Shown: positions 1 to 64,000, counted from the first letter of the stretch. The stretch is DNA of 64,000 nucleotides from an uncultured Acidobacteriaceae bacterium (GCA_963785315.1 CAWAUX010000013.1:434351-498350), one strand, 5' to 3'. The notes: generated by a model not told the origin, from the sequence alone. A program made the numbers and translations.

Positions 1-691
1 GTGGTGGCTGAATATCTGCAGGCGGATGCAGTGGTGGTTCCCATCAGCTGCAACGACGCCATTGACCGGGGGAAGCTTGCAGCCGTGGTAGAGCCGAAGA
101 CGCGCATCGGTTCGCCCTTCGTAATTGCCGGTATGGAGGCCGCACTTGCTAAAGGCAAAAAGCGAGTCTGCGGATGGGAGCCGAATGGCGGCTTCCTGAC
201 CGGCTCGCCGATTGCCCGCAATGGCGCCGTGCTAGAACCGCTGCTGACCCGGGACGCGGGTTTGCCTATCCTGGGCGTGCTTTTCGCCGCTCGAGCAGGA
301 TGGGCTTTCGCTGGTGGATCTGTTTGCCCGTCTGCCCAAGCGGTTCAGCCGCGCTGCCCTGCTGAAGCAGTTCCCTCGGGCAATTGCGTTGAAGATCGTG
401 GACCGATTCTCTCCGCCCAATGCTGATACGGAAGAGATTCGAAAAGATCTGGCGCAGTTTTTTACACCAGCGTTGGGTTTTGCCGGCATCACGCACGTGG
501 ATTACACAGACGGGGTGCGCATTCTGTTCGCCAACGGCGAGGTAGCGCATGTGCGGCCCTCTGGGAACGCGGACGAGTTGCGCATCTATGCGGTCGCGGA
601 TACACAGAGCCGGGCCGACGAGATCGCCGCCATGGGAATTGCGGAGCCTGCGGGTATCCTGCGCAAGATGGAGAAGGCCGTCGATGCTTGA
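1..691 (+). pseudogene. alpha-D-phosphohexomutase (phosphomannomutase/phosphoglucomutase family), 5'-partial, frame broken near 290
   Basis: Frame 1 (1 to ~290) reads ...KKRVCGWEPNGGFLTGS...LPILGVLFAA. Frame 2 continues EQDGLSLVDLFARLPKRF...ANGEVAHVRPSGNADELRIYAVA, a variant of the RPSGTEP domain-IV loop of phosphohexomutases. One base must be skipped around 286-295. The stop at 689-691 overlaps the next ATG. Confidence 0.7.
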
Positions 692-1956
692 AGCGGGTCT
701 ACTGACGTTGCAGGGCGTGGTGCAGCACTATGACTGGGGCGGCTACAACTTCATCCCTGATTTGCTGGGCAGGGAAAACGCGACGCGCAGACCGTTTGGC
801 GAATTGTGGATCGGGGCCCATGCCAAGGCGCCTTCCCTGGCCGATGTTGGGGGCACGCTCGAACCTCTCGATCAGTTGATCGCCGAGGCGCCTGATGCCA
901 TCCTGGGGCAGGCGGCGAATGCGCGTTTCGGCGGCCGGCTGCCGTACCTTTTCAAGGTTCTCGACGTGCGCAAGATGCTCTCCATTCAGGCGCATCCTAC
1001 GCTGGAGCAGGCACGGCGCGGCTTTGCGCGCGAGAACGCCGAGGGCATTGGGCTGGAGGCCAGCTTCAGAAATTACAAAGACGATAACCACAAGCCGGAG
1101 ATCGGCGTGGCGCTGACCGAGTTCTGGATGCTGCACGGGTTTCGGCCGCTGGAGCAAATCGCGGAGAGCTTCGCCCGGACGCCGGAGCTGGGTGCGCTGA
1201 TGCCTGAATTTCCGCAGCGGCTGGTGCAGGCGGGCCACCACGATCATGAGGCGCGCCGCGGTTTACTGCGCGAACTTTACAGCACCGTCATGACCATGCC
1301 CCAGGAGCAGGTGGACGTGTTGCTCAACGGGCTGCTGGCCCGGCTGAGCAAAGCTGTCCCCGGATAAGAACAGCGCGGATTACTGGGCGTTGCGGGCGGC
1401 GGAGAATTTTCCCTTGCCGGGTGGACATCGCGATCGCGGGATCTTCAGCGTCTACCTGCTGAACCTGGTGCATTTGCTGCCGGGGCAAGGCACCTTCCAG
1501 CCCGCGGGAGTTCTGCATGCGTATCTGGAAGGGGTCAATGTTGAGCTGATGGCCAACTCCGACAATGTGCTGCGCGGAGGGCTGACGACCAAGCATGTCG
1601 ACGTCCCGGAACTGCTTAGTATCCTCACCTTCGAGGGTGGTACTCCGAATGTCCTGGATGGAGAGCTGGTGACCAGCCAGGAACGTGTCTATCGAACCCC
1701 GGCGGAGGAGTTTGAGTTGAGCCGCATTGGGCTTGCAGCGCACAGCCGATATGCCGGCGACGCGCCTTATGGCCCTAAAGCGTTGCTGGTATTGCAGGGG
1801 TCGGCCAGGGTGAGTGCGGGCGGCCAATGCCTATCCCTGGAGCGGGGATCCATCGCGTTCGTGCCCTGCGGTACGCAGTTTGTCATGGAGACGCAGGCAG
1901 AGGATTTAGTGGTGTTTCAGGCCGGCCTTCCCCGCCATGCCCGGGGCGTAGCGTGA
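684..1956 (+). pseudogene. manA: mannose-6-phosphate isomerase, type I; frame broken at ~1350
   Basis: ATG at 684. Type I PMI motifs LSIQAHP, DDNHKPEIGVALTEFW and HAYLEGVNVELMANSDNVLRGGLTTKHVD are present. The N-part (frame 3) stops at 1365-1367 and the C-part continues in frame 1 from 1348 (KLSPDKNSADYWALRAAENFP...). The break lies inside GCAAAGCTG at 1348-1356. Confidence 0.85.
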
Positions 1957-1969
1957 TCAAAAAAAACGC

Positions 1970-2888
1970 CTAACAGAACCCTGAGGCTAGAAATGCTTCG
2001 ACTTCAGCAGCTGAGGGTAGCGAGGGTTGAGCGCCGGCTCGGGTTACGGAGATGGCGGCGGCGGCAGCGGCGTAACGGGCGGCCTCCGCAGGCGGCTTTC
2101 CCCGGGTGAGGGCAACCGCGAAGGCGGCGTTGAAGCAGTCACCGGCCGCCGTGGTGTCGACCACCTTCACGGGAAAGGCGGGGATCTGTTGCGCGGCGCA
2201 ATCGCGTCCGGCCAGAAAGACTCCCTGCGAGCCGAGCTTGAGCGCTACATTCCGCACCCCCATCGCTAGCAGCTTTTCGGCGGCGGCAGCGGGATCGAGA
2301 TTGACCCGCCCCAACAGGATTTGCGCCTCGGTTTCGTTGGGCGTGAGCCACGTGGTGCGGCTGAGCAAAGCTTGCGGCAAGGGTATGGCGGGAGCAGGAT
2401 CCAGCATCAAAGGAGTCTTGGCCTCCGCGGCCTGGTCCGCCAGGCGGATGACCGCTTCCAGTGGGGTCTCCAACTGCACCAGGATCATTTTGGCTTGCTG
2501 CACCGTCTCCAGGTGGGCGTCGATATAGGCGGCGGAAAGCAAACGGTTCGCGCCTGAGACCACAATGATGGAGTTCTCCCCATTGTCCGCCCTCGATATG
2601 TGGGCCACTCCGCAGGGTCCGGCTACCATCTGAACCGCGTGGGTATCGACGCCGGCGTCCTTCAGGCCAGAGAGCAGCCTCTCGGTGAAAAGGTCGGTAG
2701 CCGAGAGACGCAATCATGTCCACTGGGGCGCCCAGCTTGGCGATGGCTACCGCCTGGTTGGCGCCTTTGCCTCCGTTGAAAACATCGAAGCTGCTGCCAA
2801 GAATGGTCTCGCCCGGGGCCGGGAGGCGGTTCGCACACGCCACCAGGTCGATATTGATGCTACCGACTACCAACAACTTCTTCTCCAC
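1970..2888 (-). pseudogene. rbsK: ribokinase (PfkB family); frame broken at ~2697
   Basis: GTG start at 2888 (VEKKLLVVGSINIDL). NGGKGANQAVA and DTTAAGDCFNAAFA PfkB signatures are present. The N-part ...APVDMIASLG changes frame to ...TDLFTERLLSGLKDAGVDT around 2694-2700. The longer ORF start at 2993 is rejected because it overlaps the tRNA. Confidence 0.8.
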
Positions 2889-2963
2889 GCTCGTTCCCTC
2901 GCCGGGGCCGCTGAGGCCGCCGACGGAAAGGATATCGCTACTGGGAGAGATGTACCAGGAAAG

Positions 2964-3038
2964 TGGAGGCGCGGGCCGGAATCGAACCAGCATTAAAAGG
3001 CTTTGCAGACCTTCCCCTGACCGCTTGGGTTCCGCGCC
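2964..3038 (-). tRNA. tRNA-Cys (anticodon GCA)
   Basis: Hand-folded 75-nt cloverleaf. Acceptor GGCGCGG/CCGCGCC, U73 discriminator and encoded CCA. D stem CCC/GGG with an A13-A22 mismatch. Anticodon stem AAGGT/GCCTT with loop CTGCAAA. T arm GCTGG-TTCGATT-CCGGC. Confidence 0.9.
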
Positions 3039-3331
3039 ATTCTGAAGTAACTGCCCGATTGACGCGGCAGTTAGTTGCTTTGGTGTGAAGTAACTTTAGA
3101 TCGATTGTGATGTGCAAAACTACACCATTTGTGTGGCATCGTTCCCGTTGGTAACCGAAATGGAGTACCGACGCACATGCTGGAAGAAAAAACTGTAGCT
3201 TTGCACGGAAGTCCATGTCGGTCTGGCCGGGTGCCAAACGCCGCCGAGCTTATGCTGTCGAAAAAATCGGTTTTATTCGCAGGTCCGGAAGAGGATACTC
3301 TTATGCAGATTTGAAACTGCCAGGAGGATCG

Positions 3332-4021
3332 ATGTTCTGGGAAGCAGGTAACGGGCGGAGAGATTTTCTAAAGCTTGCGGCATTCAGCCTGGCGGGGGTC
3401 ACCGCTCCATCGGCGCAGGGTCTGTACCAGGCGCAGCGGGACACCATCCAGCGCCCGGACACGCCGGAGCATGCGATCGATCTGCTGGTCCAGGGCAACC
3501 AGCGTTACGTGGCCCAGAAGCTGGTCTCGTTCCAGGAAGATCTGGATATTTTGAAAGCTTCCACGGAAGAGCACCAGGAGCCGTTCGCCGCCGTGCTTTC
3601 CTGCGCTGACTCGCGCGTGCCGGTGGAGTTGGTTTTCGACCAGAGCATCGGTCATGTCTTTGTGGTTCGAGTGGCCGGCAATGTGGCCACGCCGGACACC
3701 ATCGCCAGCCTGGAATATGGTGCGGCGGTGCTGGGAGTAAAAGCGATTGTGGCGCTCGGACATACTAATTGCGGCGCCGTCAAGGCTACCATGGCAGGCA
3801 AGGCGGTGCCGGGACAGATCAGCACACTTTATCAGTACATCCATCCCGCAATCGCCGGAGCCAACGGCGACCTAACCACCGCCAGCCGGCAAAATGCCAG
3901 TCTGCAAGCGTCGGTGTTACGTGAGACCTCGCCTGTTCTAGGCGAGTTGGTGAAGCAGAAGAAGCTGGCCATCCGTGCTGCCATGTACGATGTGGGCAAT
4001 GGAAAAGTCACCATGCTCTGA
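3332..4021 (+). CDS. beta-class carbonic anhydrase with twin-arginine signal peptide
   Basis: ATG at 3332 preceded by AGGAGG at 3322-3327. Tat motif GRRDFLKLAAFSLAG. Beta-CA motifs SCADSRVP and LGHTNCGAV. Confidence 0.85.
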   Translation: MFWEAGNGRRDFLKLAAFSLAGVTAPSAQGLYQAQRDTIQRPDTPEHAIDLLVQGNQRYVAQKLVSFQEDLDILKASTEEHQEPFAAVLSCADSRVPVELVFDQSIGHVFVVRVAGNVATPDTIASLEYGAAVLGVKAIVALGHTNCGAVKATMAGKAVPGQISTLYQYIHPAIAGANGDLTTASRQNASLQASVLRETSPVLGELVKQKKLAIRAAMYDVGNGKVTML

Positions 4022-4584
4022 GCGTGAGCAGGTGCTCCAGGAGCAACGAGGTAAACTCACGCTCCTGGAACGACAGCCGATAGCTCCCTTGACACGGAAG
4101 ATCAAGCTAGTAACAAACTTGATCCGTACCGTCGTTGTATTCCTGATTGCTCCTCACGTTTTGCACCGCAGACGGAGTCTAATTTTCTTGTCCAACACGA
4201 AAGTTGTAGATGGGCGCGTCTGGCGAGCGATTTGGCTGAGTGCTACTTTCGACTCAGTTAGCAGTGGTGCAGGATTTCGGTGGTTTAAGATCGGCGTGAA
4301 CGCAAGCAAACCTTCCTAACCCACAGCGATGGTGACGATTGGGCGCTGGTGGTGAAATATTCGTGCGCGTTTGCGGGCAGCCCAGTTTCGCGGCAACAGT
4401 GTGGGTTGCAAATGGGCGATGCCACCTCAGGCACCTGCTGCGTAATGTTACCTGGCGGCCAACCGATATCTTTAGGATGGCGCTCGATTGGGTAGCTATT
4501 CTAAGTTCGTGCTTGGTATGAGGTTGCGTTTCACGCATAGAAAGAAGCCAGAAGCTCGTGAAGTGGCAACCAGGGACTGTTTAG

Positions 4585-7277
4585 ATGGGGAATGTATCTT
4601 TTTCTGCCTATAGACGAATCGTAGCGTTCCACCGCGTAATCTTCAGGCTGTTGTTGACGGCTGCCTGCAGCGTGACGACGGCGGCGCAAGCGGCTCCGTT
4701 GCCTACTACGACGACGCTCACGGTCTCTTCGTCTTCGGTGGCGTGGCACACGGCAGTGACTTTGACCGCTTCGGTGACGGCGAACGGTGCACCGGTAGCC
4801 GCGGGCACAGTCAATTTCTGCAATGCGTCCGCGCACGTTCTGCGAGGACACAGCTATCGTGGGAACGGCGCAGCTGGCTGGCGGAAACGCAACCCTCAGA
4901 ATCATCCCCGCGATTGGGGTCCATACGTATAAGGCAGTCTTCAGCGGGACGGCGACCGCAGCGCCCGGCGGGTCCAGCTCGCAAACGTTGACGGTAACCG
5001 GCCTCTATCCCACGACTACAGCGATTGCGGCCACCGGCAACCCGAGCGGCTATGGGCTGACGGCAACGGTGGTCGGCTACGCGAACCATCCGCCGGTGAT
5101 GGCAGGCACAGTGTCGTTTCAGGATACGAGCGCCGGCAACTACGTTCTGGGAACAGCACTCCTGGGCCCACCAACGTTCGCTCAAGGTTTCGTCCAGGCG
5201 CCGAATTCTCCAGTCCCTACCGGCAATGAGCCTGCAGCCGGCGCCACCGCAGACTTCAACGGGGATGGAAAGCCAGACTTGGCAATCATGAACTCGCTTG
5301 ACGACGCGATCGTGATTCTGCTGGGCAACGGAGACGGCACCTTCACCCAAGGCGCAACTATCCCTAACGTGACCGCCAGTAACTGCATCCCGTTCCCCTT
5401 AAACCAGCGTTCGAATTGCTCCGTGATCGCGGGAGATTTCAACCAGGACGGCAAGGCCGACCTGGCTGCGGCCAGTGACTTCGACAATACCGTGACCATT
5501 CTGCTGGGCAATGGAGATGGCACATTTGTCCCAGCAAACGGCTCCCCCATTCCCGTGGGTAATTTCCCGGAAACGGTAAAAGCCGGAGATTTCAATAATG
5601 ACGGTGTTCTGGATTTGGTGGTCGCCAATGGCAAGGACAATACCGTAAGTATTCTGTTGGGCAATGGAAACGGCACCTTCACGGCAGGCACGCCCGTTCC
5701 GGTAGCAGGATTTCCGTTTTTTACGGCGGTGGCGGACTTCAACGGCGACGGCTTGGCCGATGTAGCGGTGACCAGCGCAGACGATAACACGGTCACTATT
5801 TTGTTGGGCAACGGAGACGGCACCTTCCACCAGGCCGCCGGTTCGCCAATTCCCGGCTTCGACTACAATCCCGCCCAAGTCATCGCCGCCGATTTTAACG
5901 GCGACGGCATTCCCGACCTGGCGGTAGCAAACTACACCGCCATCGATCAGACGCCTCCCATAGACAACCAAAAGAGCAACGTGTCCGTCTTGCTGGGCAA
6001 GGGGGACGGTACCTTTACCCCTGCGGCGGGATCACCGATTACGGTGGGCTTGTACGCTACGAACGTGCTTGCCGCGGACTTTAACCAGGATGGCAAGACC
6101 GACCTGGCCGTTCTTAACCAAGGCGATGTGAACGACTTCCCGACCCAGACCTTGACCCTCCTGCTGGGAGATGGAACGGGCGGCTTCGCGGCGGCCGGAA
6201 CGCCGACCCAGCTGGGAAAAACTCCCAACGACCTGGTGGCGGCAGACTTCAACGGAGATGGCACCACGGACCTGGCCATCCCCAACATAGGAGAGTTTGA
6301 CACTACCATCCTGCTGTACCAATTCACGCAAACGGCAACTGCGAGTGTTTCGGGTATCACCATTGCCGGCACCGGTACCCACTACGTGGACGCCGTGTAT
6401 GAAGGGGATGCTTCTTTCGTCACCAGCACTTCTCCCACCATCCCTTTGCAGGGGTCGACGGTCGGTACGAGCTTGACGCTGACCGCCAGCCCTGCCGAGC
6501 AAATGATCACCATGCCGGTGACGTTTACCGCCCAGCTGGGTCCGGTTACGAGCCAGCCTTTCTTTGCGACTCCGACGGGAACGGTCACCTTCTTTGACCA
6601 GAGCGTCGGCACCCAGCTTGGCACCGCGCCCATAGGCGCGAATGGGCAAGCGGTTTTGACCGTCACCAGCATAGGTCCGGGAGTGCATAGCGTGACCGCG
6701 AGCTATGGCGGAGCCCCCGGTTTTCTGACCAGCAACTCGAATGCGGTCTCGGTCCAGATCGACGAGTTGCGCCTGCTTCGGGTAGGAAACAACAACACCA
6801 CCATCCTGCCCGGCACCACGGTGGTGTATACGATCCAGGTGCAGCCCCAGGTTGCGACGACATTCCTGTACAACGTGAGCTTCGCGGCGAGTGGTCTGCC
6901 TGCGGGCGCGACGGCGATCTTCACTCCTGCGACGCTGGCGGCGGGCGGATCCATGACGAATATCACGATGACAGTCAAGACAACAAAGACGGCCGCGAAC
7001 GAGCCACCACCGTCTCCCTTCGAACGCTTGCCGCTCGCGCTGGGCATTCTGATTCCCCTCTTGGGAACGAGGGCGGTGCGCAGGCGGTTGCGGCAGATTC
7101 CTCCATACCTGGGAGTGGCGCTGTTTGCGGTGCTCAGCCTGGCCGCAGTTGCGGGCCTGAGCGGATGTTCGGGTGCGGGCCTTTTCGCGGCGAAAAAAGT
7201 TCCCTACTCCATCACGGTTACGGCCACCGAAGGAACAGTGCCAGCGCACAGTCGAGGTGCCCCTTGCGATCCAGTAG
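4585..7277 (+). pseudogene. secreted FG-GAP/VCBS-repeat (7-blade propeller) plus Ig-like domain surface protein; two frame breaks (~4835, ~7241)
   Basis: Signal-like N-terminus and an Ig-like TTTTLTVSSSS...GTVNFCNAS in frame 1, continuing as TFCEDTAIVGTAQLAGGNATL in frame 2. Seven DFNxDGxxDLAV repeats each followed by ILLGNGDGTF. Near 7241 a third frame gives ...TEGTV-QRTVEVPLAIQ with stop 7275-7277. The ORF-track extension to 7480 is probably out of frame. Confidence 0.65.
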
Positions 7278-7308
7278 ACGGAGTGCGGGGCGCGTTGTGG
7301 GAAAAGGT

Positions 7309-7929
7309 ATGCGTAGATCTTTATTATGGATGGCTACGATGCTGGGGCTTGCGCCCGGCCTTCATGGCCAGATCGCGCCGGGGGGAAGAGATTTTTCTTT
7401 GCCGCGCGCGGAGGTCTCGCTGGCCTACAGTCCGACAGAGGCGAACGCTGGGCCCGGCCAATGCGGTTGCTTTTTCATGAACGGAGCCAGCGCCGAGGGA
7501 AATTTTCGCACCTATCGCGCGTATACCACGGTGGTCGATGTAACCGCGGCCCATACCGGCCAAATCAATAACACGGGTCAGCCCTTTTCACTGATCATGG
7601 CGACCGCGGGCATGCGGCTTAATTTCAGGTTGGGTCACCAGCGGCCCGATGGATGGGATTCCTACCACAACGTCAAGCCTTTCGTACAAGCGTTGGCGGG
7701 TTTTGCCCATGGCTTTGACTCGGCTTTCCCTACCAAGTCAGGATTCATTGAATCCTCGGCTAATTCCTTTGCCCTGCTCGCGGGCATCGGGGTCGATTAC
7801 AAGTACCGAAGACATTTATCCTTCCGCCTGATCCAGGCCGATTACGGTTATACCCGGCTGCCAAACCTTGCCGGCAACGACCAGAATTTGCTGCGGATCT
7901 CTTCCGGCATCACGATCCATCTCAAGTAG
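7309..7929 (+). CDS. outer-membrane beta-barrel protein (OmpA-like barrel / porin family)
   Basis: ATG at 7309. Signal peptide MRRSLLWMATMLGLAPGLHGQ. Alternating amphipathic strands and a C-terminal ...LLRISSGITIHLK barrel-closing strand. Confidence 0.6.
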   Translation: MRRSLLWMATMLGLAPGLHGQIAPGGRDFSLPRAEVSLAYSPTEANAGPGQCGCFFMNGASAEGNFRTYRAYTTVVDVTAAHTGQINNTGQPFSLIMATAGMRLNFRLGHQRPDGWDSYHNVKPFVQALAGFAHGFDSAFPTKSGFIESSANSFALLAGIGVDYKYRRHLSFRLIQADYGYTRLPNLAGNDQNLLRISSGITIHLK

Positions 7930-8000
7930 TGGGGCCTAAGCAGGGCTCACCGGTGTTTTTGGCACATCCGACCAGACTTCCTTGAACTCCCAACAAAGGC

Positions 8001-8040
8001 GTCATCCTGAGCGAAGCGCCTCGCTCAGGATGACGATTTT
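8001..8040 (+). terminator. perfect 14-bp hairpin followed by GATTTTGTT; possible terminator and member of the GTCATCC repeat family
   Basis: GTCATCCTGAGCGA (8001-8014), loop AGCGCC, TCGCTCAGGATGAC (8021-8034), then a T-rich run. It lies 72 nt after the stop of the 7309..7929 gene. Confidence 0.4.
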
Positions 8041-8294
8041 GTTCGGGAACTAACGGAACGGATACCTTTGTACGGCGAGCCGGGGCGCACACCAGGTCGC
8101 TCGGCTACGCTCGCGATGACAAGTGGCGGGCGCTGACTCTTATTAGGGCCGTCAGGTGGATGGACGGAAAGAAACAGCGCGTCCCCCGCTTTGCTCGGAT
8201 GACACAATTGGACGCGGCAGCCCCCCTTAGCATGGGTTGAGAGGGATGGACAGATCCCAGGGCAACCAGCAGCCGTGCTGTGCAGCTGCGGATT

Positions 8295-11176
8295 TTAGAA
8301 GTTGAAGATGGCTTGAAGAAAGACACTGCGGTTCCCCGCCGTGGAGGCGCCAAAGAATCCCCCGCCTGCCAGGGACTGCGATTTGCCGAAGAACTGCGTC
8401 GACGAAAGCGTTCCGTTCGGAATTCCCAGGTTCTGATGGTTGAACAGGTTGGTCGAATACGCGGTGAGGGTCAGGTTGTACCTGCGCGAAGTAGCCTGGT
8501 CCAGGCGCCCCGGTCCCCCACGGCTTCCGCTCAGGCCACCGGGGCCGATTCCGCCGCCTCCGCCTCGGCCTCCACCCCCACCTCCGCCACCCGACCGTGC
8601 AGCACGAGCTACCTTCTACTTTGGGGCCAATGCCGATCACTTTACTTACACGCATGTTCAAGCTGACATTCGTAGGACCGGTGCCGAGACCGTAGGGGAT
8701 GATCTTTTCGTTGGTGCCGAAGGGGTTCGAATTCAGACAGCCATATTGCGTGTCCACGACGTCTGGTTCGCTGCAACTCGCCGCAAACGTCGGCCGGGCG
8801 TTGAACTGGTTGTTCCTGGTCAGATCGCTGCCGGTGGTCACGTTGTAGGGGGTTCCAGAGTTGTAGGCGAAAAAGGGAGTCAGCGATACACCGTAGGGCG
8901 CGGAGAAGTTCCCCAGGATCACGAAACGGTTGTGAACATCGAAGCTGCTTCGTCCATAGTCAAGCCCTGGATTCTGAGCGACGGAAGGAGTGTAGGTGAC
9001 TCCATTGGTATCGGCTTTCGCGGTGGTGTAGGTGTAGAAAGTGAAGAAGCTGAACCGCGGGTAACTGGCCCGTGCCGGAAACGATGATCTGGTCTTGCCG
9101 GTAGACGCCTCCGGACTGGTACTGCAGGTTGTTCTCTTGCGCGGGTGGAAGCGGGGTGGCCGGATAGATGCCGAGATCCGCAGTGGCAAACTCCGGAGCT
9201 CCGATATTGTTGGTTAGGTATTGGTGCACGCCTCGTCCGTAAAGATAAGTCACATTCGCGGTGATCCTCTTGGCCACCTGACGATCAAGGCCCACGGCTA
9301 ACTGCAGGTCTGTGGCGGCATGGAAATGCGGATCGAGGGTGTAGAGCGTCTGCGCTGTGTTGGCATTCACTACCGCAACCGGGTTGACCGGAAATGCCGG
9401 ATTCGTGATGGTGGAAACCTTCTGGTTGATTCCGTTCTGATGGATCGCCTGGATGATGTAGGGCGTGCCTGCGTTGGATCCGAAACTGTTGGGCACGGTG
9501 AAGCGCTGGTAGAACCAGCCGTATCCTGCGCGCAGCACCGTCTTTGGCGGGTGCTTGGAATCGCCGTGCCCCAGGGCGTAAGCAAATGACAAGCGCGGCG
9601 CCCAGTCACTTTTATCGTTGATCCGGTTTTGCGTTTCCCAACGCAATCCGTAGCTGAAGGTAAAGCGCTGGTTCACCTTCCAGTCATCCTGGTAAAAGAG
9701 CGCGGCATCGAACAGAATCGCGCTCGCCGTGTATTGATTAACTTCCGTCACCTGGTAGGTCTGCGGAATCTGGCTTTCATAATTCTGCACGGACTGGAAG
9801 ATGTACTGGCCGTTGGTGCCCCCATTGGTGTAGTTCGAATCGCTATCGGCGCGCAGGCGGGCGCCAAAGTTCAAGGAATGATTGCCCTCGGCGGCGGCGA
9901 AGTAGTTCTGCAATTCGTATAGGTTCTGGGTGTCACGTACGGTTCCGCCGTTGTTGCCGCCATCCACAAAGGAGCCCTGCACCGTGATGGTGGGTGAAAC
10001 ATTTTGGGCAACGTTCTGATAGTGGAAGTGGCGGTATTGAAAACGAATGTCGTCCACGATGTTCTTGCTCAGCACCAGGCTGTCACTCACCTGCACGGTG
10101 TTCTCCATGCTTTCGGTGTCGGTGGCCTGGGAGGGAAGAGCCAGGGGACCTACGCCTGCGTTGGTGGTCACCGCGCGGTAGAAATCGTAACGAAGGGTCA
10201 AGGTGTTCTTTTGGCCGAGCTGCAGGTCCAGGCGGGGGCTGATGTCGATGCGTGAACTCGGGTTGGGGTAGGCTTCATTCAAGGATGGTCCGCTGAGATC
10301 GTCCGGGTTGACCGCATCGATCACACTCACATTCTGATTGTTGCGTCCGAATGCGCTGACGTAGTACGAGGCCGTTTTGGAAATGGGACCGCCTACGCTG
10401 CCTTGCAGGTTGTAGGAGTAGTAGGACGGTTCCGGCGTCTGCAGAATCGGGTTGCGCGAGTTGAAGGAGGAGTCGTTGCCGCGGGCTTCGATCTGGCCGT
10501 GCAGCTTATCCGTGCCGGGCTTGGTGAGGATTTCTATTCGTCCGTAACCCAGGCGATCAAACTCGGCGGAAAATGGGTTCTGGTTGATACGGATCTCACG
10601 GATGGAAGATTTGGGCGGCATCTGTCCTCCGGTAAACCCGTCGATGTAGACCTCGCCCCCGTTGGGACCAGCAGCCGGTCCAGCGAGAGCCTGCAGCTGG
10701 TTCTCCAGTTCATCGGGATCGTCGGAGAGTGCATCGAGGTCTTTCCCCTTGAGCACCACCGCGTTGGCGTTTTGATCCGGGCTGGTATCGACGGTCGGCG
10801 TGTCGGCCTCGACCTGTACCTGCTGCTGCTCCATCTGGATTTGCATCGCGATGTTCAGCGTCTTGGTCTGCCCGGCGGTGACGGTGACCGAGGAGGTGAA
10901 GGGAGCAAATCCCGCCGTATTCGCATTCACGGTGTAAGCGCCGGCAGGCAGACCCTTTACCTGGTAAGAACCGGTGCCGTCTGACACTGCGCTGGAGCTT
11001 TTTCCAGAAGGCGAAGTCACTGTGACCTGTGCTTGCGGGATGACGGCGCCGCTTGGATCCAAAACCCGGCCCTGGACTGTGGCGGTTGCCCCTTGACCGA
11101 AAAGGATCTTCGGCGCGGCGAGCGCACTCAGCAGGGATACGATCAGGATCAACCAGCACTTGGTAGGTTTCATCAT
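8295..11176 (-). pseudogene. TonB-dependent receptor with N-terminal carboxypeptidase-regulatory-like domain; two frame breaks (~9072, ~8605)
   Basis: Signal peptide followed by ATVQGRVLDPSGAVIPQAQVTVTSPSGKS...YQVKGLPAGAYTV. The barrel continues through three frames: ...QIIVSGTG / ASYPRFSFFTFYTYTTAKADTNG...GIGPKVEG / ...SGGGGGGGRGGGGGIGPGG...NRSVFLQAIFNF, with a terminal Phe and stop at 8295-8297 (my own translation of the third frame). Confidence 0.8.
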
Positions 11177-11332
11177 TGCCCAGAGCTGAACTGCGGCAGG
11201 ACAAATGGCAACCCAGCTTTATGGAATGGACGCACCGGCCGCACCGTAAGTTTCCTGGCCTAGAGAGGCCAAGTCTAACGAATGTCAACGATTTAGACGC
11301 TTATTTCCGATGAGGGGAAGGCCAAGAAATGT

Positions 11333-12373
11333 TTATTTGGCGAAGAAACGGTAGCGGATATTCCAATGCCCGGTCTCGCCGGGTTGGACATTCACATGAA
11401 TGTAAGCTTCCGGGCAAATGGTGGTGTGGATGGACCAGAAGTTGAGCTGAGCGATGGGAGAATCGGAGGTTTGCTCGACGCCAACCCCTGTATTTCTATT
11501 CTCAACCGTGAAATCGTAATCGGCCGGGCTGTTTGAATAACCGGTCAGATAGCTGGAAACGGCCTGCCCTGGGCCAGTGCCCACTTCCTGGACATAGACA
11601 ATGTCTTTGCCGTCAATCTTGCCGCGTGGCTCCAGGGGCCGTTTTGCCTGGGGCTCAAAGGGGAAATGGACAGCCATTCCGGGGCCAGTCGGAACATTAT
11701 CGAGCATGAAGAAGTCGTGGTCGTAGACTTCTGTGTCGATTGCCTTGGTGCCTGTGTTCTTGATGTGGTGCTCGAGTGTGAGAATCGGCTGGTGTTTATC
11801 GAGCTTGAGCGTCTTCTCATAGACATACGCGTAGCCCATGGGCGACTGCAGAGTCTGGGTGAAGGTCACCTGGTCCTTCTTGACCCGAACCTTCCATTTG
11901 CCCAAATCGACAATGGGATAGTGGAAGCCGAACTTGTACGGCGAATCATCCACTTTGCGCAGGACACCGACTCCCGGCTTGAGGAAGAGTTCACCCGGTT
12001 TCGCTTCGTTGTAGTTGATGGAGCTGAGACCGTCGCTGGAGCGAAATTCTTCTACCGGGCCGGTGATGGCATCGTTGATCAATGGATCGTAGTGATTGAA
12101 CCAAACTCCAAAATAAGTGTGGCCTTTGTAAGTGAGGCAAGGAACGACGCCCGACCAATCGAAGCGTGTCGAGCGATAGTAGCCCTTCTTGTCATCGGGC
12201 AGATACACAACTGCCTGGACCGATCCGTTGGATAGGACGGCTTTGGGAAACTCATTGTTGATGATCGAGGCGCAGGGGGAAGAAGAGTCTTTAGCAGCCT
12301 GGGCTTGGGCCGCTGGAAGTGCGGCTACGGAAATGAGCAAGGCGGCCAGGAGCAAGGACCTTCTGTTATGCAA
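11333..12373 (-). CDS. secreted hypothetical protein
   Basis: Intact 346-aa ORF with signal peptide MHNRRSLLLAALLISVAALPAAQAQA. No family recognised. Confidence 0.6.
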   Translation of the reverse strand: MHNRRSLLLAALLISVAALPAAQAQAAKDSSSPCASIINNEFPKAVLSNGSVQAVVYLPDDKKGYYRSTRFDWSGVVPCLTYKGHTYFGVWFNHYDPLINDAITGPVEEFRSSDGLSSINYNEAKPGELFLKPGVGVLRKVDDSPYKFGFHYPIVDLGKWKVRVKKDQVTFTQTLQSPMGYAYVYEKTLKLDKHQPILTLEHHIKNTGTKAIDTEVYDHDFFMLDNVPTGPGMAVHFPFEPQAKRPLEPRGKIDGKDIVYVQEVGTGPGQAVSSYLTGYSNSPADYDFTVENRNTGVGVEQTSDSPIAQLNFWSIHTTICPEAYIHVNVQPGETGHWNIRYRFFAK

Positions 12374-12475
12374 TGCGATCTCCCTCAGCGGATCTGTTGT
12401 GGCATCCCATCGTAAACCTAGCAGGCTGCCGAAAAGTCTGCACTTTGGCAGGAAAACAATACCTCAAGGGCTTTA

Positions 12476-12671
12476 GAGTCTGCGTGAGAACGGAAGAGAA
12501 ACAGCAGGTCCCTCCGCTGCGTTACGCTCCGGCCGGAATGACAATTCTGTGGGACCATTAACTGTCATCCGCCCTTTTGGGGCCATTTCCCCTGCAACAG
12601 AATTGTCATCCCGGCCGGAGCGGAGCGCAGTGGAGGGACCTGCTGTTTCCCTTCCGTTTTCACGCAGACTC
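12476..12671. repeat. long imperfect inverted repeat (two 75-nt arms, 46-nt loop) carrying GTCATCC...GAGCG modules
   Basis: Arm 12476-12550 (GAGTCTGCGTGAGAACGGAAGAGAAACAGCAGGTCCCTCC...GGAATGACAATTCTGT). Arm 12597-12671 is its reverse complement with a handful of mismatches. Confidence 0.85.
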
Positions 12672-12694
12672 AATCCTTTACGCCCGGCTAAACG

Positions 12695-12866
12695 GGCTGC
12701 AAAAGACTCCGAGATCGAGTCCCGGCGGAGCCCGAGCGAAGGTTGAGCCTCGCGCGGTCTTTGAAGGGTACGGGCTTCAGCCCGTACGCAAATGCTTTGC
12801 AATGAATTCGGCTTTAGCCGCTGAGGCATTCCTTCCGCTCCAAATAGCGAGTTTTTCCGCAGCTTG
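12695..12866. repeat. MITE-like palindromic unit of the GCTGCGGAAAA / GGCACGGCTTCAGCCGTGCC family
   Basis: GCTGCAAAAGACTC near 12697. Hairpin GTACGGGC-TTCA-GCCCGTAC at 12768-12787. GGCTTTAGCCGCTGAGG and terminal GAGTTTTTCCGCAGC. The same modules recur at 28887-28970 and 29451-29575. Confidence 0.55.
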
Positions 12867-15014
12867 CTAGGGGAGGGCATAGGCCACGTAGACGCCACCG
12901 GAGGGCTTCTTGCTGGTTTGCCCTCCACTGGCGGCGATCACAACATATTGTTTGCCGTCCACCATGTAGGTCGCAGGTGTCGCCAGGCCGGCAAAGGGTA
13001 GTTGCGTTTCCCATAGCAGCTTTCCCGTGTGGCTGTCGTAGGCGCGAAATTTCTCGTCGAACACAGTGGCCCCAATAAACAACAGGCCTCCCGCGGTGAC
13101 GACCGGGCCACCGTAGTTATCTGATCCGGTGGTGGGCATGCCTTTAGCCATCAGCTCAGGGTATTCACCAAATGGAATCTTCCACAGATACTTTCCGGTA
13201 TTCATGTCAATCGCGCTGAGTGTTCCCCAGGGCGGCGCGGTTGCCGGATAATCTTCGGGATCAAGAAATCGACGAAAGGCAATCGTCTTGTAGGGCATGT
13301 CGTTCTTGGCGCCATTGTCCGCTGCCTCCGCGGCTACCGGGGCGGCAGAGGGACGCCGCTGCTGCTGCTGCGGAGCCCTGGTCAGATAGTGCACAACGGC
13401 CTCGACCTGCTCGTCACTCAGGCTGTTGAAGGGCGGCATGCGGCCCTTGCCGGAACGGATAGTGGCGGCAATTTCCTGGTCGGTGAGGATACCCTCAATC
13501 CCACGCAAGGCAGGAACGGAAGGCGGCGTGCCGGCCCGGTTGATGCCGTGGCACATGCTGCATTGGTTCTGATAAATCTTTTCACCCAGGCTCCCCGGCG
13601 GAGGAGGAACCGTCAGACCAACCAGCCATGCTGTGTCGTTGGCGTTGACGTAGAAAACCCCGGTTGTTGGATCGACGGCCGGACCGCCCCATTCGCCGCC
13701 GCCGGCAAATCCCGGCATGTCGATGGTCAGCTTGTCCACGCTGGGAGGAATGAACTGCCCGCCGGCAATAAATGTATTGAACTGCTTGAGCGCCCAGGCG
13801 TGCGCTTCTGGCGTGCGGTTGGTCAGGGTGTCTGCTGTGACGCTCTGGTGGGTGTAGGGCTCCGGCGCAGTGGGTAGCCATTGCCTGGGCGATGTAACCT
13901 CGCCCGGGACATTGCTCGCCGGATAGGCCGACTCCTTGAGCGGGAAAGAGCGGCTTGCCTGTCGTGCGATCAAGGAGGAAGACAAAACCTGACTTGGTGG
14001 TCTGGGCGATGGCGTCCACGCGCTTGCCGTCCCGCGTGACCGTCAGCAGCGCTGGGGGCGCAGGAAAATCGCGGTCCCACAGATCGTGGTGCACTCCCTG
14101 GAAATGCCAGATGCGTTTGCCGGTCTCAGCATCGAGCGCAAGCAGCGTATCGGCAAAGAGATCGTCACCTACGCGATCGCCGCCATAGAAGTCGAAGACG
14201 GCAGAACCGGTGGGCACATACACGATGCCGCGTTTGGTATCGACCGTCATGCCGGCCCAGTTGTTTGCGGCGCCGGCATTCTTCCAGGCGTCTTTGGGCC
14301 AGGTGTCATAGCCGAATTCGCCCGGATGCGGGATGGTGTGAAAGGTCCAGCGCACAGCGCCGGTGTGCACATCGAAGGCGCGGACGTCACCCGGAGGCGC
14401 GGGATGGGTTTCGGGATTCTGTCCGCCCACGATGATCAGGTCTTTGTAAACCGTTCCCGGCGTGCTGAGCGAAACAGATTGCTCCTGGTAGGGTTCGCGC
14501 AAGCCTTTGCGTAGATCGATGGAGCCGTTCTCGCCGAAGCTTGGTATCAGCTTTGCCGGTGGTCGCGTCCAGCGCAAAGAGAAAATTGCGCAGAGGAACG
14601 AAGATACGGCTGTCATGGCCATCGGTCCAGTAGGAGACGCCGCGCGATCGGGCGAAACCTGGAACCGTTGCTTCCCACTTCCAAAGCAGTTTGCCCGACG
14701 CTGCATCGAGCGCAATCACCCCATGCGACGGCGTAGTGGTGTAGAGAACCTTGCCCACGATAATGGGCGACGCCTCCAAATCTCCGCCCGATTCTCCGGT
14801 GTCGTACTTCCACGCCACGACCAGATCTTTCACGTTGCTGCGATTGATCTGGGCCAGGCTGGAGTAGTGGTCTTGCGCGTCCTGGCCGCCATAGACGGGC
14901 CAGTCAGATTGCTGTGCGGACGTACCCGCTGCTGCACCGAATAGATTCTGAGGGCCCAGAGACGCAAACGCCCAAGCCCAAAGCGATCGCCGCGACTACC
15001 CGTTTTCTGCTCAT
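12867..15014 (-). pseudogene. PQQ-dependent dehydrogenase beta-propeller with inserted c-type cytochrome domain; at least three frame breaks
   Basis: ATG at 15014 after AGGGAG. The coding sequence runs through four frames: MSRKRVVAAIALGLG.. / ..QNLFGAAAGTSAQQSDWPVYGGQDAQDHYSSL...[10 protein letters not shown] / [17 protein letters not shown]...[10 protein letters not shown] / [15 protein letters not shown]...CSMCHGINRAG...VDGKQYVVIAASGG. Breaks at ~14975, 14552-14554 and ~13945. Confidence 0.75.
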
Positions 15015-15028
15015 GCTCCCTGTATGGG

Positions 15029-16177
15029 CTACGCTTTGACTTCCGCTTGCGCCCGATTCTTCAATGCTTTCATATACGCAAAGCCGTACGCCTGTTCAGG
15101 ATAATGGCCGCCTACGACAGTCGGCGTGTGATCGAGAATCACGATGCCGTCAAATTTTACTTCAACCAGGGCGGTCATGATCTTGGACATATCGTAATAG
15201 CCATTGTCCATGAAGGTTTCAACGAAGTGCGGCAGCGGCGCGCTGACATTGCGGAAATGGATCTTCCAGATTTTCTCCGGACCGAAATAGCGGATCATCT
15301 CCGCCGGGTCCTTATGCATGAGCGCAGGCCCGCCTTCGTTCCAGCATCCGCAACAGAGACAGATGCCGACGTTGGGGCTGTTGGCAATCTCCATGGCTCG
15401 CTTGTAGCCTTCGAAATTGGCGAAGATGCAGCGTGGAACCCCTGCCAGTATGGGCTCCGGTGGATCATCCGGGTGGATGCCGATGCGGACGCTGTTCTCT
15501 TCGGCGACGGGCGCAACTTGCTTGATGAAGTAGGTGTAGTTTTCCCAGATCTCTTCTTTCGAGAACTCGCGGCCGTGGGAGAGCGGCTCGTAGAACTTTT
15601 TATCTCCCCAAATGCCCACCTTGTTGGGGCTGGCCATATCAAATTCTCTGGCGGAGGCGCCGCGGATGGTGGCTCTGCCGCTGTTCCAGATGCCGTTGCC
15701 CATGTGAGCGTAGGTGGTGTAGTAGATGCCGGCCTGGCCCAGGTTGCGAATGTATTGCTTGTATTCCTCGATCTTCTGGTCGCGGCCGGGCAGATTGAGG
15801 GTGACCTCAGGCATGTTGTGCACGCTGGAGTTGCCGATGTTCCAGACCGTGATACCCGCATCCGCATAGCGCTTCTTGATCTGCATGAAGCCTTCCGCGG
15901 TCCGCAGGTCGGGCGTGGAGGCTACGCTGACGTACTCGGCGCCCATCTGCTTGAGAAAAAGCAGATCATCGTCGCTGGGTTTGGCCGAGGTTTGCGCGCA
16001 TAATTTGATGCCCGGGGCACTTGGGTGCACGGTCGCCGAGGCGGGACGTGATGACGCAAAAACCCCGGCTGCGCTGAGGGCGCCGCCGACTGCCAGTTTG
16101 ACGAACTCTCTCCGGTCGGGGGTAAACCCGGTACTCGCTGTGTCCGATGTTTTCTGATCGGTTTCCTTCTGTCCCAT
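15029..16177 (-). CDS. mannonate dehydratase (UxuA) family protein with Tat signal
   Basis: Intact ORF. Tat motif PDRREFVKLAVGGALSAAG. UxuA-like IGIHPDDPPEPILAGVPRC and TIM-barrel-like layout. An alternative upstream start lies at 16261. Confidence 0.65.
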   Translation of the reverse strand: MGQKETDQKTSDTASTGFTPDRREFVKLAVGGALSAAGVFASSRPASATVHPSAPGIKLCAQTSAKPSDDDLLFLKQMGAEYVSVASTPDLRTAEGFMQIKKRYADAGITVWNIGNSSVHNMPEVTLNLPGRDQKIEEYKQYIRNLGQAGIYYTTYAHMGNGIWNSGRATIRGASAREFDMASPNKVGIWGDKKFYEPLSHGREFSKEEIWENYTYFIKQVAPVAEENSVRIGIHPDDPPEPILAGVPRCIFANFEGYKRAMEIANSPNVGICLCCGCWNEGGPALMHKDPAEMIRYFGPEKIWKIHFRNVSAPLPHFVETFMDNGYYDMSKIMTALVEVKFDGIVILDHTPTVVGGHYPEQAYGFAYMKALKNRAQAEVKA

Positions 16178-16312
16178 TTCACCTGTCCTTTTGAACGCGA
16201 CACCCTTTTGCAAACCACTATGCACGATAACGCTACCACTTCGCCACGCCTGCGCTTTCACCGGCTGCCAATGCTACACGACGACGACAACGCGTTAGAC
16301 GATGACAACGGG

Positions 16313-19300
16313 TTAGAAGTTTAACCGCAGAGCAAACTGAATGACCCGCGGCAGGTTGAGCTGTGAACTGATCACCCCGAAGGTGGCGTTGGACTTGTCA
16401 GTAGAATTGTTGCAGCAAAGAGCGCTGGGCTGGCCAAACTGAACCCGGTTCCACATATTGAAAGCTTCGGCACGAAATTGCAGATTGATCTGTTCGGTAA
16501 TCGCGGTGCTTTTGAAAACTGCAGCGTCCCAATTGGCTATTCCTTGCGTGCGCAATGTGGAATCGGTACGGCGCTCATCTCCGAAACCGTAATTCGACGG
16601 TGCAGTGAAACAATTGGTGTTAAACCAACCGTGCTGCCTGGAGACTGCGCTTCCTGAGAGTCTCTTCTGGCAACCGGGCACTACGTTGGGCCGCGGCTGG
16701 CCGGCGCCGAATTGTTGGCTGAGAAATGTTGGCTGCGCGGTGAATATCAGGGGAAAGCCGAATGCGTAGGTGGTGATTCCGTCGAGTCCCCATCCGCCCA
16801 CGACCTTGTTCACGACTCCACTCGAGTTGCCCAGAAAGCGCTTCCCTTGGCCGATGGGCAGGTCATAGACGTACGCCGCCACGAAACGCGAGGGAACGTT
16901 GTAGCTGAGCGGCGCATATTCGGCCTGAAGGTTGTTCCAATCCTGGACTTCTCCGGGTTGGACGGCTTCCTGGAATCCGGTCTGTGTATCAGCGGTACCC
17001 ATGTCCCTTGCCCAGGTGTATGTACCGAGCACCATCCCGCCCGAGGAAAACCGCTTTTCCACTTTCGTTTGCAAGGCATTGTAGTTGGAGCCGGCGGCAG
17101 TATTGGCGGCATTCCACAAATTGAAATATTGCGGATAGGGACGCAGGAGCTGGCCGGCAGGAATGGTCTTACCAGACAGGTTGCCGGTAGTTATCAGCCC
17201 GTAAAATGGGTTGGGAACCTGGACCGTCAGCGCCGAACCCATCGAATCATACTGATCGGGAATCTGGTCCAGACCCTGGCCGTTGTCGTTGAGGCCTGCC
17301 GGTAGTTGTTGATGGACTCCATGATTGCCGACATAAGCAACGTCTAATAGGGTCTGATGTCCGAGGTCATATTCCACATCCAGATTCCATTGCTCAGCGT
17401 AGGTCGCGGGCTCTTTCGGCACGTTGGTGACCACGGGTTGCCCATTGATAACGCTCAGATAGTTGGGGCTTCTTCCCACTGGCTCGAGGACTCCGGTCGG
17501 GAAGGGGTTGCTGAACGAATTAATGGGCACGGTCGTGGGATTGATCTGAGTAAATGCGAGGTTGACCGCGGCTTGATAGGGCTGCGCATCCTGCTGCAGA
17601 TTGGCAGTCGGAGCAAAGAGGATGGAGAAGCCGCTGCGGACCACCAAGCTGGGGGTTAGCCGATAGGCGAGGCCCAGGCGCGGCGAGAACAAGTCGTAGT
17701 GAGGCAGTACGTTGGTGCGATGAGGATAAGCCGGAGTATTTACCAGATCCACGTTGCCCGTAAGGTTCAATCCCGTGGGTCCGGCCAGCGGGTTCGCGCC
17801 GTTTGCCAAGAAGACTGCCTGACGATCATGCCGTTCTGTCCAGTAGCCCGGATATTCCCAGCGCAGACCGTAGTTGAGCACCAATTTGTTAGTGGCCTGG
17901 AAACTATCACCGACATAGAGGCCGCCGTAATAGGTCACGGAGGCGGGGATAATCGCCAGTTCGTTTACTGTAGTTTGCGGTAAGCCCAGGAGGAAGGAGG
18001 CAAATGGATTACCGGTAAAAGCGCTGGTAAAGCCAAACGCTTCCACCTGGGTGGAGTTGGTCTGCCCGTAGTTGTTGGGTGCGCGGCGGAACTCTCCCCC
18101 GAACCGGATAGTATGCCGTCCGTAGATCATGGTATCGCTTCCCGAGATGGCATAGTTTTCTTCGGTTACGAAGATTTGTTGGCCGCCGCCGCCATTGACG
18201 GATAATCCGGAGACCGCGACGCGGGGAATGACCGGGCCGCAACAATTTGATCCCAGTGCGGCGATGGTCGCCGCTGGCCAGCCGGTGAACGAGAGATCAA
18301 ATGGGATACCCGTGGCGCCAGTAAAACTGGTGTCGCGAAAATAGGAAAGACGAAAATCCAGAATTTTGGTCGGGCTGACAGTGATGCTGTCTCCGAGCAC
18401 GACCTGCTGCACCGCGTTATGGCCTGTCGAAGGGTTGGGCAGATAACCATAGGGTAAGGCACTGGGATTCAAGGAATGGTGGTACGTGTAGCGGCCGAAA
18501 ATGCGCTGCTTCTCACTTGCATTCCAGTCGAGCCGCGCAATGTACTGATTCAACGCCGGCTTGGTGGTGGCGTTCACGCTGTAATTGTTGACAGTTCCCG
18601 GTCCATTCGGTGGCGCCCACCATTTGAACATCGCCGCGGCTGTGGGGTTGATCCGGTTTTGGGGAATGGTGTTATTGGGGAAAACCGTACCCGGCGGAGC
18701 GGGGATAAAGTTACCGTTGGCGTCAAATTGACCCGGGTCCTTGATAGGCGTCGAGCTGGTGATGACGCCCGACTCCATGGCTGCGGTGGGCACAGAGTAG
18801 GTGGTGGAGGCGCCGATGGCCGCGCGGATACCCTCGTAGCTGCCAAAGAAGAATATCTTATCCTTCTTGATCGGGCCCCCAACGGTTCCACCGAACTCAT
18901 TTTGAATCAGGACAGGCCGCTTCAAATGTGCCTGAATGTTGAAGAAGTTGTTGGCATTCAGCACCGTGTTGCGCAGAAAGTCGAAGGCAGTGCCGTGGAA
19001 AGCATTGGATCCGCTCTTGGTCACCATGGTGACCACGCCGTTCGTGGTGCCGCCGAATTCCGGCCCAATCGCGTTTCCTTCGACGCGGAACTCCTGTATG
19101 GAATCTTGCGATGGTATATACGAAATCGCGTTAATGTAGCCGTTATTGATGGGACCGCCATCGATGAATTGCGCGCCGGTGTTGGGGATGCCTCCGGAAA
19201 TTTGATAGTTTCCGGTAGAAAACCCGTTGCCGTTCATTCCCGATACAGCGTTGCTGGCTTGGGTTCCACCCTGGGGCACAACCCCTGGAGAGATGGCGAG

Positions 19301-19798
19301 AAGGTTAAAAATATTTCGGCCATTCAGAGGCAACTCAGTCACAGCTCTGCCCGCGACCACCTGGCCAATGGTGGCTTGTTGCGTTTCAACCAGAGGGGCC
19401 TGTGCCGTTACCTGGACGGTCTCGCTTATGTTTCCCAATTCCAGCGAGGCGTCCACGCGCGTGGAACCCTGCACCTGCACGACAACGTTGGTGCGGATGA
19501 AGTGCTTGAAACCACTGTTCTCAATGTCGACCTTGTAATTCCCGGGTATCAGGTTGACAAACTGGTAGTCACCATTGGAATTGGTGGTGGCAGTGCGGCG
19601 ATCGCCGGTATCGACATTTGTTAATGTAACCGCCGCCCCGCTGACGACTGCACCCGTATTGTCAGTGACGGTTCCCACAGCGGACCCGGATGTTTGTTGC
19701 GCCCGGAGCGCCGCAGTGGCAAGTAGTAGAAGACAAAGCAGGCTGACTAGCCTATAGACGAGGGACTTTCTACGAATTGAGATCTGAAGCAAATGCAT
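16313..19798 (-). CDS. TonB-dependent receptor (CarboxypepD_reg-like N-domain, plug, 22-strand barrel)
   Basis: Intact ~1160-aa ORF. Signal peptide then SAVGTVTDNTGAVVSGAAVTLTNVDTGDRRTATTNSNGDYQFVNLIPGNYKV. C-terminal ...RVIQFALRLNF. Confidence 0.85.
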   Translation of the reverse strand: MHLLQISIRRKSLVYRLVSLLCLLLLATAALRAQQTSGSAVGTVTDNTGAVVSGAAVTLTNVDTGDRRTATTNSNGDYQFVNLIPGNYKVDIENSGFKHFIRTNVVVQVQGSTRVDASLELGNISETVQVTAQAPLVETQQATIGQVVAGRAVTELPLNGRNIFNLLAISPGVVPQGGTQASNAVSGMNGNGFSTGNYQISGGIPNTGAQFIDGGPINNGYINAISYIPSQDSIQEFRVEGNAIGPEFGGTTNGVVTMVTKSGSNAFHGTAFDFLRNTVLNANNFFNIQAHLKRPVLIQNEFGGTVGGPIKKDKIFFFGSYEGIRAAIGASTTYSVPTAAMESGVITSSTPIKDPGQFDANGNFIPAPPGTVFPNNTIPQNRINPTAAAMFKWWAPPNGPGTVNNYSVNATTKPALNQYIARLDWNASEKQRIFGRYTYHHSLNPSALPYGYLPNPSTGHNAVQQVVLGDSITVSPTKILDFRLSYFRDTSFTGATGIPFDLSFTGWPAATIAALGSNCCGPVIPRVAVSGLSVNGGGGQQIFVTEENYAISGSDTMIYGRHTIRFGGEFRRAPNNYGQTNSTQVEAFGFTSAFTGNPFASFLLGLPQTTVNELAIIPASVTYYGGLYVGDSFQATNKLVLNYGLRWEYPGYWTERHDRQAVFLANGANPLAGPTGLNLTGNVDLVNTPAYPHRTNVLPHYDLFSPRLGLAYRLTPSLVVRSGFSILFAPTANLQQDAQPYQAAVNLAFTQINPTTVPINSFSNPFPTGVLEPVGRSPNYLSVINGQPVVTNVPKEPATYAEQWNLDVEYDLGHQTLLDVAYVGNHGVHQQLPAGLNDNGQGLDQIPDQYDSMGSALTVQVPNPFYGLITTGNLSGKTIPAGQLLRPYPQYFNLWNAANTAAGSNYNALQTKVEKRFSSGGMVLGTYTWARDMGTADTQTGFQEAVQPGEVQDWNNLQAEYAPLSYNVPSRFVAAYVYDLPIGQGKRFLGNSSGVVNKVVGGWGLDGITTYAFGFPLIFTAQPTFLSQQFGAGQPRPNVVPGCQKRLSGSAVSRQHGWFNTNCFTAPSNYGFGDERRTDSTLRTQGIANWDAAVFKSTAITEQINLQFRAEAFNMWNRVQFGQPSALCCNNSTDKSNATFGVISSQLNLPRVIQFALRLNF

Positions 19799-19891
19799 AA
19801 ATGCCTCCAAAGATCGTGCAATGAACGCTGGAAAGCCCTGGGCCGCGATCAGTATTTGTTACTTGATTGTGCTGATCAGTTAGGTGCGCAC

Positions 19892-19949
19892 AACCTACGC
19901 CCGCTGCTGCGGGGTTGTCAAGCGCGTACCACTATGTGAACTAAGTGGT
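19892..19949 (-). promoter_or_regulatory. possible sigma-70 promoter plus 6-bp inverted-repeat operator upstream of the TonB-dependent receptor gene
   Basis: On the minus strand: ACCACT-n10-AGTGGT (19928-19949), TTGACA (19916-19921), an 18-nt spacer, then TAGGTT (19892-19897). This sits ~95 nt upstream of the ATG at 19798. Pattern match only. Confidence 0.2.
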
Positions 19950-20111
19950 GGTTCCCTAATGAACTAACTGCCTAACTACCTGATAACAGAGGCCAATCAA
20001 GCGCTTGGGGCAGCGCTGTAAGTAGCTCCTCGTGGCTCGATATCCGCGGAGTTACTGTGCGCCTGCTTCGGTGACTCGGTCGAGGCGCATGAAAAACTGC
20101 TTGACCGCTTC

Positions 20112-21401
20112 TCAGGCCACAGTCGCTGCGACCACCATTTCGAGGGTTCTGCGCACGCCCGTATCTCCATCCGTCGGACCATCGACAAACTGGTTGAAGG
20201 GATGCGGTCTCCAGTCGTCGCGCGAGGTATCCGGCGTATAGGTCAAAGGCAGGCCGGTGGCTGCGGGATCATAGGTCTCCGCGTTGAGGCTGGACATCTT
20301 ATAGATCACCATGTCCAGCGACGGAATAATGTAGAGGCCGAAACCTCCTGCGCCCGACTTGAAGAACGCATCGCGCGGCGCGCCGGCTACGTGCCCGTCC
20401 GTGTTTACCTCGTGTTGCAGGCTAAAGGGCGAATGTGGGTTGAAGGGCGAGGGCCTGCTCAGCAGTGCGACATACTCTCGCGGCACCAGTTGCTGGTTCT
20501 TCCACTTGCCTTGCTTGAGCAGCAGATACCCGAAGCGCAGGGCATCCGTGGAATGGAGAGCAATGCCCGCCGCTCCAGGCGTATGCGGCAGAGTCTCACC
20601 ATTGTGATGCAAGGCATAGCCCCACGTGCCCCAACCCAGTGGCGCCGCCAGTTTTTGCTTGATGTATTCCTGCAGCTCCATGCCTACCACCCCGCGCAGA
20701 ACGATGGAAGCTATGTGCGGATCCTGATCGTAAAGATATCCGCCTCCCGGGAGTGCCCACATCTTTCCGTGAAGCGTGCTGCCGTCCTGGTCAAGCACCG
20801 GGTCGGGTGAGGTCCAGTAAGGTATGTTGACGTTCTCGCCGTGGATGATTCCGGTCAGGTGGCCGGCATTCGGGAGCGCGGCTGGAAGAGGGGTCCGTGA
20901 GTTCTGAAGGCCGGACGTCATGGTGAGCAGGTGGCCGAGACGGATGTCTGCCATCTCGGGGTAGCTCAAGGGAAAGGCCTGCGGCAGATACTGCTGGGTG
21001 AAGACCTTCTGCGATAACCCGTCGGGAAAACGGCTGCTGTGTTCCGACAGCATGATGCCGCAGGAGACGCTGGTAAACATCTTGGCGATGGAATACATGT
21101 TGGGATTGGCTTCCCGGTTTGCTCTGCCGAAGTATTTTTCGTAGACCAGGTATCCATGGCGGAGAACCAATAAGCCCCCATGCTGACTGGTGGTCTGCGT
21201 ATATTGGAAGGCTTCGTCGAGCCTGCTTTTATCTATGCCGGTAAGGCTGCGAATTTCCGAAGGCTGACTCAACGTCCGCCAGCCGCCCTGAGCGTCAGGC
21301 GGAGGAAAGTAGAGATCGTCGCCCACAGCAGTGCGCGCTGCCAGGTTTAGAAGAGGGATAGCAACGGGAAGAGAAAGCAGTGTCCTACGTGTCAAGCTCA
21401 T
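20112..21401 (-). CDS. serine hydrolase, beta-lactamase/PBP4-like family
   Basis: Intact 429-aa ORF with a signal peptide and an SxxK motif (YSIAKMFTS) ~110 aa from the N-terminus. Confidence 0.75.
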   Translation of the reverse strand: MSLTRRTLLSLPVAIPLLNLAARTAVGDDLYFPPPDAQGGWRTLSQPSEIRSLTGIDKSRLDEAFQYTQTTSQHGGLLVLRHGYLVYEKYFGRANREANPNMYSIAKMFTSVSCGIMLSEHSSRFPDGLSQKVFTQQYLPQAFPLSYPEMADIRLGHLLTMTSGLQNSRTPLPAALPNAGHLTGIIHGENVNIPYWTSPDPVLDQDGSTLHGKMWALPGGGYLYDQDPHIASIVLRGVVGMELQEYIKQKLAAPLGWGTWGYALHHNGETLPHTPGAAGIALHSTDALRFGYLLLKQGKWKNQQLVPREYVALLSRPSPFNPHSPFSLQHEVNTDGHVAGAPRDAFFKSGAGGFGLYIIPSLDMVIYKMSSLNAETYDPAATGLPLTYTPDTSRDDWRPHPFNQFVDGPTDGDTGVRRTLEMVVAATVA

Positions 21402-21595
21402 CGTATCTCCACCGAGCAGAACATGTTTCTTAATCAGATTGCAAGCTGGCTAGCTGGTTTGACGTTGCGGCTACTGGATTAGCCTCTCGGCGAGGTTGTA
21501 ATTCCGGTACTATTCTGGACACACGGAGCGACGATGATGGATAAGGTCATCAGTTCCCTTCACGCTTCGGTCTGATGACTTATTCAGGAGGACCT

Positions 21596-22486
21596 ATGTT
21601 TCCGAAGTTTGTTATGAATGCGTTGCTGCTTTGCCTGCTTCCCGCGGCCTTAGGCTCCGCACAACAGCTATCTCCCAAGTGGGAGGAATTGACCGCCGAG
21701 GATTTCGTAAAAGCCTTGCAGTCCTCTTCCGGCGTTTGTCTTCTGCCTTTCGGGATTATTGAGAAGCACGGACCTTCCGGCCCCCTGGGTACGGATCTGA
21801 TCAATGTGCGGGGCGCTACCCTGGAGGCAGTAAAGCAGCAATATGCCATTGTCTTTCCGGAGTATTATTTTGGCCAGATTGCCGAAGCGCGCCACCAGCC
21901 AGGAACCGTCGCCTACCGTTCGGATCTGCAACTTGCACTTTTGCAGGCAACCACCGATGAGATGGCACGCAACGGCTGCCACAAGGTGTTGATCGTGAAT
22001 GGCCATGGCGGCAACACCGCACTGCTGCAGTATTTTATTCAGCTGCAGCTGGACTCAAAAAAGGATTACGTCGTTTACATCTACGGCGGGGCCGGGCCGC
22101 GGAGTGGTGAGACGATGCCCGCAGCCGCGGCGCCGTCGAAACCGGGTGTCGATGGCCACGCAGGGGAAGTAGAAATCGCGGGCATTATGGCCAACGCACC
22201 GGGCCTGGCTCATCCGGAGAGAGCGGGGGAAGAATCCGGAGCGGACCAAAAGCGATTGGCGCTGCCTCCCGGGCTCAGTACGGGCATCTGGTGGTATGCC
22301 AGCTATCCGAATCACTATGCCGGCGACGCGGCTGGTGCGACAGCGGCCCGGGGCGCCGCCCTGCGAGAAATGAGCGCGGATGGGATTCGGAAAGCCATCG
22401 CATTCGTAAAGGCAGACACCGTGGCGCCTCAACTGCAACAGGAGTTCTTTGAGAAATCTGCTAAGCCTTTAGACACAAAACAGTAA
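21596..22486 (+). CDS. creatininase-family amidohydrolase with signal peptide
   Basis: ATG at 21596 after AGGAGG at 21586-21591. LPFGIIEKHGPSGPLGTD and VLIVNGHGGN motifs of the creatininase family. Confidence 0.75.
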   Translation: MFPKFVMNALLLCLLPAALGSAQQLSPKWEELTAEDFVKALQSSSGVCLLPFGIIEKHGPSGPLGTDLINVRGATLEAVKQQYAIVFPEYYFGQIAEARHQPGTVAYRSDLQLALLQATTDEMARNGCHKVLIVNGHGGNTALLQYFIQLQLDSKKDYVVYIYGGAGPRSGETMPAAAAPSKPGVDGHAGEVEIAGIMANAPGLAHPERAGEESGADQKRLALPPGLSTGIWWYASYPNHYAGDAAGATAARGAALREMSADGIRKAIAFVKADTVAPQLQQEFFEKSAKPLDTKQ

Positions 22487-22543
22487 GCGGACTTCCCTTT
22501 CCCGGCACGCGCGCCCGTTCCGGCAAAGGAAAATTTGTGTACG

Positions 22544-24206
22544 ATGGTGAACCATATGCATCTTCAACGTGCTCTGAGATCCTTTGCCTTGCTCGCCGGC
22601 CTGGGCATAGCGCATTTTTGCCCTTGCCGGCAATTGCGCAGACCTCCACCGCGCCAACCGCAGCCAACAGCCCTGAGTCGTTGGCCGAGATCTGGCAAAA
22701 GGCGAGCGCAAAGTACGATGCCCCACGCAACGCAATCCTTGCGGACGTGGAGCGCGGCGCCAACCAGGGTCCGTTTCGTCCGGACTGGAACTCACTGTCG
22801 CAATACAAAGTCCCTGACTGGTACCGGGATGCGAAGTTCGGGATCTTCATTCATTGGGGCGTGTATTCCGTTCCGGCGTTCGGGAGCGAATGGTATCCGC
22901 GCCAGATGTATCTCGCCGGATCGGAGGAGAACAAGCACCAGGTGAGCGTGTATGGGCCGGTGACGAAATTTGGGTACAAGGACTTTATCCCCATGTTCAA
23001 GGCCCAGCATTATGATCCGCAGGCCTGGGCGCACCTATTCAAGGAGTCCGGCGCACGATACGTGGTCCCGGTGTTTGAACACCATGACGGCTTCCAGATG
23101 TACGACAGCAATCTCTCCGACTGGACCGCGATGAAGATGGGGCCGCACCGCGACCTGGTGGGCGATCTAGGGAAGGCAACCCGCGCAGAAGGGCCTTTAC
23201 TTCGGAGCTTCGTCGCATCGCATCGAGCATGATTGGTTTATGGAGGGCGGGCGCACCATTCCGTCTGACGTGAATGATCCGCAATACGCCGCCTTGTACG
23301 GACCGGCCCAGAAACAGCTGGAGGACAAAGCGGGAGGAAGCAATCTGCAGGAGGACTGGACCTATGTCAGCCCCGCCTATGCCAACGATTGGCTTGCCCG
23401 GGATGCGGAAATTGTCCAAAAATACCACCCCGACATCATCTTTTTCGATTGGTGGATCGGGCAACCGGATGTTCGTCGTTATCTAGCCAAGTTTGCTGCT
23501 TACTATTACAACGAATCGAGCAAACGCGGGCCGGTCGGCATCATCACTTACAAATGGGTGGATATGCAGAAGGATTCGGGCGTGCTCGATATTGAACGCG
23601 GCCAGCTGGACCAGACGCTCGACCGCGTTTGGCAGACCGATACCTCGGTCAGCAACAAATCGTGGGGATACATTGAGCACGACACCTTCAAGACACCGGC
23701 CTTCATCGTGCACCAACTCGCCGACGTGGTGAGCAAGAATGGCAACCTACTGTTGAATATCGGGCCCCGTTCCGACGGGACTATTCCGGACGAAGTACAG
23801 CAGGTGTTGCTGGCGGTAGGTGGCTGGCTGAAGGTCAACGGCGAAGCGATCTACGGAACCCGGCCCTGGGTGAGCTATGGAGAAGGGCCCACCAAGGTCG
23901 CGGCGGGGTCCTTCCAGGACACGAAGACGCAGGAATATACGGCGGAGGATTTCCGCTTCACCACCAAGGGCAGACAATCTTTATGCCATCGAGCTGGCGT
24001 GGCCCTCGGGTAAGGAAGCAGTGGTTCATTCCCTGACCGAAGGCGCGCTCAAGGGTAAGAAGATCCGCACCATCGCACTGCTCGGTTCGGATGCTCAGCT
24101 CACCTATACTCTGCAGGCAGACGGGCTGCATATCGCGCTTCCGTCGCAACCGGCGGAAGGCTATGCTTATGCGTTCCGCGTCGCATTGGACGGCCCGCCT
24201 CGCTAG
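22544..24206 (+). pseudogene. alpha-L-fucosidase, GH29; three to four frame breaks
   Basis: Signal peptide MHLQRALRSFALLAGLG in frame 2. The mature part, with DAKFGIFIHWGVYSVPAFGSEWYPRQMY, is in frame 1. It continues as GLYFGASSHRIEHDWFMEGG... in frame 2 from ~23190, and as ...DNLYAIELAWPSGKEAVVHSL...AFRVALDGPPR in frame 3 from ~23965. Confidence 0.8.
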
Positions 24207-24485
24207 CTGCATCCCTTCAAGGACGAATTCGTTCACTTTTGTCTGGTAGCCGCGGCACTTTGCTTTGAGCCAAGCTAAGACATCCGCATCCAGACGGATC
24301 GATGCTGACTACTTAATAGGGCGATACCACTTACCTCGTACTGCGTTCTTCCAAGCTCCCGGAGGAAGCTCTGGGATATCGGAAGTGTTGATTTTACTTT
24401 CGGGCATTGCGGCCAGTGCCTGAATTTCCCGCTTCTGGCTGGCGGTCAGCGGCTGGCCACGCTTCGATTTCGTTCGCCTCTTCAT
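24195..24485 (-). pseudogene. BrnA-like antitoxin, orphan, interrupted by an in-frame TAG (24309-24311)
   Basis: MKRRTKSKRGQPLTASQKREIQALAAMPESKINTSDIPELPPGAWKNAVRGKWYRPIK-TAG-SASIRLDADVLAWLKAKCRGYQTKVN, all in one frame by my translation. Resembles BrnA (SDIPEL...AVRGK..RP and IRLD.DVL.W.K..G.GYQT). No BrnT is adjacent and the 3' end is undefined. Confidence 0.5.
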
Positions 24486-24511
24486 ATTCGATTCGCTCCT
24501 GCCGGGCGACC

Positions 24512-25943
24512 TTACGAGACGGGCTGATCGGTAATCTGCTCGCGCGTTGGGTCCCAGTACAACTTCCTGCCACTCCAGTAAGACTGGGCGGCCATGATGC
24601 ACACGATGGCGTGGGAGAAACCATTGTCCACGGTGGCATTCGGCTGTTTACGCGCCTGCATCGATTGCAGCCAGTTCACCAGGTGCGTAACATCGTCATC
24701 GTCTGGGCCAACCGAATTAGGAGCCGGTGCGTTGGGAACGCGGACAATCTCCTCGCCGTCGCCGGAGGGCCCAACAATGGGTAGTTTGGAGTAAATCGGC
24801 CCGACGTCGAACGGATCAAATTCGTTTCTAGCCACCTTCCCTGGTGACAGTGAACAAAGATGCACCCTCGCCCCCGTAGTTGTCGATCGTTCCATCGCGG
24901 CCTTGAATGCGGGCGAAGCTGCGATAGCTGTTTCCAAAAATCGTCTTGTAGGTATAGAGAAATCCCTTTGGATAGGTGACCGCCGCAACGGCGGTATCGG
25001 GATTCTCGCGACCATCCGGCCAGGTGAAGATGCCGCCGGTAGCCATCACGCTCGTTGGATACGCCTCATCCGTCCAGAGATGGACCATATCGCATCCATG
25101 GCTTAGCCACTGATCAAAGATTCCCGAAGAAAAATCCTTATAAAGCCGAAACTCCAGATACACGTGAGGATCGAAGGGACGATTCGGTTTTCCCAGGAGC
25201 CAACGGTTCCAATCCGTGTCTTCTTCGCGGAGCTTTGATTTTCGCCCGTAGAGCCATTGCTTCCACTCCAGGTTGACATCCATCAGCATCTCGCGGGTTT
25301 GGCCGGTATCGTTCGGCGTGAACCTCCAGCGCCCTTCATTCACATTCCATTCCTGCTCGATATGGACAATTTTGCCGATGCGCCCGGAGCGGATGACGTC
25401 ACGTATGGCCAGGGGATAGGGTTGGCTGCGATGCTGTGTGCCCACCTGGACGATCTGCTTCGATTGCTTCGCCGTATCGCGCGCTTCGATGGCTTCCGAG
25501 AGCACGTTGGCAAACGGTTTCTCCACGTAGCAGTCCTTGCCCGCTCGCACCACTTCCGTACACAGCTTGGCATGCTGAAAATCGCCGGTCGCGATCATCA
25601 CGCCGTCGATGTCCTTGCGGGCCAGCATCTCTTCCGCATACTTATAGGTTTGCGGCTCGAGATTGAAGGCGAGCTTTACCTGGGCTGCACGGTGCTCCCG
25701 GGCCAAGCTCCAGAGGTCACATACGGCAACCGTCTCCACCGGCATCTGCTTGGCCGCCAGGTGGACCATGTGGACGTGGCCTTGACTACGGTCTCCGCAG
25801 CCCAGTTGACCGATACGGATGCGGTCGTTCGCTCCCAGCACCCGCGCATAGGAGCGGGCGTCCATCCCCGCAGTCAGCAGCGCTCCCGCCGCCTGCTTCA
25901 CAAATGTTCGCCTATCGATTCCCAGGTTTTCCTGGTCTGTCAT
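24512..25943 (-). pseudogene. Gfo/Idh/MocA-family oxidoreductase with Tat signal; frame break ~24845
   Basis: MTDQENLGIDRRTFVKQAAGALLTAG (Tat), then the IRIGQLGCGDRSQGH Rossmann start. ...GASLFTVT changes frame to GKVARNEFDPFDVGPIYSKLPIVGPSGDGEEIV...YWDPTREQITDQPVS. Confidence 0.8.
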
Positions 25944-25984
25944 CTTGTCCTCCGGTGCCGGCAGACTCACACAAGCTCGCTCAA

Positions 25985-26338
25985 TCATTGCTTCTTAGCC
26001 GTGAAGTCTCCCGACGTATCCGACGGGTCCGCGGTCACTGTGCCTTTGATCAATGTATTCGAGTCCAGCGTTCCCGTGTACGTGAGGGTATAAACCGTAC
26101 CCTCATACTGCTGATCGTACTTCCAGGTCACTTGCTTTTCGTTTACGCTTCCCTCGACGGTTTGAACGTGATCAGACACTTGACAGCTTCCGGAGATCTG
26201 CTTGTCCGTCTGCTTCAGCGTGCAGGTGGGAGTAATCGGGTGGTCGGCGATCAGTCCGTCGACCTTCCACACGCCAGAAACGTCATCGGCCCATGCGGGC
26301 AGCGAAGCAAACAAGAGCAAAGCAATCATTCTCTTCAT
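25985..26338 (-). CDS. small secreted hypothetical protein
   Basis: MKRMIALLLFASLPAWADD signal peptide and ~117 aa. It lies directly upstream of the oxidoreductase on the same strand. Confidence 0.5.
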   Translation of the reverse strand: MKRMIALLLFASLPAWADDVSGVWKVDGLIADHPITPTCTLKQTDKQISGSCQVSDHVQTVEGSVNEKQVTWKYDQQYEGTVYTLTYTGTLDSNTLIKGTVTADPSDTSGDFTAKKQ

Positions 26339-26675
26339 GGCCGTACCCTGACTTTCGTACTCATTCACTGTTATGTTGCTGACGATTAGAAGGCGAGCTC
26401 GACCGCGCCTGGGAAGATTCTAGCTCCGTGATTTGGGTAATTGCGGGTAAAATCGGATTGCCCATTTCCTTGATACACTTTGTTTTCGTTCAATTGGTGC
26501 GGACAGGCCGCCTCGTGCTTCCCGTACCAGGACCGCCGGCGAGAACAAATCTAAAACTGCTTTTGGCGTACATGCATAGTGATCGCCGGCGGCATCAAGA
26601 GCCAGCGATCACTATGCATGTGGGCCTGCACGCAGCCCTTGTTCCAGATAAGTAAAACCTATGAGGATCGAAGCA

Positions 26676-27461
26676 ATGGAAACGAAGCACTTTGAAGTGG
26701 GAAGCATGAAGCTGGAGATCCACGCCAGTAAAAAGGCTGCCGGCGAAGCGGCCGCACAGTCTGCCGCGCAGGCGCTCAAGCAGCTGGATCAGAGCCGCAA
26801 CGCAATCGGCGTCATCTTTGCGACCGGCGCCTCGCAGCTGGAAACGTTACGCGCGTTGACCTCCCTTCCGGATCTGCCCTGGAAGAAAGTTCATGGCTTT
26901 CATCTGGATGAGTACCTGGGAATCGATGAGAATCATCCCGCTTCCTTCCGCCGCTATCTGCGCGAAAACCTGACCGAACGTGTGAACATGGCAGAATTCC
27001 TTGAGATCGATGGAAGTTCGCCCGATTCCGATCGTGTGCGACAAGATTATGTTCAACAACTGCGTGAGGCCAATCCACAGCTCTGCTTGTTGGGGATCGG
27101 CGAAAACGGGCACCTGGCATTCAACGATCCCGCCGAGGCGAACTTCGATGATCCCGAGGCGATGAAGGTGGTCACGCTGGATGCGGCATGCCGGCAACAG
27201 CAACTTGCGGAAGGTTGGTTTGCCACGTTTGAAGATGTTCCGGAGCGGGCCCTTACCCTGACGATTCCGACCATGTTCAAGGTACCCAAGCTGATTGTTT
27301 CGGTCCCCGGACGCCGCAAGGCGGAGATTGTCCGGCGTACGCTCGAGGATCCGATCTCGACCGCCTGCCCGGCTACCCTCCTCCGCACTCATCCGGATGT
27401 GACGATTTACCTGGACGAGGATTCCGCCTCTGCGTTGAACGGATTGGTGCCATCGCACTGA
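26676..27461 (+). CDS. glucosamine-6-phosphate deaminase / 6-phosphogluconolactonase family protein
   Basis: VIFATGASQ, FHLDEY and LLGIGENGHLAFNDP motifs typical of NagB-type deaminases. Intact ORF. Confidence 0.75.
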   Translation: METKHFEVGSMKLEIHASKKAAGEAAAQSAAQALKQLDQSRNAIGVIFATGASQLETLRALTSLPDLPWKKVHGFHLDEYLGIDENHPASFRRYLRENLTERVNMAEFLEIDGSSPDSDRVRQDYVQQLREANPQLCLLGIGENGHLAFNDPAEANFDDPEAMKVVTLDAACRQQQLAEGWFATFEDVPERALTLTIPTMFKVPKLIVSVPGRRKAEIVRRTLEDPISTACPATLLRTHPDVTIYLDEDSASALNGLVPSH

Positions 27462-27532
27462 GGGATGGCGGCCTTCCACGCATTTAGAAAAGCGAGAGCG
27501 GCGCTCAAAGACCGGCTAAGATAGCGAGCCAA

Positions 27533-28849
27533 ATGGATGAGATGAAGGGAATGCAACCGCGGATAGGCTTAGCCCCGCCTGGGGTTCGGACTTCCGGCAG
27601 AACGCGTTGGTGGATTGTCTGGACGCTTTTCTTTTCCACTGTCACCAATTACATCAGCCGGCAGACCTTCTCTGTGCTGGCTCCCATGCTGGTCAAGCAG
27701 TACCACTTCAGTCATGCAGATCTGGGCCGGATTCTCGGTGTATTTCAGATTTCCTACGCGATTATGTGGCTGGTGGGGGGGGTCTTCCTGGACGCCGTGG
27801 GCACCCGGCTCGGCTTGGCTCTGGCGGTAAGCTTCTGGTCGGTGGTGAACATCTTCACTGGGTTCGCCAGTTCTGTTTTCGGTTTTGCCGCATTTCGATT
27901 TCTGCTGGGGGTGGGAGAAGGTGTCAACTGGCCGGGCGCCAGCAAGACGGTAGCCGAGTGGTTTCCCAGTCAGGAACGCAGCGTTGCTGTGGCTATTTTC
28001 GACAGCGGCTCGAGCATTGGCGGCGCCCTGGCTGCTCTGGTAATTCCCTGGATTGCCATCGCCTTTGGCTGGCGCTGGTCTTTTGTGTTTTCCGGAGCGC
28101 TGGGCTTCGTTTGGCTGGCGATGTGGTTGCGTGTCTACCATCCGCTGGATCGTCATCCCAGGGTCAGCCCGGAGGAGGTGGCTCTTATTCGCGCCGGCCA
28201 GGAGCCGACGCTCACGTTCAAGGGTGGGGGCGTTGCACGATGGCTTGAGTTGCTCAAGAGTTCGAATGTTTGGGCCATCGTGCTCGGCCGCGCGCTGACC
28301 GATCCGATCTGGTGGTTCTACATTTTCTGGCTGCCCCAGTACTTGAGTGATGCCCGAGGGTTCAGCCTGAAGAGAATCGCGCTGTTCGCATGGATACCCT
28401 TCGTGGCCGCCGATGTGGGTAACTTTACGGGAGGCTTCATCTCCGGCTATTGCATCCGGCGGGGGATTCCAGTGATTCGGGCTCGCTTGTGGGTGTGCGC
28501 CATCAGCTGCCTGCCCATCCTCGCCGGCATTCCCGCGGCTCGCGTGCACAGCGCGTACTCCGCCCTGGCGCTGATTTGCGTGGCTCTCTGGGGGTATGCC
28601 AGCTGGTCCACGATGGGGCTCACCTTGCCCTCCGATCTTTTTCCCCAGGATGTAGTTGCCACGGTGACCGGGTTAAGCGGATTTGCGGCAGGTCTGTTGA
28701 GCGCAGTTTTCACCTTCGCGGTAGGTTTCCTGGTGGATCGGTTTTCTTACACACCCGCATTTCTGGTGGCCGGACTGCTCCCGATCGTGGCCACAGCGTG
28801 CGTGTTCCTGCTGATATCTCCGCCGGCTGCAAGCGTTGCCAAGGGTTGA
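27533..28849 (+). CDS. MFS transporter (anion:cation symporter / hexuronate-type)
   Basis: Intact 438-aa ORF with ~12 hydrophobic segments and an N-terminal RWWIVWTLFFSTVTNYISRQTFSVLAP typical of ExuT/ACS-type MFS proteins. Confidence 0.8.
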   Translation: MDEMKGMQPRIGLAPPGVRTSGRTRWWIVWTLFFSTVTNYISRQTFSVLAPMLVKQYHFSHADLGRILGVFQISYAIMWLVGGVFLDAVGTRLGLALAVSFWSVVNIFTGFASSVFGFAAFRFLLGVGEGVNWPGASKTVAEWFPSQERSVAVAIFDSGSSIGGALAALVIPWIAIAFGWRWSFVFSGALGFVWLAMWLRVYHPLDRHPRVSPEEVALIRAGQEPTLTFKGGGVARWLELLKSSNVWAIVLGRALTDPIWWFYIFWLPQYLSDARGFSLKRIALFAWIPFVAADVGNFTGGFISGYCIRRGIPVIRARLWVCAISCLPILAGIPAARVHSAYSALALICVALWGYASWSTMGLTLPSDLFPQDVVATVTGLSGFAAGLLSAVFTFAVGFLVDRFSYTPAFLVAGLLPIVATACVFLLISPPAASVAKG

Positions 28850-28886
28850 GGTGTTTGCCCAGTTCGCTATACGGGCCGACTAAAGA

Positions 28887-29600
28887 GACTGCGGAAAAAC
28901 TCTCCACGAAGGGCACGGCTTCAGCCGTGCCGCACAAGCCGTATGCGAGACCCGGCTTTAGCCGCTGAGGTACGGCTTTTCACGGGTAATTCCGTGCAGG
29001 CACAAGCTTGCAGAAGCGTACCTCAGGGGCTAAAAGAGTCTGTGTGGGAACTCGAAAATAGACCTCGAATCGGACCCAGGCCCATAGGGCCGGTAGCCAA
29101 AATGTGCCCAGCCCGGGAGGGCTGGGACATCGATTCCGCAACAACGTCCGAGCGCCGGAGGTGCGGCACCGCGAATGTTGGTAGTGCCGCGCCTCCAGCG
29201 CTCCATAATCTTGCCGATCCCTATCCCAGCCCTTCTCCGGATTTCCTGCACGGGGCGCCACCAACATCCGCGTGTGCGGCTTTCGTTAAGGAAAGCCGCA
29301 TGAAGTGCGCCAACGCCAGCAAGGTCCACAGGAAATCCGGATCCGGGCTGGGCTGCGCAGTTTGGCTACCGGCCCTACGGGCCTGGGTCCGATTTGCGGT
29401 TCATTCCCGGTTGTCACACCCCCTCTAAAGGCCGTCATTGCTGTACTTTTTACGGCACGGCTGAAGCCATGCCCTTCGTACAACGCGTTTTTCCGCAGCC
29501 TTTTAAAGCCCTCATAGCTGTAGCTTTTTGTGGCACGGCTGAAGCCGTGCCCTTCGTAGCGAGTTTTCCGCAGCCTTTTTCGCCCGCACCTACCTAACCG
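28887..29600. repeat. cluster of palindromic intergenic repeat units in both orientations
   Basis: GGCACGGC-TTCA-GCCGTGCC hairpins at ~28912-28931, and in the opposite orientation at ~29455-29474 and ~29533-29552. They are flanked by GCTGCGGAAAA(A)CTC / GAGTTTTCCGCAGC. GGCTTTAGCCGCTGAGG at ~28954. The same modules occur at 12695-12866. Confidence 0.75.
29064..29395. repeat. MITE-like element with ~33-bp terminal inverted repeats and an internal 9-bp hairpin
   Basis: GAATCGGACCCAGGCCCATAGGGCCGGTAGCCAAA (from 29067) against TTTGGCTACCGGCCCTACGGGCCTGGGTCCGATT (from 29361). Internal GCGGCTTTC-GTTAAG-GAAAGCCGC at 29276-29299. No coding capacity. Confidence 0.45.
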
Positions 29601-29668
29601 CGGAGGTCCCACACAAACGCTGAAAGCTCACATTCTTCCACCGTGGTGGTACTCTCGGTCGGAAGAGA

Positions 29669-30568
29669 ATGGCGCGGGAGAGTTCCTTCATGAAGCTGTT
29701 GGCCAAGTTCAATCTCATCCTACTGGTTATTTTCGGGGCAGGCGGGCTGCTTATCTGCCAACTCGCTTACAGCTTTCTGATCCGCAACGCCCGGCGCGAA
29801 GTTCTTGCCCAAGCTGAACTCATGATGGCCGGGACCAGAGCGGTGCGCGATTACACAGCGGATGATCTCTCGCCGCTGTTGCAGCAGAATCCACGCCATA
29901 AAGTAAGGTTCCTGGCCGAGACTATCCCCTTCTTCGCCGCCACAACCACGTTCAACAAGGTGCGCAAGAGCTATCCGGAGTACTCCTACAAAGAAGCTAC
30001 GCTCAACCCGACAAATCCCGAAGATCGCGCCTCTGATTGGGAAGCCGATGTCATTCGTGGGCTACGCGATCATCCTGAGCAGCAACAGGTGGTGGGCGAA
30101 CGTGATACCCCCTCCGGCCAGGCACTTTTTCTAGCCCACCCCATTAAAGTGGATCCTCCGTGCATGGAATGTCACAGCGTTCCCTCGGCCGCACCCCAGG
30201 CTATGCTCACCGTCTATGGTTCTGCCAATGGCTTCGGCTGGAAGCCAAATGAGATCGTCGGCGCCCAGATCATCTCCGTACCCATGTCGGTGCCAATCGC
30301 GATTGCAAACCAGGCTTTTCGCAGCCTGGTGGTAGCGCTCCTGCTGACCTTGCTGCTGGCCATTCTCGCGCTCGATGCAGGTGTTTACTGGTTGGTTATT
30401 CGTCCGCTCAGGATTGTTTCTGACAGTGGAGACCGCATCAGCAAGGGGGATAAAAACGTACCCCCGCTGGTGGTGTCAGGAAAGGACGAGATCGCCAGTG
30501 TGATCGCATCCTTCAATCGCATGCGGGTGAGCCTCACCAAGGCCCTGGCCATGCTTGAAGAGAGTTAA
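29669..30568 (+). CDS. DUF3365-type c-heme sensor domain + TM + HAMP, with no output domain
   Basis: N-terminal TM segment, periplasmic domain with a CMECH heme-binding motif (DPPCMECHSVPSAAP), a second TM segment, then HAMP (IRPLRIVSDSGDRISKGD...IASVIASFNRM). The protein ends ~15 aa after HAMP. Alternative start at 29690. Confidence 0.7.
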   Translation: MARESSFMKLLAKFNLILLVIFGAGGLLICQLAYSFLIRNARREVLAQAELMMAGTRAVRDYTADDLSPLLQQNPRHKVRFLAETIPFFAATTTFNKVRKSYPEYSYKEATLNPTNPEDRASDWEADVIRGLRDHPEQQQVVGERDTPSGQALFLAHPIKVDPPCMECHSVPSAAPQAMLTVYGSANGFGWKPNEIVGAQIISVPMSVPIAIANQAFRSLVVALLLTLLLAILALDAGVYWLVIRPLRIVSDSGDRISKGDKNVPPLVVSGKDEIASVIASFNRMRVSLTKALAMLEES

Positions 30569-31359
30569 GCCGACCTCCGGCAGGAAGCCAGGAACTTAGC
30601 CCGGTCCGCGCTCGAATCAATCTCCTGCGCAACCAGGGCACAAAGATCGGCGACAGAGGTGCAGCGTTTGGCGGCCCGCCTAACCACAATTTCGGCGATG
30701 GGACCGATGTAGGCTGCAAGCTCGCGGCCGACTCGTTCGAGGATGGCTCTCTCGATCCCGGCAATCGCGGTTGGCTCGGCTTCGGCAACAGGCTTCTGCA
30801 TCAGAGCGGCCGGCAGCGGGGTGCTACCGGAAGAGGGGGTTTGCAGGGGAACCTGTTCCCCCGAGCCTCCCATATAAGGCCGTAATGCCTGGATCAGCAC
30901 CCGGACGTCCGACTTCCAGCGCGCATGGGTTAATTCAACCGCGTTTCTGTAAGCCAGCTCCCGCAAATCGGCAGGAAGCTGGTCGGCGCGCGGCATCCTG
31001 GCGCCGCGAACCAGGACCGGTACTACAGGAATATCCCGTCGGAGAGCCGATGCAATCTCCAGCCGAACAAAGTCCGTTTCCTCCTCAAGACGTCTTTGAC
31101 CGGAGGCGTTCTTCGACTCCAGCCAGTCCCGCCCCACCACCGCCAGCAGCACACTGCATTTGTGGATGGACTCGTCAATTGCTTTTCGGAAATCACGGCC
31201 GGGCTGAATCGCATTCACATCCATGAACACAGATCCTTCCTGGAAGGTCTGTGCCAGGTCGTCGGAAAGGCGGCCGGCCTCACCCTCAGAATCGTCGCGG
31301 CGATAGCTGATGAAGATCGTCTGCAGGTCAGAGCTCCTGGGGAGTAAGTCCCCCTTCAT
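30565..31359 (-). CDS. TIR-domain protein with Pro/Ser linker and small helical C-terminal domain
   Basis: IFISYRRDDSEGEAGRL...VFMDVNAIQPGRDFRKAIDESIHKCSVLLAVVGRDW...ETDFVRLEIASALRRDIPVVPVLV is a bacterial TIR_2-type pattern. C-terminus ...GRELAAYIGPIAEIVVRRAAKRCTSVADLCALVAQEI. ATG at 31359 preferred; the ORF is open to 31455. Confidence 0.8.
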   Translation of the reverse strand: MKGDLLPRSSDLQTIFISYRRDDSEGEAGRLSDDLAQTFQEGSVFMDVNAIQPGRDFRKAIDESIHKCSVLLAVVGRDWLESKNASGQRRLEEETDFVRLEIASALRRDIPVVPVLVRGARMPRADQLPADLRELAYRNAVELTHARWKSDVRVLIQALRPYMGGSGEQVPLQTPSSGSTPLPAALMQKPVAEAEPTAIAGIERAILERVGRELAAYIGPIAEIVVRRAAKRCTSVADLCALVAQEIDSSADRAKFLASCRRSA

Positions 31360-31482
31360 ATTGCAATCCTGGTTGAGTTTACGCCCAGTGCACCGGGCCG
31401 GGTAAGATACCTCCATTGGTACGATACCCAAGCCACCTATTAGGGACCCAGGCATCCTGTTGGGGAAAACGCTGGATGCGCG

Positions 31483-32640
31483 ATGTCCGGAATTGGGCCA
31501 ATATACTCAAGATGCCGATTCGAACGGGAACAACGTGCCCTCATGCCTGAGACCACAGACCAGCACAAGCAGGCAATCCTGGAACTTGAGGCTCTCATCC
31601 TTGGCGACGGAGATACTTCGGAGCGCAGTGGGCTGCTTGGTCGACGATATAAAGCTCTGTACGAAGATTCCCACGATGCAGAAGCCAGATCAGTTTTTTT
31701 GAATAAGGCCATCTTCTCTTTTGAGCGAGCGATGATGCTCGATGCGAATGACTATCTGCCGCCCTGCAGCTTGCCCCGTCTGTACCGGGAGAGGCAGTGG
31801 GAGGGCGACGAGATGAGAGCCTTGACCGCGGCTAACAATGCCCTCCTGGCTGGTGAGCGTTGGCTTAAGCGCAACCCAGCCGATCCCATGGTGGCTCCCA
31901 TGCTACTTGGCGCCGCGTTTGACGCGGGCGATATTTTGCGCGCCGAGAAGCTGCTGCATGCGCAGACGGGTCCACCTCTCGATACGCTTCCAGCAAGCAT
32001 TCCGGATTTGCGCAGATCGCTGTCGCTTCTCAACGACGCCGCGACCAGCACAGCGATGGCTTCAATCCTCGGTGGCTTGCAGCGATTATTGGACCCGAAC
32101 GGCACAGTCCTCGCGTTGGCGGGCAGACGCATCGACGCCCCAGGCGCGGAGGAACGTAGATTTCCTCCCGAGAATGAAGCCCTGGTAGCGGTTCGCATCC
32201 GTAATATGATGGTCTCCGCCGCGAGCCAGGCAGTGGTGTGTTCGGCTGCCAGTGGGGCGGATATTCTTGCCCTTGAAGGCGCAGCGCAACTAGGGCTGGG
32301 GCGGCGTGTGGTGCTTCCGTTTTCGAGGCAGCAATTTCGCGCAACCTCGGTGGCTGATCGTGGCGAAGACTGGGGGCGCCGCTTGGACGCGATTCTGCAA
32401 CAGATGCAGAGTAAAGACATTCTGGAGTTGAATCTTCAGGGCGGCGACAATGAGGCTTATGCAACCGTGAACTCAAAAATCATAGACGAGGCCGTGGGGT
32501 GGGCATCGACGACCGGCCGTCGCGCGCTGGCGATGGTTGTTTGGAACGGATTCAGCCGAGGTGCAATGGACCTGACGGACGGATTTAGGGCAGTTGCAGC
32601 CGACAGAAAATTGGAAGTGATCCCAGTAACTACGCTCTGA
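31483..32640 (+). CDS. TPR-like (C-terminal half of DUF4071 / ASK-type TRAF-binding region) + SLOG/LOG-like Rossmann domain protein
   Basis: N-half: SGLLGRRYKALYED...AMMLDANDYLPPCSLPRLY...PMVAPMLLGAAFDAGD resembles DUF4071. C-half: VLALAGRRID..., VVCSAASGADILALEGAAQLG, RRVVLPF and AMVVWNGFSRGAMDLTDGF resemble the GGxxGaD and PGGxGT loops of SLOG-superfamily folds. Assignment by motif recall only. Alternative start at 31543. Confidence 0.55.
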   Translation: MSGIGPIYSRCRFEREQRALMPETTDQHKQAILELEALILGDGDTSERSGLLGRRYKALYEDSHDAEARSVFLNKAIFSFERAMMLDANDYLPPCSLPRLYRERQWEGDEMRALTAANNALLAGERWLKRNPADPMVAPMLLGAAFDAGDILRAEKLLHAQTGPPLDTLPASIPDLRRSLSLLNDAATSTAMASILGGLQRLLDPNGTVLALAGRRIDAPGAEERRFPPENEALVAVRIRNMMVSAASQAVVCSAASGADILALEGAAQLGLGRRVVLPFSRQQFRATSVADRGEDWGRRLDAILQQMQSKDILELNLQGGDNEAYATVNSKIIDEAVGWASTTGRRALAMVVWNGFSRGAMDLTDGFRAVAADRKLEVIPVTTL

Positions 32641-32789
32641 ACTGCAAGTTTTCAGTCCGACTCTTTTTATCCCACTCCACGACTGCCAAAGTGGTGGGCC
32701 ATCGCTCCTCACTTTGGCATGGGTGGAGTGGGATGGACAATTTCGTCCTGGCTGGACGATGATCTGCTCCTATTCAAGTTACTGGCCAC

Positions 32790-34178
32790 TTACTGCCAGC
32801 CTCCGCCGAGGGCCTTGTAAAGTTGCACCAGGCTCTGGTACTCGTTGCCCCGAGCCTGGGCGAGAGTTAGCTCGGCGTCAAATAGTGACCGCTGCCCATC
32901 GAGAACTTCAAGATAAGTGGTAATGCCTCCCCGATAACGTCGCAGAGAAGTATTGACTGAATCCTGCAGGTCCTTGACCGTGATCTCCTGCGCGACGCGG
33001 ACTTGATGTAGTTTCTGATAACCGATCAGAGCATCGGAGACATCGCGGAAGGATAACTGGATAACCTGCTTATACGCGATCAGTTCCTGGCGTTGTTCGG
33101 ATTCAGCCAGTCTCAGGTTTCCACGCAGAGCGCCGCCAGTGAAAATCGGTTGACTGACCTGCGCGCCGTAGGACCAAATTCCGATTTGTGAACTCATAAG
33201 GCCGGTGAGGAGACTGCTTCGACCAAACGCGCCCCCGCCGGAGCCGGTAAGAGAAATCTGCGGAAAAAACGCAGCCCTGGCGACGCCGATCTCAGCGTTG
33301 GCGGTGATCAGGTCCTGTTCGACCTGGCGAATGTCCGGGCGCCGTTCGAGCAACGTCGATGGCAGCCCCGGCGGCACCTCCGGAGGAAGCGGCTGCTCGG
33401 CTAATGGCAGTCCACGCCGTATGCTCTCGGGATAATGGCCCAGGAGAATGCTGATCGCGTCTTCCTCCTGACCAATCTGTCGCTCCAGGTCCGGCACCGC
33501 TGCGTTGGCAATGTCCAGCACCTGCTGCGCTTGCAGCACATCCAGCTTGGTGGCAAGACCGTGGTCAAGCCGCAACTTGGTCAGCTTGACGGAATCTTCC
33601 TGGCTCTTCACCGTGTCGCGCGTGATTTGCAGTTCGAGATAAAGCTCCAGCAGCGCGAAGTAGTCGCTCGCCACATCGCTGACAAGGGTGAGTACGACAG
33701 TGTCCCGCGCATCCTCGGTTGCCAGGAGCTGGGCGCGTGAAGCCTCGGTGGCACGCCGCAAGCGACCGAAGAGATCCAACTGGAATGCCGCATCGGCGGT
33801 GAGCGCGAGAATGTTGTACGTAGACTGGCTGCTCGGATCTTTCCCGCCCTGGAAGTTACTGTTCGCTTGCACCTGGGGAAATAGACTGGACCGCGTAATG
33901 GTGACCTGTGCACGCGCAGCAACAATGCGCTCGGTCGCCAATTGAAGATCGTAATTCTCCTTCAGTGCGGTGCGAATGAGCTCCTGCAGTTGCGGGTCCT
34001 GGAAGACTTGCCACCAGTGAAGGTCGGCAAAGGACGCTGTCTGGACCTGGGCCTGCGAGTTATCGCTAAGATCACGGTACACGCCTGGAGTAGGAACGGC
34101 GGGCCGGTGATAATTGGGACCCACCATGCAGCCGATCATTAACATCGAGATAGCAGCGAAGATCGCGCAGGTTTTCAT
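32790..34178 (-). CDS. RND efflux outer-membrane factor lipoprotein, NodT family
   Basis: Lipobox MLMIGC followed by the two-repeat OMF layout. Intact 462-aa ORF immediately downstream of the RND permease. Confidence 0.9.
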   Translation of the reverse strand: MKTCAIFAAISMLMIGCMVGPNYHRPAVPTPGVYRDLSDNSQAQVQTASFADLHWWQVFQDPQLQELIRTALKENYDLQLATERIVAARAQVTITRSSLFPQVQANSNFQGGKDPSSQSTYNILALTADAAFQLDLFGRLRRATEASRAQLLATEDARDTVVLTLVSDVASDYFALLELYLELQITRDTVKSQEDSVKLTKLRLDHGLATKLDVLQAQQVLDIANAAVPDLERQIGQEEDAISILLGHYPESIRRGLPLAEQPLPPEVPPGLPSTLLERRPDIRQVEQDLITANAEIGVARAAFFPQISLTGSGGGAFGRSSLLTGLMSSQIGIWSYGAQVSQPIFTGGALRGNLRLAESEQRQELIAYKQVIQLSFRDVSDALIGYQKLHQVRVAQEITVKDLQDSVNTSLRRYRGGITTYLEVLDGQRSLFDAELTLAQARGNEYQSLVQLYKALGGGWQ

Positions 34179-34185
34179 CGCTTGA

Positions 34186-37100
34186 TCAATCTCCCTCCGA
34201 CGGCACGGTCGTTTCCGGCAGCGCGGCGGGAACCGGGTGCCTGCCGGCGCCTGACCACTTCTCCACCAGGTAGAAAATCGCAGGCACGAAAAAGATCCCG
34301 ATCAAGCTGGCGGCGAGCATGCCGCCGATCACCGTCGTGCCCATGATCTGGCGAGCAACAGATCCGGCTCCTGTGGCCGTCCAAAGCGGGACGCAACCAA
34401 GGATGAAGGCGAACGACGTCATCAAAATCGGCCGCAGACGTAGCCTGGCTCCTTCGAGCGCAGCATCCGCAAGAGGTTTACCACTCTCGTATTGCTCTTT
34501 AGCGAACTCGACGATCAGAATCGCATTCTTGGCCGCGAGACCGATGAGCATGACCAGCCCGATTTGCGAATAGACATCGGTTTCCATCTGGACCAGATAC
34601 GGGGGCAGGAACATTTGCAGCAGGACGCGCCGCGCCCACAGAAAACCAAAGGCCCCAAAAATCGCGACGGGCGTACTGAGCAACACACTGAACGGCAGCG
34701 ACCAGCTTTCATACAACGCGGCAAGAACGAGAAAGACGAAGAGCAGCGAAAGCGAGAAGATGACTGCAGGTGGCACTCCCTGCCGCGCCTTCTGCTCCAG
34801 AAAGGAAATACCCAGGTAGTCGAAGCCCATCTCGCTCGGCATCGTCTGTTTGAAAACCTCTTCCAGGGCATTCGTAGCCTGCTCGGCGCTATAGCCTGGC
34901 GCCGCGCTACCGTTAATTTGCGCGGAACGATATTCGTTGTAACGCAAAGTAAATTCCGGCCCGAAGCGCGGCTTGAGCGTGGTAAGGGTGGATAGGGGGA
35001 CATTCTCTCCCCTGCCGTTGCGGACATAGAACTGGCCAACGTTTTCTATCCTGGCGCGGTCCTCACCCTCGGCTTCGATATAGACCTGCCACTGGCGGCC
35101 GAAGCGATTGAAATAGTTGATGAAATAACCGCCCATAAATGCCTGGATGGTGCGGTAGACATCGCTCAGATTCACACCTTGCTTCAGCACCTTGTCGCGA
35201 TCTACCTGAATAAATTCCTGGGGAACGTTGGGCAAAAAAGTGGTGCTAAGACTGGCGATCTCGGGGCGTTTTCGAGCGGCAGCAAGAAAGCGGTTCAGAT
35301 TTCTGGCGAGGAACTGAACATCGCCTCCGGAACGGTCCTCGAGCATAAAGGTGAAACCGCCGGAAGTGCCGACGCCAGGAATGGCAGGCGGGGAAAAGCT
35401 GAAGGCAACTCCCGCCGGCAACTTGCTCAACTCCCGGTTGAGGTGCGCCTTGATGGATTGAAATTGCTGCTCTCTCGAAGTTCGCTTATCCCAGGGCTGG
35501 AGGGCCACAGAGAAGAACGCGCTGTAGCTGGTGCGCACATAACTAAGCAAACTGAAGCCCACAACGCTGGTTGCGTATTTCACTCCCGGGGTATTGAGGA
35601 TGACTTTTTCAACCTGGGCGGCCATGGCGGTTGTCCGTTCCATCGAGGCCCCGTCCGGCAGCTGCAGATTGATGTAGGCATAACCCTGGTCCTCGTCGGG
35701 GAGAAAGCTGGATGGCACACGGGAGGCAAAAAAAGCGGCTGCAACGCCACAAGCCACCAGCAGTACAAGCACCACCGCGGTTTTCGTGAGCAGCACCCCA
35801 CTCCAACGGACGTAGATCTCAGTCGCTCGCCCGAAACGGCCGTTGAACCAATCGAAGAATCGTCTCAGCAAGCCGCGGCTCGGTTGCCGGGGGCGAAGAA
35901 GCAGCGCGGAAAGCGCCGGGCTGAGGGTAAGCGCGTTGAACGCCGAGAGAACCACGGAGATAGCAATGGTGACGGCAAACTGCTGATAGAGTCTGCCGGT
36001 GATTCCAGGGATGAAGGCGGTGGGCACAAAGACAGCGGAGAGAACCAGGGCGATGCCAACCACCGGCCCGGAAAGTTCTTCCATCGCTTTGAATGCCGCG
36101 GCCTTCGGAGTGAGCCCCTCCTCGATGTGCCGCTCCACGCCCTCGACTACGACGATGGCGTCATCCACCACCAGCCCGATCGCCAGCACGAGGCCAAAAA
36201 GCGAAAGGGTGTTGATGGAAAAACCGAACAGGGGAAAGATGGCGAACGTGCCCACCAGCGAAACGGGCACGGCCAGTAGCGGAATCAAGGTGGAGCGCCA
36301 ACTCTGAAGGAACAGATAGACAACCAGGATCACCAGCACGAGTGCGATGGCCAGCGTCTTAACGATTTCCTTGATGCCCTCTGTCACCGACAGAGTGGTA
36401 TCCAGCGCAACCTTGAAGTCCATGTCCGCGGGAAAGCGCTGTTTCATTTGCGACATCAATTTGTTGATGCCTGCCGCGGCGTCGACCGCGTTGGAGCCGG
36501 GCAATTGATAGATGGAGAGGATAGCGCTGGGCTCTCCGTTGAAACGTCCAGCGACGGTATAGTCCTGCGAACCCAGCTCGATGCGCGCGACATCGCGTAC
36601 GCGGACGGTCCCACCGTCGGGAGTCTCGCGCACCACGATCGCTCCGAATTCTTCCGGCGAGACGAGACGGCCCTGGGCGAGCACCGAATAGGTGAACTCC
36701 TGACCTTTGGGAGCAGGCTCGCCTCCTGCCTTCCCTGTCGGGTTGACGGTGTTCTGCGCTTGAATGGCGCTGACGATCTCCGGGACGGTGATGCCCAGCT
36801 TGGCCAGGGTGTCGGGTTTTACCCATAAGCGCATCGCATATTGACCGGAGCCGAACACGTTCACGTTGCCGACGCCGGTCGAACGCAGAATGGGGTCAAC
36901 CAGATTGATGTACGCGTAGTTGGCGAGAAACCTGGCGTTATAGGTTCCGTGGGGCGAATAAAGGGCCACCCACATAAGGGGAGCGGTGACCGATTTTCGA
37001 ACCGTGATTCCGTAGTTGGTAACGTCCGCGGGCAGCTGAGAAGCGGCCTGCGTTTCACGGCTTTGCGCGAGAATGTAGTCGGTGTTGGGATCGGTCTTTA

Positions 37101-37389
37101 CGTCGAAGTCGGTGATCAGGGTGGTGGTTGAGTTGGCGGTGGCGTTCACCGAATACATGTAGTTCATGTTGTCTACGCCATTCATCTGCTGTTCGATGGG
37201 CGTGGCAACGGCTTGCTCCAGGGTTTGCGCGTCCGCGCCGACATAGGTGGCGAGGATCTGGATCTCGGGCGGGGTGAGGTTGGGGAATTGCGCGACCGGC
37301 AAGGTGAGCATGGTGAGGCCGCCAACCAGCACCATGACGATCGAGATCACCATGGCGACGATGGGGCGGTTGATAAAGAACTTGGACAT
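34186..37389 (-). CDS. RND multidrug efflux permease (HAE1, AcrB/MexB-like)
   Basis: [24 protein letters not shown] start. ~1065 aa with 12 TM segments and two large periplasmic loops. Intact. Confidence 0.9.
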
Positions 37390-37393
37390 GGAA

Positions 37394-38599
37394 TTACCTT
37401 CCCGCAGTGTCCTGGACAAATGGCCTGGGGTTCACTTGCAGGCCCGGACGTACCTTCTGCACGCCCTCCGCGACCACGCGTTCGCCCGGTTTTAATCCTT
37501 CCGCAATGACCCACTGGTTGCCGATTCGATCGCCCACTTTGACGGGCCGGATGTTGACCTTGTTGTCATCCCCCACGATCGCGACTTGATAGCTGCCTTG
37601 CAGCTCGGAGACGGCACGCTGAGGCACCAGCAACGCGCCCTGCTGTATGCGGACAACGGCGCGCACTTTGCCGTACCCGCCAGGACGCAAAATATTTCCT
37701 GGATTAGGAAACACCCCAGCGATTCGAATGGCCCCGGTACTCTCATTTACCTGGCGATCGGCAAAGAAGAACTTGCCCGGATGCTCATAGGTGGAACCAT
37801 CGGCCAAAATCAGTTCGAGGCGCAGATTCTCAATAGCCGTTTGTCGAGCGGCCTCGGTTGGGAAGCGTTGTCTCCAGGCAAGGTATTGGGGTTCGCCGAC
37901 GGTGAAGAAAACCTTGATGGGGTCGACCGTGGACACGGAGGTCACCGGCCCGCTGCCCAGGTTCACTAACGCGCCAACCTGAAGCTGAGCCTGCCCGGCG
38001 ATGCCGTCGATGGGGGCCACGAGGCGGGTGAACTCCAGGTTGATGCGCGCGGTTTCGACCGCAGCCTCGGCGCTTTTGATCTGGGCCTCAGCGGTCTGCA
38101 CCGTGGCCTTGGCGGCCAGGTTATTCTGCACGGCGTTGTCGAGGTCCTGCTGGCTCGCTGCCTGTTCTTTGGCCAGGGGTTCGTACTTCTCTACATCCAG
38201 CTGAGTTCTTCCCTGAACAGCTACGTCGTTAGCCAGCTGCGCTTTGGCCTGTGCTAACTGCCCCTGGGCCTGGTCGAGAGCCGCCTGGAACGGCCGCGGA
38301 TCAATCTCGAAGAGCAACTGGCCCTTCCTGACGAATGCCCCTTCCTGATAACCCTGCTTCAGCAGGTACCCTGTCACCTGCGCCCGGACATCCGCATTAG
38401 TAAATCCGTCGAGGGTGCCGATCCACTCGCCAAAAATCGGCACATCCTTCTGCTCAACCTGCACCACCTCAACATTCAGTGGACTGTCGGGTTTTGCTCC
38501 GGATACGTGCTTGGGGTACATCGCTCCAATGATCAGGCCGATGACAAGCAGGCCAAGCGCGCCGCCTACCCAGAGTTTGTACTTCGAAAGAACGTTCAT
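37394..38599 (-). CDS. RND efflux periplasmic adaptor (membrane fusion protein)
   Basis: N-terminal TM anchor, coiled-coil hairpin ([20 protein letters not shown]...[22 protein letters not shown]), then beta-barrel and MP domains. The stop lies 5 nt before the permease ATG. Confidence 0.9.
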
Positions 38600-39131
38600 A
38601 TTCTTCCCAGGCAGGGCGAACATTCCGAGGCAGCCGTGAAATCTTATTCAGTGTGCCTAGCTCAGGCGGTGCTTGATCCACGGCTCTACGGGGCCCTGGT
38701 TTCCAATGCAATGGACGAGCTTACGGGGCGAGAACGCAAGGGGCACGAAACTCATCCGCAGGTTTTCTAACGCTAAACAACGAGTAGGTTGCGATCATGT
38801 TAGCGCTTTCCGCCACAATCTGCCGCCCACAACGGTACACGTTGCAGAATATGCCAGCAAAGTAATGCCGGAACCAGGCAAAAGCATATCCATGGCGAGT
38901 GAGCCTTCCTTGCGTATATTTGCCGTTTTTTTGTTGATTCCGATCTTAATTCACGTGTCAAGGCGGCCAACCAACCCCCCGTTGCAATGGCGGACGCAGC
39001 TGCGACGCATGGTGACGTAAACACTACCTGGAAACCTGGGTGCCAGGCCAGCATTTCCAAGGTCGCTGACTCTCGAAATATCTCCCTTGGTGGCGCAATT
39101 TGTCGCTGGCCCTTTTTGCCGGTTCGAGCCG

Positions 39132-39398
39132 ATGCTTGAATATCTCAAGCGGAGCGAGCAACCACCGATGGCGTGTCCTGAGAGACTCAGACTGCAACAA
39201 CTCTATGAGGTTTCACTTCGACGCTGGGCGCAGATTGCGGCGTCTTCACAATTGTTCGGTCAAGCAACGTTGCTTACAGATCAGGTTCGGCTAAAGGTCA
39301 TCGCTGACAGGAACGCTGCCAAGAATCGACTCCTGATGCATCAGGAGCAATGCCAGACATGCCGTCGTACCCTGGTGTCCGGCACTGCTGTCCACTAG
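39132..39398 (+). CDS. hypothetical small protein
   Basis: ORF only (open from 39087). Contains CPERL...CQTC Cys pairs. No family recognised. Confidence 0.3.
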   Translation: MLEYLKRSEQPPMACPERLRLQQLYEVSLRRWAQIAASSQLFGQATLLTDQVRLKVIADRNAAKNRLLMHQEQCQTCRRTLVSGTAVH

Positions 39399-39790
39399 TT
39401 CCGGCGATCGCGAAATTGGGGTTCGTGCGGCACCGGCGATCGCCGTGTCAGCCGGTTGTGCGAAGGAGCCGCTACTGCCGCCAGGTAGACAAAACTCCGG
39501 CGCGAAGCCGTCGACAGGTGTCAAAACTTTGACATCCGTCCATGCGTTCCTGTTTCCAAAATTTTCCTGACAATTGCCGGCCGCGGAGCTGTCTCATGCC
39601 TGGCACGGATACCCATGGATATCCATGGGTAGCGAAACCCCAGAACACAAAAAATGCCGTTCATTACTCGCGAATTCGGATTGGCACTGAAAGTGCAACT
39701 GAGCAGTGCAAGGACGATACGAATCGGGCGATAAGGCTGATACACAAGGAACGCAGGCAGGTTTATCAATCATCGCCGAAGGAGAAACCA

Positions 39791-40018
39791 ATGCCGGTAC
39801 AAACACACTTCCCATTGAGTCACAGTAACCAATACACCGCGGACTCTGCATGCGGGCACTGTGAGGGAGTTATTCGCCACGAGCCGTGGTGCATAACACA
39901 AAACCCCAGCGTTCAATATGCCTATCAGACCGTCCTGGATCCAGGCCATTTAAGCCCTGGAGACCAGCTTATCCTGCATGCGTTAGGCGCCGCGTGGGCC
40001 CCGACGTCCATTCTATGA
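39791..40018 (+). CDS. hypothetical 75-aa Cys-containing protein
   Basis: ATG at 39791 after AAGGAGAAACCA. Motif CGHCEGVIRHEPWC. Lies 44 nt upstream of the sigma-like gene. Confidence 0.4.
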   Translation: MPVQTHFPLSHSNQYTADSACGHCEGVIRHEPWCITQNPSVQYAYQTVLDPGHLSPGDQLILHALGAAWAPTSIL

Positions 40019-40061
40019 AGACCCAGAGCAATCAGCGACTTCCAATCAAAGAGGTGAAACT

Positions 40062-40583
40062 ATGCTGCTGCCCATGCCTTTCGTTGACGAGAGAGCAACG
40101 TCATACCCAACCGCGACAGACTTTTTGAGGGCCTTTCACGAAGAGATGCACAGCCTGTACCTGCTCGCATTTCTCCTGACCGCAGACCATGATAAAGCCG
40201 AGCAGTGTCTCGTATCGGCGATGGGAGAATGCGTAGAGGGGATGGGTATTTTCATGGACCGGGCGCGTTCATGGACTCGGGGGGCAGTTCTCCGACACGC
40301 GATACATTTGATCATGCCCACACCGCAGTATGCGGATGGCCTATCGATGATCAACCTCGCGAGACCGGGAATGCGGGCAGAAAACGACCCCTTTGCCGCA
40401 ATCCTTTTATTGGATGCATTTGACCGCTTTGTCTTCGTCATGTCGATTCTTGAAGAGCAGTCCGACGAAGAATGCGCGCATCTGTTGAGATGTTCCCGGC
40501 GCGATGTGACGATAGCCCGGTTGGTGGCTCTCAAGAGTCAGTCGAAGACGGATTCTCTGGCCGGGGAGATAATGCAGTCCTGA
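40062..40583 (+). CDS. ECF-type sigma-70-like protein (divergent)
   Basis: AGAGGTG RBS. Region-2-like FHEEMHSLYLLAFLLTADHDKAEQCLVSAM and region-4-like FVFVMSILEEQSDEECAHLLRCSRRDVTIARLVAL. Confidence 0.5.
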   Translation: MLLPMPFVDERATSYPTATDFLRAFHEEMHSLYLLAFLLTADHDKAEQCLVSAMGECVEGMGIFMDRARSWTRGAVLRHAIHLIMPTPQYADGLSMINLARPGMRAENDPFAAILLLDAFDRFVFVMSILEEQSDEECAHLLRCSRRDVTIARLVALKSQSKTDSLAGEIMQS

Positions 40584-40597
40584 CGGATGAACGATGC

Positions 40598-41080
40598 TCA
40601 AGCCACCCTCCACACTCTCAGGATGACGTGTTCTGGATGTCGTTCAGCATCCCCCAGAAAGATCGACTTCTTAAGCCAATCGAACTTTCCATCGGGAGGG
40701 TAAAAGCGTGGTGCCGTTTTGAAGTAGTACTGGCTTGGGGCAACCGGCTCGCCGGCGGCGATGCGATCCAACACATCCTGCGCGCCGTGCCGGATTCCCG
40801 GATTGTTCACCTCGATCCGGACCGCGTCCGCCGTCTCGATGACATAATGTGCATCCACCAACGTAAGTCCGTCACGGTCGACGAACTGCCAATCGGCACC
40901 TCCGGGCAGGACGCGACCGGAAATCCCGGGCCCGCGAAAAGTCCCGCCGGTGATGGGAACCGTCCTCCTGAGCCCGAAGGAACCCCATCCGAGTTCGAAT
41001 ACCGGTCCAATGTTGACCCGCAGTTCGAGGGCAAACTCGAGGCGCGGAGATACCCTTGCTTCGACCATGTGCGTCTCCAA
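40598..41080 (-). CDS. DUF3237 (UPF0311) family protein
   Basis: LELRVNIGPVFELGWGSFGLRRTVPITGGTFRGPGISGRVLPGGADWQ...IFLGDAER matches the family pattern as recalled. Confidence 0.65.
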   Translation of the reverse strand: METHMVEARVSPRLEFALELRVNIGPVFELGWGSFGLRRTVPITGGTFRGPGISGRVLPGGADWQFVDRDGLTLVDAHYVIETADAVRIEVNNPGIRHGAQDVLDRIAAGEPVAPSQYYFKTAPRFYPPDGKFDWLKKSIFLGDAERHPEHVILRVWRVA

Positions 41081-41549
41081 GGTGTCGTAGTTAGTATCGT
41101 TGACATCGGTTCCTCCCCGCCGGGCGAACTGTCAAGCCGAACCAGCCTACAGGCGTCGCGCCAGCGTCGCTACTGGCAAAACTGATAGTTCGCAGCCGGA
41201 AACAGCTTGCGGCTCGCCGGGTTGCTCCCAAGTGGCTGCCAACCGGAAGCGATGGAAACTCTTGAGTCTATCTGTGTCAACCTGTCCGGTTCCGGCGCCC
41301 GCAACCACGGCACATCCAGGCTCTCCCTGATGCCGGCAGTTACGAAAGCGGCAGTCAATCGCTAGCCCGGAGATTTCGGGGAAATTTTGTGCGACCCCTC
41401 TATCGGTGGCCCAGGTGACATCCTCCCGTACGTGCTGCGACGGTTGGCAGCAAGCTGAAGGCCCAACCCGGCGGGAGTCACCCTTACAGAATCCTTCGGA
41501 ACTTGCTCCATGGTCTTAGAAGATTCCAACGCAACTTCCCTCGCTTCCC

Positions 41550-42023
41550 TTATTTATCCTTTGCCTGAAGTAAGCTCGTGTCCTTGCCGGTTTCTGGAGC
41601 TTCATCGAGTGCAGTCAGGATGGCCGCCTCCACCTCGTCAGAGTTGATGGGTTTGGTCACATAGCCGTCCATGCCGGCGGCAAGACAGCGCATACGGTCC
41701 TCCTTCATTACATGGGCAGTCATTGCGATAATCGGTATGTGCCCATGGATCGATTTTTCGTACTCACGAATTCTTTTCGTAGCTGAGATGCCGTCCATGT
41801 CGGGCATCTGAACATCCATCAGCACGAGGTCGAAGGTCTGCTGCTTAAGCAGATCAATCGCTTCGTGGCCATTATTGGCGATTACCAGGGTGTAGCCAAG
41901 GTTGGCTAAAAGCCGAGATGCGACCGCCTGATTCACACGATTGTCCTCGGCCAACAAGATGTGGACTTCCCTGCTACGCGATGTGAACTCGCGGGCTAAC
42001 ACTTTAGTCGAACTCTGCCTCAC
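41550..42023 (-). CDS. stand-alone response-regulator receiver (REC) domain protein
   Basis: ILLAEDNRVNQ...DLVLMDVQMPDMDG...IIAMTAHVMKEDRMRCLAAGMDGYVTKP is the REC type usually found at the C-terminus of hybrid kinases. No kinase is adjacent. Confidence 0.8.
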   Translation of the reverse strand: MRQSSTKVLAREFTSRSREVHILLAEDNRVNQAVASRLLANLGYTLVIANNGHEAIDLLKQQTFDLVLMDVQMPDMDGISATKRIREYEKSIHGHIPIIAMTAHVMKEDRMRCLAAGMDGYVTKPINSDEVEAAILTALDEAPETGKDTSLLQAKDK

Positions 42024-42132
42024 TCCGGTTTTTTAAGTCAATTTTTCATCATCTTCCTGTTCTCCGAAACCCCGTCTGGTCCCCGTAACCCTACTTGGCG
42101 CAAGTCTGTCAATTGGTTAACATCGCATCATC

Positions 42133-43800
42133 GTGGCTGATCTTGCAAAATGGAATGTCCATGGACGGGTGGCAAGCCTGAGGACCGAGTTGGCGGAATG
42201 GGATCTGCATTCCGGATACTGGAAGCCTGCTGGGCACTTTACCGTCGCCACGTTCCGTCGTGACGGCGCCATCAGCAGCACGGATGGCTACAATCCGGAC
42301 GGATCCGTGGCTCACTCGCGATGGATCTATGACGAGTTCGGGCGGCTGAGGGAGAGCCACTCGTGGATGAATGACGACACCCCGCACAGGTCTCTGTATC
42401 TTTACGACGACGCCGGCCGGCATTTGAGAACCTTCGCAGTGAGCCCGGACGTCGCCGAAACGGACGTGGAGACCAGCAGCTACGATGCCGAAGGCAGGCG
42501 CACTAAGGTGTCGGTCTTCGGTTCTCGGGCAGGCAATGTCTCCTACTCTATCGAAGGGACGAACATGGGCTTGGGCGCACCCGGCGCCGTCAGGGTGGTG
42601 ATCACCTATGACCACAATGACCTCCCGGTCAAAGAGGTCTTTGAGGATGCGAAGCAGAACCCGCTCCGGCAAGTGATCATGAGACGCGACAACGCGGGGA
42701 GACTGGTCAAGGTTGAGATACACATGGGTGGCCCGTCAATGTTCAGCATGTTCGGCCAGAGCGACCAGCCGATCTCGGCAGAGGCGGACAAAGCCCTGTC
42801 GTTGATGATGGGATCGCTTGGGGGGATCTTTTCAGAGACCAACTATGCTTACGATACCCAGGGCCGGCTTATTGAACGAACGGGCCGATTCTTGAGCCCG
42901 GATCCGCTGGGTGGTAGTCTTGCCAACCCGCAAACGCTGAACAAGTATGCTTACGCAGTCAACAATCCTCTCAAGTTCGTCGATCCCACAGGACTGTATC
43001 ACTGCGTTTGGTCGGAAAGCTCAGGCGGTTTCGATGAAGACGATACGCCGGAGAACGGTGGGGCGACGCAACAGCAGTGCTCCGAACAGGGCGGAGAGTC
43101 ATGGTCTCCTGACCCCGGGGACTTGTCCGCGCCGAGCAATACTGCCAATTTTCAGATAGGAACCGGAGGATCCAATTCTGGCCAACAGAACGGCCAAAAC
43201 GGATCGAATGGCGCGTTTGATTCCAACAGCGCAGCCGCCCAGCTTTTTGGAGCGCAAGGGGCACCCTATTGGGTCGGCGCTAATCAGTTCGTTACAAACG
43301 CCACCATTGGCTACACAGGTATGTATGGGGCTGTGCTTGGAGCCCCCGCAGCCTATTCGGGAGCTGTAAGCGCGGCTGCTAGGGGTTTTGGCTGGTACTA
43401 CGGGTATACGGGTGCCAGCGGCGTAGTTCTTGGCACCTTTGCGGATGACTACCAGGGGGTGGCTCAATCTATTGGGGCCAACTATTTGAATGCCCCAACG
43501 GGGGTATACAACTTCTTCAATAATGCTGATGAGTGGTGGACCCTTAACCAGGGATTTCTGGAGTCATCTATTTTCAGAGGACAGCAATTCTACCTCAGCT
43601 CCGAACCGATGGGCACTGGGGGGTTTTATATGGAGATGCTGTATCTTCAAAGTCGCGGAATCAGACTGTCCAGCAGTGGCCGCGCGCGCACCTGGCGTAC
43701 TGAGCAGCGATGCTCGGCCGGCTTGCCGCGAATCTCTTCCTCGATTCCGTACAGTGCTCCGATGCGCAGCATCGCCTCGGTGGTCGTGGGCGATGCATGA
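42133..43800 (+). CDS. chimeric YD-repeat protein fused to an RHS core tip and C-terminal toxin domain (CT1); true 3' end lost at the IS66 junction (~43655)
   Basis: YD repeats (YDEFGRL, LYDDAGRH, SYDAEGRR, YAYDTQGRLIERTG), then GRFLSPDPLGGSLANPQTLNKYAYAVNNPLKFVDPTGL (RHS-associated core end), then ~225 aa of unrecognised CT. The last 46 codons are antisense read-through into IS66 tnpC. GTG start without an obvious RBS. Confidence 0.7.
   Translation: MADLAKWNVHGRVASLRTELAEWDLHSGYWKPAGHFTVATFRRDGAISSTDGYNPDGSVAHSRWIYDEFGRLRESHSWMNDDTPHRSLYLYDDAGRHLRTFAVSPDVAETDVETSSYDAEGRRTKVSVFGSRAGNVSYSIEGTNMGLGAPGAVRVVITYDHNDLPVKEVFEDAKQNPLRQVIMRRDNAGRLVKVEIHMGGPSMFSMFGQSDQPISAEADKALSLMMGSLGGIFSETNYAYDTQGRLIERTGRFLSPDPLGGSLANPQTLNKYAYAVNNPLKFVDPTGLYHCVWSESSGGFDEDDTPENGGATQQQCSEQGGESWSPDPGDLSAPSNTANFQIGTGGSNSGQQNGQNGSNGAFDSNSAAAQLFGAQGAPYWVGANQFVTNATIGYTGMYGAVLGAPAAYSGAVSAAARGFGWYYGYTGASGVVLGTFADDYQGVAQSIGANYLNAPTGVYNFFNNADEWWTLNQGFLESSIFRGQQFYLSSEPMGTGGFYMEMLYLQSRGIRLSSSGRARTWRTEQRCSAGLPRISSSIPYSAPMRSIASVVVGDA
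42823..42884. repeat. left copy of a 62-bp direct repeat (61/62 identical to 50783-50844)
   Basis: GGGATCTTTTCAGAGACCAACTATGCTTACGATACCCAGGGC(C/T)GGCTTATTGAACGAACGGG. The single mismatch is 42865 C against 50825 T. Confidence 0.95.
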
Positions 43801-44862
43801 GCCAGGTAAACGTCGTAGAACTTACGTCTGGCGTGAGCCCAACACGCAACCTCATAGATGGCCCCTTCACCATAGAGATGATGGAAGCCTGAATAGGCAT
43901 CGGCCTGCAGCGCACCGCGGAAGTCCTTCAGATGCTGACGCGGATGTTCGCCCTTGCGATCCTGGGAATAAGCAAACCACACTGCAGGTGCGGTCTGATG
44001 ACCAGCAGGCCGATCGTCCCGCACATAGGTCCACAGCCTGGCCGTCTTGGTCTTGCCCTTGCCGGGAGCCAGCACCGGAATCGGCGTATCATCGGCGTGT
44101 ATTTTCGCCTCCTGCCATGACGTGCCTCCTGATCTGATCGACCAGCGGCGCGAGCAACTCACTGGCCGCGCCTACCCATCCGGCCAGAGTGGAACGGCTA
44201 AGGTCCACTCCTTCCCGAGCGTAGATCTCAGACTGCCGATACAGCGGCAAGTGATCAGCAAACTTCGACACCAGCACATGCGCCAGCAGACTGGGGCCTG
44301 GCAAGCCCTGATCGATCGGCCGCGCCGGGGCAGGCGCCTGAACCACCTGTTCACAGGCCCCGCAAGCAAACTTGGGCCGCACATGTTGAATGACCTTGTA
44401 GCTGGCCGGAATGCGCTCCAGCTGCTCGGATACATCTTCGCCAAACTGGCGCAGGGCTCCACCGCAATCCGGACAGCAAGTGCTCGCAGGAGGATGGGTG
44501 ATGACTTCGCGCGGAAGATCCTCGGGCAATGGCTTGCGCGGAGCACGCGGCCGGGACTTATTCGTCGCTCGCGGAGAGGGTGGTTCTTGCGTTTGCCTGG
44601 CTGCCTGCTCCGTCTCCAGTTCTTCCAGCTGAAACTCAAGCTGTTCCAGCTCGCCCTTCAGCTTCTCGCTCTTGGTGCCGAAGATCATCCGCTTGTACTT
44701 GTCGATGACCAGTTTCAAATGTTCAATCTGCTGGCTGGCCGATGCTATCTGCTGGCTGGCCAGTTGCTGCTGTTCAAGCAACTGGTTGTGCTGTGCGAGC
44801 ACCATCTTCTTCAATGCTTCCGTATCGAGCGTATCGAGATTCGGTAATGGAGCAGAAATCAC
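43647..44862 (-). pseudogene. tnpC: IS66 transposase TnpC, frameshifted (~44115) and 3'-truncated
   Basis: N-part: leucine-zipper region, CPDCGG...CGACE zinc motif and LPLYRQSEIYAREGVDLSRSTLAGWV. After ...RRHVMAGG the frame changes to KIHADDTPIPVLAPGKGKTKTARLWTYVRDDRP...ACWAHARRKFYDV. It ends at ...RARPLLDSL without the usual C-terminal ~100 aa. Confidence 0.85.
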
Positions 44863-44939
44863 GACTGCAGTATGGCATGAACAGAGCCATGGGCTATCTC
44901 ATAAAACCCGCATGAATACTGGAGAATCTGTCTTGTTAC

Positions 44940-45287
44940 TCACACCGCAAGCTCAGGCGTCCAGGTTCTCTTCGGGCTGCGCCAGTCGATGCCTTCCAGC
45001 AACATCGAGAGCTGCGCACGCGTCAGCAAAACGGTCCCTTCTGTGGCTTGTGGCCAGATGAAGCGACCCTTCTCCAGACGCTTGGCGAATAGACATAGGC
45101 CGTCTCCATCGAACCAAAGCAGTTTTACGATGTCACCTCTACGACCGCGGAAAACAAACACGTGACCGGAAAATGGCTGCTGCTGCAGAACCGTCTGCAC
45201 CTGCGCACTCAATCCATCAAACCCGCGGCGCATATCCGTCACGCCGGCTGCAAGCCAGATCTTCGTTCCAGTACGAAGTTCGATCAC
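44940..45287 (-). CDS. tnpB: IS66 Orf2 (TnpB)
   Basis: KIWLAAGVTDMRRGFDGLSAQVQTVLQQQPFSGHVFVFRGRRGDIVKLLWFDGDGLCLFAKRLEKGRFIWP is the canonical IS66 TnpB pattern. Confidence 0.9.
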   Translation of the reverse strand: MIELRTGTKIWLAAGVTDMRRGFDGLSAQVQTVLQQQPFSGHVFVFRGRRGDIVKLLWFDGDGLCLFAKRLEKGRFIWPQATEGTVLLTRAQLSMLLEGIDWRSPKRTWTPELAV

Positions 45288-45646
45288 TTGCGCAAGCTCT
45301 CCAAGATCGTGCGTAGCAAGGCGGGATCAGCGCCACTCTCGATGCTGATCAGCGCACGGCCCTGAAGCTCGATGTGAATGCATCCAGAGTTAGTCTGCGG
45401 CTTATCTCCACCAGATAGCACCACCGGAAGCAAAGACGCAGATGCTGAAGCCGGCACCGACAACTCACCCCGTTCAAACTCGCGCCGCCACTTGAATACC
45501 TGGTTCGCGTTCACCCCATGAGCTCTCGCCACCAGTGCCACGCTCGCGCCGGGCACCAACGTCAGATCAACGATCCGACGCTTCTCGGCAACTGACCGCC
45601 ATCTGCGAACACGGCGTTCCGGCACCAATCCCTCTGCCTGGTCCAT
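45284..45646 (-). CDS. tnpA: IS66 Orf1 (TnpA, HTH)
   Basis: RRWRSVAEKRRIVDLTLVPGASVALVARAHGVNANQVFKWRREF. The stop overlaps the tnpB start. Confidence 0.85.
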   Translation of the reverse strand: MDQAEGLVPERRVRRWRSVAEKRRIVDLTLVPGASVALVARAHGVNANQVFKWRREFERGELSVPASASASLLPVVLSGGDKPQTNSGCIHIELQGRALISIESGADPALLRTILESLRK

Positions 45647-45732
45647 GACACAAGACTCACGGCTAAACCCGCCTTGGACCCATTAACACTGCCCCGCGCA
45701 CTCGTTCCGCGCTAAGTCGTAGAGATATCTAG

Positions 45733-46314
45733 ATGAACAAGCTTTTCAAACACTGGCTTTTCCTGGTAACGAGACCGCCACTATTATTGATCGGATTGAC
45801 TGGACGCTTTATGTACCAAGCATTGTTTGCCAAGGCAGACAGACAACGCGCCGAAAAGCGGGAACTGCAGCTTGCCGCCAGCGTCAGGCAGATATTCTCG
45901 TTCCTATTTGTTGACAACATTGCGAGAATCGTCGGTCGAGATCCGACTCTAGAGTTCCCGCCGCCCTTCGATCTCGCTTACGTGTTTGTTGTCAAGGGAA
46001 ACATAGCCTACCGATTTTTGCGTGGTAGAGATGAGGAATCTGTCAGCCTAAGACTCGCCGGAACGGATGGTCGATGGAGCGAGCTATCCTTGGTGCTTAG
46101 CCTCGTCGACGCCCCAGAACAAGTGAAAGTAGGATCCATTGATGGTTTCTACGCTGCCTCGCGGCTTCTGAGATCCAACTTGAAAGCAATCGAGGAAGCA
46201 TTTTCTGAGGCGCACTACCCAGAACTAAGAGAGAAGCTCGACGACTGGTACGCGCGGCACAAAATCCGTCTGAAAGCGCTATCGACTGAGATTAATCGTG
46301 AATTGTACGGCTAG
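45733..46314 (+). CDS. hypothetical protein, candidate immunity protein for CT1 (now separated from it by IS66)
   Basis: 193-aa ORF starting just outside the IS66 end. It occupies the position expected for an RHS immunity gene. No family recognised and visibly more AT-rich than its surroundings. Confidence 0.45.
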   Translation: MNKLFKHWLFLVTRPPLLLIGLTGRFMYQALFAKADRQRAEKRELQLAASVRQIFSFLFVDNIARIVGRDPTLEFPPPFDLAYVFVVKGNIAYRFLRGRDEESVSLRLAGTDGRWSELSLVLSLVDAPEQVKVGSIDGFYAASRLLRSNLKAIEEAFSEAHYPELREKLDDWYARHKIRLKALSTEINRELYG

Positions 46315-46351
46315 CCGAGGCGAACAGCAATGAGCCAAAATTAAGGTCACT

Positions 46352-47185
46352 ATGGGCCGCTTCATGTCGCCCGATCCGAGTGGTCTATCCTTCGCGAATC
46401 CAGCGAACCCGCAGAGCCTAAATCTCTACTCTTATGCACTCAACAACCCGCTCATCAACATCGACCCGACGGGGCTGGAGTGCGTGTGGGATGACGGCAG
46501 CTACGATTCAGCAGCCGATGCCCAGACCGGCAATGCAGCGGGTTGCTCGGGACAAGGCGGAACATACGTCAACCCGGACCTATTCGAGAACGCACTTCTA
46601 ACGAACGGGCAGAACGCCAACATCCAGTACGGCTCATGGAGCGGATCGGCAAACTCGACGCTTGCATCGAGTTGGACTACGGCTTCCGGGACTGCGTACG
46701 GAGGCCAGTACGCGGCAGGGCAAGAAGTGGATGAAGCTGTGAACTTGTTCTATGGCAATGGAGCTAAACCGACCATCAGCTATAACAACAACGATCCGTT
46801 CACGATGAGCTTCAAAAACTCACTTGGGATGCAGGGTATTATGGCTGGGATTACGTCTAATTGCAGTGCTACCAGCGGAAGTGTGCCGGTCGGTACAGGC
46901 GAAGCATTTGCAAACACAATGATCGACGGCCCCTTCTTGAAGAGCGCGGACGGCTCCGTCGTGAGTGGTTACTACACTCCAGAAGCTCAGTTGGGAGGGT
47001 TTAACTCCACGTATAGCCGGTCGGGTGGGGTGGTGAATATCACAGTGACGAATGCGATTACGCTAAACTCACTTGCTCTCCACGCGACAGCTCCCCTGGG
47101 CATCCCGAATCCCTCAAGCGGTCATTTGGGAACGGTAAACCAGCAGTTGAATATCACTGCTGCTGATCCATGCGGGGGAAGCTAG
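46352..47185 (+). CDS. orphan RHS core-tip + C-terminal toxin cassette (CT2)
   Basis: Begins MGRFMSPDPSGLSFANPANPQSLNLYSYALNNPLINIDPTGLECVWDDGSYD..., i.e. only the last ~40 aa of an RHS core followed by a ~230-aa unrecognised CT. Confidence 0.7.
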   Translation: MGRFMSPDPSGLSFANPANPQSLNLYSYALNNPLINIDPTGLECVWDDGSYDSAADAQTGNAAGCSGQGGTYVNPDLFENALLTNGQNANIQYGSWSGSANSTLASSWTTASGTAYGGQYAAGQEVDEAVNLFYGNGAKPTISYNNNDPFTMSFKNSLGMQGIMAGITSNCSATSGSVPVGTGEAFANTMIDGPFLKSADGSVVSGYYTPEAQLGGFNSTYSRSGGVVNITVTNAITLNSLALHATAPLGIPNPSSGHLGTVNQQLNITAADPCGGS

Positions 47186-47190
47186 AGCAT

Positions 47191-47646
47191 ATGGACACCA
47201 AAAAACAACCGAAGTGGATGAGTGTCAAACTTGCGCTGATCGGCGTGGTGCTGTTGTCGCTGAACGGTTGCATGATGGTCAAGTCTGAGTCGGCTATCTT
47301 AGGGCGCTACGAGCTGAAGGTGGGGGCGGATACGATCTCCCTCAAGCTCTCTTCAGACAAGAGCTTCACTGAAGGGATCGCTTGGCAAGGGGGAAAGGTC
47401 CAAAACCACTCAGGTAAATGGCTGTGGGCCAATGAGGGTATTAGCTTCGACCAGCTATGGATACCTCGGGAGTTCGCGCCGGAATACATCCTCCAGGCAG
47501 ACGCATCTGCCAGCGAGAACAAGCAGCCGAAGTACACGGAGCCGGGCCACTGGTTCATCAGGCCAGAAAGGCACTGGGGGAAAGTGATCCTACCGGTGTT
47601 CCCTGACGCGGATACTGAGTTCAAGATGGTGTCTCATACTCAGTGA
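47191..47646 (+). CDS. lipoprotein, candidate immunity protein for CT2
   Basis: ATG 6 nt after the CT2 stop. Signal peptide with lipobox LLSLNGC. Confidence 0.55.
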   Translation: MDTKKQPKWMSVKLALIGVVLLSLNGCMMVKSESAILGRYELKVGADTISLKLSSDKSFTEGIAWQGGKVQNHSGKWLWANEGISFDQLWIPREFAPEYILQADASASENKQPKYTEPGHWFIRPERHWGKVILPVFPDADTEFKMVSHTQ

Positions 47647-47664
47647 TCTTCTGTTCCTCATCAG

Positions 47665-47690
47665 CAAGGCCGTCCTTCGGGGCGGTCTTG
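47665..47690 (+). terminator. stem-loop (11-bp stem with two G-U pairs, UUCG loop) after the CT2 immunity gene
   Basis: CAAGGCCGTCC-TTCG-GGGCGGTCTTG, 19 nt after the stop. No clear U-tract. Confidence 0.35.
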
Positions 47691-48009
47691 CTGCGTCTGG
47701 GCCTGCCATCGAGCGCTGTGGCGAACGGAATAAAAGCGCCCTGCCTACGGCATCGGGTTGTAAGGTGACACTCCACCCCTGCATCTCTGATGCGAACCCA
47801 ATTGCATGGGCAGTGTGAAGCATGTCACCATGTAGCATTTCTCAAGCATGCACGGAGCCATCTGTACGATGCAGCCGCTAAACGAAAACCCGCGTCTGAG
47901 CCTCACGAGTAAAAATCCTGCACTGCATCCGGGGAACAACGTCCCGAACTCCACTGCTGCAATAGGGGATAGCTGGAGCGTAGCTTCAGAAACCCGGTGG
48001 AGTCATGAG

Positions 48010-48789
48010 ATGGGCCGCTTCCTCAGCCCGGACCCGTCTCAGCTTTACTATGCTGATCCGACCAATCCGCAGAGCCTAAACCTGTACAGTTATGGTCGGA
48101 ATAATCCGCTCATCAACACTGATCCGACGGGCCTGGACTGTGTGTACATCAACAACGATAGTGGGGCCTTCGAAGATTTCAACAGCGGAGACTGCGACAA
48201 CTCAACGGCCGCGAGAGCCAATTCGGGCTACTACGTGGACGGAACGGTCAATCAGATTGGGTTCAATGCCCAGGGTCAGGTTAATGGATATAGCGCTTCT
48301 AGCGGAGACGGCGTGTTCGATAGTTTCCCAGGCTCCCAAAATGCGGGCGTAGCCACCGCTCTTCTGAATCCCTACTCCGGTGCCGTCTCAAGTCCTGGGC
48401 AAACGGTGAATGTCAACGGGAACTCGCCTGCAAGTCCAAGCCTAAACTCCGCAAGCATATCGAGCCAGATTCCTGCTGGGTATAAGCCGCCACCCCCTGG
48501 AGTAGGTGTGATAGGTCCGAACCCTTCTCGGCCTTCGCCTAACTTAGCCGGAGATCCCTCTTGTTTGGGCGCTCCAGATGCAGTATCTGCCATCCATAGT
48601 CTTCAGCGGGGAGTCAATCAGAACCCGCCATCAGGGTCTTCAGACGGCGAATTCGGCCAGTCGATCTACCAGAGAACAACGCAAGGGGATCGCCCATTTG
48701 GAAACTCCGCGGCTGATACGGGCTTCAACGCGGGCTTCATGATCGGTGATTACGGGCTCTCACTTGTCAACTGCTTACAGGGGCACTGA
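48010..48789 (+). CDS. orphan RHS core-tip + C-terminal toxin cassette (CT3)
   Basis: MGRFLSPDPSQLYYADPTNPQSLNLYSYGRNNPLINTDPTGLDCVYINNDSGAFEDF..., then ~215 aa of unrecognised CT. The ORF is open from 47848, but only the sequence from 48010 resembles RHS. Confidence 0.65.
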   Translation: MGRFLSPDPSQLYYADPTNPQSLNLYSYGRNNPLINTDPTGLDCVYINNDSGAFEDFNSGDCDNSTAARANSGYYVDGTVNQIGFNAQGQVNGYSASSGDGVFDSFPGSQNAGVATALLNPYSGAVSSPGQTVNVNGNSPASPSLNSASISSQIPAGYKPPPPGVGVIGPNPSRPSPNLAGDPSCLGAPDAVSAIHSLQRGVNQNPPSGSSDGEFGQSIYQRTTQGDRPFGNSAADTGFNAGFMIGDYGLSLVNCLQGH

Positions 48790-48790
48790 G

Positions 48791-49099
48791 ATGAGAAAGC
48801 CAAAGAGCAAGAAGGAACTCGACTCGTACATAGAAGACCTAAAGTCTAGCCAGAAAAACCTGATCTGGCCCGATGTGCTCCGGGGCGGTCGGTCGGTCGA
48901 CGAGTTCCTCTGGAAAGGGGCGCGTGACGCCCCTTTAGTTCAGCGGATCGGGGCAGTGATCCTTGCGCTCATGTACATCATGATTGCGGCTCTAATCGTC
49001 GATGTGGCTGTTGAACAGGGAAAGTGGTTTATCGGTGTAGCCGCCATCTTCTTCTTCGGAGCCGGAGCGTGGTTCATCCGCAATGCACTTAGGAAGTAG
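48791..49099 (+). CDS. small two-TM membrane protein, candidate immunity protein for CT3
   Basis: ATG 2 nt after the CT3 stop. Two hydrophobic helices (IGAVILALMYIMIAALIVDVAV, FIGVAAIFFFGAGAWFI). Confidence 0.5.
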   Translation: MRKPKSKKELDSYIEDLKSSQKNLIWPDVLRGGRSVDEFLWKGARDAPLVQRIGAVILALMYIMIAALIVDVAVEQGKWFIGVAAIFFFGAGAWFIRNALRK

Positions 49100-49119
49100 G
49101 CCGTTCCTTCAGGGCGGCC
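49099..49119 (+). terminator. stem-loop homologous to 47665-47690, directly after the CT3 immunity gene
   Basis: GGCCGTTC-CTTCA-GGGCGGCC, starting at the last base of the stop codon. Confidence 0.3.
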
Positions 49120-49488
49120 AGCTCTCCATCGGTATCCCTGCCAACCCCTGAAATCCTCTTTCATCCAGCATCGTTGAAGAGCGCCATGCTGCGCATGGGG
49201 AGAAGGGTGACACTCCACCCCTTGCAGGTAACTGCCTAGGAACCTTGGTATCCCGTTAGATACTCGTTGAAAACAAGCGAGTTGCAGGAGTGCGGTCTCT
49301 AACGAGATACCAAAGTTCCTTGTTGCGAACTTATTGAGAGCAAAAGATCGAGGCGGAATGGCATCCTGGCGCTCATGCGCGGCACCCTTCGCTGTGGTGG
49401 CCGTCAAGGGTCTGCGCTTCGCTTCGATGAACGCGCAACAGGCGCGCGCCCTTGACCGCCGTCCTCGCTGCGGGTGGTTGTCAGTTAT

Positions 49489-49527
49489 GAGAAGAATGTC
49501 TTCTTCTCATGTGTTTTAAAACACATG
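49489..49527. repeat. two abutting palindromes (8-bp stem hairpin + perfect 20-bp AT-rich palindrome)
   Basis: GAGAAGAA-TGTC-TTCTTCTC (49489-49508), immediately followed by CATGTGTTTTAAAACACATG (49508-49527). Confidence 0.9.
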
Positions 49528-49585
49528 CCAAGACAAATGGAACAGCGACGGTGGCGAGGCTGAGATGAGGCGGGTTGTCCGATGA

Positions 49586-49846
49586 CTAGCGGTAGGCTTC
49601 GCGACGGTGCTTGACGGCAGTGACGTAGAGGGTGTGTCCGTAATCGTGGAAGCGAAGCCGGTAATCGCCGACGCGCAGGCGGAACTCGGGCGGCTCGATG
49701 TCCTGGAGGCGCTTCACGTCGCCCTCGCCGGTGGCGGCGAAGTGGGCCAGGGCGCGGAGAAGGCGCAGGGCGGTAGGCTGGTCGATGGCGCGGAGCTGGG
49801 CCTTGGCCTGGTCCCGCCAGGCGATCTTCTTGCGCTCCATGCTCAC
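49586..49846 (-). CDS. type II toxin, ParE/RelE family
   Basis: 86 aa. ...DVKRLQDIEPPEFRLRVGDYRLRFHDYGHTLYVTAVKHRREAY is the typical ParE/RelE C-terminal pattern. The start overlaps the upstream antitoxin stop (ATGA). Confidence 0.8.
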   Translation of the reverse strand: MSMERKKIAWRDQAKAQLRAIDQPTALRLLRALAHFAATGEGDVKRLQDIEPPEFRLRVGDYRLRFHDYGHTLYVTAVKHRREAYR

Positions 49847-50163
49847 TGACCGGAAGGATGCGGTTCGGCGTCGAGCGGGGTCCGTCCCATGCGCTCGAAA
49901 TCCTCGGCCGTCAGGCCGAAGTCGGCCAGGACCTCCTGGTGAGAAACGACTTCTCCGCGCGCGTAGGCGGCGCGTGCCTCGGCGATGTCGCGGGCCTCTT
50001 CTTCGCTCACCGGCTCGTCATCCATCGGGGCGTTGGCCAGGGCGACGGAGACCGGATCGAGCATCGCTTCGAGCAGGCCGACGACGGCGGAGGCCTGCGC
50101 GGTGGATATGCGATCGATGAGTTCGTGGGCCTGCTGCTTCGGGTTAATTACGGCCTGAGCCAT
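49843..50163 (-). CDS. cognate antitoxin (family not recognised)
   Basis: 106-aa acidic protein translationally coupled to the toxin. ...EPVSEEEARDIAEARAAYARGEVVSHQEVLADFGL. Confidence 0.6.
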   Translation of the reverse strand: MAQAVINPKQQAHELIDRISTAQASAVVGLLEAMLDPVSVALANAPMDDEPVSEEEARDIAEARAAYARGEVVSHQEVLADFGLTAEDFERMGRTPLDAEPHPSGQ

Positions 50164-50198
50164 GGGAAATCCTTCCTCTCCAAGGTTACCGTTCCCCC

Positions 50199-50615
50199 TT
50201 ATCGTTCCGACGACCAGCGGCGTGCTTCCTGCTGCAGGATCATGCTGTCGAGGACCTGCTGGACGACCTTCTTGGACTCTGGATCGAAGCGGGAGACGGC
50301 CTCGAACTGAAGCTTGAGGGCATCGTCCGGGCCGCGCTCGTCCTTATCGAAGAGCAGTTGATCGGAAGCGACTCCCAAAGCTATGGCCATGTTGCGAATG
50401 ACGTCGAGGGTGGGCTGCGAGATGCCTGCTTCGTATCGTTTTAGCTGCTGAACATGGACACCGACGCGCTCGGCGAGCTGCTGTTGAGTGAATCCCTTCT
50501 CTTTACGCAGTTCGGCGACGCGAGCTGGGAAGCCGCTAGCAATGGGGTTCTTAGGCACACATACAGCGTAAGTAGCCAAAATCCTCTCTTGACCTCGAGG
50601 AACTCTATGTAGCAC
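50199..50615 (-). CDS. XRE-family helix-turn-helix transcriptional regulator
   Basis: RVAELRKEKGFTQQQLAERVGVHVQQLKRYEAGISQPTLDVIRNMAIALGVASDQLLF. The start codon is uncertain. Confidence 0.75.
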   Translation of the reverse strand: MLHRVPRGQERILATYAVCVPKNPIASGFPARVAELRKEKGFTQQQLAERVGVHVQQLKRYEAGISQPTLDVIRNMAIALGVASDQLLFDKDERGPDDALKLQFEAVSRFDPESKKVVQQVLDSMILQQEARRWSSER

Positions 50616-50681
50616 ATCAAAGGTATCACATATGTACCTTGACAGGTTTTAGCAGGATACCTGGAAAAACAGTGAGGGCGA

Positions 50682-64000: not shown

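Follow-up and report, generated by a model that had tools for sequence, protein, structure and literature searches.

Thoeris systems and the layout of the locus

TIR, TPR-S, SLOG and CapV-like patatin domains are hallmarks of conflict systems. Type I Thoeris combines ThsB with ThsA, a SIR2-SLOG protein, and its signal is 3'cADPR. In type VIII Thoeris, which has been validated, the TIR protein ThsB is found with ThsI, described as "CMP hydrolase and TPR", and the signal is canonical cADPR (Yirmiya et al., bioRxiv 10.64898/2025.12.03.692087). The same preprint predicts "SLOG-patatin" Thoeris effectors, which were tested and gave no defence in E. coli, and it cites Burroughs & Aravind 2020 for the prediction that TPR-S domains play a role in TIR signalling. 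A bacterial origin of ASK-signalosome components was proposed by Burroughs et al. 2015, as cited by Kaur et al. 2021 (eLife 10.7554/eLife.70394).

We analysed a stretch of 64,000 nucleotides from an uncultured Acidobacteriaceae bacterium, referred to here as the window. It contains a TIR gene and a divergently transcribed TPR-S/SLOG gene, the partner, with the following features:

29669..30568, plus strand: gene for a Tll0287-like protein with TM segments and a HAMP domain (Pfam; co-occurrence in most TIR-linked loci)
30565..31359, minus strand: TIR-DUF8082 gene, 264 aa from the ATG (ORF and Pfam TIR_2)
30565..30759, minus strand: C-terminal helical tail (GIERAILERV...FLASCRRSA), DUF8082 (PF26309), after a Pro/Ser-rich linker
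30886..31317, minus strand: TIR domain (Pfam TIR_2 and SARM1 alignment)
31360..31482, no strand: divergent intergenic spacer (blastn against L007)
31483..32640, plus strand: 5'-truncated TPR-S/SLOG partner gene, 385 aa, derivative of a gene for about 628 aa
31510..31527, plus strand: deletion junction, where homology to codons 251-256 of the full-length gene starts (blastn, tblastn)
31525..32088, plus strand: residual helical TPR-S region, residues ~15-202 (PF20308; AlphaFold2 helices 6-203)
32089..32637, plus strand: predicted SLOG-superfamily alpha/beta domain, residues 203-385 (AlphaFold2 and Foldseek)

The initial annotation had described two intact genes diverging from a shared region of about 120-180 bp, and the ORFs are as described. 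The spacer between the two starts measures 123-183 bp, depending on whether the partner begins at 31483 or at the alternative ATG at 31543, which gives a 365-aa form (P0001). A block of about 40 bp within it (31372-31412) has a conserved counterpart between the genes of full-length loci (blastn against L007), and no match to a sigma-70-like promoter was found in 31360-31482. The minus-strand frame is open over 30565-31455, for a maximum of 296 aa; its first ATG (MKGDLL), at 31359, gives the same length as the database protein P0121, which is 99% identical to the window TIR protein. This ATG is not conserved among relatives of the gene, and a CTG/TTG codon at 31326, which is conserved across them, is an alternative start.

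The Tll0287-HAMP gene lies between a REP-like repeat region (28850-29668) and the TIR gene, and an efflux operon extends from 32790 onward, beyond the partner. The initial annotation had rightly placed the pair between repeats and efflux operon, but its view of the site as one for accessory genes is not supported: the surrounding genes serve carbohydrate use and efflux and are syntenic by inheritance, and no defence genes were detected around the locus, with a PADLOC scan that covered every one of the 54 ORFs of the window. The setting is not a defence island.

The TIR-DUF8082 protein and its convergent neighbour

Residues 47-166 of the minus-strand product match Pfam TIR_2 (PF13676; E=3.8e-13; score 50.4 bits, cut-off 28), and a phmmer search of the PDB returned SARM1 TIR domains only (E=5e-5). 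SARM1 is an NAD+ hydrolase. The segment DFVRLEIASAL aligns with SARM1 DWVHKEIVTAL, which places Glu133 (nt 31057-31059) opposite the Glu of the KEIVTAL segment, which we take to be the catalytic E642. The motif around Glu133 is invariant in 12 of 13 aligned relatives, and the Glu itself is kept in all those aligned, including the TIR protein of locus L072, which reads DFLRLELVSAL. By these alignments the domain is a bona fide TIR domain, with Glu133 as the candidate catalytic residue. Precomputed Pfam annotation of close homologues, together with alignment, assigns the tail to DUF8082, so that the TIR domain with candidate Glu, Pro/Ser linker and helical tail of the initial annotation are all recovered.

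The Tll0287-HAMP protein has a CxxCH motif at 30161 and two TM segments, and lacks an output domain. Its gene is convergent with the TIR gene, with a 4-nt overlap in the window, and the same arrangement occurs in 13/17 distinct TIR-linked loci, with the two genes overlapping by up to 14 nt or lying up to about 35 nt apart. These 13 loci represent several flanking contexts, with TIR identities of 68-99%, and the gene is a conserved module member. Its recurrence, and the syntenic surroundings of the window locus, fit a physiological, non-immune second-messenger pathway in which the periplasmic c-haem protein would sense a redox, gas or envelope cue and control the TIR-DUF8082 protein, with the SLOG protein as intracellular receptor. 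We regard this as quite improbable, since convergent genes are not co-transcribed, the closest relative (L001/L012) has the TIR and partner genes but no HAMP gene, the domains are those of conflict systems, and a related locus, L074, adjoins bacterial gasdermin and protease genes.

The partner gene and its C-terminal domain

The partner matches Pfam TPR-S (PF20308) at residues 15-91 (E=2.9e-8; score 34.7 bits, cut-off 27.6). The match covers profile positions 21-93 of 102; the first 20 or so positions are absent because of a deletion. Partner relatives below about 75% identity have about 628 aa and consist of a TIR/deoxyribohydrolase-like domain followed by TPR-S and SLOG. The original start codon and codons 1-250 of this full-length gene, upstream of the junction, are missing from the window, and what was lost corresponds to the hydrolase-like N-terminal domain and the first TPR helices. 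The window partner is thus the stump of a protein of about 628 aa, left by an old deletion. The initial annotation had recognised that only the C-terminal part of a DUF4071/ASK-type TPR region is present, and homology indeed begins at residue 251-256 of the 628-aa relatives; the TPR scaffold that it saw in place of an effector is not a design.

In the full-length relatives the N-terminal domain matches the PADLOC model "Effector TIR" (E=5e-4; 8e-10 for a Rhodobacter homologue) and, weakly, Pfam Nuc_deoxyrib_tr (E=0.03-0.08) and DNPH1 (E about 1). These relatives also match both PF13281 (MAP3K_TRAF_bd) and PF20308, the families of the N-terminal region of ASK kinases, from which they differ in being bacterial proteins without a kinase; in the window copy everything before about residue 251 is gone.

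Such deletions have occurred at least five times independently, as judged from breakpoints located by blastn against full-length L007 (the window type, L014, L038, L018 and L022/L025/L032), and L074 and L075 are probably further independent cases. Every one of them removes the N-terminal region and leaves an open frame for the SLOG domain; in L018 and L022/L025/L032 an in-frame join links the first 16-38 codons to the beginning of the C-terminal domain. Intact copies of the 385-aa form occur in at least four species-level genomes (the window, L011, L012 and L013) and in many metagenome clusters.

AlphaFold2 models the partner with a pLDDT of 88.9 (94.0 for the C-terminal 200 aa, pTM 0.91), and the C-terminal domain is predicted to form a three-layer alpha/beta Rossmannoid fold. 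Foldseek against the PDB gave DprA and ShosA as the top nine matches (E 1.6e-4 to 1.4e-3, TM about 0.4), with ThsA absent from the top 50; against BFVD the top matches were DprA-like proteins, YspA/cpYpsA-related SLOG proteins and DUF2493 (best E=6e-6, TM 0.66/0.77, rmsd 2.6 A). The best structural matches are therefore DprA/Smf, YspA (YAcAr), DUF2493 and ShosA. Unlike these, the window domain shows no sequence-profile similarity to any SLOG family (LOG, DprA, YpsA, TPALS, LSDAT, YAcAr) in Pfam or NCBIfam at E<=1, its family profile recovered no SLOG protein among PDB sequences, and it has its own conserved residue set (GRRxD, G..D, S..DR, W, D.T), with conserved loops ALAGRRID (32113), SAASGAD (32233) and WNGFSRG..D.T (32533). 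After the second strand comes a Gly-rich loop, S-A-A-x-G-A-D, which we take to resemble the G-x-A-x-G-I-D loop of DprA. On its predicted structure, the C-terminal domain belongs to the SLOG superfamily, as a DprA/YspA-like member, and the SLOG-like call of the initial annotation agrees with this placement.

The domain family comprises 2937 cluster representatives at 50% identity and has no model in the Pfam copy used. Stand-alone members have about 180 aa, and most of them lack a gene for TIR, TPR-S or patatin within 10 kb, so the link of the domain to TIR signalling is not universal.

A four-gene module and its reduced form

A TIR-DUF8082 gene is present in 17 distinct related loci, and in all 17, which represent several flanking contexts, it adjoins the partner gene, so the neighbourhood seen in the window extends to related genomes, where the initial annotation had proposed to look for it. 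The two-gene view had missed the full module, which comprises four genes: in L072 and L079 the Tll0287-HAMP protein, the TIR-DUF8082 protein, the 628-aa protein and a CapV-like patatin lipase are all intact. The patatin gene stands beside the SLOG gene in 15/33 mapped Acidobacteriaceae loci. Its product matches CBASS phospholipase models, in PADLOC with E=2e-41 and in NCBIfam with E=1.7e-33 for CBASS_lipase, where it scores 116 bits and the cut-off is 200. Neither a patatin gene nor a second copy of the partner was found by tblastn within the 64-kb window.

The C-terminal domain keeps similar company elsewhere. It is fused to TPR-S and patatin (L069), to patatin (P0273) or to TPR-S (P0249). 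A proteobacterial operon encodes ThsB_TIR, the C-terminal domain, an abhydrolase-TPR-S protein and a DRHyd-like-TPR-S protein, and in the Bryobacteraceae MAG L056 a TIR_2 gene overlaps the gene for the C-terminal domain. In both Proteobacteria and Bryobacteraceae the domain thus stands beside unrelated TIR genes.

Together, these data suggest a model for the complete module, in which the TIR enzyme would use NAD+ to make an ADP-ribose-derived signal, the partner would bind this signal through its TPR-S region, its SLOG domain or both, and the outputs would be the patatin lipase and the hydrolase-like domain at the partner's N-terminus. We give about even credence to the view that the window pair is a reduced but functioning derivative of this four-gene Thoeris-like TIR module, without a recognisable effector. 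The initial annotation had seen a signal generator plus a sensor. This is a reasonable reading, because the TIR domain is bona fide, the partner has a predicted SLOG fold, the two are linked in all 17 loci and the C-terminal domain also occurs beside unrelated TIRs; however, with no recognisable effector at the locus, the window does not hold a complete signal-to-effector system. Other points also weigh against our preferred reading, namely that SLOG membership comes from predicted structure where sequence profiles find nothing, that most stand-alone members of the domain family lack the other components nearby, and that the locus lies outside any defence island.

A rather unlikely alternative is that the TIR protein is itself the effector, an NAD+-depleting enzyme, and the partner its sensor, regulator or antidote, in a two-gene abortive-infection or toxin-antitoxin-like unit. 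The closeness of the window TIR to SARM1, with the aligned Glu kept, speaks for it, as do the constant retention of the SLOG protein beside an intact TIR, even where all else is deleted, and the divergent arrangement, which suggests coordinated control. However, full-length partner genes often occur in the absence of a TIR gene, and the dedicated effector-type domains of the complete module (hydrolase-like, patatin) point to a signalling role for the TIR. We keep to the reduced-module reading, in which the window TIR is probably the signal maker.

How does the pair relate to the described types? It resembles type VIII Thoeris in that a TIR gene adjoins a partner whose full-length ancestor has a TIR/deoxyribohydrolase-like (DNPH1/NDT-like) domain followed by TPR-S; the first two-thirds of the 628-aa relatives have the domain content of ThsI, the type VIII effector, and a ThsB-like TIR from the operon with the C-terminal domain in Rhodobacter/Desulfuromonadales is similar to validated type VIII ThsB (BLASTP E=3e-9). 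Of the two effector domains, the window partner has TPR-S, above the PF20308 cut-off, and lacks the CMP-hydrolase/DNPH1-like domain. It further differs from type VIII in that the full-length form has an extra C-terminal SLOG domain, the Acidobacteriaceae module adds the patatin lipase and the Tll0287-HAMP protein, the window genes are divergent and not an operon, and the window TIR is of a TIR_2/SARM1-like lineage with a DUF8082 tail, which gave no BLASTP alignment with the TIR domain of the validated Pseudomonas-scaffold type VIII ThsB. With type I it shares the logic of a TIR enzyme beside a protein with a C-terminal SLOG fold that could read the signal and, in the full-length form only, an N-terminal enzyme domain as output; unlike ThsA, the partner has no SIR2, carries TPR-S between its domains and has a DprA/YspA-type SLOG, and the window copy has no output domain. 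Type III Thoeris has several TIRs and a SLOG effector, whereas the window locus has a single TIR gene, whose product scores below the cut-off of the NCBIfam ThcB4 equivalog. By description, the SLOG-patatin effectors of the preprint and CapV of CBASS resemble relatives in which patatin adjoins or is fused to the C-terminal domain; the difference is that the patatin of the Acidobacteriaceae module is a separate gene.

That the pair is a plain member of catalogued type I or type VIII Thoeris is very improbable. In its favour are the ThsI domain content of the partner's ancestry and weak matches of the TIR protein to PADLOC ThsB1 (E=7e-7, spanning only about 70 residues) and to the NCBIfam ThcB4 equivalog (44.9 bits). 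However, the ThcB4 cut-off is 220 bits, and no PADLOC v2.0 or NCBIfam 20.0 model captures the TIR and partner pair, which also speaks against the alternative, raised by the initial annotation, that a catalogued system model already covers it. The window partner matches nothing in NCBIfam and only JetA, spuriously (E=3e-5), in PADLOC, no system-specific model of either collection matched its full-length relatives, and Pfam, PADLOC and AlphaFold2 reveal no SIR2, Macro, TM or hydrolase domain in it. On the other hand, the claim that the architecture falls outside the Thoeris types is contradicted by ThsI and by the predicted SLOG-patatin effectors. On our best reading, the pair is a variant within known Thoeris-like diversity and not a new class.

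Selection and the possible role of the remaining pair

Both window genes are intact and still under purifying selection (dN/dS about 0.2). Between the window and L001, dN/dS is 0.17 for the TIR gene and 0.24 for the partner; flanking genes are at about 0.08. The TPR half has values of 0.22-0.35 and the SLOG half 0.22-0.25 when the window is compared with other 385-aa forms, and the SLOG half has 0.18-0.26 across all truncated-form pairs; dS in these comparisons is 0.2-0.47. In the beta-A region of the TIR, synonymous codon differences outnumber non-synonymous ones by about 10:1. Constraint is nevertheless relaxed, with dN/dS 2-4 times higher than in full-length relatives, and decay is evident at some sister loci: the TIR or partner gene is frameshifted in L007, L016, L027 and L032.

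Relaxation and decay, together with the deleted effector domain, the absent patatin and the unconserved TIR ATG, would be expected if the pair were a non-functional relic of a defence module that is being lost, whose ORFs persist for want of time. We consider this unlikely: dN/dS is well below 1 in the TIR and in both halves of the partner, the 385-aa form has stayed intact across species, and the SLOG frame has been preserved through repeated deletions, several of them with in-frame joins.

If the reduced-module reading is right, the window TIR would still make its signal and the TPR-S/SLOG protein would still bind the ligand, with no built-in effector. Rather than killing the cell, the SLOG protein would then most likely bind, buffer or process the TIR product, or regulate the TIR.

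The divergent gene pair and its surroundings

The TIR gene and its partner are transcribed divergently from a spacer of 123-183 bp, and a third gene, encoding a Tll0287-HAMP protein, converges on the TIR gene, its stop overlapping the TIR 3' end by 4 nt.

29669-30568, plus strand: Tll0287-HAMP gene, with a Tll0287-like periplasmic domain, a CxxCH haem-c motif (nt 30161), two TM segments and HAMP
30565-31359 from the first ATG (frame open to 31455), minus strand: TIR gene, 264 aa, ORF intact
31483-32640 (alternative start 31543), plus strand: partner gene, 385 aa, ORF intact

Residues 47-166 of the long TIR ORF match Pfam TIR_2 (E=3.8e-13; 50.4 bits, cut-off 28), and the sequence matches of the TIR gene product in the PDB are SARM1 TIR domains only (E about 5e-5). 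The segment DFVRLEIASAL lies opposite DWVHKEIVTAL of SARM1, with Glu133 (nt 31057-31059) aligned to the Glu of the motif KEIVTAL, which we take to be the catalytic E642. A Pro/Ser-rich linker is followed by a helical tail that corresponds to PF26309 (DUF8082) by the annotation of close homologues. In the partner, residues 15-91 match Pfam TPR-S (PF20308) over the gathering threshold, and the last ~190 residues match no family in Pfam, NCBIfam or PADLOC. The ORFs, domains and spacer length therefore agree with the initial annotation, which described both genes accurately. A search of the spacer for sigma-70-like promoters gave none, a result that is uninformative for Acidobacteria.

In many relatives an N-terminally truncated TIR was suspected because gene callers begin these genes at MFMDV (218-220-aa calls); the suspicion was rejected, as the upstream beta-A segment is in frame. 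The beta-A protein sequence is 100% conserved across three related loci (L013, L014, L038), and in this segment synonymous codon differences outnumber non-synonymous ones about 10:1. The likely start codon of the TIR genes is a conserved CTG/TTG that lies three codons upstream of IFISY.

Both window genes are under purifying selection, and the truncated partner is constrained, though more loosely than its ancestor.

Selection on the pair and its neighbours (dN/dS by Nei-Gojobori; L001 is an 88% identical syntenic relative)
TIR, window against L001: 0.17
Partner, window against L001: 0.24
Flanking MFS, glucosamine-6-P isomerase-like and OEP genes: about 0.08
TPR half: 0.22-0.35 in truncated forms, 0.05-0.15 in full-length forms
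SLOG half: 0.18-0.26 in truncated forms, 0.11-0.16 in full-length forms

That the pair is a relic on its way out would suit the loosened constraint on the partner; the intact ORFs and the purifying selection speak for maintenance, and we consider a relic unlikely.

The genes around the pair serve carbohydrate use and efflux, and their synteny is conserved. PADLOC, run on 54/54 window ORFs, detected no other defence genes; this crude run returned weak regulator-type matches (Csa3, WYL, CARF) and one weak SduA/DUF4263 match. Neither a patatin gene nor a second full-length copy was found elsewhere in the 64-kb window. The alternative that the pair already belongs to a catalogued defence model was not borne out: no model in PADLOC v2.0 or NCBIfam 20.0 captures the partner, and the TIR falls far under the cut-off of NCBIfam Thoeris type III ThcB4. 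A PADLOC match to JetA (E=3e-5, partner residues 103-287) was judged spurious because it straddles the helices and part of the alpha/beta domain and is accompanied by no other Wadjet components.

The Tll0287-HAMP protein stops directly after HAMP, without an output domain, and the same 292-aa protein adjoins TIR-DUF8082 in most related loci. One alternative for the pair is a physiological pathway in which the haem-HAMP sensor acts as the gate. This linkage and the metabolic neighbours would suit such a role; the CapV-like patatin found in complete loci (see below) points to defence, and we regard a purely physiological pathway as improbable.

Upstream of the Tll0287-HAMP gene, 28850-29668 is non-coding and dense in REP-like palindromes, with GGCACGGCTTCAGCCGTGCC at 28912, 29454 and 29532 inside 35-42-nt repeat units and a 51-nt inverted repeat at 29057-29107 / 29355-29405. 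The REP-like stretch and the Tll0287-HAMP gene (28859-30578) are missing from L001; possibly the stretch is a MITE/REP cluster at a site of rearrangement. Elsewhere in the window, IS66-family orf1 (HTH_Tnp_1) and orf2 (TnpB_IS66, E=1e-40) lie at 44940-45646 (minus strand), with a 555-aa weak-RHS-repeat protein just upstream (42133-43800, plus strand); the IS66 genes point to mobile elements having been active some 12 kb away from the pair.

The C-terminal domain of the partner

The AlphaFold2 model of the whole partner (73-sequence alignment, pLDDT 88.9) consists of helices as far as residue 203, followed by a beta-alpha-beta domain. Foldseek with this 385-aa model was dominated by TPR proteins, DprA first appearing at rank 42, so residues 186-385 were modelled alone (pLDDT 94.0, pTM 0.91). 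Against the PDB, the best nine matches of this model were DprA (three structures) and the Shosta protein ShosA (E 1.6e-4 to 1.4e-3, TM about 0.4); at rank 21 stood a MoCo-carrier protein, a type classed with the SLOG superfamily. Predicted viral structures gave a much tighter match (best E=6e-6, TM 0.66/0.77, rmsd 2.6 A), and most named matches near the top of that list were DprA-like, 'YspA cpYpsA-related SLOG' or DUF2493. By sequence, neither Pfam, NCBIfam, a single-sequence search of the PDB nor a 74-sequence profile against the PDB reached a SLOG family. Placing the domain by sequence was therefore dropped, and the assignment is structural: as modelled, the domain has a SLOG-superfamily fold, as the initial annotation had proposed from its loops. 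Its conserved polar residues group in the post-strand loops (GRRxD, AxGAD, S..DR, W.G..RG..D.T).

The family comprises 2,937 50%-identity clusters at E<=1e-3 (341 at E<=1e-30), mostly of ~180-aa stand-alone proteins, and these about 2,900 clusters have no model in the Pfam copy used. The domain is fused to patatin (database protein P0273), to TPR-S and patatin (L069, one 1,052-aa Xanthobacteraceae protein) and to TPR-S/MAP3K_TRAF_bd (P0249). As a stand-alone protein it belongs to a nine-gene same-strand cluster shared by Rhodobacter amnigenus (L070, 4909-13073 of NZ_JAAATX020000020), a Desulfuromonadales MAG (L068) and Jhaorihella (L071), whose genes run ThsB_TIR, PfkB-like kinase, TIR_2+TGT-like, Ogg-HhH glycosylase, QueC, ThsB_TIR (overlapping the next gene), the SLOG-like domain, abhydrolase+TPR-S and TIR/DRHyd-like+TPR-S. 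The cluster has the look of a TIR-signalling island to which 7-deazaguanine (Dpd-like) genes are joined, and PADLOC has no system model for it beyond single ThsB and TGT matches. In a Bryobacteraceae MAG (L056), a different TIR_2 gene overlaps the gene for the domain. Most stand-alone copies in Blastocatellia have DUF1232, RluD-like and glycosyltransferase genes as neighbours and no TIR, TPR-S or patatin gene nearby, which speaks against a universal link between the domain and TIR. P0118, a chimeric 396-aa protein from a metagenome, has the SLOG-like domain attached directly to an ECF sigma-70 factor (regions 2 and 4); it is either a further deletion product or a genuine fusion.

Deletion ancestry and the complete module

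In a search of 5.8 billion proteins, the 365-390-aa form of the partner was confined to close relatives (79-99% identity), and more distant relatives (49-75% identity) were about 628 aa long. The longer form has 250 additional residues, made up of an N-terminal ~170-aa alpha/beta-type domain (MPIxVCFMxMPFGKK...NANVYYEVGVRH) and further TPR-like helices. Searches with the N-terminal domain hit 'Effector TIR' in PADLOC (E=5e-4 for database protein P0039, 8e-10 for a Rhodobacter homologue) and, weakly, Pfam nucleoside 2-deoxyribosyltransferase (E=0.03-0.08) and human DNPH1 (E about 1); several full-length proteins match PF13281 (MAP3K_TRAF_bd, formerly DUF4071). The ancestral order was thus a TIR/deoxyribohydrolase-like domain, TPR-S and SLOG. 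With the N-terminal domain of P0039 as query, phmmer matched the 630-aa protein of L072 at residues 4-170 and 524-578, the latter inside its C-terminal SLOG-like domain; this second match would fit a shared ancestry of TIR, DrHyd and SLOG, yet its weakness makes it unreliable.

Comparison by blastn with the nearest full-length locus (L007) revealed one deletion common to the window, L011 and L012, which removed the original start codon and codons 1-250 and, of the former intergenic sequence, left a block of ~40 bp in place (window 31372-31412). By tblastn, homology to the full-length form begins at residue 256 (nt 31525). In L013 homology resumes at codon 266, probably after the same event. 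Across related loci, the shortened partners trace to at least five independent deletions.

Deletions in partner genes of TIR-linked loci
Window, L011, L012 (L013 probably the same event): codons 1-250 and start codon
L014: codons up to 381
L038: codons 17-368
L018: codons 39-446
L022, L025, L032: codons 17 to about 449
L074, L075: further variants

All of them remove the N-terminal enzyme-like domain and keep the SLOG domain in an open frame; in several, an in-frame junction places the initial 16-38 codons directly before the first SLOG strand. Effector and TPR parts are stripped in this way, while purifying selection acts on the SLOG domain that stays next to the TIR. The repeated retention of the SLOG domain beside TIR indicates that it has its own selectable function there. 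If the TIR protein were an NADase toxin and the SLOG protein its regulator, the SLOG domain would likewise be kept; the complete loci place TIR-DUF8082 beside a 628-aa protein and a CapV-like lipase gene, and we judge a toxin with its regulator unlikely. The deletion series is a natural dissection, and marks a domain boundary for experiments.

Neighbourhoods were collected by identity look-ups and by scanning 185,579 species-representative genomes. Examination of 17 distinct TIR-linked loci gave two complete modules (L072, L079), 11 with an intact TIR beside a shortened partner (window, L011-L014, L038, L018, L022, L025, L074, L075) and four with frameshifts in one or both genes (L016, L027, L032, L007). 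The idea that an intact TIR and an intact 628-aa gene are mutually exclusive through toxicity held for the first 13 loci, but was refuted by L072 and L079. In these two (TIR of L072 68%, partner of L079 57% identical to the window's) every part is intact: the 292-aa Tll0287-like+HAMP membrane protein, TIR-DUF8082, the 628/630-aa protein and a patatin of ~396 aa. The patatin matches CBASS phospholipase-effector models (PADLOC E=2e-41; NCBIfam CBASS_lipase E=1.7e-33, under the equivalog cut-off).

In a second set of Acidobacteriaceae loci, the 628-aa gene occurs without any TIR at a conserved site adjoining relA, accompanied by patatin, an nSTAND1 NTPase or TPR-CHAT. Here (L004, L017, L019-L021, L024, L026, L029, L030, L077, L078) the island lies upstream of PUA-methyltransferase and relA and is variable, the CapV-like patatin, ~1,570-aa nSTAND1 NTPase and 765-925-aa TPR-CHAT protein being interchangeable; it is likely a defence hot spot. 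Separately, the TIR-DUF8082/SLOG-only locus L074 (1-4975) adjoins a bacterial gasdermin (Bact_GSDM), a C25-like peptidase and a Ser/Thr kinase-TPR protein, the sole clearly defence-island-like setting seen for the module.

Relation to Thoeris and proposed working

TIR-derived nucleotide signals are being catalogued at a fast pace, and Thoeris now comprises types I-XI with 29 predicted configurations (Yirmiya et al., December 2025 preprint, bioRxiv 10.64898/2025.12.03.692087). Type VIII, which pairs TIR with ThsI, annotated 'CMP hydrolase and TPR', responds to canonical cADPR, and 'SLOG Patatin' and 'SLOG and 4TM' effectors are predicted but gave no defence in E. coli (bioRxiv 10.64898/2025.12.03.692087). 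In the part of the survey's supplementary tables available to us, no 'Acidobacteri' entries were found, and to that extent Acidobacteriota appear barely sampled in the TIR-signalling catalogue (bioRxiv 10.64898/2025.12.03.692087).

The first two-thirds of the 628-aa protein have the domain content of type VIII ThsI, and the protein thus amounts to ThsI content plus a SLOG domain; like the predicted SLOG-patatin systems, the Acidobacteriaceae module also has a patatin. It differs from type VIII in the added SLOG domain, in the added Tll0287-HAMP partner, in its divergent genes and in its TIR, which is of a TIR_2/SARM1-like lineage with a DUF8082 tail and has no BLASTP similarity to validated type VIII ThsB. 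Despite the shared ThsI content, a plain member of a catalogued Thoeris type is therefore highly improbable. The find is a variant of TIR/Thoeris-like signalling, reduced and effector-less in the window. In a single unit the module brings together features of Thoeris type I, of type VIII and of the SLOG-patatin systems predicted so far, and it is recognised by no PADLOC or NCBIfam model.

In the complete module, TIR would make an NAD+-derived signal, TPR-S and/or SLOG would bind it, and the hydrolase-like domain and the CapV-like lipase would execute the response. The window pair had initially been read as a signal generator plus sensor. The intact TIR, the SLOG fold and the conserved two-gene linkage agree with that reading; its view of the partner as a non-canonical sensor needs amending, the partner being an effector-less deletion derivative. 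The hydrolase-like domain is deleted, patatin and other defence genes were not found in the window, and the syntenic neighbours serve carbohydrate use and efflux; we therefore rate as most likely, with middling confidence, that the pair persists as a signal generator and a ligand-binding protein without an effector of its own. The SLOG protein may then have a part in buffering, processing or sensing what the TIR makes, or may control the TIR itself.

The complete modules of L072 and L079 and the natural deletion series are more valuable objects than the window pair. A bolder idea, to which we give a small chance, is that the module is a TIR second-messenger pathway coupled through the DUF8082 tail to the transmembrane c-haem (Tll0287-like)-HAMP sensor, with effector reduction leaving a SLOG receptor or sponge. 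If so, the input would be an envelope or redox cue, not direct phage recognition by TIR, and the recurrent in-frame cutting of the 628-aa effector to a bare SLOG, of which the window is one case, would leave the signal to be tuned or repurposed by a receptor or sponge that lacks an effector. The bare SLOG protein would then be the cell's own equivalent of the Tad-type sponges of phages.
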